The notes: a model not told the origin generated them from the sequence alone. Positions 1 to 64,000 are shown, counted from the first letter of the stretch. The stretch: DNA of 64,000 nucleotides from an uncultured delta proteobacterium (GCA_963814585.1 CAWFDF010000009.1:32001-96000); one strand, 5' to 3'. Numbers and translations: made by a program.

Positions 1-3000
1 GGGGCTGGCCGAGGACGGGCTGGGCGCCGCCACCCGGGTCCTGCTGCAGCTCGCCTTCCTCGCCAACCAGGCCTGGGCCATGGCCCACGCCATCGTCATC
101 ACCGTGGTCCGGCTCGCCATCACGCGCCGCCGCCTGCTGGAGTGGGAGACCGCCGCCGCCAGCGCCGCGCGCGGTGCCGGCCTGACACCTGGGGCGGGCG
201 CCCGCTCGTTCCTGGTCGAGATGGCAGCGAGTCCCGTGATCGCGCTGGCCGGGGCGCTCCTGATCTCAGCCCTCCATCCGGGCGCCCTGCTGGTGGCGGC
301 TCCGGTGCTGACGCTCTGGGCGCTCGCTCCGCTCATCGCCTATCGCCTCTCCCAGCCGATGGCCGAGCGGAACCTCGAGCTCGGCCCCGAGGACCGGGAC
401 TTCCTCCTCGGCGTGGCCCGCGCGACCTGGACCTACTTCGAGGCCTTCATGGGGCCGGACGACCACTTCCTGCCCGCCGACAACGTCCAGGAGGCGCCCG
501 CCAGGGTCGCGCACCGGACCTCGCCCACCAACATCGGCATGGGGCTCCTCTCCACGCTGGCGGCCCACGACCTGGGTCTCATCCAGGTCGGCGAGCTCGC
601 CGAGCGGATCGACGCCACGCTGACCACGATGGAGGGCCTGGAGCGGATCGAGGGGCACCTGTTCAACTGGTACGACACGGTGAGCCTGGCGCCGCTCCCG
701 CCGCGGTACGTCTCGACCGTCGACAGCGGCAACCTGGCCGGCGCGCTCATCGCGGTCTCGGAAGGTCTTCGCCAGCTGGGGCGCGCGCGGATGTCGGGGG
801 TGACGGGATCCGCCAATCCGGTCGGGCGGCTGGAGGGGCTGTCGCGGCGGGCGGCTGCGTTCGCCGACGCCATGAGCTTCCGCTTCCTCTACGACCCGCA
901 GCGGAGCCTCCTCGCCATCGGATACCGGGCCGCCGACGCCGAGGGGCCGGGCCGGCTCGATCCGTCCCACTACGACCTGCTCGCCTCGGAGGCGCGCCTG
1001 GCCAGCTTCATCGCCATCGCCAAGGGCGACCTGCCCGAGAAGCACTGGTTCCACCTGGGACGGGCCGTCACCAGCGTTCACGGGAGCCCCACGCTCCTCT
1101 CGTGGAGCGCCACGCTCTTCGAGTACCTCATGCCGCTGCTGCTGATGCGCAGCTACCCCGACACGCTGCTCGACGAGAGCTGCCGGATGGCGGTGCGCCG
1201 CCAGCGGGACTACGGGCGGGAGCGCGGCGTGCCATGGGGCATCTCGGAGTCGGCCTACGACCTCGTCGATCACCTCGGCAACTACCAGTACAAGGCGTTC
1301 GGCGTCCCGGGGCTGGGCATGAAGCGGGGGCTGGGCGACGAGCTGGTGGTGGCGCCCTACGCGAGCGCGCTCGCCGCGCTCGTCCACCCGACCGGCGCGG
1401 CGGCCAACCTGCGCCGCCTCGCCGGCGACGGCCTGCTCGGCGCCTACGGCTACTTCGAGGCCGTCGACTACACGCCGCGGCGCACCGAGGAGGCCGGGAC
1501 GGACGCTCCGGCCCCCGGCCGCACCCCGGGCACGGTGGTGCGCAGCCTGGTTCGCCCACCACCAGGGGATGACCCTCACGGCCCTGGCCGGCGCCCTCAC
1601 CGGCCAGCGGATGGTGGAGCGCTTCCACTCCGACCCGCGCGTCCAGGCCACCGAGCTGCTCCTCCAGGAGCGCGTGCCGCGCCACGCGGCCATCATCCGG
1701 CCCCGCCCCGACGAGGACGTGCGCGCCGCCACGCCGGTCCCGGCCGCGGCATTCCGCCGCTTCCGCTCGCCGCACACCGCGTTCCCCCACGCCCAGTTCC
1801 TCTCGAACGGCCACTACACGGCGGTCGTCACCAACGCCGGCGGTGGCTCCAGCTCCTGCCGCGGGCGGGCCGTCACCCGCTGGCGGCAGGACCCGACCCG
1901 CGATCCAGGTGGCCAGTATCTCTACCTGCGCGACGTCCGGAGCGGACGGGTCTGGTCGGCGACGCACCAGCCCATCGGGCGGGACGCCAGCCGACGACAT
2001 GGTCCTGTTCACCATGGAGAAGGCCACCTTCCAGCGCCGGGACGACGACATCGGGACGCGCCTCGACGTGGCCGTCTCCCCCGAGGACGACGTCGAGGTG
2101 CGCCGGCTCGAGGTGACCAACCACGGCGACCGCATCCGCGAGCTGGAGGTCACCAGCTACGCCGAGATCGTCCTGGCCTCCAGCGCCGACGACCTCGCCC
2201 ACCCGGCCTTCGGCAAGCTCTTCGTGGAGTCCGAGTACCTCGCCGAGAGCAGCGCCCTGCTCTGCCGGCGGCGGCCGCGGGCTCCGGACGATGCCGAGGT
2301 GCTTCGCCGTGCACGTCATCGGCCAGGAGGGCCGGCCGCAGGGGCCGGTGGAGTGGGAGAGCGATCGCGGCCGGTTCCTCGGCCGGGGCCGCGGCCCCGA
2401 GAACCCGCAGGCGCTCGACGGGCGCCCGCTCTCGGGCACCACCGGGGTCCTGCTCGACCCCATCGTGAGCCTGCGGCAGCGCGTTCGGCTGGCGCCCGGG
2501 GGCGTGGTGCGCCTCTCCTTCGCCACCGGGATGGCCTCGAGCCGGGAGACGGCCCTGGCGCTGGCGCAGCGCTACCATGATCCGACGGCGACCGCTCGGA
2601 CCTTCGCGCTCGCCTTCGCCCACGCCCGGAGCCGGCTGCACCACCTCGGCATCACCGGCGAGGAGGCCCTGCTGTTCGAGCGGCTCGCCTCGCGCGTGCT
2701 CTACGCGGACGCCTCGCTGCGCTCGGGTCCGGAGCTGCTGGCGAGGAGCACGCTCGGCCAGGAGGGGCTCTGGGGACACGGCATCTCCGGCGATCTGCCG
2801 GTCCTGCTGCTGCGCGTCGACTCACGAGGCCGACCAGGGGCTGGTCCGGCAGGTCCTCACGGCGCAGGAGTACTGGCGGCTGAAGGGCCTGGCCGCCGAC
2901 GTGGTGATCCTGAACGAGCAGCCCGTCGGCTACCTGGACGAGGTGCACGCCCAGCTGGCGGCGCTCCTCGACGACGGGCCCTGGCGAGCCTGGAAGCATC

Positions 3001-5640
3001 GCCCCGGCGGCGCCTACCTGCTGCGCGGGGACCGGATGAGCGAGGCCGAGCGGATCCTCCTCTGCGGCGTGGCGCGGGCGGTCCTGGTCGGCAGCGGGGG
3101 CACCCTGGCGCAGCAGCTCGACCGACCCGAGCCGGTGACGCCGGAGCCGGCCTCCCTCCCGCTGGCGCCCTCCTCCGGGGCCAGCCAGGTGCCGGCGCCC
3201 GTCGGCCCGCCCGAGGCGCCGGCGCTGGCGCTCGCCAACGCGCTCGGCGGCTTCGCCGAGGGCGGGCGCGAGTACGTCATCGTCCTCGAGGGAGACCAGG
3301 AGACGCCGCTGCCCTGGGCCAACGTCATCGCCAGCCCCGCCTTCGGGACGGTCATCACGGCCTCGGGAGCGTCTTTCACCTGGTCGGAGAACAGCCGCGA
3401 GAACCGGCTCACGCCGTTCGCGAACGATCCGGTCTCCGATCCGACCTCGGAGGCCCTGCTGGTCCGCGATGACGACAGCGGCGAGGCCTGGTCGCCCACC
3501 CCGGGCCCGCTGGCCCGCGACCACCGGCAGCGGCCGGTCGGTGATCCGCCACGGGGCCGGCGTGACACGCTTCGAGCGCGCGGCCCGAGGGATCCGCCAC
3601 GCCCTCGACGTCTTCGTCGACGCGGTCGACCCGGTGAAGATCTCCGTGCTGACCCTGGCCAACGAGGGCGTCCTCGCGCGGCGTCTCTCCGTCTTCGCCT
3701 ACGCCGAGTGGGTCCTGGGACCGCCGCAAGTCGGCCAGAGCCAGCACGTCGTGACCGAGCAGGACGCGGCCACCGGCGCGGTCCTCGCCACCAACGCCTG
3801 GAGCCACGAGTTCGCCGGGCGCCTGGCCTTCCTCCATGCCAGCGAGGGCCTCCGCTCCGCCACCGGAGACCGCACCTCCTTCCTCGGCCGGAACGGATCG
3901 CTGGCCCGGCCGGCGGCGCTCGGGCACGGCGCGCTCTCCGGCCGCTTCGGCGCGGGGCTCGACCCCTGCGCGGCGCTCCAGGTCGGTGTCCTGCTCGAGC
4001 CCGGCGAGACCCGGCGCATCGTCTTCCTGCTCGGCGAAGGGCGTGACCTGGCCCACGTCCGCACCCTGATCGATCGGCACGGGAGCGCCGAGGCCGCGGC
4101 CACCGCGCTCGAGACCGTCCGGCGCGGCTGGGAGGAGACGCTCGGCGCCGTGCAGGTCCGGACCCCGGACGACTCCTTCGACGTCCTCATGAACCGCTGG
4201 CTCCTGTACCAGGACCTGGGCTGCCGGATGTGGGCCCGCACCGGCTACCACCAGCCGGGCGGTGCCTTCGGGTTCCGCGACCAGCTCCAGGACGCCATGG
4301 CGCTCTCCATGGCGCGACCGGCGCTGCTGCGCGAGCACCTCCTGCGGGCGGCCGCGCGGCAGTTCCGCGAGGGGGACGTGCAGCACTGGTGGCACCCGCC
4401 GAGCGGTCGGGGGACGCGCACGCGCTGCTCGGACGACCTGCTCTGGTTGCCCTACGCCGTGGCCCACTACGTGCTGACCTCGGGCGACGTCGCCGTGCTC
4501 GACGAGCCCGTCCCGTTCCTCGAGGCCGAGCCGCTGCCTCCGGACGTCCAGGACGCCTACTCCCAGCCCCGCGCCTCGACCGAGGCCGCCACGCTGTACG
4601 AGCACGCCGTGCGCGCCCTCGACCGGGGGATCACCTCCGGCGCTCACGGCCTGCCGCTGATGGGGAGCGGGGACTGGAACGACGGGATGAACCGGGTCGG
4701 GCGGGAGGGACGCGGCGAGAGCTGCTGGCTCGGCTTCTTCCTCCACGCCGTCCTCACCGGCTTCGCCCCGCTGTGCCTGGCGCGGGGCGAGGCCCCTCGG
4801 GCCGCTCGCTACCGGGCCGAGGCGCTCCGGCTGGAGGCCGCGCTGGGGCGGACCTGGGACGGCGAGTGGTACCGGCGTGGCTACTACGACGACGGCTCGC
4901 CGCTCGGCGCGGCGCAGGAGGACGAGTGCAGCATCGACTCGATAGCCCAGTCCTGGGCGGTGCTCTCGGGCGTGGCCCCGCCACGGCTGGCCGAGCGGGC
5001 CATGGACTCGGTCCGGACCCACCTGGTCCGGCGAGGAGCGCAGGTGGTCCTGCTGCTCACGCCGCCCTTCGACCGCTCGTCGCAGGCTCCCGGGTACATC
5101 AAGGGCTATCCGCCCGGGGTGCGCGAGAACGGCGGGCAGTACACCCACGCCGCCGCCTGGATCGTCATGGCGCTGGCCCGGATGGGAAGCGGCGACGAGG
5201 CGGCCGAGCTGTTCCACATGCTGAATCCGGTCAACCACACGCGCACCGGCCCGGACCTGGCCCGCTACCAGGGCGAGCCCTACGCCGTGGCCGGCGACGT
5301 CAGCGCCCACCCCGAGCACGTCGGACGCGCCGGGTGGACCTGGTACACGGGGTCGGCCGGCTGGCTCTACCGCGCCGGGCTCGAGAGCATGCTCGGGCTG
5401 CGGCGCCGCGGCGGGACGTTCGAGCTGGATCCGTGCATCCCCGCCTCCTGGCCCGAGTACTCGATCAGCTGGCGCCTCGGCCGGACCAGGTACGAGATCC
5501 AGGTCGTCAACCCCGAGCGCCGGTGCCGCGGCGTCGAATCCGCCCACCTGGACGGTGTCGCGGTCGATCCCTTCGCCATCCCGCTCGTCGACGACGGTGC
5601 CACCCATGTGCTGCGGGCCGTGCTGGGACAGCCCCCCTAG
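1..5640 (+). CDS. ndvB: Cyclic beta-1,2-glucan synthase (Cgs/NdvB-like) with glucoamylase-like and C-terminal GH94 phosphorylase domains; 5'-partial, about 5 apparent frameshifts
   Basis: Motifs [129 protein letters not shown] lie in successive frames (shifts near 1549, 1988, 2300, 2822, 3519). Confidence 0.88.
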
Positions 5641-5647
5641 TGCCGCG

Positions 5648-6061
5648 CTAGCCCAGCGCCACCGCGCACCGGAGGAGCAGGGCCAGCAGCTGCCGCCGCT
5701 CCTCCTCGGCGAGGTCGGCCAGCATCCGCCGCTCGACCCGGGCCACCTGGTCGTGGCAGGAGGCGACCAGCCTGGTCCCCTTGCCGGTCAATGCCGCAGG
5801 CAGGATCCGCCCGTGGGACGGGTGCGGGTGCCTGGCCACCAGCCCCATCGCCTCCAGGTTCCCCACGATGCGGACCATGGTCTGCGGCGTGACGAAGGCG
5901 CGGCGCGCCAGCTCGGCGCTGGAGATCCCGGGCTCCCGCTCCAGCGCCGAGAGCACCGCGTACTGCGGCCCGGTCAGCCCCCGCGGCCCCAGCGCCTCGT
6001 CCAGCCGGGCGCGGAGGGCCGCCTGCACCCGCCTCAGCATGTAGCCGATCCGATCGTCCAC
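5648..6061 (-). CDS. MarR-family transcriptional regulator
   Basis: 137 aa, winged-HTH pattern GLTGPQYAVL...SAELARRAFVTPQTM...LEAMGLVAR...LTGKG. Confidence 0.9.
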   Translation of the reverse strand: MDDRIGYMLRRVQAALRARLDEALGPRGLTGPQYAVLSALEREPGISSAELARRAFVTPQTMVRIVGNLEAMGLVARHPHPSHGRILPAALTGKGTRLVASCHDQVARVERRMLADLAEEERRQLLALLLRCAVALG

Positions 6062-6077
6062 GCGATCCTCGCTTCTC

Positions 6078-6113
6078 GTCAGGGTGCTGATATCCGTAGC
6101 AGCTTGCTGATAC
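6078..6113. promoter_or_regulatory. Putative MarR operator (two tandem imperfect inverted repeats)
   Basis: On the - strand, GTATCAGCAAGCTGCTAC and ATATCAGCACCCTGA lie directly upstream of the marR start. Confidence 0.5.
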
Positions 6114-6317
6114 TAGCGCGACAGCCGCTCCGATATCGCCTGGATCCGGTTGACCGAGATGACCCCTATGGGGGCCACCGGCCCGATCGGGCGCCCGGTC
6201 CTCGACTTCCCGGGACGGATCGACTAGATCCTCCACTCGCTCCCCGTCAGGGAGTCCACGCAACACCGCGTCGGCACGCAGCCGCGCGTTCACAGACAGA
6301 AAAGAGCACGACAGCAC

Positions 6318-6524
6318 ATGGCTACCGGTACCGTGAAGTGGTTCAACGACGCGAAGGGCTTTGGGTTCATCACGCAGGACAGCGGTGGCGAGGACGTCTT
6401 CTGCCACCACACGGCCATCCAGGCCGACGGGTTCCGCTCGCTGGCCGAGGGCCAGAAGGTGGAGTTCGACGTGACCAAGGGCCCGAAGGGCCTGCAGGCG
6501 GCGAACGTTCGCCCGGTCGCCTAG
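6318..6524 (+). CDS. cspA: Cold-shock protein (CspA family)
   Basis: [18 protein letters not shown]...DVFCHHTAI...[11 protein letters not shown]. Confidence 0.97.
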
Positions 6525-6554
6525 TCGCGTCCGTCGCGAATCCTTCGCGGCATT

Positions 6555-6592
6555 GAAAGCCCGGCCCTCCTGGGGTCGGGCTTTCTCATTTC
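6555..6592 (+). terminator. Intrinsic terminator after csp
   Basis: GAAAGCCCGGCCC-loop-GGGTCGGGCTTTC followed by TCATTT. Confidence 0.85.
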
Positions 6593-6616
6593 ACGGGCTG
6601 GGCCTGGAGGATCCCG

Positions 6617-7231
6617 ATGAGTGACTTCGATGCGCACGCCGCCACCTGGGACGACGACCCGTCCAAGCTGGACCGCGCCCGCGCCGTGGCCGAGGCCATC
6701 CGCGCGGCCGTGCCGGTGACGCCGCGGACGACCGTGCTGGAGTACGGCTGCGGCACCGGCCTGCTCGGGCTCGCGCTGGCCCCGCACGTGGCCCGCATCA
6801 CGCTGGCCGACTCGTCGGACGGCATGCTGGAGGTGCTGCGGCGCAAGCTCGACGGCGGCGCGGCCGCCAACGCCACGGCGCTCCGGCTCGACCTCGACCG
6901 GGATCCCCTCCCGGCCGACCGCTTCGACCTGGCCTGCTCGCTCCTCGCGCTGCACCACGTGCACGACCTCGACCGGGTGCTCCGCGGGCTGCGCGCCGCG
7001 CTCACCGAGGGGGGCACGCTCTGCGTCGCCGACCTCGACGCCGAGGACGGCTCCTTCCACGGCCATGGCGCCCAGGTCCACCGCGGCTTCGATCGCGGCG
7101 CGCTGGCCGACCGCCTGCGTGCCGCCGGCTTCGCCCGGCCGGACTTCACCACCGTCCACGAGATCGAGCGGAGGGCCGGCGACACCACCCGGCGCTACGG
7201 CGTCTTCCTGGCGGTGGCCCGGGCGGCCTGA
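6617..7231 (+). CDS. Class I SAM-dependent methyltransferase
   Basis: VLEYGCGTG motif I, ADSSDGML, LALHHV; GGAGG RBS. Confidence 0.9.
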   Translation: MSDFDAHAATWDDDPSKLDRARAVAEAIRAAVPVTPRTTVLEYGCGTGLLGLALAPHVARITLADSSDGMLEVLRRKLDGGAAANATALRLDLDRDPLPADRFDLACSLLALHHVHDLDRVLRGLRAALTEGGTLCVADLDAEDGSFHGHGAQVHRGFDRGALADRLRAAGFARPDFTTVHEIERRAGDTTRRYGVFLAVARAA

Positions 7232-7306
7232 GCGGGCGCCGCGGGGAGGGAGGCCCGGGAAGGGCCTCCATTGTGCTCCGGCCCCGCCTCGGCTACTCAT
7301 CCCCCC

Positions 7307-8128
7307 ATGTCCACGCCGGATTCCGACCTCGTCACCGCCGCCAAGGCCGGCGATCGCCAGGCCCTCGAGGCGCTGCTGGGCCGCCACCAGGCGCGCGTCT
7401 ACCGCTTCGGCAAGAAGATGTGCCGGGACGACGAGGACGCCGCCGACGTGCTGCAGGAGACGCTGCTGGCCGCGGCCCGCACGCTGCCCGAGTTCCGCGA
7501 GGCCTCGTCGGTCTCGACCTGGCTCTACACCATCGCCCGCAGCTTCTGCATCAAGAAGCGCCGCACCAGCAAGTTCGCGCCGGCCGCCGTGGAGTCGCTC
7601 GACCAGGACGCCGAGCGGACCGCCGCGGTCGCCGATCCGGGCCGCACGCCCGAGGAGGAGGCCTCCGGGCGGCAGCTGCAGGCGGCGCTCGACGGCGCCA
7701 TCGACGCCCTCGAGCCGATGTACCGCGAGGTGCTGGTGCTGCGGGACGTGGAGGGGCTCCCCGCCGCCGACGTGGCCGAGGCGCTGGGCATCACCGTCGA
7801 GGCGGTGAAGAGCCGCCTGCACCGGGCCCGCATGGCGGTGCGCGAGCGGGTGGCGCCGGCGCTCGGCCTGGCGGCCGACGGGACGCCCGCCACCGGCTGC
7901 CGCGACGTGGTCGAGCTCTTCTCGCGGCGCATGGAGGGCGAGATCGACGGCGCCTCCTGCGCCGAGCTGGAGCAGCACCTGCAGGGCTGCCCGGTCTGCC
8001 GCGGCCGCTGCGACTCGCTCCGCTCCACGCTGGCCCTCTGCCGGCGCGCCGGCGAGGCGCCGGTGCCGGTCGCGGTGGAGCGATCGGTGCGGGCGGCGCT
8101 GCAGCAGTTCCTCAGCCTGCGAACTTGA
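7307..8128 (+). CDS. ECF sigma factor with fused C-terminal zf-HC2 (ZAS) domain
   Basis: Sigma2 DAADVLQET...STWLYTIA; sigma4 REVLVLRDVEG...VKSRLHRAR; C-terminal CRDVVELFS...DGE...HLQGCPVC. Confidence 0.9.
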   Translation: MSTPDSDLVTAAKAGDRQALEALLGRHQARVYRFGKKMCRDDEDAADVLQETLLAAARTLPEFREASSVSTWLYTIARSFCIKKRRTSKFAPAAVESLDQDAERTAAVADPGRTPEEEASGRQLQAALDGAIDALEPMYREVLVLRDVEGLPAADVAEALGITVEAVKSRLHRARMAVRERVAPALGLAADGTPATGCRDVVELFSRRMEGEIDGASCAELEQHLQGCPVCRGRCDSLRSTLALCRRAGEAPVPVAVERSVRAALQQFLSLRT

Positions 8129-8167
8129 CGGCGCCACGCACCTGGCGCGGCGCCGGCGCGCCGCTCC

Positions 8168-8998
8168 CTACGCCTTGGAGGCGAGCCAGCCGGTGATGGC
8201 CTTCAGGACCTCGGCCTTCTCCGGCTCGTTGTGCAGCTCGTGGAAGGCCCCGGGCCAGGTCCGGAAGGCGACGCCGGCGCCGGCGGCCCGGGCGAAGCGC
8301 TGGCTGGCGGCGTGGGAGGTGATCTGGTCGGAGTCGCCGTGCATGAGCAGCAGCGGCACGGAGAGCTCGCCGGCGTGGGCCAGCGCCCACTGCCCGGCGT
8401 CGAGGACGGCGACGAGCAGGCGGGGGGTGATCTTCCCCTTGACGCACGGGTCGGCCTGGTAGGCCTTCACCACCGCGGCGTCGCGCGAGATGCCGCCGGG
8501 GTCCATGCCGGTGGGGAGGGCCAGGGCGAGGGGGAGCGCGGCGGCCACCCGCGCGGCGGCCAGCTGCCAGCCCGGCGCCCGCACCGCCAGCTCCAGCCAC
8601 GGGCTGGTGGCGATGGCGCCCGCCAGCTTCGGCTTCTGGCGCAGCAGGAAGTTGATCACCTCGTTGCCGCCCATGGAGTGGCCGTAGAGGAAGCGCGGCA
8701 GGCCTGGGTGGCGCGCCGTGGCCAGGTCGAGGAAGGCGCCGAGGTCGTCCATGAGCTGCTGGTACCGCTCGACCCAGGCCCAGGTGCCTCCCGACCGGCC
8801 CTGCCCACGCGCGTCGTAGCTGCAGAGGACGAAGCCGGCGGCCGCCAGCGCATCGCCGACGTGAAGGTACCGGCCACCGTGGTCGTCGAAGCCGTGGACC
8901 AGCACCACCAGCCCGCGCTTCGACCCCAGCGGCACCCACTCCCTGGCCTGCATGTCGAGCCCGTCGCCGCTCCTCCACCGCCACTCGGTCGCCACCAC
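8168..8998 (-). CDS. Alpha/beta hydrolase, lysophospholipase/monoacylglycerol lipase family
   Basis: LVHGFDDH, YDARGQGRS, GHSMGG nucleophile, HGDSD, FHELHNE; AAGGAGG RBS before GTG 8998. Confidence 0.88.
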   Translation of the reverse strand: MVATEWRWRSGDGLDMQAREWVPLGSKRGLVVLVHGFDDHGGRYLHVGDALAAAGFVLCSYDARGQGRSGGTWAWVERYQQLMDDLGAFLDLATARHPGLPRFLYGHSMGGNEVINFLLRQKPKLAGAIATSPWLELAVRAPGWQLAAARVAAALPLALALPTGMDPGGISRDAAVVKAYQADPCVKGKITPRLLVAVLDAGQWALAHAGELSVPLLLMHGDSDQITSHAASQRFARAAGAGVAFRTWPGAFHELHNEPEKAEVLKAITGWLASKA

Positions 8999-9167
8999 GT
9001 GCGCCTCCTTGGTCCCGGCCCCGGCCCAGCCCCCGGGGAGCGGCCGGAGCGAGCAGAGCCTACCGGGCCCGTCCCCGCAAGCGTCCATCCGGGCGGCTCG
9101 TGCCCCGGGCCACGGGGGCGCCGGGCGGGATCGTGCCGGCGCCGCCGCCAGGGTAGACTCCCGCGCC

Positions 9168-9326
9168 GTGAAGATCCCCAGCGCCCTCCGCATCGACGCC
9201 GAGCTGCCACCCTCCGGCCTGGCGCGCTGGGCCACCATCGCCGGCATGCTGTTCGGGGGGCTGGTGGCGGTCCTGGTGGTGGTCTTCTTCGTGGTGGTGG
9301 TCGCCGAGGGCCTGGCCTCGCGGTAG
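9168..9326 (+). CDS. Small single-pass membrane protein (52 aa)
   Basis: Hydrophobic run IAGMLFGGLVAVLVVVFFVVVVA, GC-rich third positions, TAGACT -10 box 8 nt upstream. Confidence 0.55.
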   Translation: MKIPSALRIDAELPPSGLARWATIAGMLFGGLVAVLVVVFFVVVVAEGLASR

Positions 9327-9392
9327 CGGCCCCGCCGGCCTCGCACCCTGCTCCTCTTGCCCTCCCGGTGTGGCTCTGGTCTGCTTTTCGCC

Positions 9393-10547
9393 ATGTCCAG
9401 CGCCGTCGCCTTCGAGCCGTTCAGCGAGGAGCACCAGGCCTTCCGCCGCACCGTCCGCGAGTTCGCCGAGAAGGAGCTGGCGCCGCACGCCCGCGAGTGG
9501 GACGAGGCCGGCGAGTTCCCGCGCTCGCTCTTCCGCCGGTTCGGCGAGCTCGGCCTCCTCGGCATCCGCCACGACCCGGCCTGGGGCGGCTCCGGCCTCG
9601 ACTACTGGTACGTGGTGGCCTACGCCGAGGAGCTGGTGCGCGCCAGGAACGGCGGCCTCGGCACCGCCATGCTGGTGCAGGGCGAGATGGCCACCCCCAT
9701 CATCGGCGACCTCGGCAGCGACGAGCAGAAGCGGGAGTTCCTGGCCCCGGCGCTCTCGGGCGAGAAGGTCGCGGCGCTGGCCATCTCCGAGCCCAACGCC
9801 GGGTCGGACGTGGCCTCGATCACCACCTCGGCCCGGCACGACGGCGACGACCTGGTCATCAACGGCTCGAAGATGTGGATCTCCAACGGCGCCCGCGCCG
9901 ACTTCCTCACCCTGGCGGTGCGGACCGGCGAGCCGGGCTACGGCGGGATCTCGCTCTGCACCTTCCCCACCGACGTGCCGGGGTTCTCGGTCTCCAGGAA
10001 GCTGGAGAAGGTGGGCAACCTCTCCTCCGACACCGCCATCCTCTACTTCGACGACTGCCGCATCCCGGCCCGCTACCTGCTCGGCGAGGAGCACCAGGGG
10101 TTCCTGCAGATCATGACCGGCTTCCAGGGCGAGCGGCTGGTGGCGGCGCTGACCGCGGTCGCCGGCGCCCAGCTCATGCTCGACGGGGCCATGGCCTACG
10201 GGCAGGAGCGCACCGCCTTCGGGCGGCCCATCGCCAGCTTCCAGGTCTGGCGCCACAAGTTCGCCGAGCACCTGGCCGCGGTCGAGGCGGCGCGGTGGCT
10301 CACCTACCGGGCCGCCGACCTGTTCAACCGCAAGCAGCTGGCGGTGAAGGAGATCTCCATGGCCAAGCTGGTGGCCTGCGACCTGGTGCAGGAGGTGGCC
10401 TATGACTGCATGCAGTTCCACGGCGGCATGGGCTACGTGGTCGAGAGCGACATCGCCCGGGCCTGGCGCGACGTGCGGGCGCTCCCCATCGCCGGGGGCA
10501 CCGCCGAGATCATGAAGGAGATCATCTCCAAGCTGGTCGGACTCTAG
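9393..10547 (+). CDS. Acyl-CoA dehydrogenase
   Basis: ISEPNAGSDV, NGSKMWISNG, RTAFGRPI, QFHGGMGY, IAGGTAEIMK. Confidence 0.95.
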   Translation: MSSAVAFEPFSEEHQAFRRTVREFAEKELAPHAREWDEAGEFPRSLFRRFGELGLLGIRHDPAWGGSGLDYWYVVAYAEELVRARNGGLGTAMLVQGEMATPIIGDLGSDEQKREFLAPALSGEKVAALAISEPNAGSDVASITTSARHDGDDLVINGSKMWISNGARADFLTLAVRTGEPGYGGISLCTFPTDVPGFSVSRKLEKVGNLSSDTAILYFDDCRIPARYLLGEEHQGFLQIMTGFQGERLVAALTAVAGAQLMLDGAMAYGQERTAFGRPIASFQVWRHKFAEHLAAVEAARWLTYRAADLFNRKQLAVKEISMAKLVACDLVQEVAYDCMQFHGGMGYVVESDIARAWRDVRALPIAGGTAEIMKEIISKLVGL

Positions 10548-10620
10548 TGGCAGGCGCGCTCGAGCTCCGCGGCGCGGCGCCGCCCGCCCCGATGACGCTC
10601 GGCGGGGAGCGGCGCCGCAC

Positions 10621-11277
10621 GTGACCGGGGCGAGGCGCGAGGTCATCTGCGGTGACGGCGTCGAGCTCCTGCGGCGCGGGCACCTCCCGGCGGACCACGC
10701 CGTGGTCACCTCGCTCCCCGACCTGTCGGAGCTGCCGGCGCTCGGCCTGGAAGGCTGGCGAGCCTGGTTCGTCGAGACCGCGTCGCTGGCCTGCGCCGCG
10801 GTGGCCGACGAGGCGGTGGCGGTCTTCTACCAGACCGACGTGAAGCTGGACGGGCGCTGGATCGACAAGGGGCACCTCGTCCTCGCCGGCGCCGAGCGGG
10901 CCGGGGCCCACCTCCTCTGGCACAAGGTGGTCTGCCGCGCCCCGCCCGGCACGACGACCTACGGCCGCCCGGCCTTCGCCCACCTGCTCTGCCTGTCGCG
11001 AGGCCTCCGGCTCCCACCCGGCCGCTCCACGCCCGACGTCCTCCCTCGCCTCGGGGAGATGACGTGGGCCCGCGCCATGGGGCGCGAGGCCTGCGAGGCG
11101 GTGGCGCGCTTCCTCGTCGCCGACACCCGCTGCCGCGTGGTGGTCGACCCCTTCTGCGGCCTCGGCGGCATGCTGGCGGTGGCCAACGCCCACGGGCTCG
11201 ACGCCCTCGGCGTGGAGCGCTCGCCGAAGCGCGCCGAGCGGGCGCGCCGGCTGGTCCTCGGGCCCTCGCCCGGGTGA
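10621..11277 (+). CDS. Orphan SAM-dependent methyltransferase with DNA N4/N6-methylase-like layout
   Basis: ICGDG, VVTSLPD (position of SPPY), VDPFCGLG motif I near the C-terminus. Confidence 0.65.
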   Translation: MTGARREVICGDGVELLRRGHLPADHAVVTSLPDLSELPALGLEGWRAWFVETASLACAAVADEAVAVFYQTDVKLDGRWIDKGHLVLAGAERAGAHLLWHKVVCRAPPGTTTYGRPAFAHLLCLSRGLRLPPGRSTPDVLPRLGEMTWARAMGREACEAVARFLVADTRCRVVVDPFCGLGGMLAVANAHGLDALGVERSPKRAERARRLVLGPSPG

Positions 11278-11384
11278 CCACGGCGCCACGGCGGGCCCCA
11301 CGCCGCGGCGCGTAAAGCCTGGAGCCCGTCCTTTGGCTATGGTGCCGCGCTCCGTTCGCGCTGCCCGCCTCGCCGAGGACCCCG

Positions 11385-12509
11385 ATGACCCACGCCGCCA
11401 TCACCGGGTGGGGCAAGTGCCTGCCCCCCGCCGTGCTCACCAACGCCGATCTCGGCACCTTCCTCGAGACCGACGACGAGTGGATCGTCAGCCGCACCGG
11501 GATGAAGGAGCGCCGCATCTCGCACGTCTCGCTGGGCGAGCTGGCGCTGGTGGCGTCGTCGCGGGCCCTGGCCTGCGCCGGGCTCGACGCGGCGGCGGTC
11601 GACCTCATCATCGTCGGCAGCACCATCGGCGACGAGCTGGCGCCCAACGTGGCCTCGGGGCTCCAGCTCCGCCTCGGGGCGGCCAACGCCGCCGCCATGG
11701 ATCTCAACACCGCCTGCACCAGCTTCCTCTACGGCCTCTCAACCGCCACCGGCCTGATCCGCACCGGCGTGGTCAGGACGGCGCTGGTGGTGGGCGGCGA
11801 GGTCCCCACCCCGTTCATGGACTGGGAGGACCGCAACACCGCGGTGCTCTTCGGCGACGGCTGCGGCGCCGTGGTGCTGCAGGCCACCGATCGGGAGGAG
11901 GGGTTGCTGGCCGAGAAGCTCGGCTGCTACGCCGACGCCCGCGGCGCGCTCGACATCCGCGGCGTGGGCGGCCGCTTCGCCAACCGCGGCATCCCCTACG
12001 GCCACACCCGCTGGATCTTCGAGGGGCCGGAGATCTTCAAGCGCGCCGTGATCGGCATGGCCCAGGCCGGGCAGGACGCCCTGGCGAAGCGCGGCCTCGC
12101 CGTCGGCGACGTGGACCTGGTGGTCCCGCACCAGGCCAACCTGCGCATCATCGACGCGGTGGGGCGGCGGCTGGGCGTCGATCCCGGCAAGGTGTTCGTC
12201 AACGTCCACCGCTACGCCAACATGTCGGCGGCCACCGTCCCGGTGGCCCTGGTGGAGGCGCTGGAGGAGGGCCGGGTCCGGCCGGGCGCCACGCTGCTCC
12301 TGCCCGCCTTCGGGGCCGGCCTCACCTGGTGCGCCCACCTGGTGCGCTGGGGCGAGCGCATCACGCCGCTCGGCGCCAGCGCCGCGGAGCTGCCGCCCTG
12401 CGGCCAGACCGGCCTCGAGCTGGTCGACGAGCTGCGGGCCCGCCGCGCCGGCCACGCCGCCGCCGCCCGGGCCAGCATCGAGGCGGCCCAGGGGCTGTTC
12501 CAGGGGTAG
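11385..12509 (+). CDS. fabH: 3-oxoacyl-ACP synthase III (FabH family)
   Basis: ETDDEWIVSRTG, TACTSF catalytic Cys, LFGDG, PHQANLRI, YANMS, AFGAGLTW. Confidence 0.9.
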   Translation: MTHAAITGWGKCLPPAVLTNADLGTFLETDDEWIVSRTGMKERRISHVSLGELALVASSRALACAGLDAAAVDLIIVGSTIGDELAPNVASGLQLRLGAANAAAMDLNTACTSFLYGLSTATGLIRTGVVRTALVVGGEVPTPFMDWEDRNTAVLFGDGCGAVVLQATDREEGLLAEKLGCYADARGALDIRGVGGRFANRGIPYGHTRWIFEGPEIFKRAVIGMAQAGQDALAKRGLAVGDVDLVVPHQANLRIIDAVGRRLGVDPGKVFVNVHRYANMSAATVPVALVEALEEGRVRPGATLLLPAFGAGLTWCAHLVRWGERITPLGASAAELPPCGQTGLELVDELRARRAGHAAAARASIEAAQGLFQG

Positions 12510-12706
12510 CCGGTCGCCGAGGCCCGGCCGCGCCCTTGGACACCCAGCACCTTGCCGGGCGCGAAACGGATTTTCCCGGCTTGATCGCCCTCCCCGGGGG
12601 AACCGGCGATTCCGCCGCCGGGAGGAGGGCAATCGGCGCCCCGGCCGACTAGTTCCCTCACCGGAGACGAGGCCCCGACCCGTCCCGGAAGGAGATCCTC
12701 GTCGAG

Positions 12707-14537
12707 ATGACCACCGCACAACTCGAGGCGACGCGCCGGGCCCCGCCGCTCCCTCGCGCCGTCGTGAACGACTTCGCCGTCCAGGTGGCCACCGTCAACG
12801 GCTCGGGCTCGCAGAGCGCCAACACCGTGCTGCTCCGGGCGCTGTTCCAGATGGGGCTCCCGGTCTCCGCCAAGAACCTCTTCCCCTCCAACATCGCCGG
12901 CCTCCCGACCTGGTACACGATCCGCGTCTCCCGCGACGGCTGGGTGGCACGCAAGAAGGACGTCGACCTCCTGGTCGCCATGAACGGGGAGACCGCCCGG
13001 CAGGACGTCGCCTCGCTCCTCCCCGGCGCCGCCGTCGTCTACGACTCGCCGCTGGAGCTGGAGTCGCTGCGCTCCGACCTGATCTTCTACCCGGTCCCAT
13101 TCGACGACCTGGTCGAGCCGGTCACCTCGGACGCGCGCCTGCGCAAGCTGCTGCGCAACATGGTCTACGTCGGCGTGCTGGCCAGCCTGCTGGGGATCGA
13201 GCTCGCCGAGGTGGAGCGCGCCCTGGGGCGGGTGTTCGGCCAGAAGGCCCGGGCGCTCGAGCTGAACCTGCGCGCGGTCCGGCGCCGGCTTCGAGCACGC
13301 CGCCACCATCGAGAAGCGCGACCCCTACCGGGTCGAGCGGATGGACGCCACCGGCGGCAAGATCATCGTCGACGGCAACGCCGCCACCGCCCTGGGCGCC
13401 CTCTTCGCCGGCGTGACCGTGGTGACCTGGTACCCCATCACCCCGTCCACCTCCGTGGTGGAGTCGCTCCACGGCTACCTGGAGCAGCACCGGCGCACCC
13501 CCGACGGCCAGGCCACCTTCGCGGTGCTGCAGGCCGAGGACGAGCTGGCCGCCATCGGCATGGTGATGGGCGCCGGCTGGGCTGGGGCCCGGGCCATGAC
13601 GGCCACCAGCGGCCCGGGCGTCTCGCTCATGGCGGAGTTCGCCGGGCTGGGGTACTTCGCCGAGGTGCCGGCGGTGATCGTCGACGTGCAGCGGGTCGGG
13701 CCGTCGACCGGCCTGCCCACCCGGACCTCGCAGGGCGACCTGCTCTCGACCGCCTTCCTCTCCCACGGCGACACCCAGCACCTGCTGCTCTTCCCCGGCT
13801 CGGTGGAGGAGTGCTTCACCATGACCGGCCTGGCCTTCGACCTGGCCGAGCGCTTCCAGACGCCGGTCTTCGTCCTCTCCGACCTCGACCTGGGGATGAA
13901 TCCGTGGATGTCCGAGCCGCTCCCCTACCCGGAGACCCCGCTCGACCGCGGCAAGGTGCTGTCGAAGGCCGACCTGGACCGGCTGGGCGGCTTCGCCCGC
14001 TACCGTGACGTCGACGGCGACGGCATCGGCTGGAGGACGCTGCCGGGCACCGACCACCCGCGCGCCGCCTACTTCACCCGCGGCACCGGCCACGACGACC
14101 AGGCCGTCTACAGCGAGCGCTCCGACGTCTTCGAGCAGAACATGGCGCGGCTGCGCCGGAAGCTCGAGGGGGCGCGTCCGGCGCTGCCCCAGCCGGTGCT
14201 CACCGGCACCGGAGCCGGCCTCGGCCTGCTGGCCCACGGCTCCTCCGACCCGGCCGTGCGCGAGGCGCTGGCCCAGCTCCACCTGGAGGCCGGGCTCGTC
14301 GCCGACTACCTGCGGGTCCGGGCCTGGCCCTTCGCGGCGGCGGTGCGCGACTTCGTGGCCGCCCACGACCGGGTCTACGTCGTGGAGCAGGACCGCGACG
14401 CGCAGCTGCTGGCGCTGCTCCGCCTCGACCTCGAGCCGGCCCTGGCCGGTCGGCTCCGGTCGGTGGCCCACGTCACCGGGCTGCCGCTCGACGCCCGCTC
14501 CGTCTCCGACGAGATCCTGGCCCAGGAGGGGCGCTGA
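12707..14537 (+). CDS. korA: 2-oxoacid:ferredoxin oxidoreductase alpha subunit; one apparent frameshift near 13280
   Basis: TVNGSGSQSAN, FPSNIAGLPTW, YPITPST, QAEDELAA, TATSGPG, QRVGPSTGLPTRTSQGD. Confidence 0.88.
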
Positions 14538-14538
14538 C

Positions 14539-15579
14539 ATGGCCACCCCGACCGCCGCGGCACCGCGCGCCAACCGGCTCGGCCTCGCCGTCCTCGACTA
14601 CAAGGGGGGCAGGACCACCCTCTGCGCCGGCTGCGGCCACAACGCCATCTCCGAGCGGATCCTCGAGGCCTACTTCGAGCTGGGCATCCCGCCCGAGCAG
14701 GTGGCCAAGTTCTCCGGCATCGGCTGCTCCTCCAAGACCCCGGCCTACTTCATGAGCCGCTCGCACGCCTTCAACGCCGTGCACGGCCGCATGCCGGCGG
14801 TGGCCACCGGGGCGCTGCTCGCCAACCGCACCCTCCGCGGGGTGGGCGTCTCCGGCGACGGCGACACCGCGTCGATCGGCATCGGCCAGTTCGTCCACCT
14901 GGTCCGGCGCAACGTGCCCATGGTCTACGTGGTCGAGAACAACGGCGTCTACGGCCTGACCAAGGGACAGTTCTCCGCCACCGCCGATCCGGGTTCGACC
15001 TTGAAGTCCGGCGCGGTCGCCGACCTGGCCGCCATCGACATCTGCGCGCTGGCCATCCAGCTGGGCGCCAGCTTCGTGGGGCGCTCCTTCTCGGGCGACA
15101 AGAAGCAGCTCTCGGCGATGCTCAAGGCCGCGGTGGCCCACCGGGGAACCGCCCTGCTCGACGTCATCAGCCCGTGCGTCACCTTCAACGACCACGAGGG
15201 CTCGACCAAGAGCTACGCCTTCGTCAAGGAGCACGACGAGCCGCTCCACGAGCTCTCCTTCGTGCCGTCCTTCGAGGAGATCGACGTCGACTACGACCCC
15301 GGCACCACCCAGGACGTGACGCTCCACGACGGCTCCCACCTCCGGCTGCGCAAGCTGGAGGCCGGCTACGATCCCTCGGATCGGATCCGGGCCATTTCGC
15401 GCCTCATGGAGTCGGCGCTCGCCAGCGACGTGCTGACCGGCGTGCTGTTCCTCGATCCCGGGGCCCCCGACCTGGTCTCGCGCCTCGGCCTGGTCGAGGC
15501 GCCCCTGGCGACGCTCGGCGAGGAGCAGGTGCGCCCGCCCCGCGCCGTCCTCGACGCCATCAACGCCTCCCTGCGGTAG
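14539..15579 (+). CDS. korB: 2-oxoacid:ferredoxin oxidoreductase beta subunit
   Basis: LCAGCGH, SGIGCSSK, HGR, TPP motif GDGD...NNGVYGLTKGQ, SPCVTFN. Confidence 0.92.
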   Translation: MATPTAAAPRANRLGLAVLDYKGGRTTLCAGCGHNAISERILEAYFELGIPPEQVAKFSGIGCSSKTPAYFMSRSHAFNAVHGRMPAVATGALLANRTLRGVGVSGDGDTASIGIGQFVHLVRRNVPMVYVVENNGVYGLTKGQFSATADPGSTLKSGAVADLAAIDICALAIQLGASFVGRSFSGDKKQLSAMLKAAVAHRGTALLDVISPCVTFNDHEGSTKSYAFVKEHDEPLHELSFVPSFEEIDVDYDPGTTQDVTLHDGSHLRLRKLEAGYDPSDRIRAISRLMESALASDVLTGVLFLDPGAPDLVSRLGLVEAPLATLGEEQVRPPRAVLDAINASLR

Positions 15580-15603
15580 GGTCGCGGGCGGGAGGTAGCG
15601 GCG

Positions 15604-16536
15604 ATGGAGCGAGTGGTGGCGGTGATCGGCGCCGGCGTGATGGGGCACGGCATCGCCCAGCTCTTCGCCCAGGCCGGCTCGGCGGTGAGGCTGCACGACC
15701 TCGGGGAGCGGCAGCTGGCGGGCGGGCTGGCCGCCATGGAGGAGTCGCTGGCGCTGCTCGTCGAGGAGGAGGTGCTCTCCCCCTGGGAGGCGGCGTCGGC
15801 GCGGGCCCGGGTCCGGCCCACGACCAGCCTGGACGCGGCGCTGGCCGGGGCCGGCCTGGTGGTCGAGGCCATCCCCGAGGTGCTGGAGGCGAAGCTGGAG
15901 CTCTTCGACCGGATCGAGCGGGTGGTGGACGGGGAGGCCCTCGTCGTCTCCAACACCTCGACCATCCCCGTCAGCCGGCTGGCCCGGCGGGCGGGGCGGC
16001 CGGAGCGGATGGCCGTCACCCACTTCTTCAACCCGGCCCAGCTGGTCCCGCTGGTGGAGGTGCTGCCGCACCCGCGCATGCCGCCGGCGGCGGTGGAGCG
16101 GGTGCTGGAGGCGATGCGGCGCATCGGGAAGCGCCCGGTGCTGCTGCGCAAGGAGGCGCCGGGCTTCGTGGCCAACCGGCTCCAGGCGGCCGTGGTGCGC
16201 GAGGCCTTCCACCTCGTCGAGCTGGGCGTGGTCAGCCTGGAGGACGTCGACGCCGTGGTGACCGAGGGGCCGGGCTTCCGCTGGTCCTTCATCGGCCCCG
16301 CCGAGGCGGCCGACCTCGGGGGCCTCGACACCTGGCAGCGGGTGCTGGACAACCTGGCGCCGGAGCTGTCGCGCGCCGAGCGGGCGCCGGCGGCCATCCG
16401 CTCCAGCGTCGATCGCGGCGACCTGGGGGCGAAGTCGGGGCGCGGCCTCTTCGAGCATGCCCCCAGCACGCTGGCGGGGCGGATCCGGGCGCGGGACCGC
16501 TTCCTGGTCCGGCTGGCGAAGCTGAAGCGGGGGTGA
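15604..16536 (+). CDS. 3-hydroxyacyl-CoA dehydrogenase
   Basis: VIGAGVMG, EAIPE, SNTSTI, HFFNP, GFVANRLQ. Confidence 0.92.
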   Translation: MERVVAVIGAGVMGHGIAQLFAQAGSAVRLHDLGERQLAGGLAAMEESLALLVEEEVLSPWEAASARARVRPTTSLDAALAGAGLVVEAIPEVLEAKLELFDRIERVVDGEALVVSNTSTIPVSRLARRAGRPERMAVTHFFNPAQLVPLVEVLPHPRMPPAAVERVLEAMRRIGKRPVLLRKEAPGFVANRLQAAVVREAFHLVELGVVSLEDVDAVVTEGPGFRWSFIGPAEAADLGGLDTWQRVLDNLAPELSRAERAPAAIRSSVDRGDLGAKSGRGLFEHAPSTLAGRIRARDRFLVRLAKLKRG

Positions 16537-16567
16537 GGGTGGGTCGCCGCTGGGAGCCATGAAGACG

Positions 16568-16601
16568 CCGGGTGGCGGGCCGGCGGCGGCCCACCACCCG
16601 G
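16568..16601. terminator. GC-rich hairpin between convergent genes, probable bidirectional terminator
   Basis: CCGGGTGGCGGGCC / GGCCCACCACCCGG inverted repeat. Confidence 0.55.
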
Positions 16602-16617
16602 GGAATGGTCGGCCCTG

Positions 16618-16878
16618 CTACTTCTTCAGCCCGGCCACGTAGTCGGCCACGGCGGCGGCGTCGTCGATCTTCACCGGCTTCATCTTCCCCTGGCCCTCGT
16701 TGATGATCTTGAGGGTCTTGGCCGAGGCCGTCCCGGCGATGGGCTTCGCGTACATCTTGGCCCCCACGCCCTCCTTGCCGTGGCAGGCCGCGCACTTCTT
16801 CGCGAAGGTCTCGGCTCCGTCGGCGAGGGCGGTGGAGGCGAGGAGGAGGGCGGCGACGGCGAACACGACGCGCTTCAT
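16618..16878 (-). CDS. Small monoheme c-type cytochrome (c553-like)
   Basis: Signal peptide MKRVVFAVAALLLASTALA, CAACH heme motif, GKMKP distal Met. Confidence 0.9.
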   Translation of the reverse strand: MKRVVFAVAALLLASTALADGAETFAKKCAACHGKEGVGAKMYAKPIAGTASAKTLKIINEGQGKMKPVKIDDAAAVADYVAGLKK

Positions 16879-17067
16879 GGGTAATCCTTTCGAGGGACGG
16901 TTGGCGCTGCTGCGGCAGGATAGCGCATCCCCTTCCGGGGCGCACGCCATCCAGGCGAATGGGTCAGCTCGGGGCCCTACGACCTCTCCGACGGCCCGGC
17001 GTGCTGCCACATTCACCGCCCGGGTCCGGTCGGGCGCGGCTTCGACGCCGCGTCGGGGCCCTCCGGG

Positions 17068-18825
17068 TCACGGCGCCAGCAGGTCCCAGCCGTAGGCCTC
17101 GCGCTCCAGCGCGTCGTCGGCCAGCGAGGTGACCAGCGCGTCGTCGTTGGAGTCGACCCGGTGCAGGTTGCCGCGGATCCGGCTGCGCGCCGCGCGCGAG
17201 AAGACCCGGGCGATCTCCAGCTCGCGGGCCGCTCCCTTGTCGCCCCGCCGCTCCAGCGAGGCGGTGACGCGGGAGAGGACGCAGGCGGTGACGAAGAGGT
17301 CGATGAGCACGTCGGCGATCCGCCTGGAGACGAGCTGCTTGCCGATGATCTCCTTGCCATGTCGGCGCAGCTCGCGGTCGGCCACCCAGGCCACCTCGCG
17401 CACCAGCCCCTCGTAGTGCTCGCCGACCTCGGCCAGCGCCGGGTGGAGCTTGCTGAAGCTCCGCTTCTCGCCGACCAGGCCGGTCCGGATGGTGGCGTGC
17501 TTCATGGCGTAGTCGGAGAGGACGCCGAAGCCCTTGATGGGATCGTTCATGGCCCCCTTCAGCCCCTGGGCCAGCTCCTTGAGCTGGGTGCCGACCCGGT
17601 TCAGGGCGGTGAGAGCGATGAAGAGGCGGAGGATCTCGTTGGTGCCCTCGAAGATCCGGTTGATGCGGACGTCGCGGAGGATCCGCTCGTAGGGGAACTC
17701 GCGCATGTAGCCGTTGCCGCCGGCCACCTGCAGCGCCTCGTCGGCCGAGCGCCAGAGCGCCTCGGTGGCGAAGACCTTGGAGATGGCGGCCTCGACGGCG
17801 TAGTCCTCGTAGCCCTGGTCGGAGAGGCCGGCCACCACCCCCACCACGCTCTCGGTGGCATAGGCGTCGACCACCATCTCGCCCAGCTTCTGCTTCACCA
17901 GCCCGAACTCGGCGATGGGGCGTCCGAACTGGCGCCGCTCCTTGGCCTGCCGGGCCGTCATCTTGATGAGCGTCCGCATCCCGCCCACGCAGCCGCCGCC
18001 CAGCCCGGAGCGGCCGGCGTTGAGGATCTTCATGGCCGCCTTGAAGCCCTGCCCCACCTCGCCGAGCACGTGCTCGTCGGCCAGCTTGACGTCCTCGAAG
18101 ACCACGGTGGTGGTGTTGGAGGCCCGGATGCCCATCTTGTCCTCGTGCGGACCGGTCGAGACGCCGGGCAGGTCGCGCGGGACGATGAAGGCCGTCATGT
18201 GGGCCTTGCCGTCGCCGTTGCCCGAGGGCGTCTTGGCGAAGACCGTGTAGAAGCCGGCGATGCCGCCGTTGGTGATCCAGAGCTTCTCGCCGTTGAGGAC
18301 CCAGCCCCCGCCCTCGCGCCTGGCGTGGGTCCGGATCGAGGCGGCGTCGGAGCCGGCGCCCGGCTCGGTGAGGCAGAAGGCGGCGATCAGCTCGCCGCTG
18401 GCCAGCCTCGGCAGCCAGGTGGCCCGCTGCGCCTCGGTGCCGAAGAGGAGCAGGCCTCGCATGCCGATGGAGCTGTGGGCGCCCACGGTGAGGGCCACCG
18501 AGCCGTCGTGGGTGGCGATCTGCTGCAGCACGCGCGAGTAGGCGGCGGAGCCGAAGCCGAGGCCGCCGTGGGCCTCGGGGACGATGACGCCGAAGAGCCC
18601 GAAGGACTTGAGCTCGTCGAGGAACGCCGGCGGCATCTCGCCCTTCACGTCCCAGGCGCGGAACTCCTTCTCCTTCCCGCCCAGCAGCTGGTCGATGCTG
18701 GCGGCCACCTGCTCCACCAGCTCCCGCTCGCTCGCCTTCATGGTCGGGTAGGGGAAGAGGATCTCCTCCTCGATGCGCCCCATGCAGAGCGACTGGACGA
18801 AGCTGTCGACCTTCTTGTCGATCAC
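17068..18825 (-). CDS. Acyl-CoA dehydrogenase, long (VLCAD/ACAD9-like) type
   Basis: FCLTEPGAGSDA, GEKLWITNG, KMGIRAS, RRQFGRPI, RIFEGTNEILR, C-terminal extension; GGGAGG RBS. Confidence 0.93.
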   Translation of the reverse strand: MIDKKVDSFVQSLCMGRIEEEILFPYPTMKASERELVEQVAASIDQLLGGKEKEFRAWDVKGEMPPAFLDELKSFGLFGVIVPEAHGGLGFGSAAYSRVLQQIATHDGSVALTVGAHSSIGMRGLLLFGTEAQRATWLPRLASGELIAAFCLTEPGAGSDAASIRTHARREGGGWVLNGEKLWITNGGIAGFYTVFAKTPSGNGDGKAHMTAFIVPRDLPGVSTGPHEDKMGIRASNTTTVVFEDVKLADEHVLGEVGQGFKAAMKILNAGRSGLGGGCVGGMRTLIKMTARQAKERRQFGRPIAEFGLVKQKLGEMVVDAYATESVVGVVAGLSDQGYEDYAVEAAISKVFATEALWRSADEALQVAGGNGYMREFPYERILRDVRINRIFEGTNEILRLFIALTALNRVGTQLKELAQGLKGAMNDPIKGFGVLSDYAMKHATIRTGLVGEKRSFSKLHPALAEVGEHYEGLVREVAWVADRELRRHGKEIIGKQLVSRRIADVLIDLFVTACVLSRVTASLERRGDKGAARELEIARVFSRAARSRIRGNLHRVDSNDDALVTSLADDALEREAYGWDLLAP

Positions 18826-18902
18826 GGCGGCCTCCCGGAGGCGGGTCAGGGCCGCACGGTAGCCGGTTCGACGCGCCGCGGCAAGGACGATTGATTCTGA
18901 AA

Positions 18903-19694
18903 TCAGCGCCCCAGCACCGACAGCGCCGCCCCCAGCGCCCCCACCAGCTGCGGCTCGGGGAGCACCCGCACCGGCCGGCCCAGCGCCTCGGACAGCGCCA
19001 CCACCATGGCGGCGTTGAGCGCCACGCCGCCGCTCAGCAGCACCGGGCCGGCGCCGAGCTGGCCCCGGGCCAGCGCCGCCACCCGGGAGGCCAGCGCCAG
19101 GTGCAGGCCGCGGACGATCCCCTCGGCCGGCCGCCCCTCGGCCACCAGCGAGATCACCTCGCTCTCGGCGAAGACGGTGCAGGTGCTGGAGACGGTCACC
19201 GGAGCCTCGGCGCGCGCCGCGTACTCGGCCACCTCGGCCATCGGCACGTGCAGCCGCGCCAGGATCACCTCGAGGAAGCGGCCGGTCCCGGCGGCGCACT
19301 TGTCGTTCATGGAGAAGTCGGTGACGTCGCCGCCCGGGCCGATGGCGATCACCTTGGTGTCCTGCCCGCCCATGTCCACCAGCAGGCCGCCGCCGCCGGC
19401 CAGGGCGTGGGCGCCGCGGGCGTGGCAGGTGATCTCGGTGAGGACGCGCGCCGCCGCCACCCGCTTGCGGCCGTAGCCGGTGGCGCCGACCGGCAGCTCG
19501 GCGCCGGCCTCGGCCCGCAGCGCCGCGACCAGCCGGCCGCTCTGCTCCTCGATGCGCGGGTGGGTCGGCTCGAGCCGCCTCGCCAGCAGCGTGCCGTCCC
19601 GGTCCACCAGCACCGCCTTGCAGCTGGTGCTCCCCACGTCCACGCCGATGGCCGCGCCGGGTCCGGCCGCGCCGCGCTCGCCCCGGGCCGTCAC
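18903..19694 (-). CDS. ATP-dependent activase of 2-hydroxyacyl-CoA dehydratase (HgdC/BadG family)
   Basis: GVDVGSTSCK, ATGYGR, TEITCHARG, DMGGQDTK, MNDKCAAGTGRF, STCTVFAESE. Confidence 0.92.
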   Translation of the reverse strand: MTARGERGAAGPGAAIGVDVGSTSCKAVLVDRDGTLLARRLEPTHPRIEEQSGRLVAALRAEAGAELPVGATGYGRKRVAAARVLTEITCHARGAHALAGGGGLLVDMGGQDTKVIAIGPGGDVTDFSMNDKCAAGTGRFLEVILARLHVPMAEVAEYAARAEAPVTVSSTCTVFAESEVISLVAEGRPAEGIVRGLHLALASRVAALARGQLGAGPVLLSGGVALNAAMVVALSEALGRPVRVLPEPQLVGALGAALSVLGR

Positions 19695-21004
19695 TCGAAG
19701 CCCTCCATGAAGGCCGCCAGCCGGTTCTCCCCGGGCTCGGCCGCCCAGGCCCGCGGGTCGTTGTGGTCGGCCTCCAGCAGCAGCACCCGGATGCCGAGCT
19801 CGCCGGCCAGGCGCTCGCGCAGGTCGACCTGGCCGATCGAGTACGGCTTGCAGGAGCGGTCGCTGTGGAGGATGGCGCCGTCCACGGCGTAGTCGCGCGA
19901 GAGCCGCCGCAGGATGTCGAGCCGGTTGGGCAGGTCCTGGTTGAGGATGATGTGGGTGTAGGTCCGGGCCGCCGAGCCGATGGGATCGAGCGGATCGATC
20001 CCCACCCCGGCCTCGGCCCAGGCGTTGGTGTAGCTGGTGGAGACGAAGTTGAAGCCCCGCTCGGCCAGCAGCGTGGAGAAGCGGCGCACCGCGAACCAGA
20101 CCGGGAGGTTGTCCCAGAGCAGCCGGTACCGCTCCTCCTTGAGGCCGCCCACGCCGCGCGCCACCCGGTCGCCGAGCTCGTCGCGCAGGAGGCGGTAGTA
20201 GTCGTTGCAGGCCTCGCTGCCGCGCAGCGTGACGATGGGGGCGATGTGGAAGAAGCCGTCGATGCCGGTCCACGGCGCCGGCCTGGCCCGGCTGGCCTCC
20301 AGGCACTCGCCCCAGAGCCGGGAGCCCTCCTGCGCGGTGCGCGTCACCTCCACCAGCCGCTCGGGGTCGAGCGGCGTCCCGCCCACCCGCCCGGCCACCT
20401 GGCACAGCTCCTCGAGCTGCTCCTTCACGTAGGCCAGCTGGTGCGCCGAGGCCGTGCCGTGGACGAAGGGCGTGTCGACCAGCACCAGCGGCACGTCGAG
20501 GTGGCGCGCCAGCTCGCGGTACCAGTAGAGGACGGTCTGGCAGATGTTGGTGCAGCAGGCCAGCAGCTGCGGCCGCGGCAGCCGCCCCACCGGCGTCTTC
20601 CCGGAGAGCACGCTGCCGAGGTCGGTCCGCACGTAGCTGCACAGGTCGCGGGAGTAGCCTCGCCCCTCGGCCACGTCGGAGTACTCCGGCGTGAGCCGCG
20701 ACACGCCGCAGAGCGCCGCGTGGTTCTCGGGGTAGACGGTGTGGAAGCCGAGCGCCCGCAGCACCTCCACCGGGAAGCCGCTGGTCACCCAGGCCACCGG
20801 CACGGCGCCGTCGGCGTAGCGCCCCTGGAAGTAGTGGTGGCTCATCAGCTCCTTGAGCCGCCGCACCGACTCCAGCGGCGGGCCGAACGGGCCTCCGCCC
20901 GGCCCCCGGCGCGACCGCTTCAGCCGGTGCTGCCACGCCTCCAGCGCGGTGAGGACCGGGAAGGCGACCCGGCCGGCCAGCTCGTACCGGGCGCGTCGCA
21001 GCAT
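19691..21004 (-). CDS. 2-hydroxyacyl-CoA dehydratase/benzoyl-CoA reductase family subunit (HgdA/BcrB-like)
   Basis: VYPENHAA, GYSRDLCSY, TNICQT, HSDRSCKP, LEAD. Confidence 0.85.
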   Translation of the reverse strand: MLRRARYELAGRVAFPVLTALEAWQHRLKRSRRGPGGGPFGPPLESVRRLKELMSHHYFQGRYADGAVPVAWVTSGFPVEVLRALGFHTVYPENHAALCGVSRLTPEYSDVAEGRGYSRDLCSYVRTDLGSVLSGKTPVGRLPRPQLLACCTNICQTVLYWYRELARHLDVPLVLVDTPFVHGTASAHQLAYVKEQLEELCQVAGRVGGTPLDPERLVEVTRTAQEGSRLWGECLEASRARPAPWTGIDGFFHIAPIVTLRGSEACNDYYRLLRDELGDRVARGVGGLKEERYRLLWDNLPVWFAVRRFSTLLAERGFNFVSTSYTNAWAEAGVGIDPLDPIGSAARTYTHIILNQDLPNRLDILRRLSRDYAVDGAILHSDRSCKPYSIGQVDLRERLAGELGIRVLLLEADHNDPRAWAAEPGENRLAAFMEGFE

Positions 21005-22101
21005 CACGCCGCACCCCGGGCGCCCTGGAGCAGCTCGGCGAAGGCCTCGAGGCGGGTCACCGCCTGCCCGGAGAGCTGGCCCTCCAGCTCGCCCTCCAGC
21101 ACCAGCACCGGCAGGCCGCGCGCCGCGAAGGTCTCCTTGATGGCCGGCACGTCGAACAGCTCCGGCTCGCAGAACTTGAGCACGTGGACCAGCACGCCCC
21201 GGGCGCCGCTCCGCTCGGCCAGCCCGGCGAGGTGGGCCATGCGGACCGCAGTGTCGGCCCCGCGGGTGGGACAGGGGGGGGCGGCGAAGTAGCGGTCGAC
21301 CAGCGTCCGCCAGGGATCGGGGCCCGGCGGCGGCGGCGCGCGGACCACCCGCCGCCCCACCGCCGCGTAGTCGTCGGCCGCCACGAAGGCGCCGGCGCCG
21401 TTGAGGGTCGCGAGGAGCGCGGCCGGCTCGGGCACGTAGCCGGTCACCAGCACCGGCACCCCGGGCTGCACCGGCCGGTCGGCCAGCGTGGCGAGCGCGG
21501 CCTCCAGCTCGGCGAGGTGATCGGCCGGCCAGCGCCACTCGCCGCGCCGGAGCAGGGCGTAGAGCCGGGTGTCGTCGAGCGGCAGCCGCGCCCGGCCGTC
21601 GAGCAGCGCCGCCCGGGCCGCGTCCACCTGGCCGTGGAGCGCCAGCGCCGCCGCCAGCCGCTCGTCGGTCAGCCGCCGGCCGGTGAACCGCTCGAGCGTG
21701 CCGGCCAGGCGGCGCAGCTCGGCCTCGACGAAGCGCCGCGCGCTGGGCCGGTCGGCGCCGCGCGGGTGGAGGAAGGTGAAGGCCGGCTTCTGCCACCCGC
21801 CCAGGTCCGTCGCCAGCGTGGCCAGCTGCTGGATCGAGTCGCAGGTGTGCGGGAAGAGGACGCCGTCCACGGCGTCGGCCTGGCCACCGGCCAGGAAGGC
21901 CAGGGCGTTGCGGACCACGCTGCACACGTAGCTCTGGACCCGGCCGGCCTGGTCGCCGCGCGGCGGGCCGGGCGGCCCCCACAGCTCCACCGCCAGCACC
22001 TCGAGCGCGGTGAGCAGCTCCCTGGGGTAGTGGATGGGCAGGACCCCCACCGCCTTCCGGCCGTGGCGCTCGCGCTGGATCCTGATCTCCTCGGTGCGCA
22101 C
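21004..22101 (-). CDS. 2-hydroxyacyl-CoA dehydratase/benzoyl-CoA reductase family subunit (HgdB/BcrC-like)
   Basis: YPRELL, QSYVCSVVR, FPHTCDS, LKFCEPE, TRLEAFAE; start approximate. Confidence 0.85.
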   Translation of the reverse strand: MRTEEIRIQRERHGRKAVGVLPIHYPRELLTALEVLAVELWGPPGPPRGDQAGRVQSYVCSVVRNALAFLAGGQADAVDGVLFPHTCDSIQQLATLATDLGGWQKPAFTFLHPRGADRPSARRFVEAELRRLAGTLERFTGRRLTDERLAAALALHGQVDAARAALLDGRARLPLDDTRLYALLRRGEWRWPADHLAELEAALATLADRPVQPGVPVLVTGYVPEPAALLATLNGAGAFVAADDYAAVGRRVVRAPPPPGPDPWRTLVDRYFAAPPCPTRGADTAVRMAHLAGLAERSGARGVLVHVLKFCEPELFDVPAIKETFAARGLPVLVLEGELEGQLSGQAVTRLEAFAELLQGARGAA

Positions 22102-22285
22102 GGAGGAGCAGCAGACCACACCTGGGCGGCCGCCGGGTGATCTTCGGGGACCCCGGCGGGCCGGTCGGCGCCGCGGTGATGGCGGTCCTCCGCGGCCTCG
22201 ACGCGGGGGCCCCCTCCACGCGGGTTGGAAGTATGCTTCCATCCCTCGCCGGGCGTCGCGGCACCCCGGAGCACGGAGAGCAACC

Positions 22286-24806
<2,521 letters not shown>

Positions 24807-24848
24807 GCCCGGCTGGAGGGGCCTGCCGTGAAGGGGCCCGCCGGACAT

Positions 24849-24885
24849 GAGAAGAGGCCCTGGTGTGGGGCCTCTTCTCTTCGAT
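24849..24885. terminator. Intrinsic terminator hairpin after fadH, probably bidirectional
   Basis: GAGAAGAGGCCC-TGGTGTG-GGGCCTCTTCTC, perfect 12-bp stem. Confidence 0.8.
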
Positions 24886-24990
24886 CTTGGTCGCCCAGTC
24901 TCGGGCGCGGATCCGGCTCTCGCCGGTGGAGACTACGCAGATGTGAACGACTGCGTCGGTTCGGCTATCTGACGCCTCCTGGTTGGTGCC
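24849..24990 (-). ncRNA. Candidate small RNA (four consecutive hairpins)
   Basis: Lower-GC intergenic DNA, CATAGT -10-like box at 24994-24999, three stem-loops, then the terminator. Confidence 0.4.
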
Positions 24991-25198
24991 AGCACTATGA
25001 AAACGCTACGCCCTTCGATCCGGCTTGTGAAGTCACCAACCTCCACGACGCGACACTTCTGCGCATGATCCGGAAATCACTTGGAAAACCACCGTGGCCC
25101 GGGTGTGACCCGCCCCGGCGGGCGAGGTCGGTGGGCCGCTGCCGGGCGTGGCGGGGACGCGGTAGACTGTTGACTCCTCGTCCGATGGGAGGCACGTC

Positions 25199-25885
25199 AT
25201 GGCGGCTCCGCTGGCTGGCGTTCGCGCCGTCGTCTTCGACGCCTACGGCACGCTCTTCGACGTGGCCAGCGCCGCGGAGCGCACCCGCGACCTGCTCGGC
25301 GATCGGGCCGGGCCGCTGGCCGAGCTCTGGCGCCAGAAGCAGCTCCAGTACACCTGGCTGCGCGCCCTCATGGGGCGGCACGCCGACTTCTGGCAGGTGA
25401 CCGGCGACTCGCTCGACTACGCGCTCGACGCGCTGCGGATCGGCGCCCCCGACCTGCGCCGCCGGCTCATGGAGGCCTACGAGCGGATCGGCCCGTGCGC
25501 CGACGCCCACGACGCCCTCTCGCGGCTCAAGGCCGGCGGCCTCAGGGTGGCCGTGCTCTCCAACGGCGCGCCTCGCATGCTGGCGGCGGCGGTCCGCAGC
25601 GCCGGCCTCGACGAGCTCGTCGACCAGACGCTCTCGGTCGAGGCGGTCGGGATCTACAAGCCGCACCCCTCGGTCTACAAGCTGGCGGTCGACCGGCTGG
25701 GCGTCTGGCCGGCCGAGCTGGGCTTCGTCTCGGCCAACGGCTGGGATGCCTGGGGGGCCAAGGCGGCCGGGCTGAGGGTCGCCTGGTGCAACCGGGCCGG
25801 CCTGCCACGGGAGCGGCTCGGCGAGCCGCCCGACGTCGAGATCACCACGCTGACCCAGCTGGCGGCCGCCATCGGACTGCCGTGA
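25199..25885 (+). CDS. Haloacid dehalogenase, type II (HAD superfamily)
   Basis: FDAYGTLFD, WRQKQLQYTW, LSNG, YKPHP, SANGWD. Confidence 0.92.
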   Translation: MAAPLAGVRAVVFDAYGTLFDVASAAERTRDLLGDRAGPLAELWRQKQLQYTWLRALMGRHADFWQVTGDSLDYALDALRIGAPDLRRRLMEAYERIGPCADAHDALSRLKAGGLRVAVLSNGAPRMLAAAVRSAGLDELVDQTLSVEAVGIYKPHPSVYKLAVDRLGVWPAELGFVSANGWDAWGAKAAGLRVAWCNRAGLPRERLGEPPDVEITTLTQLAAAIGLP

Positions 25886-26274
25886 CCCCCGCCGCCATCG
25901 CCCGCCACCGCCAGCTGCTGCTCTCGCTGCGGGCCCAGCTGCTCTCGTCGGGACCGGCCCGCATCGAGCCCAACCGCGCCGACCCCGCCACCACCGGCGT
26001 CGCCGACGAGGACGCGCAGGCGCTCTCCGAGATGCTGCAGGTGCTCGCCTCCAAGCGGAACGAGGGGCAGGCCGCGCAGCTGGCCCGCCTCGACGGCGCG
26101 CTGCGCCGGCTGGCCGAGCACGGGGAGGACTTCGGCCTCTGCGAGGAGTGCGAGGAGGAGATCCCGGCCCGGCGGATCCAGCTCATGCCATGGGCCACCC
26201 GCTGCGCCGGGTGCCAGGGGCGCCACGAGCCGAAGCTGGGCGCGCCGCGCCGGAAGCTGACCGACTACCGCTGA
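25882..26274 (+). CDS. TraR/DksA-family zinc-finger protein
   Basis: FGLCEECEEEIPARRI...PWATRCAGCQ; GTGA overlap with the HAD stop. Confidence 0.85.
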   Translation: MTPAAIARHRQLLLSLRAQLLSSGPARIEPNRADPATTGVADEDAQALSEMLQVLASKRNEGQAAQLARLDGALRRLAEHGEDFGLCEECEEEIPARRIQLMPWATRCAGCQGRHEPKLGAPRRKLTDYR

Positions 26275-26355
26275 CCGCGGCTCGCCTCGGCGTCCCGGCC
26301 ATGTCATCCTGGGCCGGTACCCGCGCGCCCCGCGCCCGTCACCCGGAGGTCCCAC

Positions 26356-26937
26356 GTGATCGGCTTCCTCGTCGTCTTCGCCCTGCTCGTCGCCGTGGTG
26401 ATCCTCGCGGTCGGCCTCTACAACGGCCTGGTCCGGCTCCGGAACGCCTGCAAGAACGCCTTCAGCCAGATCGACGTCCAGCTCAAGCGGCGCCACGACC
26501 TGATCCCCAACCTGGTGGAGACCGCCAAGGCCTACCTGAAGCACGAGCGGGAGACGCTGGAGGCGGTGGTGCGCGCCCGCAACGCCGCGGTGACGGCCAC
26601 CGCGGCGGCGGCCGCGTCGCCCGGCGATCCGGCCGCCATGCGCGGGCTGGCCGGCGCCGAGGGCGCGCTGGGCGCCTCGCTCTCCCGCCTGCTGGCGGTG
26701 GCGGAGGCCTACCCGGCCCTCAAGGCCGACGTCACCATGACCCGGCTCATGGAGGAGCTGGCCTCCACCGAGAACCGGATCGCCTTCTCCCGCCAGGCCT
26801 TCAACGACGCGGTCATGGCCTACAACACCGCCCGCGAGACCTTCCCGGGCATGCTGCTGGCCGGCTCCTTCGCCGCCGCCGCGCCGTTCGAGATCACCGC
26901 CGCCGCCGAGCGCGAGGCCGTCAAGGTCGCCTTCTAG
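26356..26937 (+). CDS. lemA: LemA family protein
   Basis: N-terminal TM helix, YNGLV, IDVQLKRRHDLIPNLVET, AEAYPALKA, ENRIAFSRQAFN. Confidence 0.95.
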   Translation: MIGFLVVFALLVAVVILAVGLYNGLVRLRNACKNAFSQIDVQLKRRHDLIPNLVETAKAYLKHERETLEAVVRARNAAVTATAAAAASPGDPAAMRGLAGAEGALGASLSRLLAVAEAYPALKADVTMTRLMEELASTENRIAFSRQAFNDAVMAYNTARETFPGMLLAGSFAAAAPFEITAAAEREAVKVAF

Positions 26938-26955
26938 AGGTCCGAGCCGCCCCGC

Positions 26956-28863
26956 ATGGCCGTCGCCCGGGCCACCATCGACTTCTTCGAGGCGCAGCGC
27001 AGCGCCCGCCGGCGCACCGCGCTGCTGCTCCTCTACTACCTGCTGGCGCTGCCTGGCGTGGCGGCCTTCGTCTACGTCGCGCTCTGGCTGGGCCTGGCCA
27101 CCACCGACGTCGGGGTCGAGGGCCAGGCCTTCTGGTGGCCCGAGCTCTTCGCCGGCTCGCTGCTGCTCACCGCCGCCGTGGTCGGGACCGGCACGCTCTA
27201 CCACATCTGGTCGCTGTCCCGCGGCGGCGGGGAGGGCGTGGCCCGATCGCTGGGCGGCGAGCCGGTCGCCCTGCAGCCGGTGGCGGAGGAGGAGCAGCGG
27301 CTGCGCAACGTGGTGGAGGAGATGGCGATCGCCTCGGGCCTGCCGGTGCCGACCCTGTACCTGCTGCGCGGCGAGCCTGGCATCAACGCCTTCGCCGCCG
27401 GCTTCGCCCCGGACCGGGCGGTGGTGGCGGTCACCCAGGGCTGCCTCGACCAGCTCTCCCGCGACGAGCTGCAGGGGGTGGTCGGCCACGAGCTCTCCCA
27501 CGTGCAGAACGGCGACATGCGGCTCAACCTGCGGCTGCTGGCGCTGGCCGGCGGGCTCTCGGCGCTGGCCCTGGTGGGCCGGGTGCTGATGCAGGCCGGC
27601 TCCTCCAGCTCGAGGCGCCAGCGCAAGGGCGGCGGTGGGCAGCTGGCCCTGGTCGGCCTGGTGGTGATGCTGGCGGGGCTGGCCGGCGCCTTCTTCGCCC
27701 GGCTCATCCGCGCCGCGGTGGCCCGCCAGCGCGAGTACCTGGCCGACGCCGCCTCGGCCCAGTTCACCCGCAACCCGGCATCGCTGGCCGCCGCGCTCGG
27801 CAAGATCGCCTCGGTCGGCTCGACCCTCGCCAGCCCCATGGCCCCGGAGGCCAGCCACCTGCTCTTCGCCGACGGGCGGGCCAGGCACTGGCTGTCCGAC
27901 CACCCGCCGGCGGAGTCGCGCATCCGGCGCCTGCTGGCGCTGGGGGAGACCACGCCGCTGCCGTCGTTCGTCCGGGGCCCGCCGCGCCTCGCCGCGCCGG
28001 AGGCCGTCACCGGCTCCGCCGCACCGCCGCCGCTGCTGGCCGCGCTGGCCGGGGCCGCGCCTGGCGCCAGCGCGCCGCCACGCCCGGCCACGCCGGCCCT
28101 GGCCGCCGCGGCCTCGCTCCTCGAGGCGCTCCCGCCGCAGATCACCGCCGCCTCCCGCGAGCCCTTCGGCGCCCGCGCCCTCTGCTGCGCCGTGCTCCTC
28201 GACGCCCGCCCCGAGGTCCGGGCCCGGCAGCTCGAGCTGCTCGGCCAGGGACCGGAGGCCTCCGAGGTGCTCCGGCTGGCGCCGCACCTCGCGGCGGTGG
28301 AGCGCGGCCAGCGGCTGGCGCTGCTCGACCTGGCCCTGCCGGCGCTGGGCGCCCTCTCCGCGCCGCAGCGCGAGCGGCTGCAGGCCGACCTGCGCCGCCT
28401 CGCCGGGGCCGACGGACGGCTCTCGATCACGGAGTGGGTCTACCTGCGCGTGGTGGCCCGGCGCCTCGACCGCCTCGGCACCGCCGGCCGGCCGGCCCGG
28501 CCGCGCGCCTTCACGGTGGAGCAGGTGGCGGTGGAGTGCCGCGAGCTGCTCGGGCTGCTGGCCCGGGTGGGCGCCCCCGACGAGGCCGCGGCCCAGGCCT
28601 CGCTCGACACCGGCGTCGCCGCCCTGGGCCTCAAGGGGAGCTGGCGGCTCCCGGCCGCCAGCGAGCTCAGGTCCGACCGGCTCGACGGGGTTCTGGGGGT
28701 GCTGGAGGCGACGCCGTTCGAGCTGCGCTCCCGGGTGCTGCGCGCCTGCGAGGCCTGCGCCGGCGCCGATGGACGCATGACGGCCGGTGAAGTCGAGGTG
28801 CTGCGCGCCGTGGCCGACACGCTGGCCATCGTCCGCCCGCCGCCGCTGCCGCCCACGGCCTGA
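26956..28863 (+). CDS. M48 (HtpX-like) zinc metallopeptidase with long C-terminal extension
   Basis: NVVEEMAIASG, INAFAAG, HELSH, REYLADA, HPP. Confidence 0.9.
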   Translation: MAVARATIDFFEAQRSARRRTALLLLYYLLALPGVAAFVYVALWLGLATTDVGVEGQAFWWPELFAGSLLLTAAVVGTGTLYHIWSLSRGGGEGVARSLGGEPVALQPVAEEEQRLRNVVEEMAIASGLPVPTLYLLRGEPGINAFAAGFAPDRAVVAVTQGCLDQLSRDELQGVVGHELSHVQNGDMRLNLRLLALAGGLSALALVGRVLMQAGSSSSRRQRKGGGGQLALVGLVVMLAGLAGAFFARLIRAAVARQREYLADAASAQFTRNPASLAAALGKIASVGSTLASPMAPEASHLLFADGRARHWLSDHPPAESRIRRLLALGETTPLPSFVRGPPRLAAPEAVTGSAAPPPLLAALAGAAPGASAPPRPATPALAAAASLLEALPPQITAASREPFGARALCCAVLLDARPEVRARQLELLGQGPEASEVLRLAPHLAAVERGQRLALLDLALPALGALSAPQRERLQADLRRLAGADGRLSITEWVYLRVVARRLDRLGTAGRPARPRAFTVEQVAVECRELLGLLARVGAPDEAAAQASLDTGVAALGLKGSWRLPAASELRSDRLDGVLGVLEATPFELRSRVLRACEACAGADGRMTAGEVEVLRAVADTLAIVRPPPLPPTA

Positions 28864-28901
28864 CCGCTCGTCCGCGGCCCTTCACGGTCGCGGCCGATCG
28901 T

Positions 28902-29261
28902 GGTCGCGGCCCTTCGCGCCGGGGCCCGGTCGCCCCCGCCGGCTCGTCGCGCCTGCGGCGCGCCGTCTCGCCAGAGGCCATTCCGCCTGGGCGGACGGAG
29001 CAGGGGCTGCGACGCTCGCCTGCGGGGTGACCGCGCCCCGTCGCCTCCGTGCCGCTCTCGCACTGCGGGTAACTGCGCTCCGTGGCGGCAGCGAGACCGG
29101 CGGGCGGCCCTGACGAGAGGCTCCCGGGAGCGGTGGGGCCCTGCCGGCCGGGAGCGAGCCGCGCAGCCCCGGCCGCGCTCGCCGGATCGGACCGGCAGCT
29201 GGCGAGCGGGCGCGCCGCAGGCGGGACGAGCTCCCCGGCCCGGCGGGGCTCCGCCGCGACC
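28902..29261. repeat. Long imperfect foldback (REPIN/MITE-like) between convergent genes
   Basis: 28942-28974 pairs with 29199-29231 (30/33); 29003-29019 pairs with 29154-29170. Confidence 0.6.
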
Positions 29262-29309
29262 AGGGGAGCCGATGCTGAGCAGTGAACGGCTCCCGGGAGC
29301 CGACGAGGC

Positions 29310-30944
29310 TCAGCGCCCCTGCAGGTGGCGAATGCCGGGCGCCTCGCGGCCGGTGCGGGCCACGTACTCGGTGTAGCCGCCGCCGTAGGGGACCGGTCCC
29401 TCCGGCGTCAGCTCCAGCACGCGGTTGGAGAGCGCTCCGAGGAAGCGCCGGTCGTGGGAGACGAAGATCATGGTCCCGTCGTAGCCGGCCAGCGCCCGGA
29501 CCAGCATCTCCTTGGTGCCGACGTCGAGGTGGTTGGTCGGCTCGTCGAGCACCAGGAAGTTGGGCGGGTCGTAGAGCATCAGCGCCAGCACCAGGCGGGC
29601 CTTCTCGCCGCCGGAGAGGACCCGGCAGCGCTTCTCGATCTCGTCCCCGGAGAAGCCGAAGCAGCCCGCCAGCGTCCGCAGCGAGCCGACGCTGGACTTG
29701 GGGAAGGCCCGCTCCAGCGTCTGCCAGACGGTGAGCTCGCCGTCGAGCAGCTCCATGGCGTGCTGGGCGAAGTAGCCCATCTTGACGCTGTTGCCGACCA
29801 CCACGGTGCCGGCGTCGGGCTGGGTCTCGCCGGCGATCATCTTCAGCAGCGTCGACTTGCCGGCGCCGTTGGCGCCCATGATGGCCCAGCGCTCGCCGCG
29901 CCGGACCAGGAAGTCGAGCCCGTCGTAGATGGTCCGCGTGCCGTAGCCCTTCTTCACGCCGGCGCACCGCGCCACGTCCTCGCCGCTGCGCGGCGCGCCG
30001 CGGAACTCGAAGTCGACGGTCTTGCGGACCTTGGGCGGCTCGACCTTCTCGATCTTGTCGAGCTTCTTCACCCGGCTCTGCACCTGGGCGGCGTGGCTGG
30101 CGCGGGCCTTGAAGCGCTCGATGAAGGCCAGCTCCTTCTTCAGCATGGCCTGCTGCCGGTCGAACTGGGCCTGCTGGTGCTGGTCGGCGATCTCCCGCTC
30201 GTGCTCGTAGAAGTCGTAGTCGCCGGCGTAGCTGGTCAGCTCGCCGCCGTCGATCTCGATGATCTTCCGCACCACCCGGTTCATGAACTCCTTGTCGTGG
30301 GAGGTCATGAGGATGGCGCCCTCGTAGGAGCGGAGGAACTCCTCCAGCCAGATGATCGACTCGAGGTCGAGGTGGTTGGAGGGCTCGTCCAGCAGCATGG
30401 CGTCCGGGCGCATCAGCAGGATGCGCGCCAGGGCCACCCGCATCTTCCACCCGCCCGACAGCGCGCCGACGTCGCCGTCCATCATCTCGGCGCTGAAGCC
30501 CAGCCCGTCCAGGATCTCCCGGGCCCGCGACTCCAGCGCGTAGCCACCCAGCTCGTCGAAGCGGCCCTGCACGTGGCCGAAGCGCTCCACCAGCTCGTCC
30601 ATCTCGCCGGCGCGCGCGGGATCGGCCAGGGCGTGCTCCAGGTCGTGGAGCTCGGCCGCCACCGCCGAGACCGGCCCGGCGCCGTCCATGGTCTCGGCCA
30701 CCGCCGAGCGGCCGCTCATCTCGCCGACGTCCTGGGAGAAGTGGCCGACGGTGATGCCGCGGTCGATGGAGACCTGCCCCTCGTCCGGCTCCTCCTGGCG
30801 CATCACCAGCCGGAAGAGCGTCGACTTGCCGGCGCCGTTGGGTCCGACCAGGCCGACCTTCTCGCCCCGGTGGACCACCGCCGAGGCCTCCAGGAAGAGG
30901 ACCTGCTGGCCGTGCTGCATGGAGATGGCGTCGAAGCGGATCAA
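29310..30944 (-). CDS. ABC-F family ATP-binding protein
   Basis: Two ABC domains (GPNGAGKST, LSGGWKMR, LLDEPSNHLD; GANGAGKST, LSGGEKAR, DEPTNHLD), no TM segments; start approximate. Confidence 0.93.
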   Translation of the reverse strand: MIRFDAISMQHGQQVLFLEASAVVHRGEKVGLVGPNGAGKSTLFRLVMRQEEPDEGQVSIDRGITVGHFSQDVGEMSGRSAVAETMDGAGPVSAVAAELHDLEHALADPARAGEMDELVERFGHVQGRFDELGGYALESRAREILDGLGFSAEMMDGDVGALSGGWKMRVALARILLMRPDAMLLDEPSNHLDLESIIWLEEFLRSYEGAILMTSHDKEFMNRVVRKIIEIDGGELTSYAGDYDFYEHEREIADQHQQAQFDRQQAMLKKELAFIERFKARASHAAQVQSRVKKLDKIEKVEPPKVRKTVDFEFRGAPRSGEDVARCAGVKKGYGTRTIYDGLDFLVRRGERWAIMGANGAGKSTLLKMIAGETQPDAGTVVVGNSVKMGYFAQHAMELLDGELTVWQTLERAFPKSSVGSLRTLAGCFGFSGDEIEKRCRVLSGGEKARLVLALMLYDPPNFLVLDEPTNHLDVGTKEMLVRALAGYDGTMIFVSHDRRFLGALSNRVLELTPEGPVPYGGGYTEYVARTGREAPGIRHLQGR

Positions 30945-31025
30945 GGGGGCGCGATCTCGCACGCCCGGCGCCGCCGGGTCAAGCCGGACGCCGGACGGCC
31001 CGCCGCCGCTGGGGCGGCCCCGGGG

Positions 31026-31778
31026 CTACGGCTCCTGCAGGGCCGGAAGCGTCCAGGTCCGCTGGTACCTCCGGTACTCCACCCAGGGCAGCACCACCGC
31101 CACCGGCTTCACCGAGGCGTCGAGCCACTCGACCAGGGTGTCGACCGCGTCGCGGGTGGTGGCCACGCCGCCGCTGGTCGGCGTGCCGATCCCCTTCCAG
31201 GCGTGGACGAAGGTGCAGGACCCGCGCCCGGGCACGGTGGGCGCCGGGTTCTGGTCGAGCACCAGCGCCACCTCGTAGCTGTCGTCGACGCCGAGCAGCG
31301 GCTCGTCGGTGTCCCAGCGCATCGGGACCCGGGCCAGATCGACCACCGTGTTGTAGTGCGGGCTGGACTTGTCGGTGACGCAGACCAGCCCGGGCCGGGC
31401 CACGGTCCAGGCCAGGTCCACCTGGCGGGCCCTGGCGCCGAACGCCGAGGTGATGCGGAAGACGCCGGCCGGGGTGGCGCCGTCCCCCTGGTACTTCTCC
31501 GCCCCGTCCAGCCCCTCGGGGTGGAGGCCACGCCCCCACGCCATCCCGGAGCGCCCCACCACCCCTCGCTTGGCCAGCCCCACCGGCAGCCAGGCGGCCC
31601 CGGGAGCGGCCCGCTCGAAGCGCAGCAGGGTGGCCGCCGTCGCCTCCCAGCCCTTCGACACGATCACCAGGAGCTGCAGCGAGTCCGCGGGCACGGCCGG
31701 GGCCGGCTCGGCCGCGGCGGCCAGCCAGGGGAGGATCGCCGCCGAGAGGGCGGTGCCGAGCAGCCGGCGCCAGGACAT
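31026..31778 (-). CDS. L,D-transpeptidase (YkuD-like) family protein; catalytic Cys appears replaced
   Basis: Signal peptide, GRSGMAWGRG, GDGATPAGVF, GSCTFVHAW...PTSGGVA. Confidence 0.78.
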   Translation of the reverse strand: MSWRRLLGTALSAAILPWLAAAAEPAPAVPADSLQLLVIVSKGWEATAATLLRFERAAPGAAWLPVGLAKRGVVGRSGMAWGRGLHPEGLDGAEKYQGDGATPAGVFRITSAFGARARQVDLAWTVARPGLVCVTDKSSPHYNTVVDLARVPMRWDTDEPLLGVDDSYEVALVLDQNPAPTVPGRGSCTFVHAWKGIGTPTSGGVATTRDAVDTLVEWLDASVKPVAVVLPWVEYRRYQRTWTLPALQEP

Positions 31779-31796
31779 GCCTGGGAAGGTAGCCGA

Positions 31797-32528
31797 TCAG
31801 CGGCGGCGATCAACCTTCCGGACCGGCCCGCCCCGTCGCGCGCCAGGCCCGCGCCGGGCCGGATCGCCCTTCACGGCGATGAAGAGGACGTGCTTCAGCC
31901 CGCCCGCCGCGCCGCGCGCCGGCACCACCCGCGCCGTCGCCTCGAAGCCGGCGCGCTGGAGTCGTCGCAGGTAGGCCTCGTCGTGGTGGGCGCTCCAGAC
32001 CGCCAGCACCCCGCCCTCGGCCAGCGCCGCCCGGCAGGCGGCCAGGCCGCCGTGCCCGTAGATGCGGTGGTTGGCCTCGTGGACCATCGAGCCCGGGCCG
32101 TTGTCGACGTCGAGCAGGATGGCGTCGTAGGCGCCGCGGGCCTCGGCGATGCGGTCCATCACGTCGCCGACGTGGAGCTTGCAGCGCGGGTCGTCGAGCG
32201 GCCGGCCGGCCAGCTTGCCCACCAGCCGCCGGTTCCAGTCGACCAGGGCCGGCGTCAGCTCGGCGACCACCACCCTGGCGTCGGTGGGGATCCGCTCGAG
32301 CGCGGCGCGCGCCGTGAAGCCGAGTCCCAGGCCGCCCACCAGGACGGCGCGGCGGTGGCGCGCCTTCTTCAGCGCCAGCTCCGCCAGGGCGTCCTCCGAG
32401 CCGTGCTGCCGGCTCGACATCAGCACCTTGCCGCCGTAGCGGACCACCCACTCGCCGTCGCGGCTGGCCAGCACCATCTCGGTGCCGTCCGGCGCCAGCG
32501 CCTTCTCGACCGTCGCCCAGGGCTTCAC
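31797..32528 (-). CDS. Spermidine synthase-like SAM-dependent methyltransferase
   Basis: LMSSRQHGSE, VLVGGLGLGFT, LLDVDNGP. Confidence 0.85.
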   Translation of the reverse strand: MKPWATVEKALAPDGTEMVLASRDGEWVVRYGGKVLMSSRQHGSEDALAELALKKARHRRAVLVGGLGLGFTARAALERIPTDARVVVAELTPALVDWNRRLVGKLAGRPLDDPRCKLHVGDVMDRIAEARGAYDAILLDVDNGPGSMVHEANHRIYGHGGLAACRAALAEGGVLAVWSAHHDEAYLRRLQRAGFEATARVVPARGAAGGLKHVLFIAVKGDPARRGPGARRGGPVRKVDRRR

Positions 32529-32647
32529 GACCGAGGGTCTACCGCAGGCTGGCGACGGCCGCCATGCTCCGGCGCCGCCGGCCTGCTCGAGCTGGAGAGG
32601 GCCGCCGCCCGGCGCTCGCCCGCAGGCGCCCGCGCCCAGCAGGCGAT

Positions 32648-33127
32648 CTAGGCCAGCAGGCCGACCAGCAGCGCGCCGATGAGCAGGAAGGCGAGCATCA
32701 CCTTGGCCACGCTCCCGATCAGGAAGCCGAGGAGCGTCCCCACCCCGGCCTGCAGCGCCTTCTCCAGGTCGGGATCCTTCCAGAGCTCCAGCGCGACGGC
32801 CCCCACCACCGGCCCGAGGACGATCCCGACCGGCCCGAGGAAGAGGCCGACCAGCAGGCCCGCGGTGGCGCCGATCACCGCCCAGCGCGAGGCCCCGAAG
32901 GCCTTCGCCCCCAGGGCGGTGGCCGCCCAGTCGGCCGCCACGATGAGCAGCGCCAGCACCCCGGTGACGGCCAGCGTGGGCGCGCCGACCAGCTGGAAGT
33001 CACCGGCCCAGGCGATGAGCCAGACCCCGGCCCAGAGCCCGGCCGCCCCCGGCAGGACCGGGATCACCACGCCGGCCAGCCCGGCCAGCAGGGCCAGCGC
33101 GCCGAGCACGTAGAGCACGATGTCCAC
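32648..33127 (-). CDS. DUF456-family membrane protein
   Basis: GVVIPVLPG, GAKAFGASRW, GIVLGPVVGA, multiple TM helices. Confidence 0.85.
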   Translation of the reverse strand: MDIVLYVLGALALLAGLAGVVIPVLPGAAGLWAGVWLIAWAGDFQLVGAPTLAVTGVLALLIVAADWAATALGAKAFGASRWAVIGATAGLLVGLFLGPVGIVLGPVVGAVALELWKDPDLEKALQAGVGTLLGFLIGSVAKVMLAFLLIGALLVGLLA

Positions 33128-33283
33128 CCCGGCATGCTACCGCCTCGCCCGCGCCCCGGCACGGTCACGCCCGGGCCGTGCGCAGGGCGCGCGGCGCTCC
33201 ACGGCGTCACGGGCCCGTCACCCTCCAGCCGGCCCGGCGGCACTTCGCTCGGAATCTCCGCCGCGCGGGACTAGACTCCCGGC

Positions 33284-35047
<1,764 letters not shown>

Positions 35048-35051
<4 letters not shown>

Positions 35052-36307
35052 CGCCCGAGGGCCGGCTGCGCCTGGTGCCCTTCGAGGCCCTGCGCGGGCT
35101 GGCCGGGGCGCTCGAGCCGGCCCTCGCCGAGGTGCTCGCCGGCGCCACGGCCGAGCGGGTCCTCGACCGCTTCCTGCGCCGCCACCGGGACCTCGAGGCC
35201 CCGGGCCGGGCGGCGTGCGCCGAGGCCCTCCTCGGCGTCGGGCTCTGGCGCCGCCGGCTGCGCCACGCGCTCGGCGGTGCGCCCGGCTCGCCGCGCCTGC
35301 TGCTGGCGCTGCTGCTGCGGGACCTGGCCGGCCGGGACGACGCCGCCGAGCTGGCCGGGCTCCCGCCCGGCGGCTGGCCGCCGGCCGTCCCGCCGCCGGT
35401 GGCCCTGGCCGACCGGGCCTCGCTCCCCGACTGGCTGGCGGGGGAGCTGGTGCTGGCCGCCGGCGGCGAGGCCGAGGCGCTGGCCGACGCGCTCAACCTG
35501 CCGGGTCCGGTGGCGCTGCGGGCCAACCGGCTGCGCGGCGATCGCGGCGGGCTGGCCGAGGCGCTCGCCCGGCAAGGGGTCGGGACGCGCCCGTCGGCGC
35601 TGGCCCCCGACGGCCTGGTGATCACCTCGCCGCGCGCCAACGTCCGGGGCCTCGAGGCCTGGCGCGACGGCCGCTGCGAGGTGCAGGACGAGGGGAGCCA
35701 GCTGCTGGCGCTGGCGCTCGGCGCCCGCCGCGGGGAGCGGGTGCTCGACCGCTGCGCCGGGGCCGGCGGCAAGGCGCTGGCGCTGGCCGCGGCGGTGGGT
35801 CCGGAGGGGCGGGTGCTGGCCTGCGACGCCGACGAGGAGCGGCTGCGGCGGCTGGAGGAGCGGGCCGGACGGGCCGGCGCCGCGGCCATCGTGGAGGTGC
35901 TGGGCGCCGCGCCGCCCTCGCCGCTCGAGGTGGACGGCGCGCTGGTCGACGCCCCCTGCTCCGAGCTCGGGCCGCTGCGGCGGGGCCCGGACCAGCGCTG
36001 GCGGGTCGACCCGGGCCGCTTCGCGGCGCTGCCGCCGCTCCAGCTCGCGCTGCTGCGAGACGCGGCCCGCTGCGTCCGGCCGGGCGGGCGGCTGGTCTAC
36101 GCCACCTGCACCTTCCGCCGGGAGGAGAACGAGGCGGTGGCGCTGGCCTTCGAGGCGGCCGAGCCGGGCTGGCGGCGCGCCGCCCCGGCGGCGCCCGACC
36201 AGGTGCTGGGACCGGACCGGTTCCTCAGGACCTTCCCCCACCGGCACGGGACCGACGGCTTCTTCGCCGCGGCCTGGGTTCGATCGGAGGGCGCTCCGCG
36301 TCCCTGA
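35048..36307 (+). CDS. RsmB/NOP family RNA m5C methyltransferase
   Basis: EVQDEGSQL, DRCAGAGGK, VDAPCS, YATCT...ENE, TDGFFAA. Confidence 0.9.
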
Positions 36308-36346
36308 GGCTGGATCGCCCGGGCGACTCCTGGCCCGGCCCGGCTC

Positions 36347-38023
36347 CTACTCGGCCTCCAGCACCGCGCCGTTGCTGGCGTTGGTGACCTGGGCCGCGTA
36401 GCGGCGCAGCCACTTCGAGCGGATCTCCTTCCTCGGCGCCGTCCAGCCGGCGCGCCGCCTGGCCAGCTCGGCGTCGGCGACGCCCAGCGTCAGCGCCCGG
36501 GACTCCACGTCGATGGTGATGGCGTCGCCGTCGCGGACCAGCGCGATGGCCCCGCCCTCGGCGGCCTCGGGCGAGACGTGGCCGACGCAGGCCCCGCGGG
36601 TGGCGCCCGAGAAGCGGCCGTCGGTGACCAGGCCGACCGAGTTCCCCAGCCCCATCCCCATGATGAGCGCGGTGGGGGAGAGCATCTCCTGCATCCCCGG
36701 CCCGCCCTTCGGCCCCTCGTAGCGGATCACCACGAAGTCGCCCGCCTTCACCTTGCCGGCCATGATCCCTGCCACCGCCTCGTCCTGCGAGTCGAAGCAG
36801 ACGGCCTTGCCGGTGAACTTCCGCATCCCCGGCTCGATGCCGGCGGTCTTCACCACCGCCCCCTCGGTGGCCAGGTTGCCGAAGAGGACGGCGATGCCGC
36901 CCACCGGGCTCCAGGCGTGCTCGAGGTCGTGGATCACCGCCCGGTCCGTCACCTCGGCCTGCTCGATCCGCTGGCCGATGGTCTCGCCGCCCACGGTCAT
37001 GGCCCCGGTCCGGACCACGTCCCCGCGCCGGGCGATCTCCTTGAGGACCGCGCCGACGCCGCCCGCCTTGTGGACATCCTCGATGTGCACGGTGGAGAGC
37101 GAGGGGGCGATCTTGGCCACGTGCGCCACCCGGGCCGCCACCGCCTCGATGTCCCGGAGGTCCAGCTTCACGCCCGCCTCGCGGGCGATGGCCAGCAGGT
37201 GGAGGATGGTGTTGGAGGAGCCGCCCATGGCCATGTCGACCACGATGGCGTTCTGGACCGCGTCGCGGTCCAGGATCCTCCGCATCTTGAACTCGGGCTT
37301 CAGCGCGATCTCGACGGTGCGCCTGGCGGCGCGGCGGACCAGCGCCTCGCGCTCGGGGGTGAGCGCCAGCACCGTGCCGTTGCCGGGCAGCGCGATCCCC
37401 ATGGCCTCGCAGAGCACGTTCATCGAGTTGGCGGTGAACATGCCCGAGCAGGAGCCGCCCGACGGGCAGGCCCGGCACTCGATCTCGTAGAGCTCCTCGT
37501 CGGTCATCTTCCCCTGGGCCCGCCTGGCCACCGCCTCGAAGGCGGTGCTGAGGTCGATGGAGGTGCCGTCCTTCAGCGTCCCCGCCTTCATCGGCCCGCC
37601 CGAGCAGAAGACGGTGGGCACGTCGACCCGCAGCGCCCCCATCACCATCCCCGGCACGATCTTGTCGCAGTTGGGGATGCAGAGCAGGGCGTCGAGCTGG
37701 TGCGCCTCCATCACCGTCTCGACCGAGTCGGCGATCAGCTCGCGCGAGGGCAGCGAGTACTTCATGCCGCCGTGCCCCATGGCGATGCCGTCGTCCACGC
37801 CGATGGTGTTGAACTCGAAGGGGACGCCACCCGCCTTGCGGATCTCCTCCTTGGCGATCCGGCCGTACTCCTGAAGGTAGAAGTGGCCGGGGATGATGTC
37901 GATGTGGCTGTTGGCGATGCCGATGAAGGGCTTGGCGAAGTCCTCGTCCTTCAGGCCGACGGCGCGGAGCAGGCTGCGGTGGGGAGCCCGCTCGAACCCC
38001 TTCTTGACGGTGTCGGAGCGCAT
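36347..38023 (-). CDS. ilvD: Dihydroxy-acid dehydratase
   Basis: [53 protein letters not shown]. Confidence 0.97.
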
Positions 38024-38122
38024 GGGAGGGATGTCACTCCGCCGGGCGCTCCGAGTCAATGCCGGGCCCCGACCAGGCACCGGCTCGGAAACGCCGCGGC
38101 GCGGTACTAGACTCGGTGGCCC

Positions 38123-39445
38123 GTGCTCCTCGCCCCGCTGCTCTCGGCCCTCCTGGCCGCCGCCCCGGCCGGCCCCTGCGACCGCTTCACCGCCCTGGGG
38201 GGGCCGGCCCCGGAGCGGGGCGACGACGCCACCTGCGTCCAGCTGCTCGACGACGCCTGCGCCGGGAGCGTGGGGCGGGCCTGCAGCGCGCTGGCCGACC
38301 TGCTGCTGTCCGGGAGCGGCGTGGCCCCGGACCCGGCCCGGGCCGAGCGACTCCTCGACCGGGGCTGCCAGGCCGGCCACGCCGAGGCCTGCTTTCGCCT
38401 GGCCGGTCGCACCACCGACCCGGCCCGGCGCCGCGCCCTGCTCGCCGACGGGTGCGCCGAAGGCTCCGGCGGCGCCTGCCTCGACCTGGCCGAGCTGGCC
38501 AGCGACCCGGCCGCCCGGCGCGCCCTGCTGGAGCGCGCCTGCGACCTCGGCGCCGGGGGCGGCTGCCTGGCGCTGGCGCGGCTCGGCAGCGCTCCCCGCG
38601 GCATGACCTGGCTCGCCCTGCTGGAGCGCGGCTGCACCCGGGGAAGCGGGGCCGCCTGCACCGAGGCCGGGAAGGCCCGGAGCACCGAGGCCGCCAGCCC
38701 GCACGACCTGGATCGGGCCATCGAGCGGTTCGAGCGTGGCTGCCAGCTCGGCTCGAGCGAGGGCTGCGCCCGGCTCGGCAGCGCCCTGGTGCGGGGCGAC
38801 GCCGTGGTCCGCGACCTGCCGCGTGGTCGCGCCCTGCTCGTCGCCCACTGCGGCGCGCTCGGGGCGGAGGCCTGCCTGGCCGCCGCGGCCGAGCTGCCCG
38901 GCGGAGCGGCGGCGCTGCTCGAGGGCGAGCCGCCGCTGCCGCTGCTGGAGGTGCTCTGCGGGCGCCAGCAGGCCGAGGCCTGCCGCCGGGCCGGGCGCAT
39001 CTTCCAGGAGGGGCTGCTGGTCACCGGCGACGGGCGGCGGGCCGAGTACTTCTACGGGCTGGCCTGCGCCGGCGGTCAGGCCGCCGCCTGCCACGACCTC
39101 GCCATCCTGCTCTGGGCCGGTGGCGGCGTCCCCGTCGACCGGCCGCGCGCCGCCACGCTCCTGCGCCAGGCCTGCGACGGCGGGGTGGTGAGGGCCTGCC
39201 TCGACCTGGAGCTGTACGGACTGCGGAAGCCGGCGGCTCGCCGACTAGCGGCGGTGGACGGCGCCGTTCTGCGCCCACAGGTCGCCAGGCGACCGCAGGT
39301 CCTCCATGATGGCGACGCCGAGGGCGCAGGCCGTGAAGACGGCCAGCGCCAGCATCCAGGGCTTGAACGGCAGGAGCTCCTGCGGAACCTGGCGAGGCGT
39401 CCTGGGCCGGTCTGGCGGAAGCGGCGGCATCGGGTGCAAGGCTAG
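38123..39445 (+). CDS. Secreted Cys-rich Sel1-like repeat protein; true end may lie near 39250
   Basis: Signal peptide; repeated (E/D)R(A/G)C-x-x-G-x3-(A/G)C-x2-L(A/G) units. Confidence 0.75.
39245..39430 (-). CDS. Small membrane protein (61 aa)
   Basis: Pro-rich N-terminus, [26 protein letters not shown] box 8 nt before the ATG. Confidence 0.45.
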   Translation of the reverse strand: MPPLPPDRPRTPRQVPQELLPFKPWMLALAVFTACALGVAIMEDLRSPGDLWAQNGAVHRR

Positions 39446-39561
39446 ACCGAGCACCGGGGCGGGCGCAACACCACGGCCGGTCCCGCCGCCGGTGGACCCC
39501 CGTCCCAAAGGGGCACGAGTGCGGTGCCGCGGCGCTCGCGGCGCGGTATGAACGGACACCC

Positions 39562-40985
39562 ATGACCGCCCTCCCCGTCATCGCCCTGGCGCTCGCGCTC
39601 GCCGCCCCGCCGCCGGCCCCGCCCCCCCGCGCACCTTCCGCGTCGACTACTTCCACACCGGCACCGCCACCTCCGAGACCTTCTCGCTCGATCGGCTGGT
39701 GCTCGAGCCGCTGCCGTTCCCGGGCCGGCCCGACCGGGCCGTCGACGACCTCGGCCTCGGCAAGTACCACTTCGAGGTCCGCGACCAGCAGAGCGGCGCG
39801 CTCCTCTACTCGCGCGGCTTCGCCTCCGTCTACGGCGAGTGGGAGACCACCGACGAGGCGCGCAAGGCCACCCGCACCTTCTCCGAGTCGCTCCGCTTCC
39901 CGGCCCCGGCCGCGCCGGTGAGGGTGGTGCTGAGGAAGCGGGCCCCCGACCAGTCCTTCCGCGAGGCCTGGACCCTGCTGGTCGACCCGAGGGACCAGCT
40001 CGTCGACACCGCCCCGCCCCCGTCGCCGGGGCCGGTCGTCACCTTCCAGCGGAGCGGCCCGCCGGAGCGGAAGTTCGACCTGCTGCTCCTCGGCGACGGC
40101 TACACCGCCGCCCAGCGCGGCGCCTTCGAGGCCGACGCGCGCCGGCTGCTCGAGGCGCTCTTCGCCGTCGAGCCGTGGAGGTCGCGGCGCGGCGACGTCA
40201 ACGCCTGGGGGCTCTGTCCGCCGTCCGACCAGCCCGGGGTCTCCCGCCCCTCCACCGGCGTCCACCGGCGCAGCCGCGTCGGCGCCACCTACGACGCCTT
40301 CGGCTCGGAGCGCTACGTCCTCAGCTTCGAGAACCGCTCGCTGCGCGACGTCGCCGCCTTCGCCCCCTACGACGCGGTGGCCATCCTCGTCAACGGCGAG
40401 ACCTACGGCGGCGGCGGCATCTTCAACCTCTACACCACGGTCGCGGCCCGCTCGAGGTGGGCCGAGTACATCTTCGTCCACGAGCTGGGCCACTCGGTGG
40501 CGGCGCTGGCCGACGAGTACTTCACCAGCGACACCGCCTACCTCCCGGCCGAGGGGCGGATCGAGCCCTGGGAGGCCAACGTCACCCTCGATCCCAGGGC
40601 GGCCAAGTGGGCCGACCTGGTCACGCCCGGCGCCCCGCTCCCCACCCCGTGGCCCAAGGAGGCCTTCACGGCGCGGGCCCGGGAGATCCAGGCCCAGCGC
40701 AAGGCCATCCGCAAGCGGAACGGGCCGGAGGCCGAGATGGACGCGCTCTTCGCCATGCAGCAGGAGGAGGAGACGGCGCTGCTCTCGCCGCTCGGCGGGA
40801 CGGTGGGCGCCTTCGAGGGGGCCAACTACGAGGCCTCCGGCAGCTTCCGGCCCCAGGCCGACTGCGTCATGTTCTCCCGCGACCGGGTCCCCTTCTGCGC
40901 GGTCTGCCGCCGGACGCTGGACCGGGTCCTGGACCTGTACGCCGCCCCCGCCGCCGCCCCCGTCACCGACCCTTCGCCGCGCTAG
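39562..40985 (+). CDS. M64 (IgA peptidase-like) metallopeptidase; apparent frameshift near 39625
   Basis: Signal peptide, FRVDYFHTG, YSRGFASVYGEW, GDGYT, YGGGGIFN, HELGH...LADEY, FEGANY, C-terminal C..FCAVC. Confidence 0.88.
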
Positions 40986-40989
40986 CCGC

Positions 40990-41049
40990 CCGCCACCACC
41001 CGGCTCTCCACCACTCCGCTCGCCACCGCCCCGCTCGCCGCCTCCCGGA
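40990..41049 (+). repeat. Degenerate 15-nt tandem repeat, about 4 copies
   Basis: cgccaccacccggct / ctccaccactccgct / cgccaccgccccgct / cgccgcctcccgg. Confidence 0.55.
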
Positions 41050-41058
41050 GCCACCCCC

Positions 41059-42066
41059 ATGCGCGAAGCCTTCACCTTCGACGACGTCCTCCTGGTCCCC
41101 GCCTACAACCACTACGAGTCGCGCCAGCACGTCGACACCTCGGTCACCGACCGGACCGGCAAGCTGACGCTCAAGCTGCCGCTCATGACCGCCAACATGG
41201 ACACCATCACCGAGTCGGCGATGGCCAACTTCATCGGCGGCAAGGGGGGCATCGGCGTGCTCCACCGCTTCATGTCGGTGGAGCGCAACGTCGAGGAGTT
41301 CCGGCGCTGCACCGGCCAGGTCTTCGTCTCCATCGGCACCTCCGAGGAGGAGCTGGAGCGGGCCGAGGCCCTGCGCGGCGCCGGCGCCGACCTCTTCGTG
41401 GTCGACGTGGCCCACGGCCACGCCCGCTACATGGGCAAGACGCTCAAGCGGCTGCGCGAGCTGCTCCCCAACGCCTGCCTGATGGCCGGCAACGTGGCCA
41501 CCTACGCCGGCGCCGACTACCTGGCCTCGGTGGGAGCCGACATCGTCAAGGTGGGGATCGGGCCGGGGAGCGTCTGCACCACCCGGCTCAAGACCGGCCA
41601 CGGCGTGCCGCAGCTCACCGCCATCCAGGACTGCGCCCGCTGCGACCGCTCCATCGTGGCCGACGGCGGCATCCGCTACGCCGGCGACCTGGTCAAGGCG
41701 CTGGCCTTCGGCGCCGACTTCGTGATGATCGGCGGGATGCTGGCAGGGACGCGCCCCACGCCGGGCGAGCGGGTGCCGCAGCCCGACGGCAGCTGGGTGA
41801 AGACCTACCGCGGCATGGCCAGCCGCGAGGTGGCCGACGATCACCACGGCGGCATCGCCGAGTGGAAGACCGCCGAGGGGATCTCCACCACCGTCCCGTA
41901 CCGCGAGGACGAGGACCGGATCATCGGGGACCTGGTGGGCGGGCTCCGCTCCGGCCTCACCTACGCCGGGAGCCAGACCGTGAAGGAGCTGCAGCGCAAG
42001 CTCAACTACACGGTGATCACGCCGAGCGGCTGGCGCGAGTCGCTGCCGCACAAGGCGATGCTGTAG
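41059..42066 (+). CDS. guaC: GMP reductase (IMPDH/GMPR family, no CBS domains)
   Basis: [47 protein letters not shown]. Confidence 0.75.
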
Positions 42067-42118
42067 CCGGGGACGAGGCCCCGGCGGAGCCAGGGCGGCG
42101 CGCCCACCAGGCAAGAGG

Positions 42119-42153
42119 AAACCCCGGCCCCGCGCGAGCGGGACCGGGGCTTC
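42119..42153. terminator. Bidirectional terminator between guaC and the porin gene
   Basis: AAACCCCGGCCCCGC-GCGA-GCGGGACCGGGGCTTC. Confidence 0.75.
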
Positions 42154-42172
42154 GAGTGCTGCGCGCCAGTGA

Positions 42173-43441
42173 CTAGAAGAAGTAGTTGGCGGTGATCAGG
42201 CCCTGCATGGCGTCGGTGCTGGTGGTGGTGCCAACGCCGGTCCCGTAGGTGGTCTTGTTCTGGTAGAACTCGAGCCCCAGGGCGTAGCCGCCGTCCTGGT
42301 ACTTGAGCATGCCGCCCATGACGGTGTTGTCCAGGCGGCTGGTGTTGCCGGCGACGCGGCGCATGTCGGCCTCGTCGGGGGTGTTGGCGCCGTACACGAC
42401 GCTGAGCTGGATCTCCTTGGTGAAGTTGGCGGCCAGCTCGACCCAGTAGCCGGTGTCGTCGATGTCGCCGAACGCCAGCAGCGAGCCGAGCATGTTGCCG
42501 GTGGCGCTGCCCATGTAGTAGTTGCCGGCCAGCTGGAGCATGGTCCACCTGACCTTGCCGCCCACCTCGAAGACGTTGCCGTCGATGCTGGTCTTGCCGG
42601 CCGCATAGGCCGGAGGCGTGGCGCTGCCGCCGAAGCCGGTGAGATCCACCGTGTGGTAGACGCCGACCAGGTAGGCCATGTAGGTGAAGTCGCCGGACTT
42701 GCCGTCGACCTTGGCGCGCCCCTGGAACATGGGCATGCCCGAGGCCTCACCGAAGCCGACGCCGGCCGGCGTGGTGGCGAGGCTGGTGGAGCCGTTGTTC
42801 CACTTGTTGGCCACGGCCTCGGCGGCCAGCTCGAGCTTCATGGCGTCGATCGGAATCGTGTAGCTGAAGCGGATGCCCGGGGTGCGCCAGCCGATGGTGC
42901 CGGCCCCGTAGGTCATCGGGTTGGAGAGGTGGGCGAGCGAGGCCGGGATCTGGGGCACCACCAGCTGGTTCTGCTGGCCGAACTGCAGGTTGGCGTTGCC
43001 GAACTTCAGCTCGGCGATGGCGACGCGGAGGCGCGGGTGCGGCTGCTCGGCCCCGTAGGTGCCGGCGCTGGTCACGCCGAAGAAGTCGAACTCGAGGTAG
43101 GCGCGCGGCTGGGCGGCGCCGTCGAAGACCTTGGGGCCGGCCATGGAGAAGGAGAAGCGCGAGTTGCGGACGTCGCCGGCCATGATCGAGCCCGACTTGG
43201 TGGCGCTGGGGACGGCGCAGGGGCCGGGCTCGCAGGGCGCCGAGTTGGCGGGCGAGGGCGCCACCAGGGTCAGCCCCTGGCCCTGACCGGCGGCGAAGGT
43301 CTGATCCTGGTAGTACATCGAGGCGGACGCAATCCCGTGGAACTCGAACTTCCACGGATTCTCATCGGCGGCTTGCACGCTGGGCGCCGCGAGGGCGATC
43401 GCGAGCAGGGTGGCGGACATCAGGGAGCGCAGGTTATTCAC
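42173..43441 (-). CDS. Outer-membrane porin (DcaP-like beta-barrel)
   Basis: Signal peptide, alternating beta-strand pattern, RNSRF, EFDFFG, PRLR, terminal NYFF; GGAGG RBS. Confidence 0.8.
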   Translation of the reverse strand: MNNLRSLMSATLLAIALAAPSVQAADENPWKFEFHGIASASMYYQDQTFAAGQGQGLTLVAPSPANSAPCEPGPCAVPSATKSGSIMAGDVRNSRFSFSMAGPKVFDGAAQPRAYLEFDFFGVTSAGTYGAEQPHPRLRVAIAELKFGNANLQFGQQNQLVVPQIPASLAHLSNPMTYGAGTIGWRTPGIRFSYTIPIDAMKLELAAEAVANKWNNGSTSLATTPAGVGFGEASGMPMFQGRAKVDGKSGDFTYMAYLVGVYHTVDLTGFGGSATPPAYAAGKTSIDGNVFEVGGKVRWTMLQLAGNYYMGSATGNMLGSLLAFGDIDDTGYWVELAANFTKEIQLSVVYGANTPDEADMRRVAGNTSRLDNTVMGGMLKYQDGGYALGLEFYQNKTTYGTGVGTTTSTDAMQGLITANYFF

Positions 43442-43611
43442 GTCTGTGTTCCTCCGTTGAACTGACTCGCCGACATCCGCAAAGGGGGCGCGGCGTGGGT
43501 GGGCTTCGGGGGGGCTTCGCGGGCTTCGTGGTGCAAATCGTTCGTCGAATGACGGTTATTGCGCAAGCCGCGATGCGTCAGGATCCGTTCAGGAGGCGCT
43601 CCCGGATCGAG

Positions 43612-43640
43612 ATTATGCCAGTGATATCGGCTAGTTGAAA
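43612..43640 (-). promoter_or_regulatory. Putative sigma70 promoter of the porin gene
   Basis: TTCAAC-N16-CATAAT with TG extension, AT-rich tract upstream. Confidence 0.5.
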
Positions 43641-43849
43641 AATCTGAAAAAACGTTGCGTGGCCGTTTCGTGCCGAAATGGAGGCGGCCCGGAATCCCCT
43701 CGCCGGCTGTCGGTTCCTGTGTGGTCGGGTCCCACGGCTCCATGACCCTCGGGTCGGCCGCAGCCGCGACACATCGCCACGCTCCGGCGATCGCCCGCCC
43801 GGCGCTCTTCACGCTCCGTCCGTGGCGGCCCCGAGGTATGTTCCCCGCC

Positions 43850-44638
43850 ATGCCGGTCACCGCCGACGAGGTGCTCGACTTCATCCGCGCCCAGCGCCCG
43901 ATCCAGCAGCGGTTCTTCGGCGCCCGCGAGGCCGACAAGGTCCTCTCCTACCTCGGCAGCTGCGCCACGCCCGGCCTCTCCGCCTCGGTCTCCGTGCACC
44001 CGCTGCGCGCCCTGGCCCGCGGGCCGCGACCGTCGGAGCTGCTGGCCACCCTGGGCGGGGCCCCGCCTCGCCTGCCGGGGGCGGGCGAGATCGCCACCGC
44101 CTGCCTCTTCGACCAGCTCGTCGGGTACCAGCTCAAGACCGACGGGGCGGCGCCCGGCCGTGGCGTGGCCTGCGCCGGCGGGACCACCACCGTGCTGGGG
44201 GACCACGTCTACACGCTCCACCACGGGCCGTACATGACCACCGCCTTCGAGCAGGTGCCGATCGAGGAGGTGCTGGCCTCGGTGGGGAGCGCTCGCTTCG
44301 CGCTGCTCGGCGTCGGCACCCAGGTGAACCTCTCGCCGCGCTTCGACTGGCACGCCGAGAGGCGCGACGGCCGGCTGGTCACCTTCCACGGCGACGGGCT
44401 GCCGCTGAAGACCTGGGCCAACCTCAGGACCAACCGCCTGGTCACCCGCGCGCTCATCGACCCGTCCACCTTCTCCGGCTTCCTGGCCACCGGGCTGCTG
44501 GAGGAGTACCAGCCGGAGCAGGAGCCGGCGGCGTGGGCGGCCACCTGCCGCGGCTTCGCGGCGGGCGGCTGGTGGCGGCCGGCCCGCGCCTACAGGTTCG
44601 TGGCCGATCGGCTCGAGCGGCTGGCCCCGGTGGCCTGA
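43850..44638 (+). CDS. Hypothetical protein with pyridoxamine-5'-phosphate oxidase-like (split barrel) region
   Basis: NLSPR...KTWANLRTN pattern; TATGTT box 7 nt before the ATG. Confidence 0.6.
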   Translation: MPVTADEVLDFIRAQRPIQQRFFGAREADKVLSYLGSCATPGLSASVSVHPLRALARGPRPSELLATLGGAPPRLPGAGEIATACLFDQLVGYQLKTDGAAPGRGVACAGGTTTVLGDHVYTLHHGPYMTTAFEQVPIEEVLASVGSARFALLGVGTQVNLSPRFDWHAERRDGRLVTFHGDGLPLKTWANLRTNRLVTRALIDPSTFSGFLATGLLEEYQPEQEPAAWAATCRGFAAGGWWRPARAYRFVADRLERLAPVA

Positions 44639-44639
44639 G

Positions 44640-45482
44640 GTGGTGACCGCGCTCGCCGCCGCCCTGCTGCTCGCCGCCGGCCCGGTCGGCCTGCCAGCGC
44701 TGCTGGCCGCCGCCGGGTCTGCGCCCGCCGGCGGCCCGCGCGCCGTCGCGGCCTCGGCGCCCCTGCTCGGGGTCCGCTACCGGCTCGGCCCCCTCGGCGA
44801 GGGGCGCGGCCCCGACCCCGACCCGCGCTTCCGCCTCGACGCCTTCGACTGCGTCACCTTCATCGAGACCGCCCTGGCGCTCGGCGCCGGGCGGGACGAG
44901 GAGGAGGTGCGCCGCGCCCTCGACGACCTCCGCTACGGCCAGGCGGTCGAGCTGGCCGATCGCGGCCACGAGGTGCTCTCCCAGTGGATTCCACGCAACG
45001 TGGAGAAGGGCTGGATCCGGCCCATCTCGCGCGAGCTGGCCGGCGACGCCGCCGTCGAGGCCGCCACCACCTACGACCCGGCCCGCTGGGCGGCGCTGGC
45101 CGGGCGCGGCCGCGGCTTCGCCGGCGTCCCCGCCGCGCTGCTGCCGGGCGGCCGCTTCGCCACCGAGGTGATCCCGCCGGCCGCGCTCGGCGCCGTCGAG
45201 CCGCGGCTGCCCGACGGCGCCGTGGTCTGGGTGGTCCGCGAGGATCGGCTCGACCAGGTGACGCGGGTCACGCACGGTGGGCTGGTGGTGGTGAGGGGCG
45301 GGCGCCGCTGGGTGCGCCACGCCAGCTCCCGGCCCAGCCTGCTGCGGGTGGTGGAGGAGCCGCTGGCCGACTTCGTCGAGCGGCAGCGGCAGGCCTCCTC
45401 CCGCCCCCTGACCGGGCTGGCCGTCTTCGCGGCGCCGGACAACCGGACCAGGCTCGCCCGCCTGCCTCCGCTGGCACCCTGA
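44640..45482 (+). CDS. DUF1460 / NlpC-P60-like amidase
   Basis: LGVRYRLGPLGEG, FDCVTFIE catalytic Cys, VTHGG, RHASS. Confidence 0.82.
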   Translation: MVTALAAALLLAAGPVGLPALLAAAGSAPAGGPRAVAASAPLLGVRYRLGPLGEGRGPDPDPRFRLDAFDCVTFIETALALGAGRDEEEVRRALDDLRYGQAVELADRGHEVLSQWIPRNVEKGWIRPISRELAGDAAVEAATTYDPARWAALAGRGRGFAGVPAALLPGGRFATEVIPPAALGAVEPRLPDGAVVWVVREDRLDQVTRVTHGGLVVVRGGRRWVRHASSRPSLLRVVEEPLADFVERQRQASSRPLTGLAVFAAPDNRTRLARLPPLAP

Positions 45483-45507
45483 ATTCCTCGGGAATTCCGG
45501 TTGTCAC

Positions 45508-45537
45508 GGGAGGGGCCGTGCGCCCTCCCTTGTTTTC
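45508..45537 (+). terminator. Intrinsic terminator
   Basis: GGGAGGG...CCCTCCC followed by TTGTTTT. Confidence 0.7.
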
Positions 45538-45573
45538 CAGCAGAACCACCGGCAAGCGCGCCGCATCGGGCGG

Positions 45574-45599
45574 CGAAATACCCGGCGGCCCCCCACGTA
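45574..45599 (+). promoter_or_regulatory. ECF-type promoter of the exporter operon
   Basis: CGAAAT-N16-CGTA, similar to the SigW consensus TGAAAC-N16-CGTA. Confidence 0.5.
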
Positions 45600-45618
45600 G
45601 GGGGGGCACGAGCCCACC

Positions 45619-46365
45619 ATGTCCCGCACCGAACTGATCGCAGACGGCGCCGCCGCCGCAGCCGTCCTCACCGCGCCGGGTCGCGGCCTCGACCTGGTGG
45701 TGACCCGCCGGCGCAGCCTGGGCGCACTCGGCCTCGCCACCATCGCCTCGATCCTCTTCGCCCTCGCCGCCGCCCCCCGCCTCGACTTCGAGAAGGCCGC
45801 CTCGCGCCAGCTGGAGAAGGGTCCGGACGCGGCCGAGATGACGCCCTTCCAGCAGGAGGAGGCGGTCACCCAGGCCCGCAAGATCGGCACCATCGCCGTC
45901 TACGCCGGCTCCGTCTTCAGCCCGGCCATCTCGGTGCTGGTGGCCGCCTTCTGCCTCTGGCTCGGCTTCAAGGTGGCCGGGGCCGCGCCGCCGTTCAGGG
46001 GGACGCTGGCGGTGGCGGCCCACGGCCTGCTGCCGGTGCTGCTGGCGCCGCTGCTCGTCATCCCGGCCGTCATCGCCAGGGCGCCGGTCGATCCCGAGGC
46101 GCTGGGGCGCCTGCTGCCGTCGAGCCTGGCCGCCTTCCTGCCGGCCCAGGCGTCGCCGGTCCTGGTGGCCCTGGCCTCCTCGTTCGACGTCTTCTCCTTC
46201 TGGTCGCTGGCGCTGGTGACCATGGGGATGATCCGGCTCTCCGGCGCTTCACCGCGGCGCGCCGCCACCGTGGTCGGCCTGCTCTGGCTGGCGCAGGTCG
46301 CCCTCCTCCGCATCGCCCCCGCCGCCGCCCTGGCCGCCAGCCGCGGCCTGGCCGGGGGCGCCTGA
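45619..46365 (+). CDS. YIP1-family membrane protein (YknW-like)
   Basis: VLTAP, several TM helices, [19 protein letters not shown]; first gene of the exporter operon. Confidence 0.75.
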
Positions 46366-46370
46366 TCCCC

Positions 46371-47705
46371 ATGAACCGAACGCTCCTCGCCCTCGCCCTC
46401 GCCGCGCCGCTCGGCGCCGCCGCCGCCCCCATCACGCTCGACGAGGCGCTGGTGCTGGCCGCCCAGCACAGCCACGACCTCGGCATCGCCGAGGCCGACG
46501 CGCGGCTGGCCGGCGCCGACCAGCTCGGCGCCCTCCAGGGCGTGCTGCCGCGCCTCGACCTCGCCGCCAGCGGCGGCCGCCAGTACTTCGGCGCCAGCTC
46601 GGTCTCGCGGGTCGACCCCACCACCGGCTTCGTCATCCCGCCGGCCGACGCCTCGGACTACGGCGCCTACACCTTCAGCCTCAGCCTGACCCAGCCGCTC
46701 TTCGACCTGGCGGCCTTCAAGCGGCTCACCTCCTCCAAGGCCTCGGCCCGGGCCGCCAGCCGCAGCTACGACGAGTCCCGGCTGGCGGTGGCCTTCGACG
46801 TGACCCGCCGCTTCTACGAGCTGGTCAGGGCCGAGCGATCGCTGGGGGTGCTGGAGAAGGCGGCCCGGCGGAGCGGCGAGCTGGTGGAGCGGGCCGACGC
46901 CCTCTACGCCGCCGGCCGCGCCCAGAAGCTCGACACCCTGTCCGCCCGGGTGAACCTCGGCAACGACCGCATCGCGGTGGAGCAGGGGCGCACCCGCCTG
47001 GTCCAGGCCCGGTCCGACCTGGCCCTGGCCCTCGGCCAGCCCGGCAGCGACGCCATCGAGGTGGTGGCCCCCGCCGCGCTGGAGGCGCCCGGCCTGCCCG
47101 CCGGCGAGCCGCCGGCCCTGGAGGCGCTCCTGGCCACCGCCCGCGACCGGCGCCCCGCGCTGGCCGCCGCCGCGGCCCAGGTCGAGGCCGCCGACGCCGC
47201 GCTGGGGGTGTCCCGCGGCGGCTGGTGGCCCACCCTGGCGCTGCAGGGCAGCTACGCCCGCAGCGGCTACAACGCCACCGGCGACGGCGGCGTGGTCGGC
47301 GACCCCACCAAGGACTACGCCGCCACCGTCGGCCTGGTGCTCTCCTGGAACCTCTTCGCCGGCCGCTCCACCGAGGCCTCGGTGGGCCGCGCCGAGGCCG
47401 GCCTGGACCGCGCCCGCGCCACCGCCGCCAGGACCGTCGACGGCGTGGCCGGGCAGGTCTCCAGCGCCCGCCAGGCCGTGCTGGCCCAGGCCCGCCAGGT
47501 CTCGCTGGCCGCCGACAACTTCTCCGCCGCCGAGCAGTCGCTGTCGCTGGCCCGGCAGCGGTTCGACGCCGGGCTGGCCTCGCAGCTCGAGGTCCGCGAC
47601 GCCTCCCTGAAGTTCACCCAGGCCGAGCTCTCGCTCGTGCAAGCCCGCATCGACCACGCCGTCGCCACCGCCGACCTGGCGCGCGCCGTCGGAGGAGCCA
47701 TCTAG
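46371..47705 (+). CDS. TolC-family outer-membrane efflux protein
   Basis: [44 protein letters not shown]. Confidence 0.92.
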
Positions 47706-49070
47706 ATGGACGCCCAGACCACGCCGCCCGCCCCGCCCGCCACCGCCGCCATCCGCATGAGCTGGCCCAAGCGGATCTTCGCCGTCCTCTTCGTGCTGGC
47801 CATCGCCGGCGTGGTGGCCGCCTCGCTCAAGCCCAAGGCGGAGCCGCCGGCCAAGGTGCAGGCCAGCCCGGCCCGCAAGGGGGCCATCACCAGGGTGGTC
47901 ACCGCCGGCGGCAAGCTGCAGGCCGCCACCGAGGTGAAGCTCTCCTCCAACATCACCGGCGATCTCGTCGAGCTGCTGATCCGCGAGGGCGACCGGGTGA
48001 CCCGCGGCCAGGTGCTCGGCCGCATCGACGCCCGCCGCTACGGCGCCCAGCTCAACCAGTCGGAGGCGGCCCGCAACAGCGCCGCCGCCGAGACCGAGGT
48101 GCAGAACGTCCGGGCCGCGCAGCTCAAGGCCGAGCTGGCCCGCGTCGAGCGGCTGGTGGCCAGCCAGAACGCCAGCGCCGCCGAGGCCGAGAAGGCCCGC
48201 GCCGAGCTGGACGGAGCCGTCGCCCAGGCCGCCGCCGCCGCGCAGCGCCTGGCCCAGGCCGACGCCGCGCTGCGCGAGGCCCGCCACCAGTTCTCGCTCA
48301 CCACCATCACCGCCCCCATGGACGGCATCGTCACCCAGCGGCTCAAGCAGGTCGGCGAGCGGGTGCGCGGCTCCGACTTCTCCGAGGACGTGCTGATGGT
48401 CATCTCCACCCTCTCCAAGATGGAGATGAAGATGGAGGTGGGCGAGCACGAGGTGGTCTACGTGAAGGAGGGCGACCCGGCCGAGGTCGAGATCGACGCC
48501 TTCACCGACCGCAAGTTCAAGGCCCAGGTGGTGGAGGTGGCCCGCAACGCCACCATCAAGAACCTCGGCACCGAGCAGGAGGTGACCACCTTCATCGTCC
48601 GCCTGGCGCTGGTCGACCAGGTCCCCGGCGCCCTGCCCGGCATGAGCGCGCAGGCCGCGGTCTCCACCGACACCCGCGCCGACGCCGTGGTGGTCCCCAT
48701 CCAGGCGGTCACCGTCCGCAGCGAGAAGGAGCTGGCGACGCCGGGGCCGTCGCCGGAGAAGGCCGAGCCGCAGCCGGCCCAGCCGGCGCCGGGCAAGAAG
48801 GCCCGGAAGGAGCGGCTGCAGAAGGTGGTCTTCGTGGTGGTGGACGGCGAGGTGAAGGCCCGCCCGGTGGAGACCGGCCTGGCCTCCGACACCGAGATCG
48901 AGCTGATCTCCGGCGTGAAGGAGGGCGAGGTGGTGGTGGAGGGGCCCTACCGCGTCCTGGCCCGCGACCTGGCCGACGGCAAGAAGGTCACCATCGACGC
49001 GCCCCCGGTCAAGCCGGGCGCCGAGGCGGGCAAGGACGCCGGCAAGGCCGACAAGGCCAAGGCGCCGTGA
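47706..49070 (+). CDS. Periplasmic adaptor (MacA/HlyD-like membrane fusion protein)
   Basis: N-terminal [13 protein letters not shown], coiled coil, [23 protein letters not shown]. Confidence 0.92.
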
Positions 49071-49075
49071 ACGCC

Positions 49076-49800
<725 letters not shown>

Positions 49801-49804
<4 letters not shown>

Positions 49805-51051
49805 GGCCCGCCTGGCAGCGGACGGTGTCGGAGTGGGTGGAGGGCGTCCGCATCGCCCTCTCCTCGCTGGCCGCCAACCACCTGCGCACCTTCCTCACCA
49901 CGCTCGGCATCGTCATCGGCGTGATGACGGTGATCGCCATCATCGCCATCATCGACGGGCTCAACCAGAGCTTCGCCACCCAGATCGGCAACCTCGGGAC
50001 GCACACCCTCTACGTCGACAAGTGGCAGTGGATCAACACCCGCGACGACTGGTGGAACATGCGCAACCGCAAGAACATGGGGCGCGAGGAGCTGGAGGCC
50101 ATCGAGCGCGAGGCCGGCGAGGCGCTGGCGGTGGCCCCCATGGCCGGGCGGCCCGTCAGCGTGGCCGCCGGCGACGTGGAGCTGGAGCGGATCCGCTGCA
50201 CCGGCACCAACGAGCGCTACCTGGAGACCGGCGGGGGCACGGTGGCGGCGGGCCGCTTCCTCGGCCCCTCCGACGTCGAGCTCTCGCGCAGCGTGGTGGT
50301 GCTGGGGGCCGACGTGGCCGACCGGCTCTTCCCCCGGGTGCCGCTGGAGCAGGTGGTGGGGAAGCGGGTGCGGGTGCGCGGCGACCCGTACTCGGTGATC
50401 GGCGTCATGGCGCGGCGCGGGCGGATGCTGGGGATGGACCTGGACACCAACGTCACCGTCCCCTTCACCACCTTCCTGCGCGACATGGGAGGCAAGCGCT
50501 CCATCACCATCGCGGTGACCTCGGCGCCGGGGCGGCTGGCGGCGCTCGAGGACGAGCTGGTCGGGGTGCTGCGCCGGGCGCGGCGGGTCCCGCCGGAGAA
50601 GGGCGACGACTTCTCCATCAACCGCCAGGACCAGTTCCTCAAGCTCTACAACCAGCTCACCGGCGCCCTCTACGGCGTGGCGGTGGGCGTCGGCCTGATC
50701 ACGCTCATCGTCGGCGGCATCGGCATCATGAACATCATGATGGTCTCGGTGACCGAGCGGACCCGCGAGATCGGCGTGCGGCGCGCCCTGGGGGCGAGGA
50801 AGCGCACCATCCTGCTGCAGTTCCTCATCGAGTCCTCGGTGGTGGCGGCGCTGGGCGGCGCGGTGGGCACCGGCCTCGGCCTCGGCGTGGCGGTGCTGGT
50901 GGCGCTGCTCTCGCCGCTGGCGGCGGCGGTGACGCCCGGGGCGGTGGCGCTCGGGCTGGGCTTCTCGGCCACGGTCGGGCTGCTCTTCGGCATCTGGCCG
51001 GCCTGGCGGGCCGCCAACCTCGATCCGGTGGAGGCGCTGCGCTACGAATGA
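49801..51051 (+). CDS. MacB-like ABC permease
   Basis: [45 protein letters not shown]. Confidence 0.93.
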
Positions 51052-52283
51052 CCCGGCTCCTCGACAACGTGACCATGGCGCTCGGCACCCTCCGGGCCAA
51101 CCCGCTCCGCTCCCTGCTCACCCTGCTCGGCATCGTCATCGGCGCCGGCACGGTGGTGGCGATGATGTCGCTCACCGAGGGGCTGCGTCTCAAGGTCACC
51201 ACCGACTTCGCCATGCTCGGCCCCGGCACCTTCCAGGTGCAGAAGTGGCCGGCCCCCGGCACCTTCGGCCACCGCGACTGGCGCAAGTACGATCAGCGCC
51301 GCCCCATCACCCGCGAGCAGGGCGAGGCGCTGCGGGACCTCCCCCACATCCGGCTGGTCTCGATCGAGGAGTACCCCAACCGGCCCGAGGCGGTGTCCAC
51401 CCGCAAGAAGTCCACCAAGCAGAACGTCGACGTCGGCGGCGTGCTCCCCGACTACCTGGAGGCCAACGGCGTCACCATCGCCCAGGGGCGGTTCATCACC
51501 GACGGCGACGTGGAGCTGGGGCGCCGGGTGGTGGTGATCGGCGCCGACGTGGCCGACGTCCTCTTCCCCGACGGGCAGGCGCTGGGCGAGGAGGTCCGGC
51601 TGCGCGGCCGGCCCTTCGAGGTGGTCGGCGTGGCCCAGCGGCAGGGCAGCGTGCTGGGGCTCAAGTCCAAGGACGGCTGGGCGATGATGCCGTGGCCGGC
51701 CTACGAGGTGGCCTTCGGCCGGAACCCCAACAACAACGTGGCGCTGGTGGCCAGCTCGCCGGAGGACATCCAGAAGGCCATCGACGAGGTGGTGACCCGG
51801 CTGCGGCGGCTGCGCGGCCTCGCCCCCGGCGAGGAGAACGACTTCGACTACTACACCAACGAGTCGGCCACCGAGACGCTCGACCAGCTCATCACCATGA
51901 TCGGCGCGGCCACCTTCGGCGTCTGCGCGCTGGCGCTGCTGGTGGGCGGCATCGGCATCATGAACATCATGCTGGTCTCGGTCACCGAGCGGACCCGGGA
52001 GATCGGCGTCCGCAAGGCGCTGGGGGCGCGGCGCGGCCGCATCCTGGCCCAGTTCCTCTTCGAGGCGGTGACGCTCTCGGCGCTGGGCGGCCTGCTCGGG
52101 GTGCTGCTGGGCGGCGGCGTGGCGGTGGGGCTGCGCGAGGTGATGTCGGTTCCGACGAGCATCCCGGCGTGGGCGGTGCTACTGTCGCTCTTCACCGCGT
52201 GCGGGGCCGGTCTGCTCTTCGGCATCTACCCCGCGGCCCGGGCCTCGCGCCTGGACCCCGTCGAGGCGATGCGGACCGAATAG
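51048..52283 (+). CDS. MacB-like ABC permease (second paralog)
   Basis: [44 protein letters not shown]. Confidence 0.93.
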
Positions 52284-52297
52284 GAGCGGCCAGCCGC

Positions 52298-52987
52298 GTG
52301 GATCGTGCCAAGTTGAAGAGCGAGGTGAAGGGCTGGGTCTTCACCATCCTCGCGGTGCTGGCCTTCCGGACGTTCCTCTTCGAGGCGGTCTACATCCCCT
52401 CCGGCTCGATGCTCCCGACGCTGCAGATCGGCGACTACGTGGTGGTGGAGAAGTGGGCCTACGGCGCCCGCCTCCCCTTCACCGCCACCGCCCAGCTCGG
52501 CTGGGCGACGCCGGAGCGCGGCGACATCGTGGTCTTCCTCAACCCCAACGGCGGCTCGGGCGCCGACGACCTGATCAAGCGGGTGGTCGGCGTGGGCGGC
52601 GACGTGGTGGAGATCCGCGACGGCCGGCTGGTGGTCAACCACCGCCCGGTGGAGCGGGCCGCGGTGCCGGGCCCCTGCACCTACTGGAACCGGCCCGACC
52701 GCGGCGGCTGGGTGGAGGAGCCCTGCACCGACTTCGTCGAGAAGCTCGACGGCCACGCCTACCACACCCACTGCACCCCCGACCGGCCCTGCGGGGACGT
52801 GATCCGGCAGGTGGTGCCGGAGGGGCACGTCTTCCTGGCCGGCGACCACCGCGACCACTCCGCCGACAGCCGGGTCTTCGGCCCGGTGCCGGTGGGGCGG
52901 ATCAAGGGGCGGGCCTGGGTGGCGCTGCTCTCCTGGGGGCCGAACGGGCCGCGCTGGGACCGGCTGTTCCACGGGGTGAAGCACTAG
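52298..52987 (+). CDS. lepB: Signal peptidase I
   Basis: IPSGSMLPTL, LIKRVVG, GDHRDHSADSR. Confidence 0.93.
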   Translation: MDRAKLKSEVKGWVFTILAVLAFRTFLFEAVYIPSGSMLPTLQIGDYVVVEKWAYGARLPFTATAQLGWATPERGDIVVFLNPNGGSGADDLIKRVVGVGGDVVEIRDGRLVVNHRPVERAAVPGPCTYWNRPDRGGWVEEPCTDFVEKLDGHAYHTHCTPDRPCGDVIRQVVPEGHVFLAGDHRDHSADSRVFGPVPVGRIKGRAWVALLSWGPNGPRWDRLFHGVKH

Positions 52988-53005
52988 GCTGAGGCCCCTC
53001 GATGG

Positions 53006-53159
53006 CGATTCCCGACGTCGGGAATCGGCCGTCCCGGAGGCCCCTCCTCTGCGACCTCTGACGTCAGAAACGGACCCAGAGTCAAACGGAGAACTGCCGC
53101 TGGAACTGCAGTGAGTTGCCGAGCAACGCGGACTCAAAGTCACCTTGGGCGCCCAAGGT
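53006..53159. repeat. Three perfect palindromes left of the IS
   Basis: CGATTCCCGACGTCGGGAATCG (53006-53027), TCTGACGTCAGA (53057-53068), ACCTTGGGCGCCCAAGGT (53142-53159). Confidence 0.85.
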
Positions 53160-53207
53160 TGCGAAGGAAGGGCTCCAGGCGGGGTGGGTCATTTTCATTT
53201 CGGGCGC

Positions 53208-54490
53208 GGTCCAGACCGGCTACATCGGTAACGGGCAGACCGGAGACATGGGTAACAGTCTCGGCCCATGCCCTGGACCCAGACCGACCCGATGAGCGAG
53301 CGACTTCGATTCGTGATGGCGCAGCGCAAGCGCAGGTCCACGTTCAGCAGCCTCTGCGCTGCGTTCGGCGTGGCACCGAAGACGGGCTACAAGTGGTTGC
53401 ACCAGTTCGAGGCGTCCGGTGTCGCTGGGCTGCAGGACCGCTCCCGCCGGCCCAAGGGCAACAGCCGAAGCATCTCCGCGACCATGGGCGAGCGCCTGGT
53501 GGAGCTGCGTGGCTTCCATCCCACCTGGGGTCCCAAGAAGCTCGTCGCGTGGCTCGAGGCCAACGAGCGCTGGTGGGATGTGCCGGCTGCGAGCACGGTG
53601 GGCGAACTGCTGAAGCGGCGTGGCCTGGTGAACTCGCGCAAGCGCCAGCGGCATCAGCAACCTCGCACCGATCCGCTGCGCCACGCGGACAAGCCCAACG
53701 CCGTCTGGGCAATGGACTTCAAAGGGTGGTTCCGGCTTGGCGACGGCAGTCGCTGCGATCCACTGACCATCACCGACGCGTTCAGCCGCTACCTCATCTG
53801 CTGCAAGGCCGGGGCGTTGGTGGGCGATGAGGTCTCCAGGGACGTCTGGTGGGCGCTGGTACGAGCATTCCGCGAGTACGGGATACCAACCGCCATCCGC
53901 GTCGACAACGGTCAGCCTTGGGTGGCCCCCAAGGGAAGCCTCGGCCTCACCCAGCTCGCGGTGAAGATCCTGAAGGCCGACATCGCGCTCGAGCGCATCC
54001 GGCCTGCCAAGCCGCAAGACAACGGACGGCACGAGAGATTCCACCTGACGTTGAAGCAGGAGACGGCACAGCCTCCCTCCGAGACGATGCGCGCGCAGCA
54101 GGATCGCTTCGACCTCTTCCAGCGCGAGTACAACCAGGAGCGCCCGCACGAAGCCCTGCAGCAGCGTCCACCAGGTCAGGTTTACGTCGGCTCGCGACGA
54201 GCATTCCCGAGCCGCCTCCCCGAGCCTGAATACCCGAACTGGTACTCCACCGTTGCTCTCAACCCTGGAGGCCTGATGCGACTTGGAGGCACGACCTACT
54301 TCATCAGCACCGCGCTCGAAGGCGAGAGAGTCGGCTTCGTCGAAGTCGAGGAGGGATGCTTTGAGCTCTACTTCTGCAAGATGCTCCTCGGCCGCATCCA
54401 CGTCGCACACCCTGAACTTGGCTTCATCGCCGCCTGAGGACTGTTACCGATGTCTCCGGTCTGGTCGTTACCCATGTTTCCGGTTGCACC
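53208..54490 (+). mobile_element. IS481-family insertion sequence
   Basis: Two about 21-nt repeats at each end in inverted orientation (53212-53232, 53236-53256; 54443-54463, 54467-54490) flank a transposase; lower GC than the host. Confidence 0.88.
53268..54437 (+). CDS. IS481-family DDE transposase
   Basis: MPW start, HTH (LCAAFGVAPKTGYKW), WGPKKL, WAMDFKG, IRVDNG, NGRHERFH, YNQERPHEAL. Confidence 0.93.
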   Translation: MPWTQTDPMSERLRFVMAQRKRRSTFSSLCAAFGVAPKTGYKWLHQFEASGVAGLQDRSRRPKGNSRSISATMGERLVELRGFHPTWGPKKLVAWLEANERWWDVPAASTVGELLKRRGLVNSRKRQRHQQPRTDPLRHADKPNAVWAMDFKGWFRLGDGSRCDPLTITDAFSRYLICCKAGALVGDEVSRDVWWALVRAFREYGIPTAIRVDNGQPWVAPKGSLGLTQLAVKILKADIALERIRPAKPQDNGRHERFHLTLKQETAQPPSETMRAQQDRFDLFQREYNQERPHEALQQRPPGQVYVGSRRAFPSRLPEPEYPNWYSTVALNPGGLMRLGGTTYFISTALEGERVGFVEVEEGCFELYFCKMLLGRIHVAHPELGFIAA

Positions 54491-54523
54491 TTGACTGAAC
54501 CGGCAGTGCGGGCGCTTGAGTGG

Positions 54524-54593
54524 AGTCCAAACGTTTGGACTGGTCCGCCAGTTGCGGCCACCCGTACCCTGAGTTGGTTCTGACGTCAGAACC
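54524..54593. repeat. Two perfect 18-bp palindromes right of the IS
   Basis: AGTCCAAACGTTTGGACT (54524-54541), GGTTCTGACGTCAGAACC (54576-54593). Confidence 0.85.
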
Positions 54594-54670
54594 GCCCTCT
54601 GAGTACGTTCAGGCCACGGCTCGATCGATGACCTCGCCCTCCGCGGAGCCGCCCGCCGCCGCGGACCCTT

Positions 54671-54752
54671 CGCAGCGCCTCTCGCTCGCCATCCGGCGCC
54701 GCCGCCTCGCACTCCCCCTCGCAATGCCTCTCGCTCGCCGTCCGGCGCCGCC
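54671..54752 (+). repeat. 33-nt direct repeat, 2 copies, period 49
   Basis: cgcagcgcctctcgctcgccatccggcgccgcc vs cgcaatgcctctcgctcgccgtccggcgccgcc. Confidence 0.7.
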
Positions 54753-54838
54753 ATCCCCGCGCGACCGTTTCTCTGGCCCCCACCCCCCGCCCGCGCCATG
54801 TCCTCCCCGGCGTCGTCGCGCCCCCCGAGGAGCCTTCC

Positions 54839-55273
54839 CTGGCCGAGCTCAAGACCAAGGTCCGCACCGCCAGCGCCAGCGCCTACCTGGCGGCCCTCCC
54901 CGACCCGCGCCGCCGCAAGGACGCAAGGACCGTCGCCGCGCTGATGCGCCGGCTCACCGGCAGCCCGGCCAGGCGCTGGGGGCCGAGCATCATCGGCTTC
55001 GGCCAGGTCCGGCTCCGCTACGCCAGCGGGCGCGAGCTCGACTGGTTCCTGGTCGGCTTCGCGCCGCGCCGGCCGGCCATGGTGCTCTACCTCGGCCTCG
55101 GCGACCTGCTCACCGCGGCGGCCTTGAAGAAGCTCGGCCCCCACCAGCGCGGCCCCAATGCCAACTCGGGCTGCCTCTACCTGAAGACGCTCGAGGGGGT
55201 CGAACTCAAGGTGCTCGAGGGGCTGGTGCGCACCGCCATCGAGCGGGTGCGCGCCAGGGCCGTCAAAGGCTGA
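54839..55273 (+). CDS. DUF1801-domain protein, apparent CTG start
   Basis: (M)AELKTK...WGPSIIGFG...YASGRELDW...GFAPR...GCLYLKTL; GAGGAG RBS 6 nt before CTG. Confidence 0.8.
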   Translation: MAELKTKVRTASASAYLAALPDPRRRKDARTVAALMRRLTGSPARRWGPSIIGFGQVRLRYASGRELDWFLVGFAPRRPAMVLYLGLGDLLTAAALKKLGPHQRGPNANSGCLYLKTLEGVELKVLEGLVRTAIERVRARAVKG

Positions 55274-55897
55274 GCCTCCCGCACGCCGCCCTCACCGCCT
55301 CGACCGCCGTCCCCACCGCCGCCGCAACGGCCGGCGTGAGCCCCTCGCCGACGAGATCCATCACCTCCGCCTCCACCAGCACCAGCTCGATCCGCCCCGG
55401 CACCGGCGCCCCGGAGGCCCGCGCCAGCGCCAGGGCCGACGGCAGCCCGACGGCGTGCGGCGACGGGCCGGCCGGCGTGTGGAGCGCCTCGAGCGGCAGG
55501 GCGTGGACGGTGCCGGGCGGGTGCTGGCCGGTCTGGATGGCGTCCACCACCACCACCCGGTCGAACCCCTCCATGTCGTCGAGCAGGTAGAGCCCGGCCC
55601 GCGCACTCACCTTCACGGCCGCCCCCGGCGGCGGCGCCGCCTCGAGCACCCTCGCCACGTGGAGCGCCACCGCGTCGTCGCGGCGCAGCGGGTTGCCGAG
55701 GCAGAGGACCAGCAGTGCGTCGCTCGCGTCCTGCGCGATCGGCCGCGTGGGCCGGGGGTGAGCCGGCTGCCGGCGGAGCGGGTGCGGCGGAGCGGGTGCG
55801 GTGGAGCGGATGCCGGGGAGCGGGCGCCGAGGGCGGGTGCAGTAGGGCGTGAGGTCGGCGCGGTGCCGGTGGGCGCAGGTGCCACCGGGCGCCTCAC
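55263..55897 (-). CDS. Hydrogenase maturation protease; start/frameshift uncertain
   Basis: LCLGNPLRRDDAVA, VVVVDAI, SPHAVG; the likely GTG start at 55897 is out of frame with the core. Confidence 0.8.
55760..55842. repeat. About 14-nt tandem repeat, 5-6 degenerate copies
   Basis: - strand units gcgcccgctccccg / gcatccgctccacc / gcacccgctccgcc / gcacccgctccgcc. Confidence 0.7.
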
Positions 55898-57379
55898 GGC
55901 TGCTCCTCGGGCACCCGCTGCCGCAGCACCTCGCGCACGTCGCCGCGGCGCGTCCTTCACCGTCACCACCAGCGGGAGCTCCCCCGGCAGCGAGTGCGAG
56001 GCGCAGGCGTTGCACGGGTCGTAGGCGCGGAAGGCCATCTCCAGCTGGTTGAGCAGGCCGTCGTTCACCACGCCGTCGCGGATCAGGCCGCGCGCCGCCT
56101 TGCGGACCGAGACCTGGACCGGCGCGGCGTTGTGCTGCGAGGCCACCACCAGGTTGACCGCGGTGAGCAGGCCGTCGGCCCCGGCCCGGTAGTGGTGGAT
56201 GAGCGTGCCGCGCGGCGCCTCGACCACCCCCACCCCCTCGGCCGGGCCGGTCAGCGGCCTCGGCACGGTGCGGACGTCGCGCGACGCCAGCAGCGGGTCG
56301 TCGACCGCCGCCGCGACGCGCTCGGCCGCCTGCAGCGCCTCCACCAGGCGCGCCCAGTGGAAGGCCAGGGTCTGGTGGGCCGGCCAGCCCAGCGCCTCGA
56401 AGAGCCGCTGCCGCTCGGCCTCGGCCAGCGGCGTGGCCATGGCGGTGGCCACGTTGAGCCGGGCCAGCGGCCCGACCCGGTAGAGGCCGCTCAGGTCACC
56501 TTCGGTGAAGCCGGTCCAGCCCTTCGACTTGAGGAAGGTGAACTTGGCGTAGGTCCAGGGCTCGACCCGCTCGGCCAGGTGCTCGAGGTAGTCGCGGGGG
56601 GCGAAGCGCAGCTGCTCGGCCCCGGCGGTGTCCACCACCCGCAGCGTGCCGTCGAGGAAGGTGAGCCGGCCGCCCTGGTCCACCATCCCCAGCGAGTGGG
56701 TGCGCAGGCGGTAGACCTCGCTGCCGATGGCGGCGAGGTACTCGCGCTGCCCCAGCACCGCCGCGCGGAAGGACTCGAGGGTGTCGACCGAGAACTGCAC
56801 CAGCCGGGGCGCCGCCTCGCGCAGCTGCGCCAGCGCCTCGGCCGGCATGGGGCGGGAGCAGCCCCCGGGGAGGGCGAAGACCGGGTGGACGGTCCGGCCG
56901 CTGATGGCCGCCATCAGGTCGCGGGCCTCCTTGCGGACCGAGAGGATGCGCCCTCCCAGCGAGGCGCCGACCCGCGCCAGCACGCCGAGGATGTTGCGCA
57001 GCGGCGCCGGCGCCTGGGGGCCGACCACGAAGTCGGGCCCGCCCATGTACCAGTAGTGGAGGAGGTGGTCCTCGAAGATGAAGAGGTCGTAGTAGAGCCG
57101 CTGCAGCGCCAGCGCCGCCGGTGGCGGCGTCACCCCGTAGAGGGCGTCGAGCGCCCGCACCGAGGCCAGGTGGTGGGCGGCGGGGCAGACCCCGCAGACG
57201 TGGGCGGTGAGCTGGGGCATCTCCTCGGCCGGGCGCCCCACGCAGAACCGCTCGAAGCCGCGCAGCTCCGGGATCTGCAGGAAGGCGTGCTGGGCGTTCC
57301 CCTGCTCGTCGAGCAGGATCTCCACCTTGCCGTGCCCCTCCAGCCGGGTGATGGGGTCGATGGTGATCCGGCGCGTCAT
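55894..57379 (-). CDS. mvhA: [NiFe] hydrogenase large subunit, group 3c (MvhA-like); apparent frameshift near 55948 in the C-terminal tail
   Basis: IDPITRLEGHGK, ELRGFE, HVCGVCPAAH, YRVGPLARLN, EAPRGTLIHHY, RAYDPCNACASH. Confidence 0.9.
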
Positions 57380-58842
57380 GGCGGTCCCTCCGGCAGGCGG
57401 CGCGGCAGCAGCGCCGCGGCCAGGCCGTAGCGCCAGAAGGTGCCGGCCGGGTCGGGGACGCTCGTCGCCAGCGCCCGCTGGGTGGCCTCGTCGCCCGCGA
57501 AGAGCGAGGCGAAGGCCGAGAGCATGGCGGCGCCGCCGTCGACGACCCCGTCGAGCGGCCCGAAGCAGCCCCGGCAGGGCATGTTGGCCTCGACGCAGCC
57601 GGGCTGGCAGCCTTGCCGGGTGGCCGGCCCGTGGCAGATCAGCCCCTGGGCCAGGAAGCAGGTGGCCTCGTCGGGCTGGGTGGTGGCGAGGCGTGCCAGC
57701 GCGGTGAGCTGCAGCCGCTCCGGGCGGGAGCCGTTGCGCGGGCAGGCGTCGCAGAGCGAGGCGTTGGGCGACAGCACCGCGCCCGGCGGCGGGAGGTCCG
57801 CGCCGGCCAGCAGGCGCTCGATGGCGGCGGCCAGGACGGGGGGCGAAGGGGGGCAGCCGGGGATGACGAAGTCGACGGGCACCGCCGCGCCGAGCGGGAT
57901 GGTCCGGCTGAGCAGGGCCGGCAGGGTCAGGTCGTGGCCGGCGGCGGTGACGGGACGGCCGGGCAGCACCTGCTCGGGGTTGGAGACCGAGGGCTGGTCC
58001 CGGTAGGCGGTGACCAGCAGCTCCTCCGGCTCGGAGAGGTTGCCGAGGCCGACCACGCCGCCGAGGTGGGCGCAGGCGCCGAACGCCACCACGGTCCGCG
58101 CCTTGCGGCGCAGCAGCACCGCCCAGTGGTCCTGCTCGTCGAGCCGGATGGCGCCGTTCACGAAGGCCACGTCGATGTGGCCGTCCGGCAGGGCCTCGAC
58201 GTCGGCCCGCTTGGCGTCGATGGCCACCGGCCAGAGCACGATCTCGACGCGTCCGGCCAGCTCGGCGAAGGCCCCGCCCAGGTCCACCACCGCCTCCTCG
58301 CAGCCGCCGCAGGAGGCGTTCCAGTAGAAGGCCACCCGCGGCTTGCCGGGCGCGCGGGGCGCGGCCGGCGCCTCCTCCAGCTGGTGCAGGCGGGCCCGGG
58401 TGGCGCGCACCGCGTCGTCGACCGAGTCGAGCGCGCGCCGCTGGTAGTCGAGCGGCCCGAGCGCCTCGAGCTCGGCGGTCATCCGCGTCGCCACCTCGGC
58501 GAAGCGCGGCCCCTCGGCGGCCCCCACCCACTCGACGCGCAGGCGCTGGCGGGGGATGTGGGCCTGCTCGAGGGCGCGGCCGAGCAGCGTCAGCCTGGCC
58601 GCCGCCCGCAGGTTGCCGTCGACGTGGTGGCAGTCGCCGGGGTGGCAGCCGCCCACCAGCACGCCGTCGGCCCCCTCGCGGAAGGCCTGCAGCACCATGG
58701 CCGGCTCGACGCGGCCGCTGCAGGGCACGCGCACCGGGAGCAGGGTCTGCGGGTAGTCGTGGTGCGAGCTCCCGGCCTTGTCGGCGGCGGCGTAGGCGCA
58801 CCACTCGCAGAGGAAGGCGACGATGCGGGGGGCGCGGGTCAC
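57376..58842 (-). CDS. mvhD-mvhG: Fused MvhD ([2Fe-2S]) - MvhG (hydrogenase small subunit)
   Basis: FLCEWCAYAAAD, RVPCSGR, GCHPGDCH, then in frame ASCGGCE, AFGACA, IPGCPP, CDACP, CFLAQGLICHGPATRQGC, PCRGCFG. Confidence 0.88.
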   Translation of the reverse strand: MTRAPRIVAFLCEWCAYAAADKAGSSHHDYPQTLLPVRVPCSGRVEPAMVLQAFREGADGVLVGGCHPGDCHHVDGNLRAAARLTLLGRALEQAHIPRQRLRVEWVGAAEGPRFAEVATRMTAELEALGPLDYQRRALDSVDDAVRATRARLHQLEEAPAAPRAPGKPRVAFYWNASCGGCEEAVVDLGGAFAELAGRVEIVLWPVAIDAKRADVEALPDGHIDVAFVNGAIRLDEQDHWAVLLRRKARTVVAFGACAHLGGVVGLGNLSEPEELLVTAYRDQPSVSNPEQVLPGRPVTAAGHDLTLPALLSRTIPLGAAVPVDFVIPGCPPSPPVLAAAIERLLAGADLPPPGAVLSPNASLCDACPRNGSRPERLQLTALARLATTQPDEATCFLAQGLICHGPATRQGCQPGCVEANMPCRGCFGPLDGVVDGGAAMLSAFASLFAGDEATQRALATSVPDPAGTFWRYGLAAALLPRRLPEGPP

Positions 58843-60806
58843 GTCGCCGCCCCGGCCCGGGCGCCGGCCAGCAGCGCCGAGATCTCCGCGGTCAGCTGGG
58901 CCCGGGTGGAGTGGGGCGCGGCCGCCGCGCCGGTGGGGCAGGCGGCGGCGCACCCGCCGCAGGCGTGGCAGTAGGCGGCCTCGACCGTGGCCTTGTGGGT
59001 GGCCGGATCGCGGACCACGGCGTGGTAGGGGCAGGCGGCGGTGCAGGTCCCGCAGCCGCCGCAGAGGACCGGGTCGATCTCGGCGGCCAGCGCCGTCAGC
59101 TCGCGCCGCTCGCCCGGCACCAGCGTGGCCAGCACGCGCCCCGCGGCGGCGGCGCCGTCCCGGATGGACTCGCGGATGGAGCGCGGGCCGGCGGCGGCGC
59201 CGGCGACGAACACCCCCGCCACCCGCGTGGCCGTCGGCTCGAACGGGTTGGCCGACCCCTCGGCCAGGAAGCCGCGCGGGTCGCGGTCCAGCCGCAGCAG
59301 CGCCGCCAGCGCCTCGGCTCCCTCCGCCGGCGTCGAGGCGGCGTGGAGGACCACCAGGTCGAAGGCCCGCGACGTCTCCAGCGGCCCGAGCGCGAGCCGG
59401 ACCGAGACCGCCTCGCCGGCCGGAGCCAGCCCGCCCGGCCGCAGCTCCTCGTCGAGCAGGAGGACGCCCTCCCCGGCCGCGGCCAGGGCCTCGGCGGCGA
59501 GCCCGGGCGTGCGCCCCAGGCCGCCCGCCACCGCCACCGCCAGCCCGGGCCAGCGCCGCCGCAGCCCGCGCGCCAGCTTGAGCAGCTCGCGGGACGGCAG
59601 CGCGCCGTCGCGGTCGCCGGCCGTCGAGGCCAGCAGCACCGAGCTCGGCTCCGGCCGGCCGGCCAGGGTGAGCCGGCCGCCGGTGGGGCCGCCCGGGTGG
59701 AGCAGGCGCTCCAGCTGCCAGGTGGAGATGACGCCGGGAGGACCGGCCACCTCGCCGGGGCGGAACCCGGTCGCCAGCACCAGGGCGCCGGCGGTGAGCC
59801 TTCGCTCCTCGGGCCTGGCGTCGAGCCGGATGGCGTCGAAGCCGCAGGCCGCCAGGCAGGCGTCGCAGCTGCCGTCGCGGTGGTGCAGGCAGGCCGCCGC
59901 GTCGAGCACGGCCAGGTGGGGCAGCGAGCCGGCGTAGGCGGCGCCGATGGCCCGCCGGGACCCGAGGCCGGCCGCCCACGGGTCCGGCACCTCGACCGGG
60001 CAGCGCAGGCTGCACTCGCCGCAGCCGATGCACCGCTGCGGGTCGACGAACCTGGGGGCCAGCGCCGCCGTCACCTCGAAGGCGCCGGGCGTGCCGCGCA
60101 CCCGCGTCACCGTGGCGCCGGTGAGCAGCTCGATCCGATCGTGGTGGAGCACCTCGTCGAGCGCCGGCTCCATGAAGCAGGAGGCGCAGACGTGGTCGGG
60201 GAAGATCTCGTCGAGCTGCGCGGCCAGCCCGCCCAGCGCCGGCGACCGCTCCACCAGCAGCACCCGGCGGTCCTTCCTCGCCAGCGTCAGCGCCGCCGCC
60301 ACGCCGGCCGCGCCGCCGCCCACCACCACCACGTCGGCGACCACGTCGACCTCGCGCCGCGCCCGGGGCTGGTGGCGGGCCACGCGGGCCAGCCCGGCCC
60401 GCACCAGCCGCTCGGCGCGCGCCGTGGCCGCCTCGGCCGCGCCGCCGATCCACTCCACCTGCTCGCGCAGGTTGACCAGCTGCAGGAGGTACGGGTTTCG
60501 CCCGGCCCGGGCCATCACGGCGCGGAAGGTGAGCTCGTGCTCGCGCGGGGAGCAGGCGGCGACCACCAGCCGGTCGAGCCGCTCCCGCCGAAGCCAGTCG
60601 GCCAGCCAGTCCTGGCCCTCCGCCGAGCAGAGGATCGGCTGGGTGGTCACCGCCGCCGCCTCGGGCCAGTGGGCCGCCGCCTCGAGCGGGCCGAGCTCGA
60701 TCAGGTTGAAGAGGTTGGGGCCGCAGCGGCAGAGGACCAGGCCGATCCGGCCGGTCTCCGGTTCGGGCGGGGCCGCGGCGGGTCCGGGCGGTGGCGGCGC
60801 GGTCAC
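58839..60806 (-). CDS. hdrA: Heterodisulfide reductase subunit A-like flavoprotein (divergent)
   Basis: LCRCG, VAACSPREHE, NLREQ, VGGGAAG, inserted ferredoxin CIGCGECSLRCP, ATGF, ERLL..GGPTGG, DLVVL, GVFVAG, C-terminal 2x CxxCxxCxxxCP. Confidence 0.88.
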   Translation of the reverse strand: MTAPPPPGPAAAPPEPETGRIGLVLCRCGPNLFNLIELGPLEAAAHWPEAAAVTTQPILCSAEGQDWLADWLRRERLDRLVVAACSPREHELTFRAVMARAGRNPYLLQLVNLREQVEWIGGAAEAATARAERLVRAGLARVARHQPRARREVDVVADVVVVGGGAAGVAAALTLARKDRRVLLVERSPALGGLAAQLDEIFPDHVCASCFMEPALDEVLHHDRIELLTGATVTRVRGTPGAFEVTAALAPRFVDPQRCIGCGECSLRCPVEVPDPWAAGLGSRRAIGAAYAGSLPHLAVLDAAACLHHRDGSCDACLAACGFDAIRLDARPEERRLTAGALVLATGFRPGEVAGPPGVISTWQLERLLHPGGPTGGRLTLAGRPEPSSVLLASTAGDRDGALPSRELLKLARGLRRRWPGLAVAVAGGLGRTPGLAAEALAAAGEGVLLLDEELRPGGLAPAGEAVSVRLALGPLETSRAFDLVVLHAASTPAEGAEALAALLRLDRDPRGFLAEGSANPFEPTATRVAGVFVAGAAAGPRSIRESIRDGAAAAGRVLATLVPGERRELTALAAEIDPVLCGGCGTCTAACPYHAVVRDPATHKATVEAAYCHACGGCAAACPTGAAAAPHSTRAQLTAEISALLAGARAGAAT

Positions 60807-60810
60807 ACCA

Positions 60811-61032
60811 TCAGTACTGGATGAGGATGACGGTCCTGGCGCCGTCGGCGCGGACGGCCAGCATGGTCCTGCGGCGGCGCTCGCAGAAGGTCCGGATGTC
60901 CTTCTCGAAGGTGGGGCAGTCCCCGGTGATCTCGACCACGGTGCCGGACCGGGTCTCGGCAGTCTCCACGGCGAGCTTCAGGACCGGCTGGGGGCAGCGC
61001 ATGCCGGTGCAGTCGATCTTCAGCACGTCCAT
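60811..61032 (-). CDS. tusA: TusA-family sulfur carrier protein (73 aa)
   Basis: IDCTGMRCPQP motif, DCPTFEKDIRTFC. Confidence 0.88.
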   Translation of the reverse strand: MDVLKIDCTGMRCPQPVLKLAVETAETRSGTVVEITGDCPTFEKDIRTFCERRRRTMLAVRADGARTVILIQY

Positions 61033-61097
61033 GGCCAAGGTGGTTCGCCTCCTGGAGGTCTGGGAGGCCCGGGGGGAGGCGACCCACACCAGGCCTG

Positions 61098-61127
61098 ACC
61101 TTACCGGAGCGGATCCGGGCGAGTCAA
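61098..61127 (-). promoter_or_regulatory. Sigma70-type promoter of the tusA-hdrA-mvh operon
   Basis: TTGACT (61127-61122)-N18-TAAGGT (61103-61098), T-tract upstream. Confidence 0.7.
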
Positions 61128-61172
61128 AAAAGGGACACCTGCGCGCTTCGCTTCGGATTCCGGGGACTTGGG

Positions 61173-61631
61173 TCAGTCCGCCACGTCCTCGGCCAGGATG
61201 AGCCGGTAGATCTCCTCGGACGAGGGCGCCGCCAGGATGGCCTCCCGGAAGGCGGCCACCCGGAAGATCCGGCTCACACGGGAGAGCGCCTTGAGGTGCG
61301 CCCCGGCGGAGTTCTCCGGCGCGAAGAGGGCGAAGAAGATCCGGGCCGGCTTGCCGTCGGCGGCCCGGTACTCGATCCCCTCCCGCGAGCGGCCCACGGT
61401 GGCCACCAGCGCCGGCAGCCCGGGCCACTTGCCGTGCGGGATGGCGACGCCGTCCCCGACGCCGGTCGACCCGAGCTTCTCGCGGTCGAGCAGCACCTGG
61501 ACCAGGCGCGCGGCGTCCAGCCCGTTGACCTGCGCCACCGGCCGGCACAGCTCGGCCAGCACCTCGGCGGCGGTGCGGCCCTGCAAGTCGGCCAGCACCG
61601 CCTGCGGCTGGAGGAAGTCCTGGATCTTCAC
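61173..61631 (-). CDS. ptsN: PTS EIIA(Ntr)
   Basis: REKLGSTGVGDGVAIPHGK, HLKALSRVSR; downstream of rpoN-hpf. Confidence 0.9.
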   Translation of the reverse strand: MKIQDFLQPQAVLADLQGRTAAEVLAELCRPVAQVNGLDAARLVQVLLDREKLGSTGVGDGVAIPHGKWPGLPALVATVGRSREGIEYRAADGKPARIFFALFAPENSAGAHLKALSRVSRIFRVAAFREAILAAPSSEEIYRLILAEDVAD

Positions 61632-61670
61632 CCTGAGCTCGTCCTTTCGCCCGGCGGCGAGACCCTCGCG

Positions 61671-62219
61671 CTAGGAGGTGCGCGCCTCGATCAGGCCGAG
61701 GCTGCCGTCCTCCCTCCGGTAGAGGACGTTGATGGCACGATCCGCGGCATTCTGGAAGACGAAGAACTGGCTCCCCAGCAGGTCGAGCTGGAGGATGGCG
61801 TCGTCCACCGACATCTGCTTGGCCTGGAAGACCCGGCTCTTGGCCACCCGGTGGCTGGGCTTCTCCGGGTGCTCGATGATGTCGATGACGTCGTGGCGCA
61901 CCTCGACCGGCGCCGGCTCGACGTGCCCCGACTTGTGGTCCTGCAGCTTGGCCTTGTGCTTCTTGAGCTGCCGCTCGATCTTGTCGGCCGCCTCGTCGAT
62001 GGAGGCGTACATGTCCTTGGTCTTGGCGGTGCCGCGGAGCAGGAACCGCCCCGCCTTCACCGTCAGCTCGGCGTGGTGGGCCAGGTTCTCGACGTGGAGC
62101 ACGGCGTGGGCCTCGGAGGGCCGATCGATGAAGCGCTGGACGTGCTCGACCCTTCCCTTGACGTGCGACTTGAGCGCTTCGGTGGGCTCCAGGTGCCGGA
62201 ACGTGATGTTCACCTGCAT
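61671..62219 (-). CDS. hpf: Long-form ribosome hibernation promoting factor
   Basis: MQVNITFRH, DMYASID, KIERQLKKHK, C-terminal MSVDDAILQL...NVLYRREDG. Confidence 0.95.
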   Translation of the reverse strand: MQVNITFRHLEPTEALKSHVKGRVEHVQRFIDRPSEAHAVLHVENLAHHAELTVKAGRFLLRGTAKTKDMYASIDEAADKIERQLKKHKAKLQDHKSGHVEPAPVEVRHDVIDIIEHPEKPSHRVAKSRVFQAKQMSVDDAILQLDLLGSQFFVFQNAADRAINVLYRREDGSLGLIEARTS

Positions 62220-62255
62220 GGACCGCCTCCTCTGTGGGTGCGCTGGGCGTGCTGC

Positions 62256-62353
62256 CGACATGCTTCGGCCGCGAGCCTCGCGCTCAGCGGAGCGTGGAGG
62301 ACATCGCGGCCGTGGTTGCTGCCAGCTGCCAGCATGTCGAGGAAATGATAGCA
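62256..62353 (-). promoter_or_regulatory. Extended -10 promoter and structured leader of hpf
   Basis: TGCTATCAT (62353-62345) followed by a nested hairpin at 62339-62256. Confidence 0.55.
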
Positions 62354-62450
62354 GGGCGGCCGGCGGCAGCACGCGGATCCGGACGACTTTCTCAGGGCCG
62401 ATCCGGCGGTCGCAGGGGGCGCGGCCGTACGCCGCGCCAACCACCCGGAT

Positions 62451-63962
<1,512 letters not shown>

Positions 63963-64000
63963 GCCGATCCTCGGGCCCCGGCCGGCGTCTCGTCGAGCCG

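What the first reader, a model, noticed from the sequence alone, without database searches (positions are those of the whole stretch)
55263..61127. TusA-led HdrA-MvhDG-MvhA hydrogenase operon with no HdrBC: candidate H2-driven persulfide/sulfur-carrier reductase
Seen: one promoter followed by tightly coupled tusA, hdrA, fused mvhD-mvhG, mvhA and a maturation protease (4-nt gap, then ATGA/GTGA overlaps). The operon is bounded by ptsN and a convergent DUF1801 gene, so hdrB/hdrC are absent from it. Established: in MvhAGD-HdrABC, HdrBC carry the disulfide-reducing site; TusA proteins carry Cys-persulfide and accompany sHdr clusters in sulfur oxidisers. Inference: H2 electrons may pass through HdrA to a TusA-bound persulfide/disulfide, or to ferredoxin only, with TusA replacing HdrBC. 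This TusA has four Cys (DCTGMRCPQP, DCP, TFC).
Basis: partly seen in the sequence, partly recalled or inferred. Interest (0 to 1): 0.85.

Follow-up and report, generated by a model that had tools for sequence, protein, structure and literature searches.

The report
Hydrogenase-HdrA-TusA module tied to signalling
This hydrogen-oxidising enzyme cluster lacks the partner that normally takes its electrons and carries a small two-cysteine protein instead; in related bacteria the same genes sit beside chemoreceptors and kinases, so it may sense hydrogen or redox state rather than yield energy.

Summary
The operon is real: tusA-hdrA-mvhD/G-mvhA-protease in an Anaeromyxobacteraceae genome with no HdrB found. 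42 of 92 family genomes carry this HdrA; 40 have tusA beside it, 2 are cut at contig ends. Two new facts. (1) This HdrA has lost the four cysteines of the FAD-proximal cluster (HA4 by inference), the exit to HdrBC, in 32 of 32 family sequences, and separately in a second lineage; all other cofactor motifs are kept. (2) The TusA is a two-cysteine (C13/C39) subfamily that tracks one HdrA clade across several phyla. Outside this family the gene after tusA is a signalling protein in 42 of 56 loci, often with a shared HAMP-like domain; all 17 sampled genomes with that domain have tusA just upstream. No sulfur-delivery gene was seen in these loci. Best reading: an H2-fed HdrA sets the redox state of TusA, which signalling proteins read. 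The window's family lacks that domain, so its reader is unknown. The scan earlier noted a different DsrE-TusA split-HdrA cassette on other DNA, not this signalling link. Nothing was tested biochemically.

The parts
61098..61127 (-). Promoter-like site (TTGACT, 18 nt, TAAGGT) between ptsN and tusA
   Evidence: Conserved in aligned spacers of relatives (position); below the threshold of the consensus scan
60811..61032 (-). TusA-family protein, 73 aa, two-cysteine subfamily (C13 in CPxP, C39 in DCP; also C8, C50)
   Evidence: PF01206; below TusA and YedF NCBIfam cut-offs; C13 93/94, C39 94/94, C50 88/94, C8 58/94 in the subfamily
58839..60806 (-). HdrA, 655 aa: N-terminal cluster domain, FAD motifs, two 2x[4Fe-4S] domains kept; FAD-proximal cluster cysteines lost
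   Evidence: PDB 5odc_A E 1e-96; model matches 8rvu_A TM 0.75; alignments
59553..59651 (-). HdrA residues 386-418: site of the lost CxGSR...YCSxxCC cluster motif (HA4 by inference)
   Evidence: 0 Cys in 32 of 32 family rows; 4-5 Cys in 26 of 29 other TusA-linked rows
60177..60188 (-). HdrA C207/C210 pair, equivalent to the conserved Cys pair near FAD in methanogen HdrA
   Evidence: Invariant in 61 of 61 rows; aligned; role discussed in PMC13580544 section 6
57376..58842 (-). Fused MvhD-MvhG, 488 aa (MvhD Cys 12, 15, 41, 66, 71; H67/D70)
   Evidence: PF02662 + PF01058; VhuD/VhuG best NCBIfam hits, below cut-off; Cys list
55894..57379 (-). MvhA-type [NiFe] large subunit; both nickel-ligand motifs present; His instead of Arg before the first motif; frame change near 55948 in the tail as assembled
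55263..55897 (-). Hydrogenase maturation protease; catalytic part 55263-55751; start region out of frame as assembled
   Evidence: PF01750, TIGR00072 over cut-off; relatives 138-171 aa
61173..61631 (-). ptsN (EIIA), end of the rpoN-hpf-ptsN block; upstream boundary, shared by most family loci
   Evidence: PF00359; ptsN in 33 of 80 TusA loci
54944..55273 (+). Convergent 109-aa ORF, downstream boundary; family not identified; seen in 1 of 80 TusA loci
   Evidence: No Pfam or NCBIfam match

Best explanation
The operon is the Anaeromyxobacteraceae member of a widespread, HdrBC-independent HdrA-Mvh-TusA module that feeds signalling. Shown: gene content, conservation, loss of the FAD-proximal cluster motif, and the link of this TusA subfamily to one HdrA clade and to signalling genes in other phyla. 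Inferred: MvhA oxidises H2; electrons pass via MvhG, the C-terminal HdrA clusters and MvhD to FAD and the C207/C210 pair; with no HA4/HdrBC exit they go to the C13/C39 pair of TusA (disulfide or persulfide), as thioredoxin reductase serves thioredoxin, and possibly also to ferredoxin through the retained low-potential clusters. The thiol state of TusA then reports H2 supply or redox/sulfane-sulfur load to chemoreceptors, kinases, RsbR-like or c-di-GMP proteins.
For: TusA-linked HdrAs (31 rows, at least five phyla) are split from 10 other HdrAs by one branch with support 100. 0 of 80 canonical HdrA loci hold a TusA, 75 hold hdrB; 63 of 80 TusA loci hold hdrA, 1 holds hdrB. First gene after tusA outside the family: 42 of 56 signalling proteins, 8 more the binding protein of a binding protein-kinase pair; 13 of 52 control genes from the same loci. 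A shared HAMP-like domain sits on MCP, kinase, STAS and HD-GYP proteins. It occurs in 12 of 101 genomes of one class and 5 of 151 of another phylum; all 17 have this TusA within about 0.1-0.9 kb upstream. G109 has six TusA copies, three directly before such proteins. The cluster motif was lost twice (AU p=0.0003), once in a lineage with TusA-RsbR. Chemoreceptors, CheW and RsbR are outputs, not regulators of an adjacent operon (general knowledge). C13/C39 match E. coli YeeD C13/C39, both needed in vivo (PMC11073785 passages).
Against: The HAMP-like domain was not found in 92 of 92 family genomes, and no signalling gene lies in the window's operon. The loci are kin: about 20 of the 42 signalling neighbours are one Nitrospirota chemoreceptor, and ten of the 17 genomes look like one lineage. 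In four of those ten that were read, tusA plus kinase follow a group 1 hydrogenase operon with no hdrA, so TusA need not be an HdrA substrate. 26 of 29 TusA-linked HdrAs outside the family keep the cluster. 16 of 28 TusA-bearing genomes of that class lack the domain. Several extra family copies sit beside an aminotransferase or aroB, not signalling genes. The enzyme keeps a maturation protease and a full ferredoxin branch, as metabolic hydrogenases do. No expression or biochemical data.
Confidence: 0.4

Rival explanations
1. Non-bifurcating cytoplasmic H2:ferredoxin oxidoreductase for redox balance. HdrA is only a wire from Mvh to ferredoxin; TusA is an accessory or regulatory subunit (sulfur or metal supply for maturation, or an on/off switch) and the signalling genes elsewhere regulate or respond to hydrogenase in general.
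For: All clusters of the input and low-potential branches are kept; HA4 motif lost; TusA also follows a group 1 hydrogenase, protease and hypC without HdrA; tusA and the protease remain in G017 where hdrA-mvh are gone; hyp genes exist elsewhere in the genome.
Against: hdrA-tusA stay together without mvhDGA in four loci (L218-L220, L235); TusA is more conserved than HdrA (mean identity 0.81 vs 0.63 in the family) and is duplicated together with signalling genes (G109); most hydrogenases mature without TusA (own knowledge).
Confidence: 0.25
2. One reading: an H2-driven reductase of TusA-bound persulfide for sulfur metabolism, TusA standing in for the heterodisulfide/HdrBC branch, perhaps bifurcating to ferredoxin.
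For: No HdrB in 41 of 42 carriers; HA4 motif lost; E366, K410 and C207/C210 kept; one HdrA-TusA fusion; CPxP cysteines of TusA proteins bind sulfane sulfur (PMC11094781 passages); the genome has YeeE-type transporters with rhodaneses elsewhere.
Against: No DsrE2-like gene in 80 of 80 TusA loci; recurring neighbours are signalling genes, and no recurring sulfur-transfer or transport family appeared among neighbours of 36 loci clustered; no DsrC in the genome; the fusion is in 1 of 42 genomes and its nearest complete relative has separate, overlapping genes.
Confidence: 0.2
3. HdrA works with a CCG-domain partner encoded elsewhere (for example the 658-aa membrane Fe-S/CCG protein at G000:C18, also on C9), as a dispersed HdrABC-like complex.
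For: The genome has five kinds of CCG protein; 4 of 5 distant carriers tested hold HdrB-like genes elsewhere; the genome is 91.7% complete.
Against: The cluster that passes electrons to HdrC/B (PMC13580544) has no ligands here; none of the CCG proteins scores as HdrB; they sit in lactate, glycolate and other oxidoreductase contexts.
Confidence: 0.07
4. A decaying relic: HdrA is losing function after loss of its partners.
For: Long branch to the family (1.09); frame breaks in mvhA tail, protease start, hypD and other hydrogenase genes of this assembly; Arg-to-His change beside the first nickel motif.
Against: Intact operon in dozens of genomes of five genera; every other cluster cysteine and the FAD motifs are near-invariant in 32 rows; frame breaks hit 21 of 137 ordinary genes of this assembly.
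Confidence: 0.05

Closest known systems
MvhAGD-HdrABC of hydrogenotrophic methanogens (PDB 5ODC; also 8RVU, 9T1S; PMC13580544, PMC12350162 passages read)
   Same: HdrA fold and order of domains, MvhA/G/D subunits, FAD motifs, the Cys pair near FAD, shuttle and ferredoxin clusters
   Different: No HdrB/HdrC; FAD-proximal cluster motif and the YGYG loop gone; MvhD fused to MvhG; TusA in the operon; His before the first nickel motif
MvhADG-HdrA clusters of sulfate reducers, e.g. Desulfobacterium autotrophicum (PMC2702500 passages)
   Same: Mvh genes clustered with hdrA without adjacent hdrBC; proposed to reduce a disulfide and ferredoxin
   Different: No TusA or signalling link in the passages seen; the host here has no DsrC; whether those HdrAs belong to this clade was not tested
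Anaeromyxobacter dehalogenans Adeh_4162/Adeh_4163 (PMC2330069 passages)
   Same: Group 3 large subunit next to a fused delta-gamma subunit gene; very probably this operon (inferred from the description, not checked by sequence)
   Different: The paper treats it as a second respiratory hydrogenase; the word heterodisulfide does not occur in its main text
H2-sensing [NiFe] hydrogenases, groups 2b (kinase-linked) and 2c (diguanylate cyclase-linked) (HydDB, PMC5037454 table passages)
   Same: Hydrogenase genes tied to kinases or c-di-GMP enzymes
   Different: Here the hydrogenase is group 3, with protease, HdrA and a TusA in between; HydDB lists group 3c only as heterodisulfide-linked and bifurcating
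TusA family: sHdr-associated TusA, E. coli TusA, YeeD/TsuB, YedF (PMC11094781, PMC11073785 passages)
   Same: Fold family and CPxP cysteine; second cysteine at the YeeD/YedF position
   Different: Below all NCBIfam cut-offs; no YeeE, DsrE, rhodanese or LbpA in the operon; own conserved DCPTFEKD-R surface

Membership tests
MvhAGD-HdrABC (bifurcating, group 3c) | MvhA, MvhG, MvhD subunits with nickel and Fe-S ligands | tested here: met
   MvhD and MvhG fused; His for Arg before the first motif
MvhAGD-HdrABC (bifurcating, group 3c) | Large subunit classed as group 3c by sequence | tested here: inconclusive
   Top PDB scores 339 (7t2r_D), 325 (5xf9_D), 323 (5odc_F) bits; best NCBIfam VhuA 344 vs cut-off 800; HydDB itself not available; 3c rests on gene context
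MvhAGD-HdrABC (bifurcating, group 3c) | HdrB and HdrC | tested here: not met
   None in operon; HdrB 0 in genome, 1 of 42 carriers; HdrC not searched genome-wide
MvhAGD-HdrABC (bifurcating, group 3c) | FAD-proximal [4Fe-4S] cluster of HdrA (HA4) for the high-potential electron | tested here: not met
   0 Cys in residues 386-418 in 32 of 32 family rows; naming as HA4 inferred from PMC13580544 by elimination
MvhAGD-HdrABC (bifurcating, group 3c) | FAD motifs, Glu/Lys near FAD, Cys pair, shuttle and ferredoxin clusters | tested here: met
   the role of the Glu/Lys pair (E356/K409) is recalled, and the K410 equivalence depends on alignment across a deletion
MvhAGD-HdrABC (bifurcating, group 3c) | Coupled reduction of ferredoxin and a disulfide by H2 | not testable with these tools
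   Needs enzyme assay
sHdr-LbpA sulfur oxidation system | shdrC1B1A... genes, LbpA, DsrE and rhodanese with TusA | tested here: not met
   Operon content; full-length HdrA, weak match to sHdrA 6tjr; no DsrE2-like gene in 80 loci
YeeE-YeeD thiosulfate uptake | Two cysteines at C13 and C39 | tested here: met
YeeE-YeeD thiosulfate uptake | Adjacent YeeE; NCBIfam YeeD model | tested here: not met
   YeeE genes on other contigs; no NF041048 match
Sensory [NiFe] hydrogenases 2b/2c | Group 2 large subunit | tested here: not met
   Best matches are group 3
Sensory [NiFe] hydrogenases 2b/2c | Genetic link to a kinase or c-di-GMP enzyme | tested here: inconclusive
   Not in the window or its family; met in relatives from other phyla

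The most novel reading that the evidence does not exclude
A previously undescribed class of sensory hydrogenase: a group 3c-type Mvh and an HdrA flavoprotein repurposed as an H2-dependent reductase of a two-cysteine TusA, which acts as a thiol relay docking on a dedicated HAMP-like input domain of chemoreceptors, kinases, stressosome and c-di-GMP proteins in anaerobic bacteria; the Anaeromyxobacteraceae form is the stripped version that has shed the HdrBC-facing cluster.
Probability: 0.35. Interest if true: 0.9.

Novelty: new variant of a known kind. Interest (0 to 1): 0.72.

Why it matters
Genome annotations read hdrA plus mvhADG as an energy-conserving, electron-bifurcating heterodisulfide reductase. 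This clade has no HdrBC, can lose the cluster bifurcation needs, and is tied to signalling genes in several phyla, so many such calls may be wrong. If TusA is the relay, this would be a new route for anaerobes to sense H2 or redox state, and a new role for TusA proteins. The HA4-less HdrA of cultured Anaeromyxobacter is also a natural test case for an open question: what the conserved cysteine pair near the HdrA flavin does (PMC13580544, section 6).

Tried and rejected
Complex prediction HdrA + TusA with 61- and 59-row alignments: no verdict, score 0.01 against a mark of 0.32, controls not folded; not evidence either way. Search for longer proteins holding the TusA (fusions): 103 candidates, none significant; weak. 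Public runs: no RNA holder listed; contigs of four DNA runs showed no listed piece bridging 55774-55960, so the frame breaks stay unsettled. Sigma-70 scan 0 sites, one terminator-like site outside the operon; sigma-54 consensus (recalled pattern) 32 matches vs 55 by chance, none upstream of tusA. Selenocysteine in TusA: a G109 copy has an in-frame TGA but no intact motif was recovered; dropped. DNA pattern for the HAMP-like motif: 21 loci, 14 unrelated, 7 true; 6 of the 7 have tusA directly upstream, but 2 are seed contigs and 1 a close relative of a seed. The first idea that the lost cluster was HA3 was corrected to HA4 after reading PMC12350162 and PMC13580544. The HdrA-TusA fusion in G018 is kept only as a weak hint. 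ESM Atlas: generic TusA and HAMP clusters only. Literature: ten searches; no listing or passage read described the TusA-HdrA-Mvh-signalling link; the listings were not opened. Pereira et al. 2011 was not held; Appel et al. 2021 (review of HdrA modules), Tanabe et al. 2019 (TusA review) and Wagner et al. 2017 were seen only as references and may already mention parts of this. No supplements were read. Not done: HydDB, a Psr family search, a genome-wide HdrC search, the metagenome scan, the profile search of protein representatives.


Full report
Observation. The five genes are there, on the minus strand, coupled as stated: tusA 61032-60811, hdrA 60806-58839, fused mvhD-mvhG 58842-57376, mvhA from 57379, protease to 55263. 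Record titles of the nearest relatives name Anaeromyxobacter and Anaeromyxobacteraceae. The mvhA tail changes frame near 55948 and the protease start is out of frame; relatives are intact. Of 208 genes of a same-genus genome, 137 had an orthologue here and 21 of these change frame, so the breaks are probably assembly errors; public contigs did not decide. The DUF1801 label was not confirmed. A promoter-like TTGAC/TAAG.T pair is conserved in relatives but missed by the consensus scan.

No HdrBC. The genome (91.7% complete) has one HdrA, no TIGR03288 match and no DsrC. Its CCG proteins score best as LutA-, GlcF-, GlpC- and TfrB-like oxidoreductase subunits. Among 92 family genomes, 43 have this TusA and 42 the orthologous HdrA (I counted matches of 450 bits or more plus the fragments in G014, and left out G077 and G084, which are hdrABC loci). 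In 40 of the 42 the genes lie within about 300 bp; G053 and G088 are cut at the contig end where tusA would lie. HdrB was found in 4 of 92 genomes, and in 1 of the 42 (G068), at a locus with its own hdrA and mvh genes. In G087 and G104 tusA follows hdrA; in G018 the two are one 718-aa frame.

The HdrA is altered. It matches methanogen HdrA in sequence and model. The segment that holds CxGSR...YCSxxCC in canonical HdrA has no cysteine in 32 of 32 family rows, against 4-5 in 26 of 29 other TusA-linked rows (only ORFs aligning over more than 520 residues were kept) and an intact motif in 55 of 56 canonical-type proteins. All other cluster cysteines, the FAD motifs, E366, K410 and the C207/C210 pair are near-invariant. 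PMC13580544 (section 6 read) and PMC12350162 (passages) say that the high-potential electron leaves FAD through HA4 to HdrB and the low-potential one through HA3, HA5 and HA6; by elimination and recall the lost motif is HA4. The motif is also gone in L168, L171 and L175; with the segment left out of the alignment, one clade of all motif-less rows is rejected (20 rows, AU p=0.0003). So the exit to HdrBC is dispensable in this clade.

The TusA is a distinct subfamily. In 94 distinct sequences C13 (93), C39 (94) and C50 (88) are conserved, C8 is not (58). C39 lies at the position of the second cysteine of YedF and of E. coli YeeD, where C13 and C39 are both needed (PMC11073785 passages). A scan of GTDB genomes confirmed 285 loci and returned the best 80: 63 hold hdrA, 59 mvhA, 1 hdrB, none the DsrE2 query. 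As control, 80 loci found with a canonical HdrA hold hdrB in 75 and a TusA in 0; these are kin of one query. TusA-linked HdrAs from Myxococcota, Nitrospirota, Desulfobacterota, Planctomycetota and WOR-3 fall on one side of a branch with support 100 (31 vs 10 rows, FastTree; 62 vs 6 rows; unrooted, small outgroup). Pairwise distances of HdrA and TusA correlate (Spearman 0.85), which shared descent alone can give.

The unexpected neighbours. Of 67 loci outside the family, 56 had a called same-strand gene within 600 bp after tusA (at least four of the other 11 are caller misses of a chemoreceptor or kinase). 42 of the 56 are MCPs, kinases, RsbR-like STAS proteins, CheW, receiver, PAS or HD-GYP proteins; 8 are a binding protein that precedes a kinase where checked; 6 are other (37 scanned; 19 assigned by homology). 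One control gene per locus from the upstream side gave 13 of 52, itself high because several modules lie inside che or rsb clusters. About 20 of the 42 are one Nitrospirota chemoreceptor and two rows are duplicates, but about ten architectures occur. Many carry a HAMP-like domain with a conserved M/H-E/N-L/F-A-M/L/I-G motif. Reverse test: the domain is in 12 of 101 genomes of G108's class and 5 of 151 of G109's phylum; the TusA is in 28 and 7; all 17 domain-bearing genomes have tusA 0.1-0.9 kb upstream of a domain on the same strand. G108 and G109 are the centres, close to seed sequences, and ten small genomes look like one lineage. Four new Desulfobacterota genomes also have a high-scoring HdrA within 13 kb. 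Some genomes spread the domain over 4-6 signalling proteins.

Results against. The domain was not found in 92 of 92 family genomes (the same profile works), so the window's operon has no known reader. In four small genomes read, tusA and the kinase follow a group 1 hydrogenase, protease and hypC with no hdrA; three of the four were read at their second tusA, which lies beside a stand-alone hdrA before a binding protein and a kinase. Extra family copies are beside a kinase and sigma-54 regulator or an EAL protein in three loci, but beside aroB or an aminotransferase in others. The genome has YeeE-type transporters with rhodaneses on other contigs, so a persulfide source in trans exists.

Mechanism. 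Shown: content, conservation, lost cluster motif, the genetic triangle HdrA clade-TusA-signalling proteins in other phyla. Inferred: H2 oxidation by MvhA, electron flow to FAD and C207/C210, reduction of a TusA C13/C39 disulfide or persulfide, and reading of TusA by signalling proteins (0.40). Rivals: H2:ferredoxin enzyme with TusA as accessory (0.25); catabolic persulfide reductase (0.20); CCG partner in trans (0.07); relic (0.05).

Known context. Mvh genes with hdrA alone are described in a sulfate reducer (PMC2702500 passages). A large subunit beside a fused delta-gamma gene was noted in A. dehalogenans in 2008 without mention of heterodisulfide reductase (PMC2330069 passages). HydDB lists sensing only for groups 2b and 2c among the [NiFe] rows seen (PMC5037454 passages). 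Passages of PMC12142623, PMC6019823, PMC11094781, PMC5947623, PMC13490349, PMC9751629 and PMC5165239 did not describe this module. Ten searches gave no description; key reviews were not available. Earlier scan notes describe a different cassette (split HdrA, two MvhD, DsrE plus TusA); look-ups by this sequence, place and the signalling words returned nothing.

Verdict. Real and conserved; not a member of bifurcating MvhAGD-HdrABC (HdrBC and HA4 tests failed) though built from its parts; a new variant with a probable signalling role that is untested, and least secure in the window's own family. Interest 0.72.

Noticed in passing
window 53268-54437 (+): IS481-family transposase (rve, HTH) with similar ends, inserted between the signal peptidase gene and the convergent ORF.
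   Followed up: partly
G000:C3:125000-131043; G000:C10:102093-106908; G000:C12:251435-256309: hyp cluster with broken frames in hypF and hypD, a Hox-type hydrogenase with a broken large subunit, and an intact group 1 hydrogenase; breaks probably assembly errors.
   Followed up: partly
L021 (G000:C18:14000-24192) and L017 (G000:C9:298000-312000): The same genes, including the CCG protein, occur on two contigs: a duplicated stretch or an assembly artefact.
   Followed up: no
L145:2870-3100, L189:6750-7000, L191, L195, L326, L333: Signalling proteins with the HAMP-like domain often start with a Cys-rich CW...CP...CW...C domain with no Pfam match at the N-terminus; a possible metal or redox sensor.
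   Followed up: no
L111:7249-9417 and relatives: The Nitrospirota chemoreceptor after tusA combines a zinc-binding CZB domain with two copies of the HAMP-like domain.
   Followed up: partly
L218:5165-6988, L219, L220, L235: Stand-alone 607-609 aa HdrA with tusA, no mvh genes in the locus, followed by binding protein, kinase and receiver; L218 keeps the cluster motif.
   Followed up: partly
L154 (G017:C49) 4709-8102: ptsN, an amidase, tusA and the protease remain where hdrA-mvhDG-mvhA are gone.
   Followed up: no
L098 / L321 (G051:C334): A second TusA copy heads a kinase, a sigma-54 regulator and an mvhD-flx-hdrA cluster.
   Followed up: partly
window 57200-57202 (mvhA residue 60): The Arg before the first nickel-binding CxxC is His in all 53 family hits and Lys in 22 of 32 others (loci overlap, so counts are rough).
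   Followed up: no
L162-L182 (13 loci titled Alphaproteobacteria, Enterousia or uncultured proteobacterium): An unrelated multi-copy protein family of low-GC gut genomes shares the nine-residue motif by chance.
   Followed up: no
L338:6114-8893 and L339:4478-10034 (G000:C16, C3): ArsR-rhodanese, rhodanese and YeeE operon; multiheme cytochrome, cytochrome b and YeeE-rhodanese cluster under a sigma-54 activator.
   Followed up: partly
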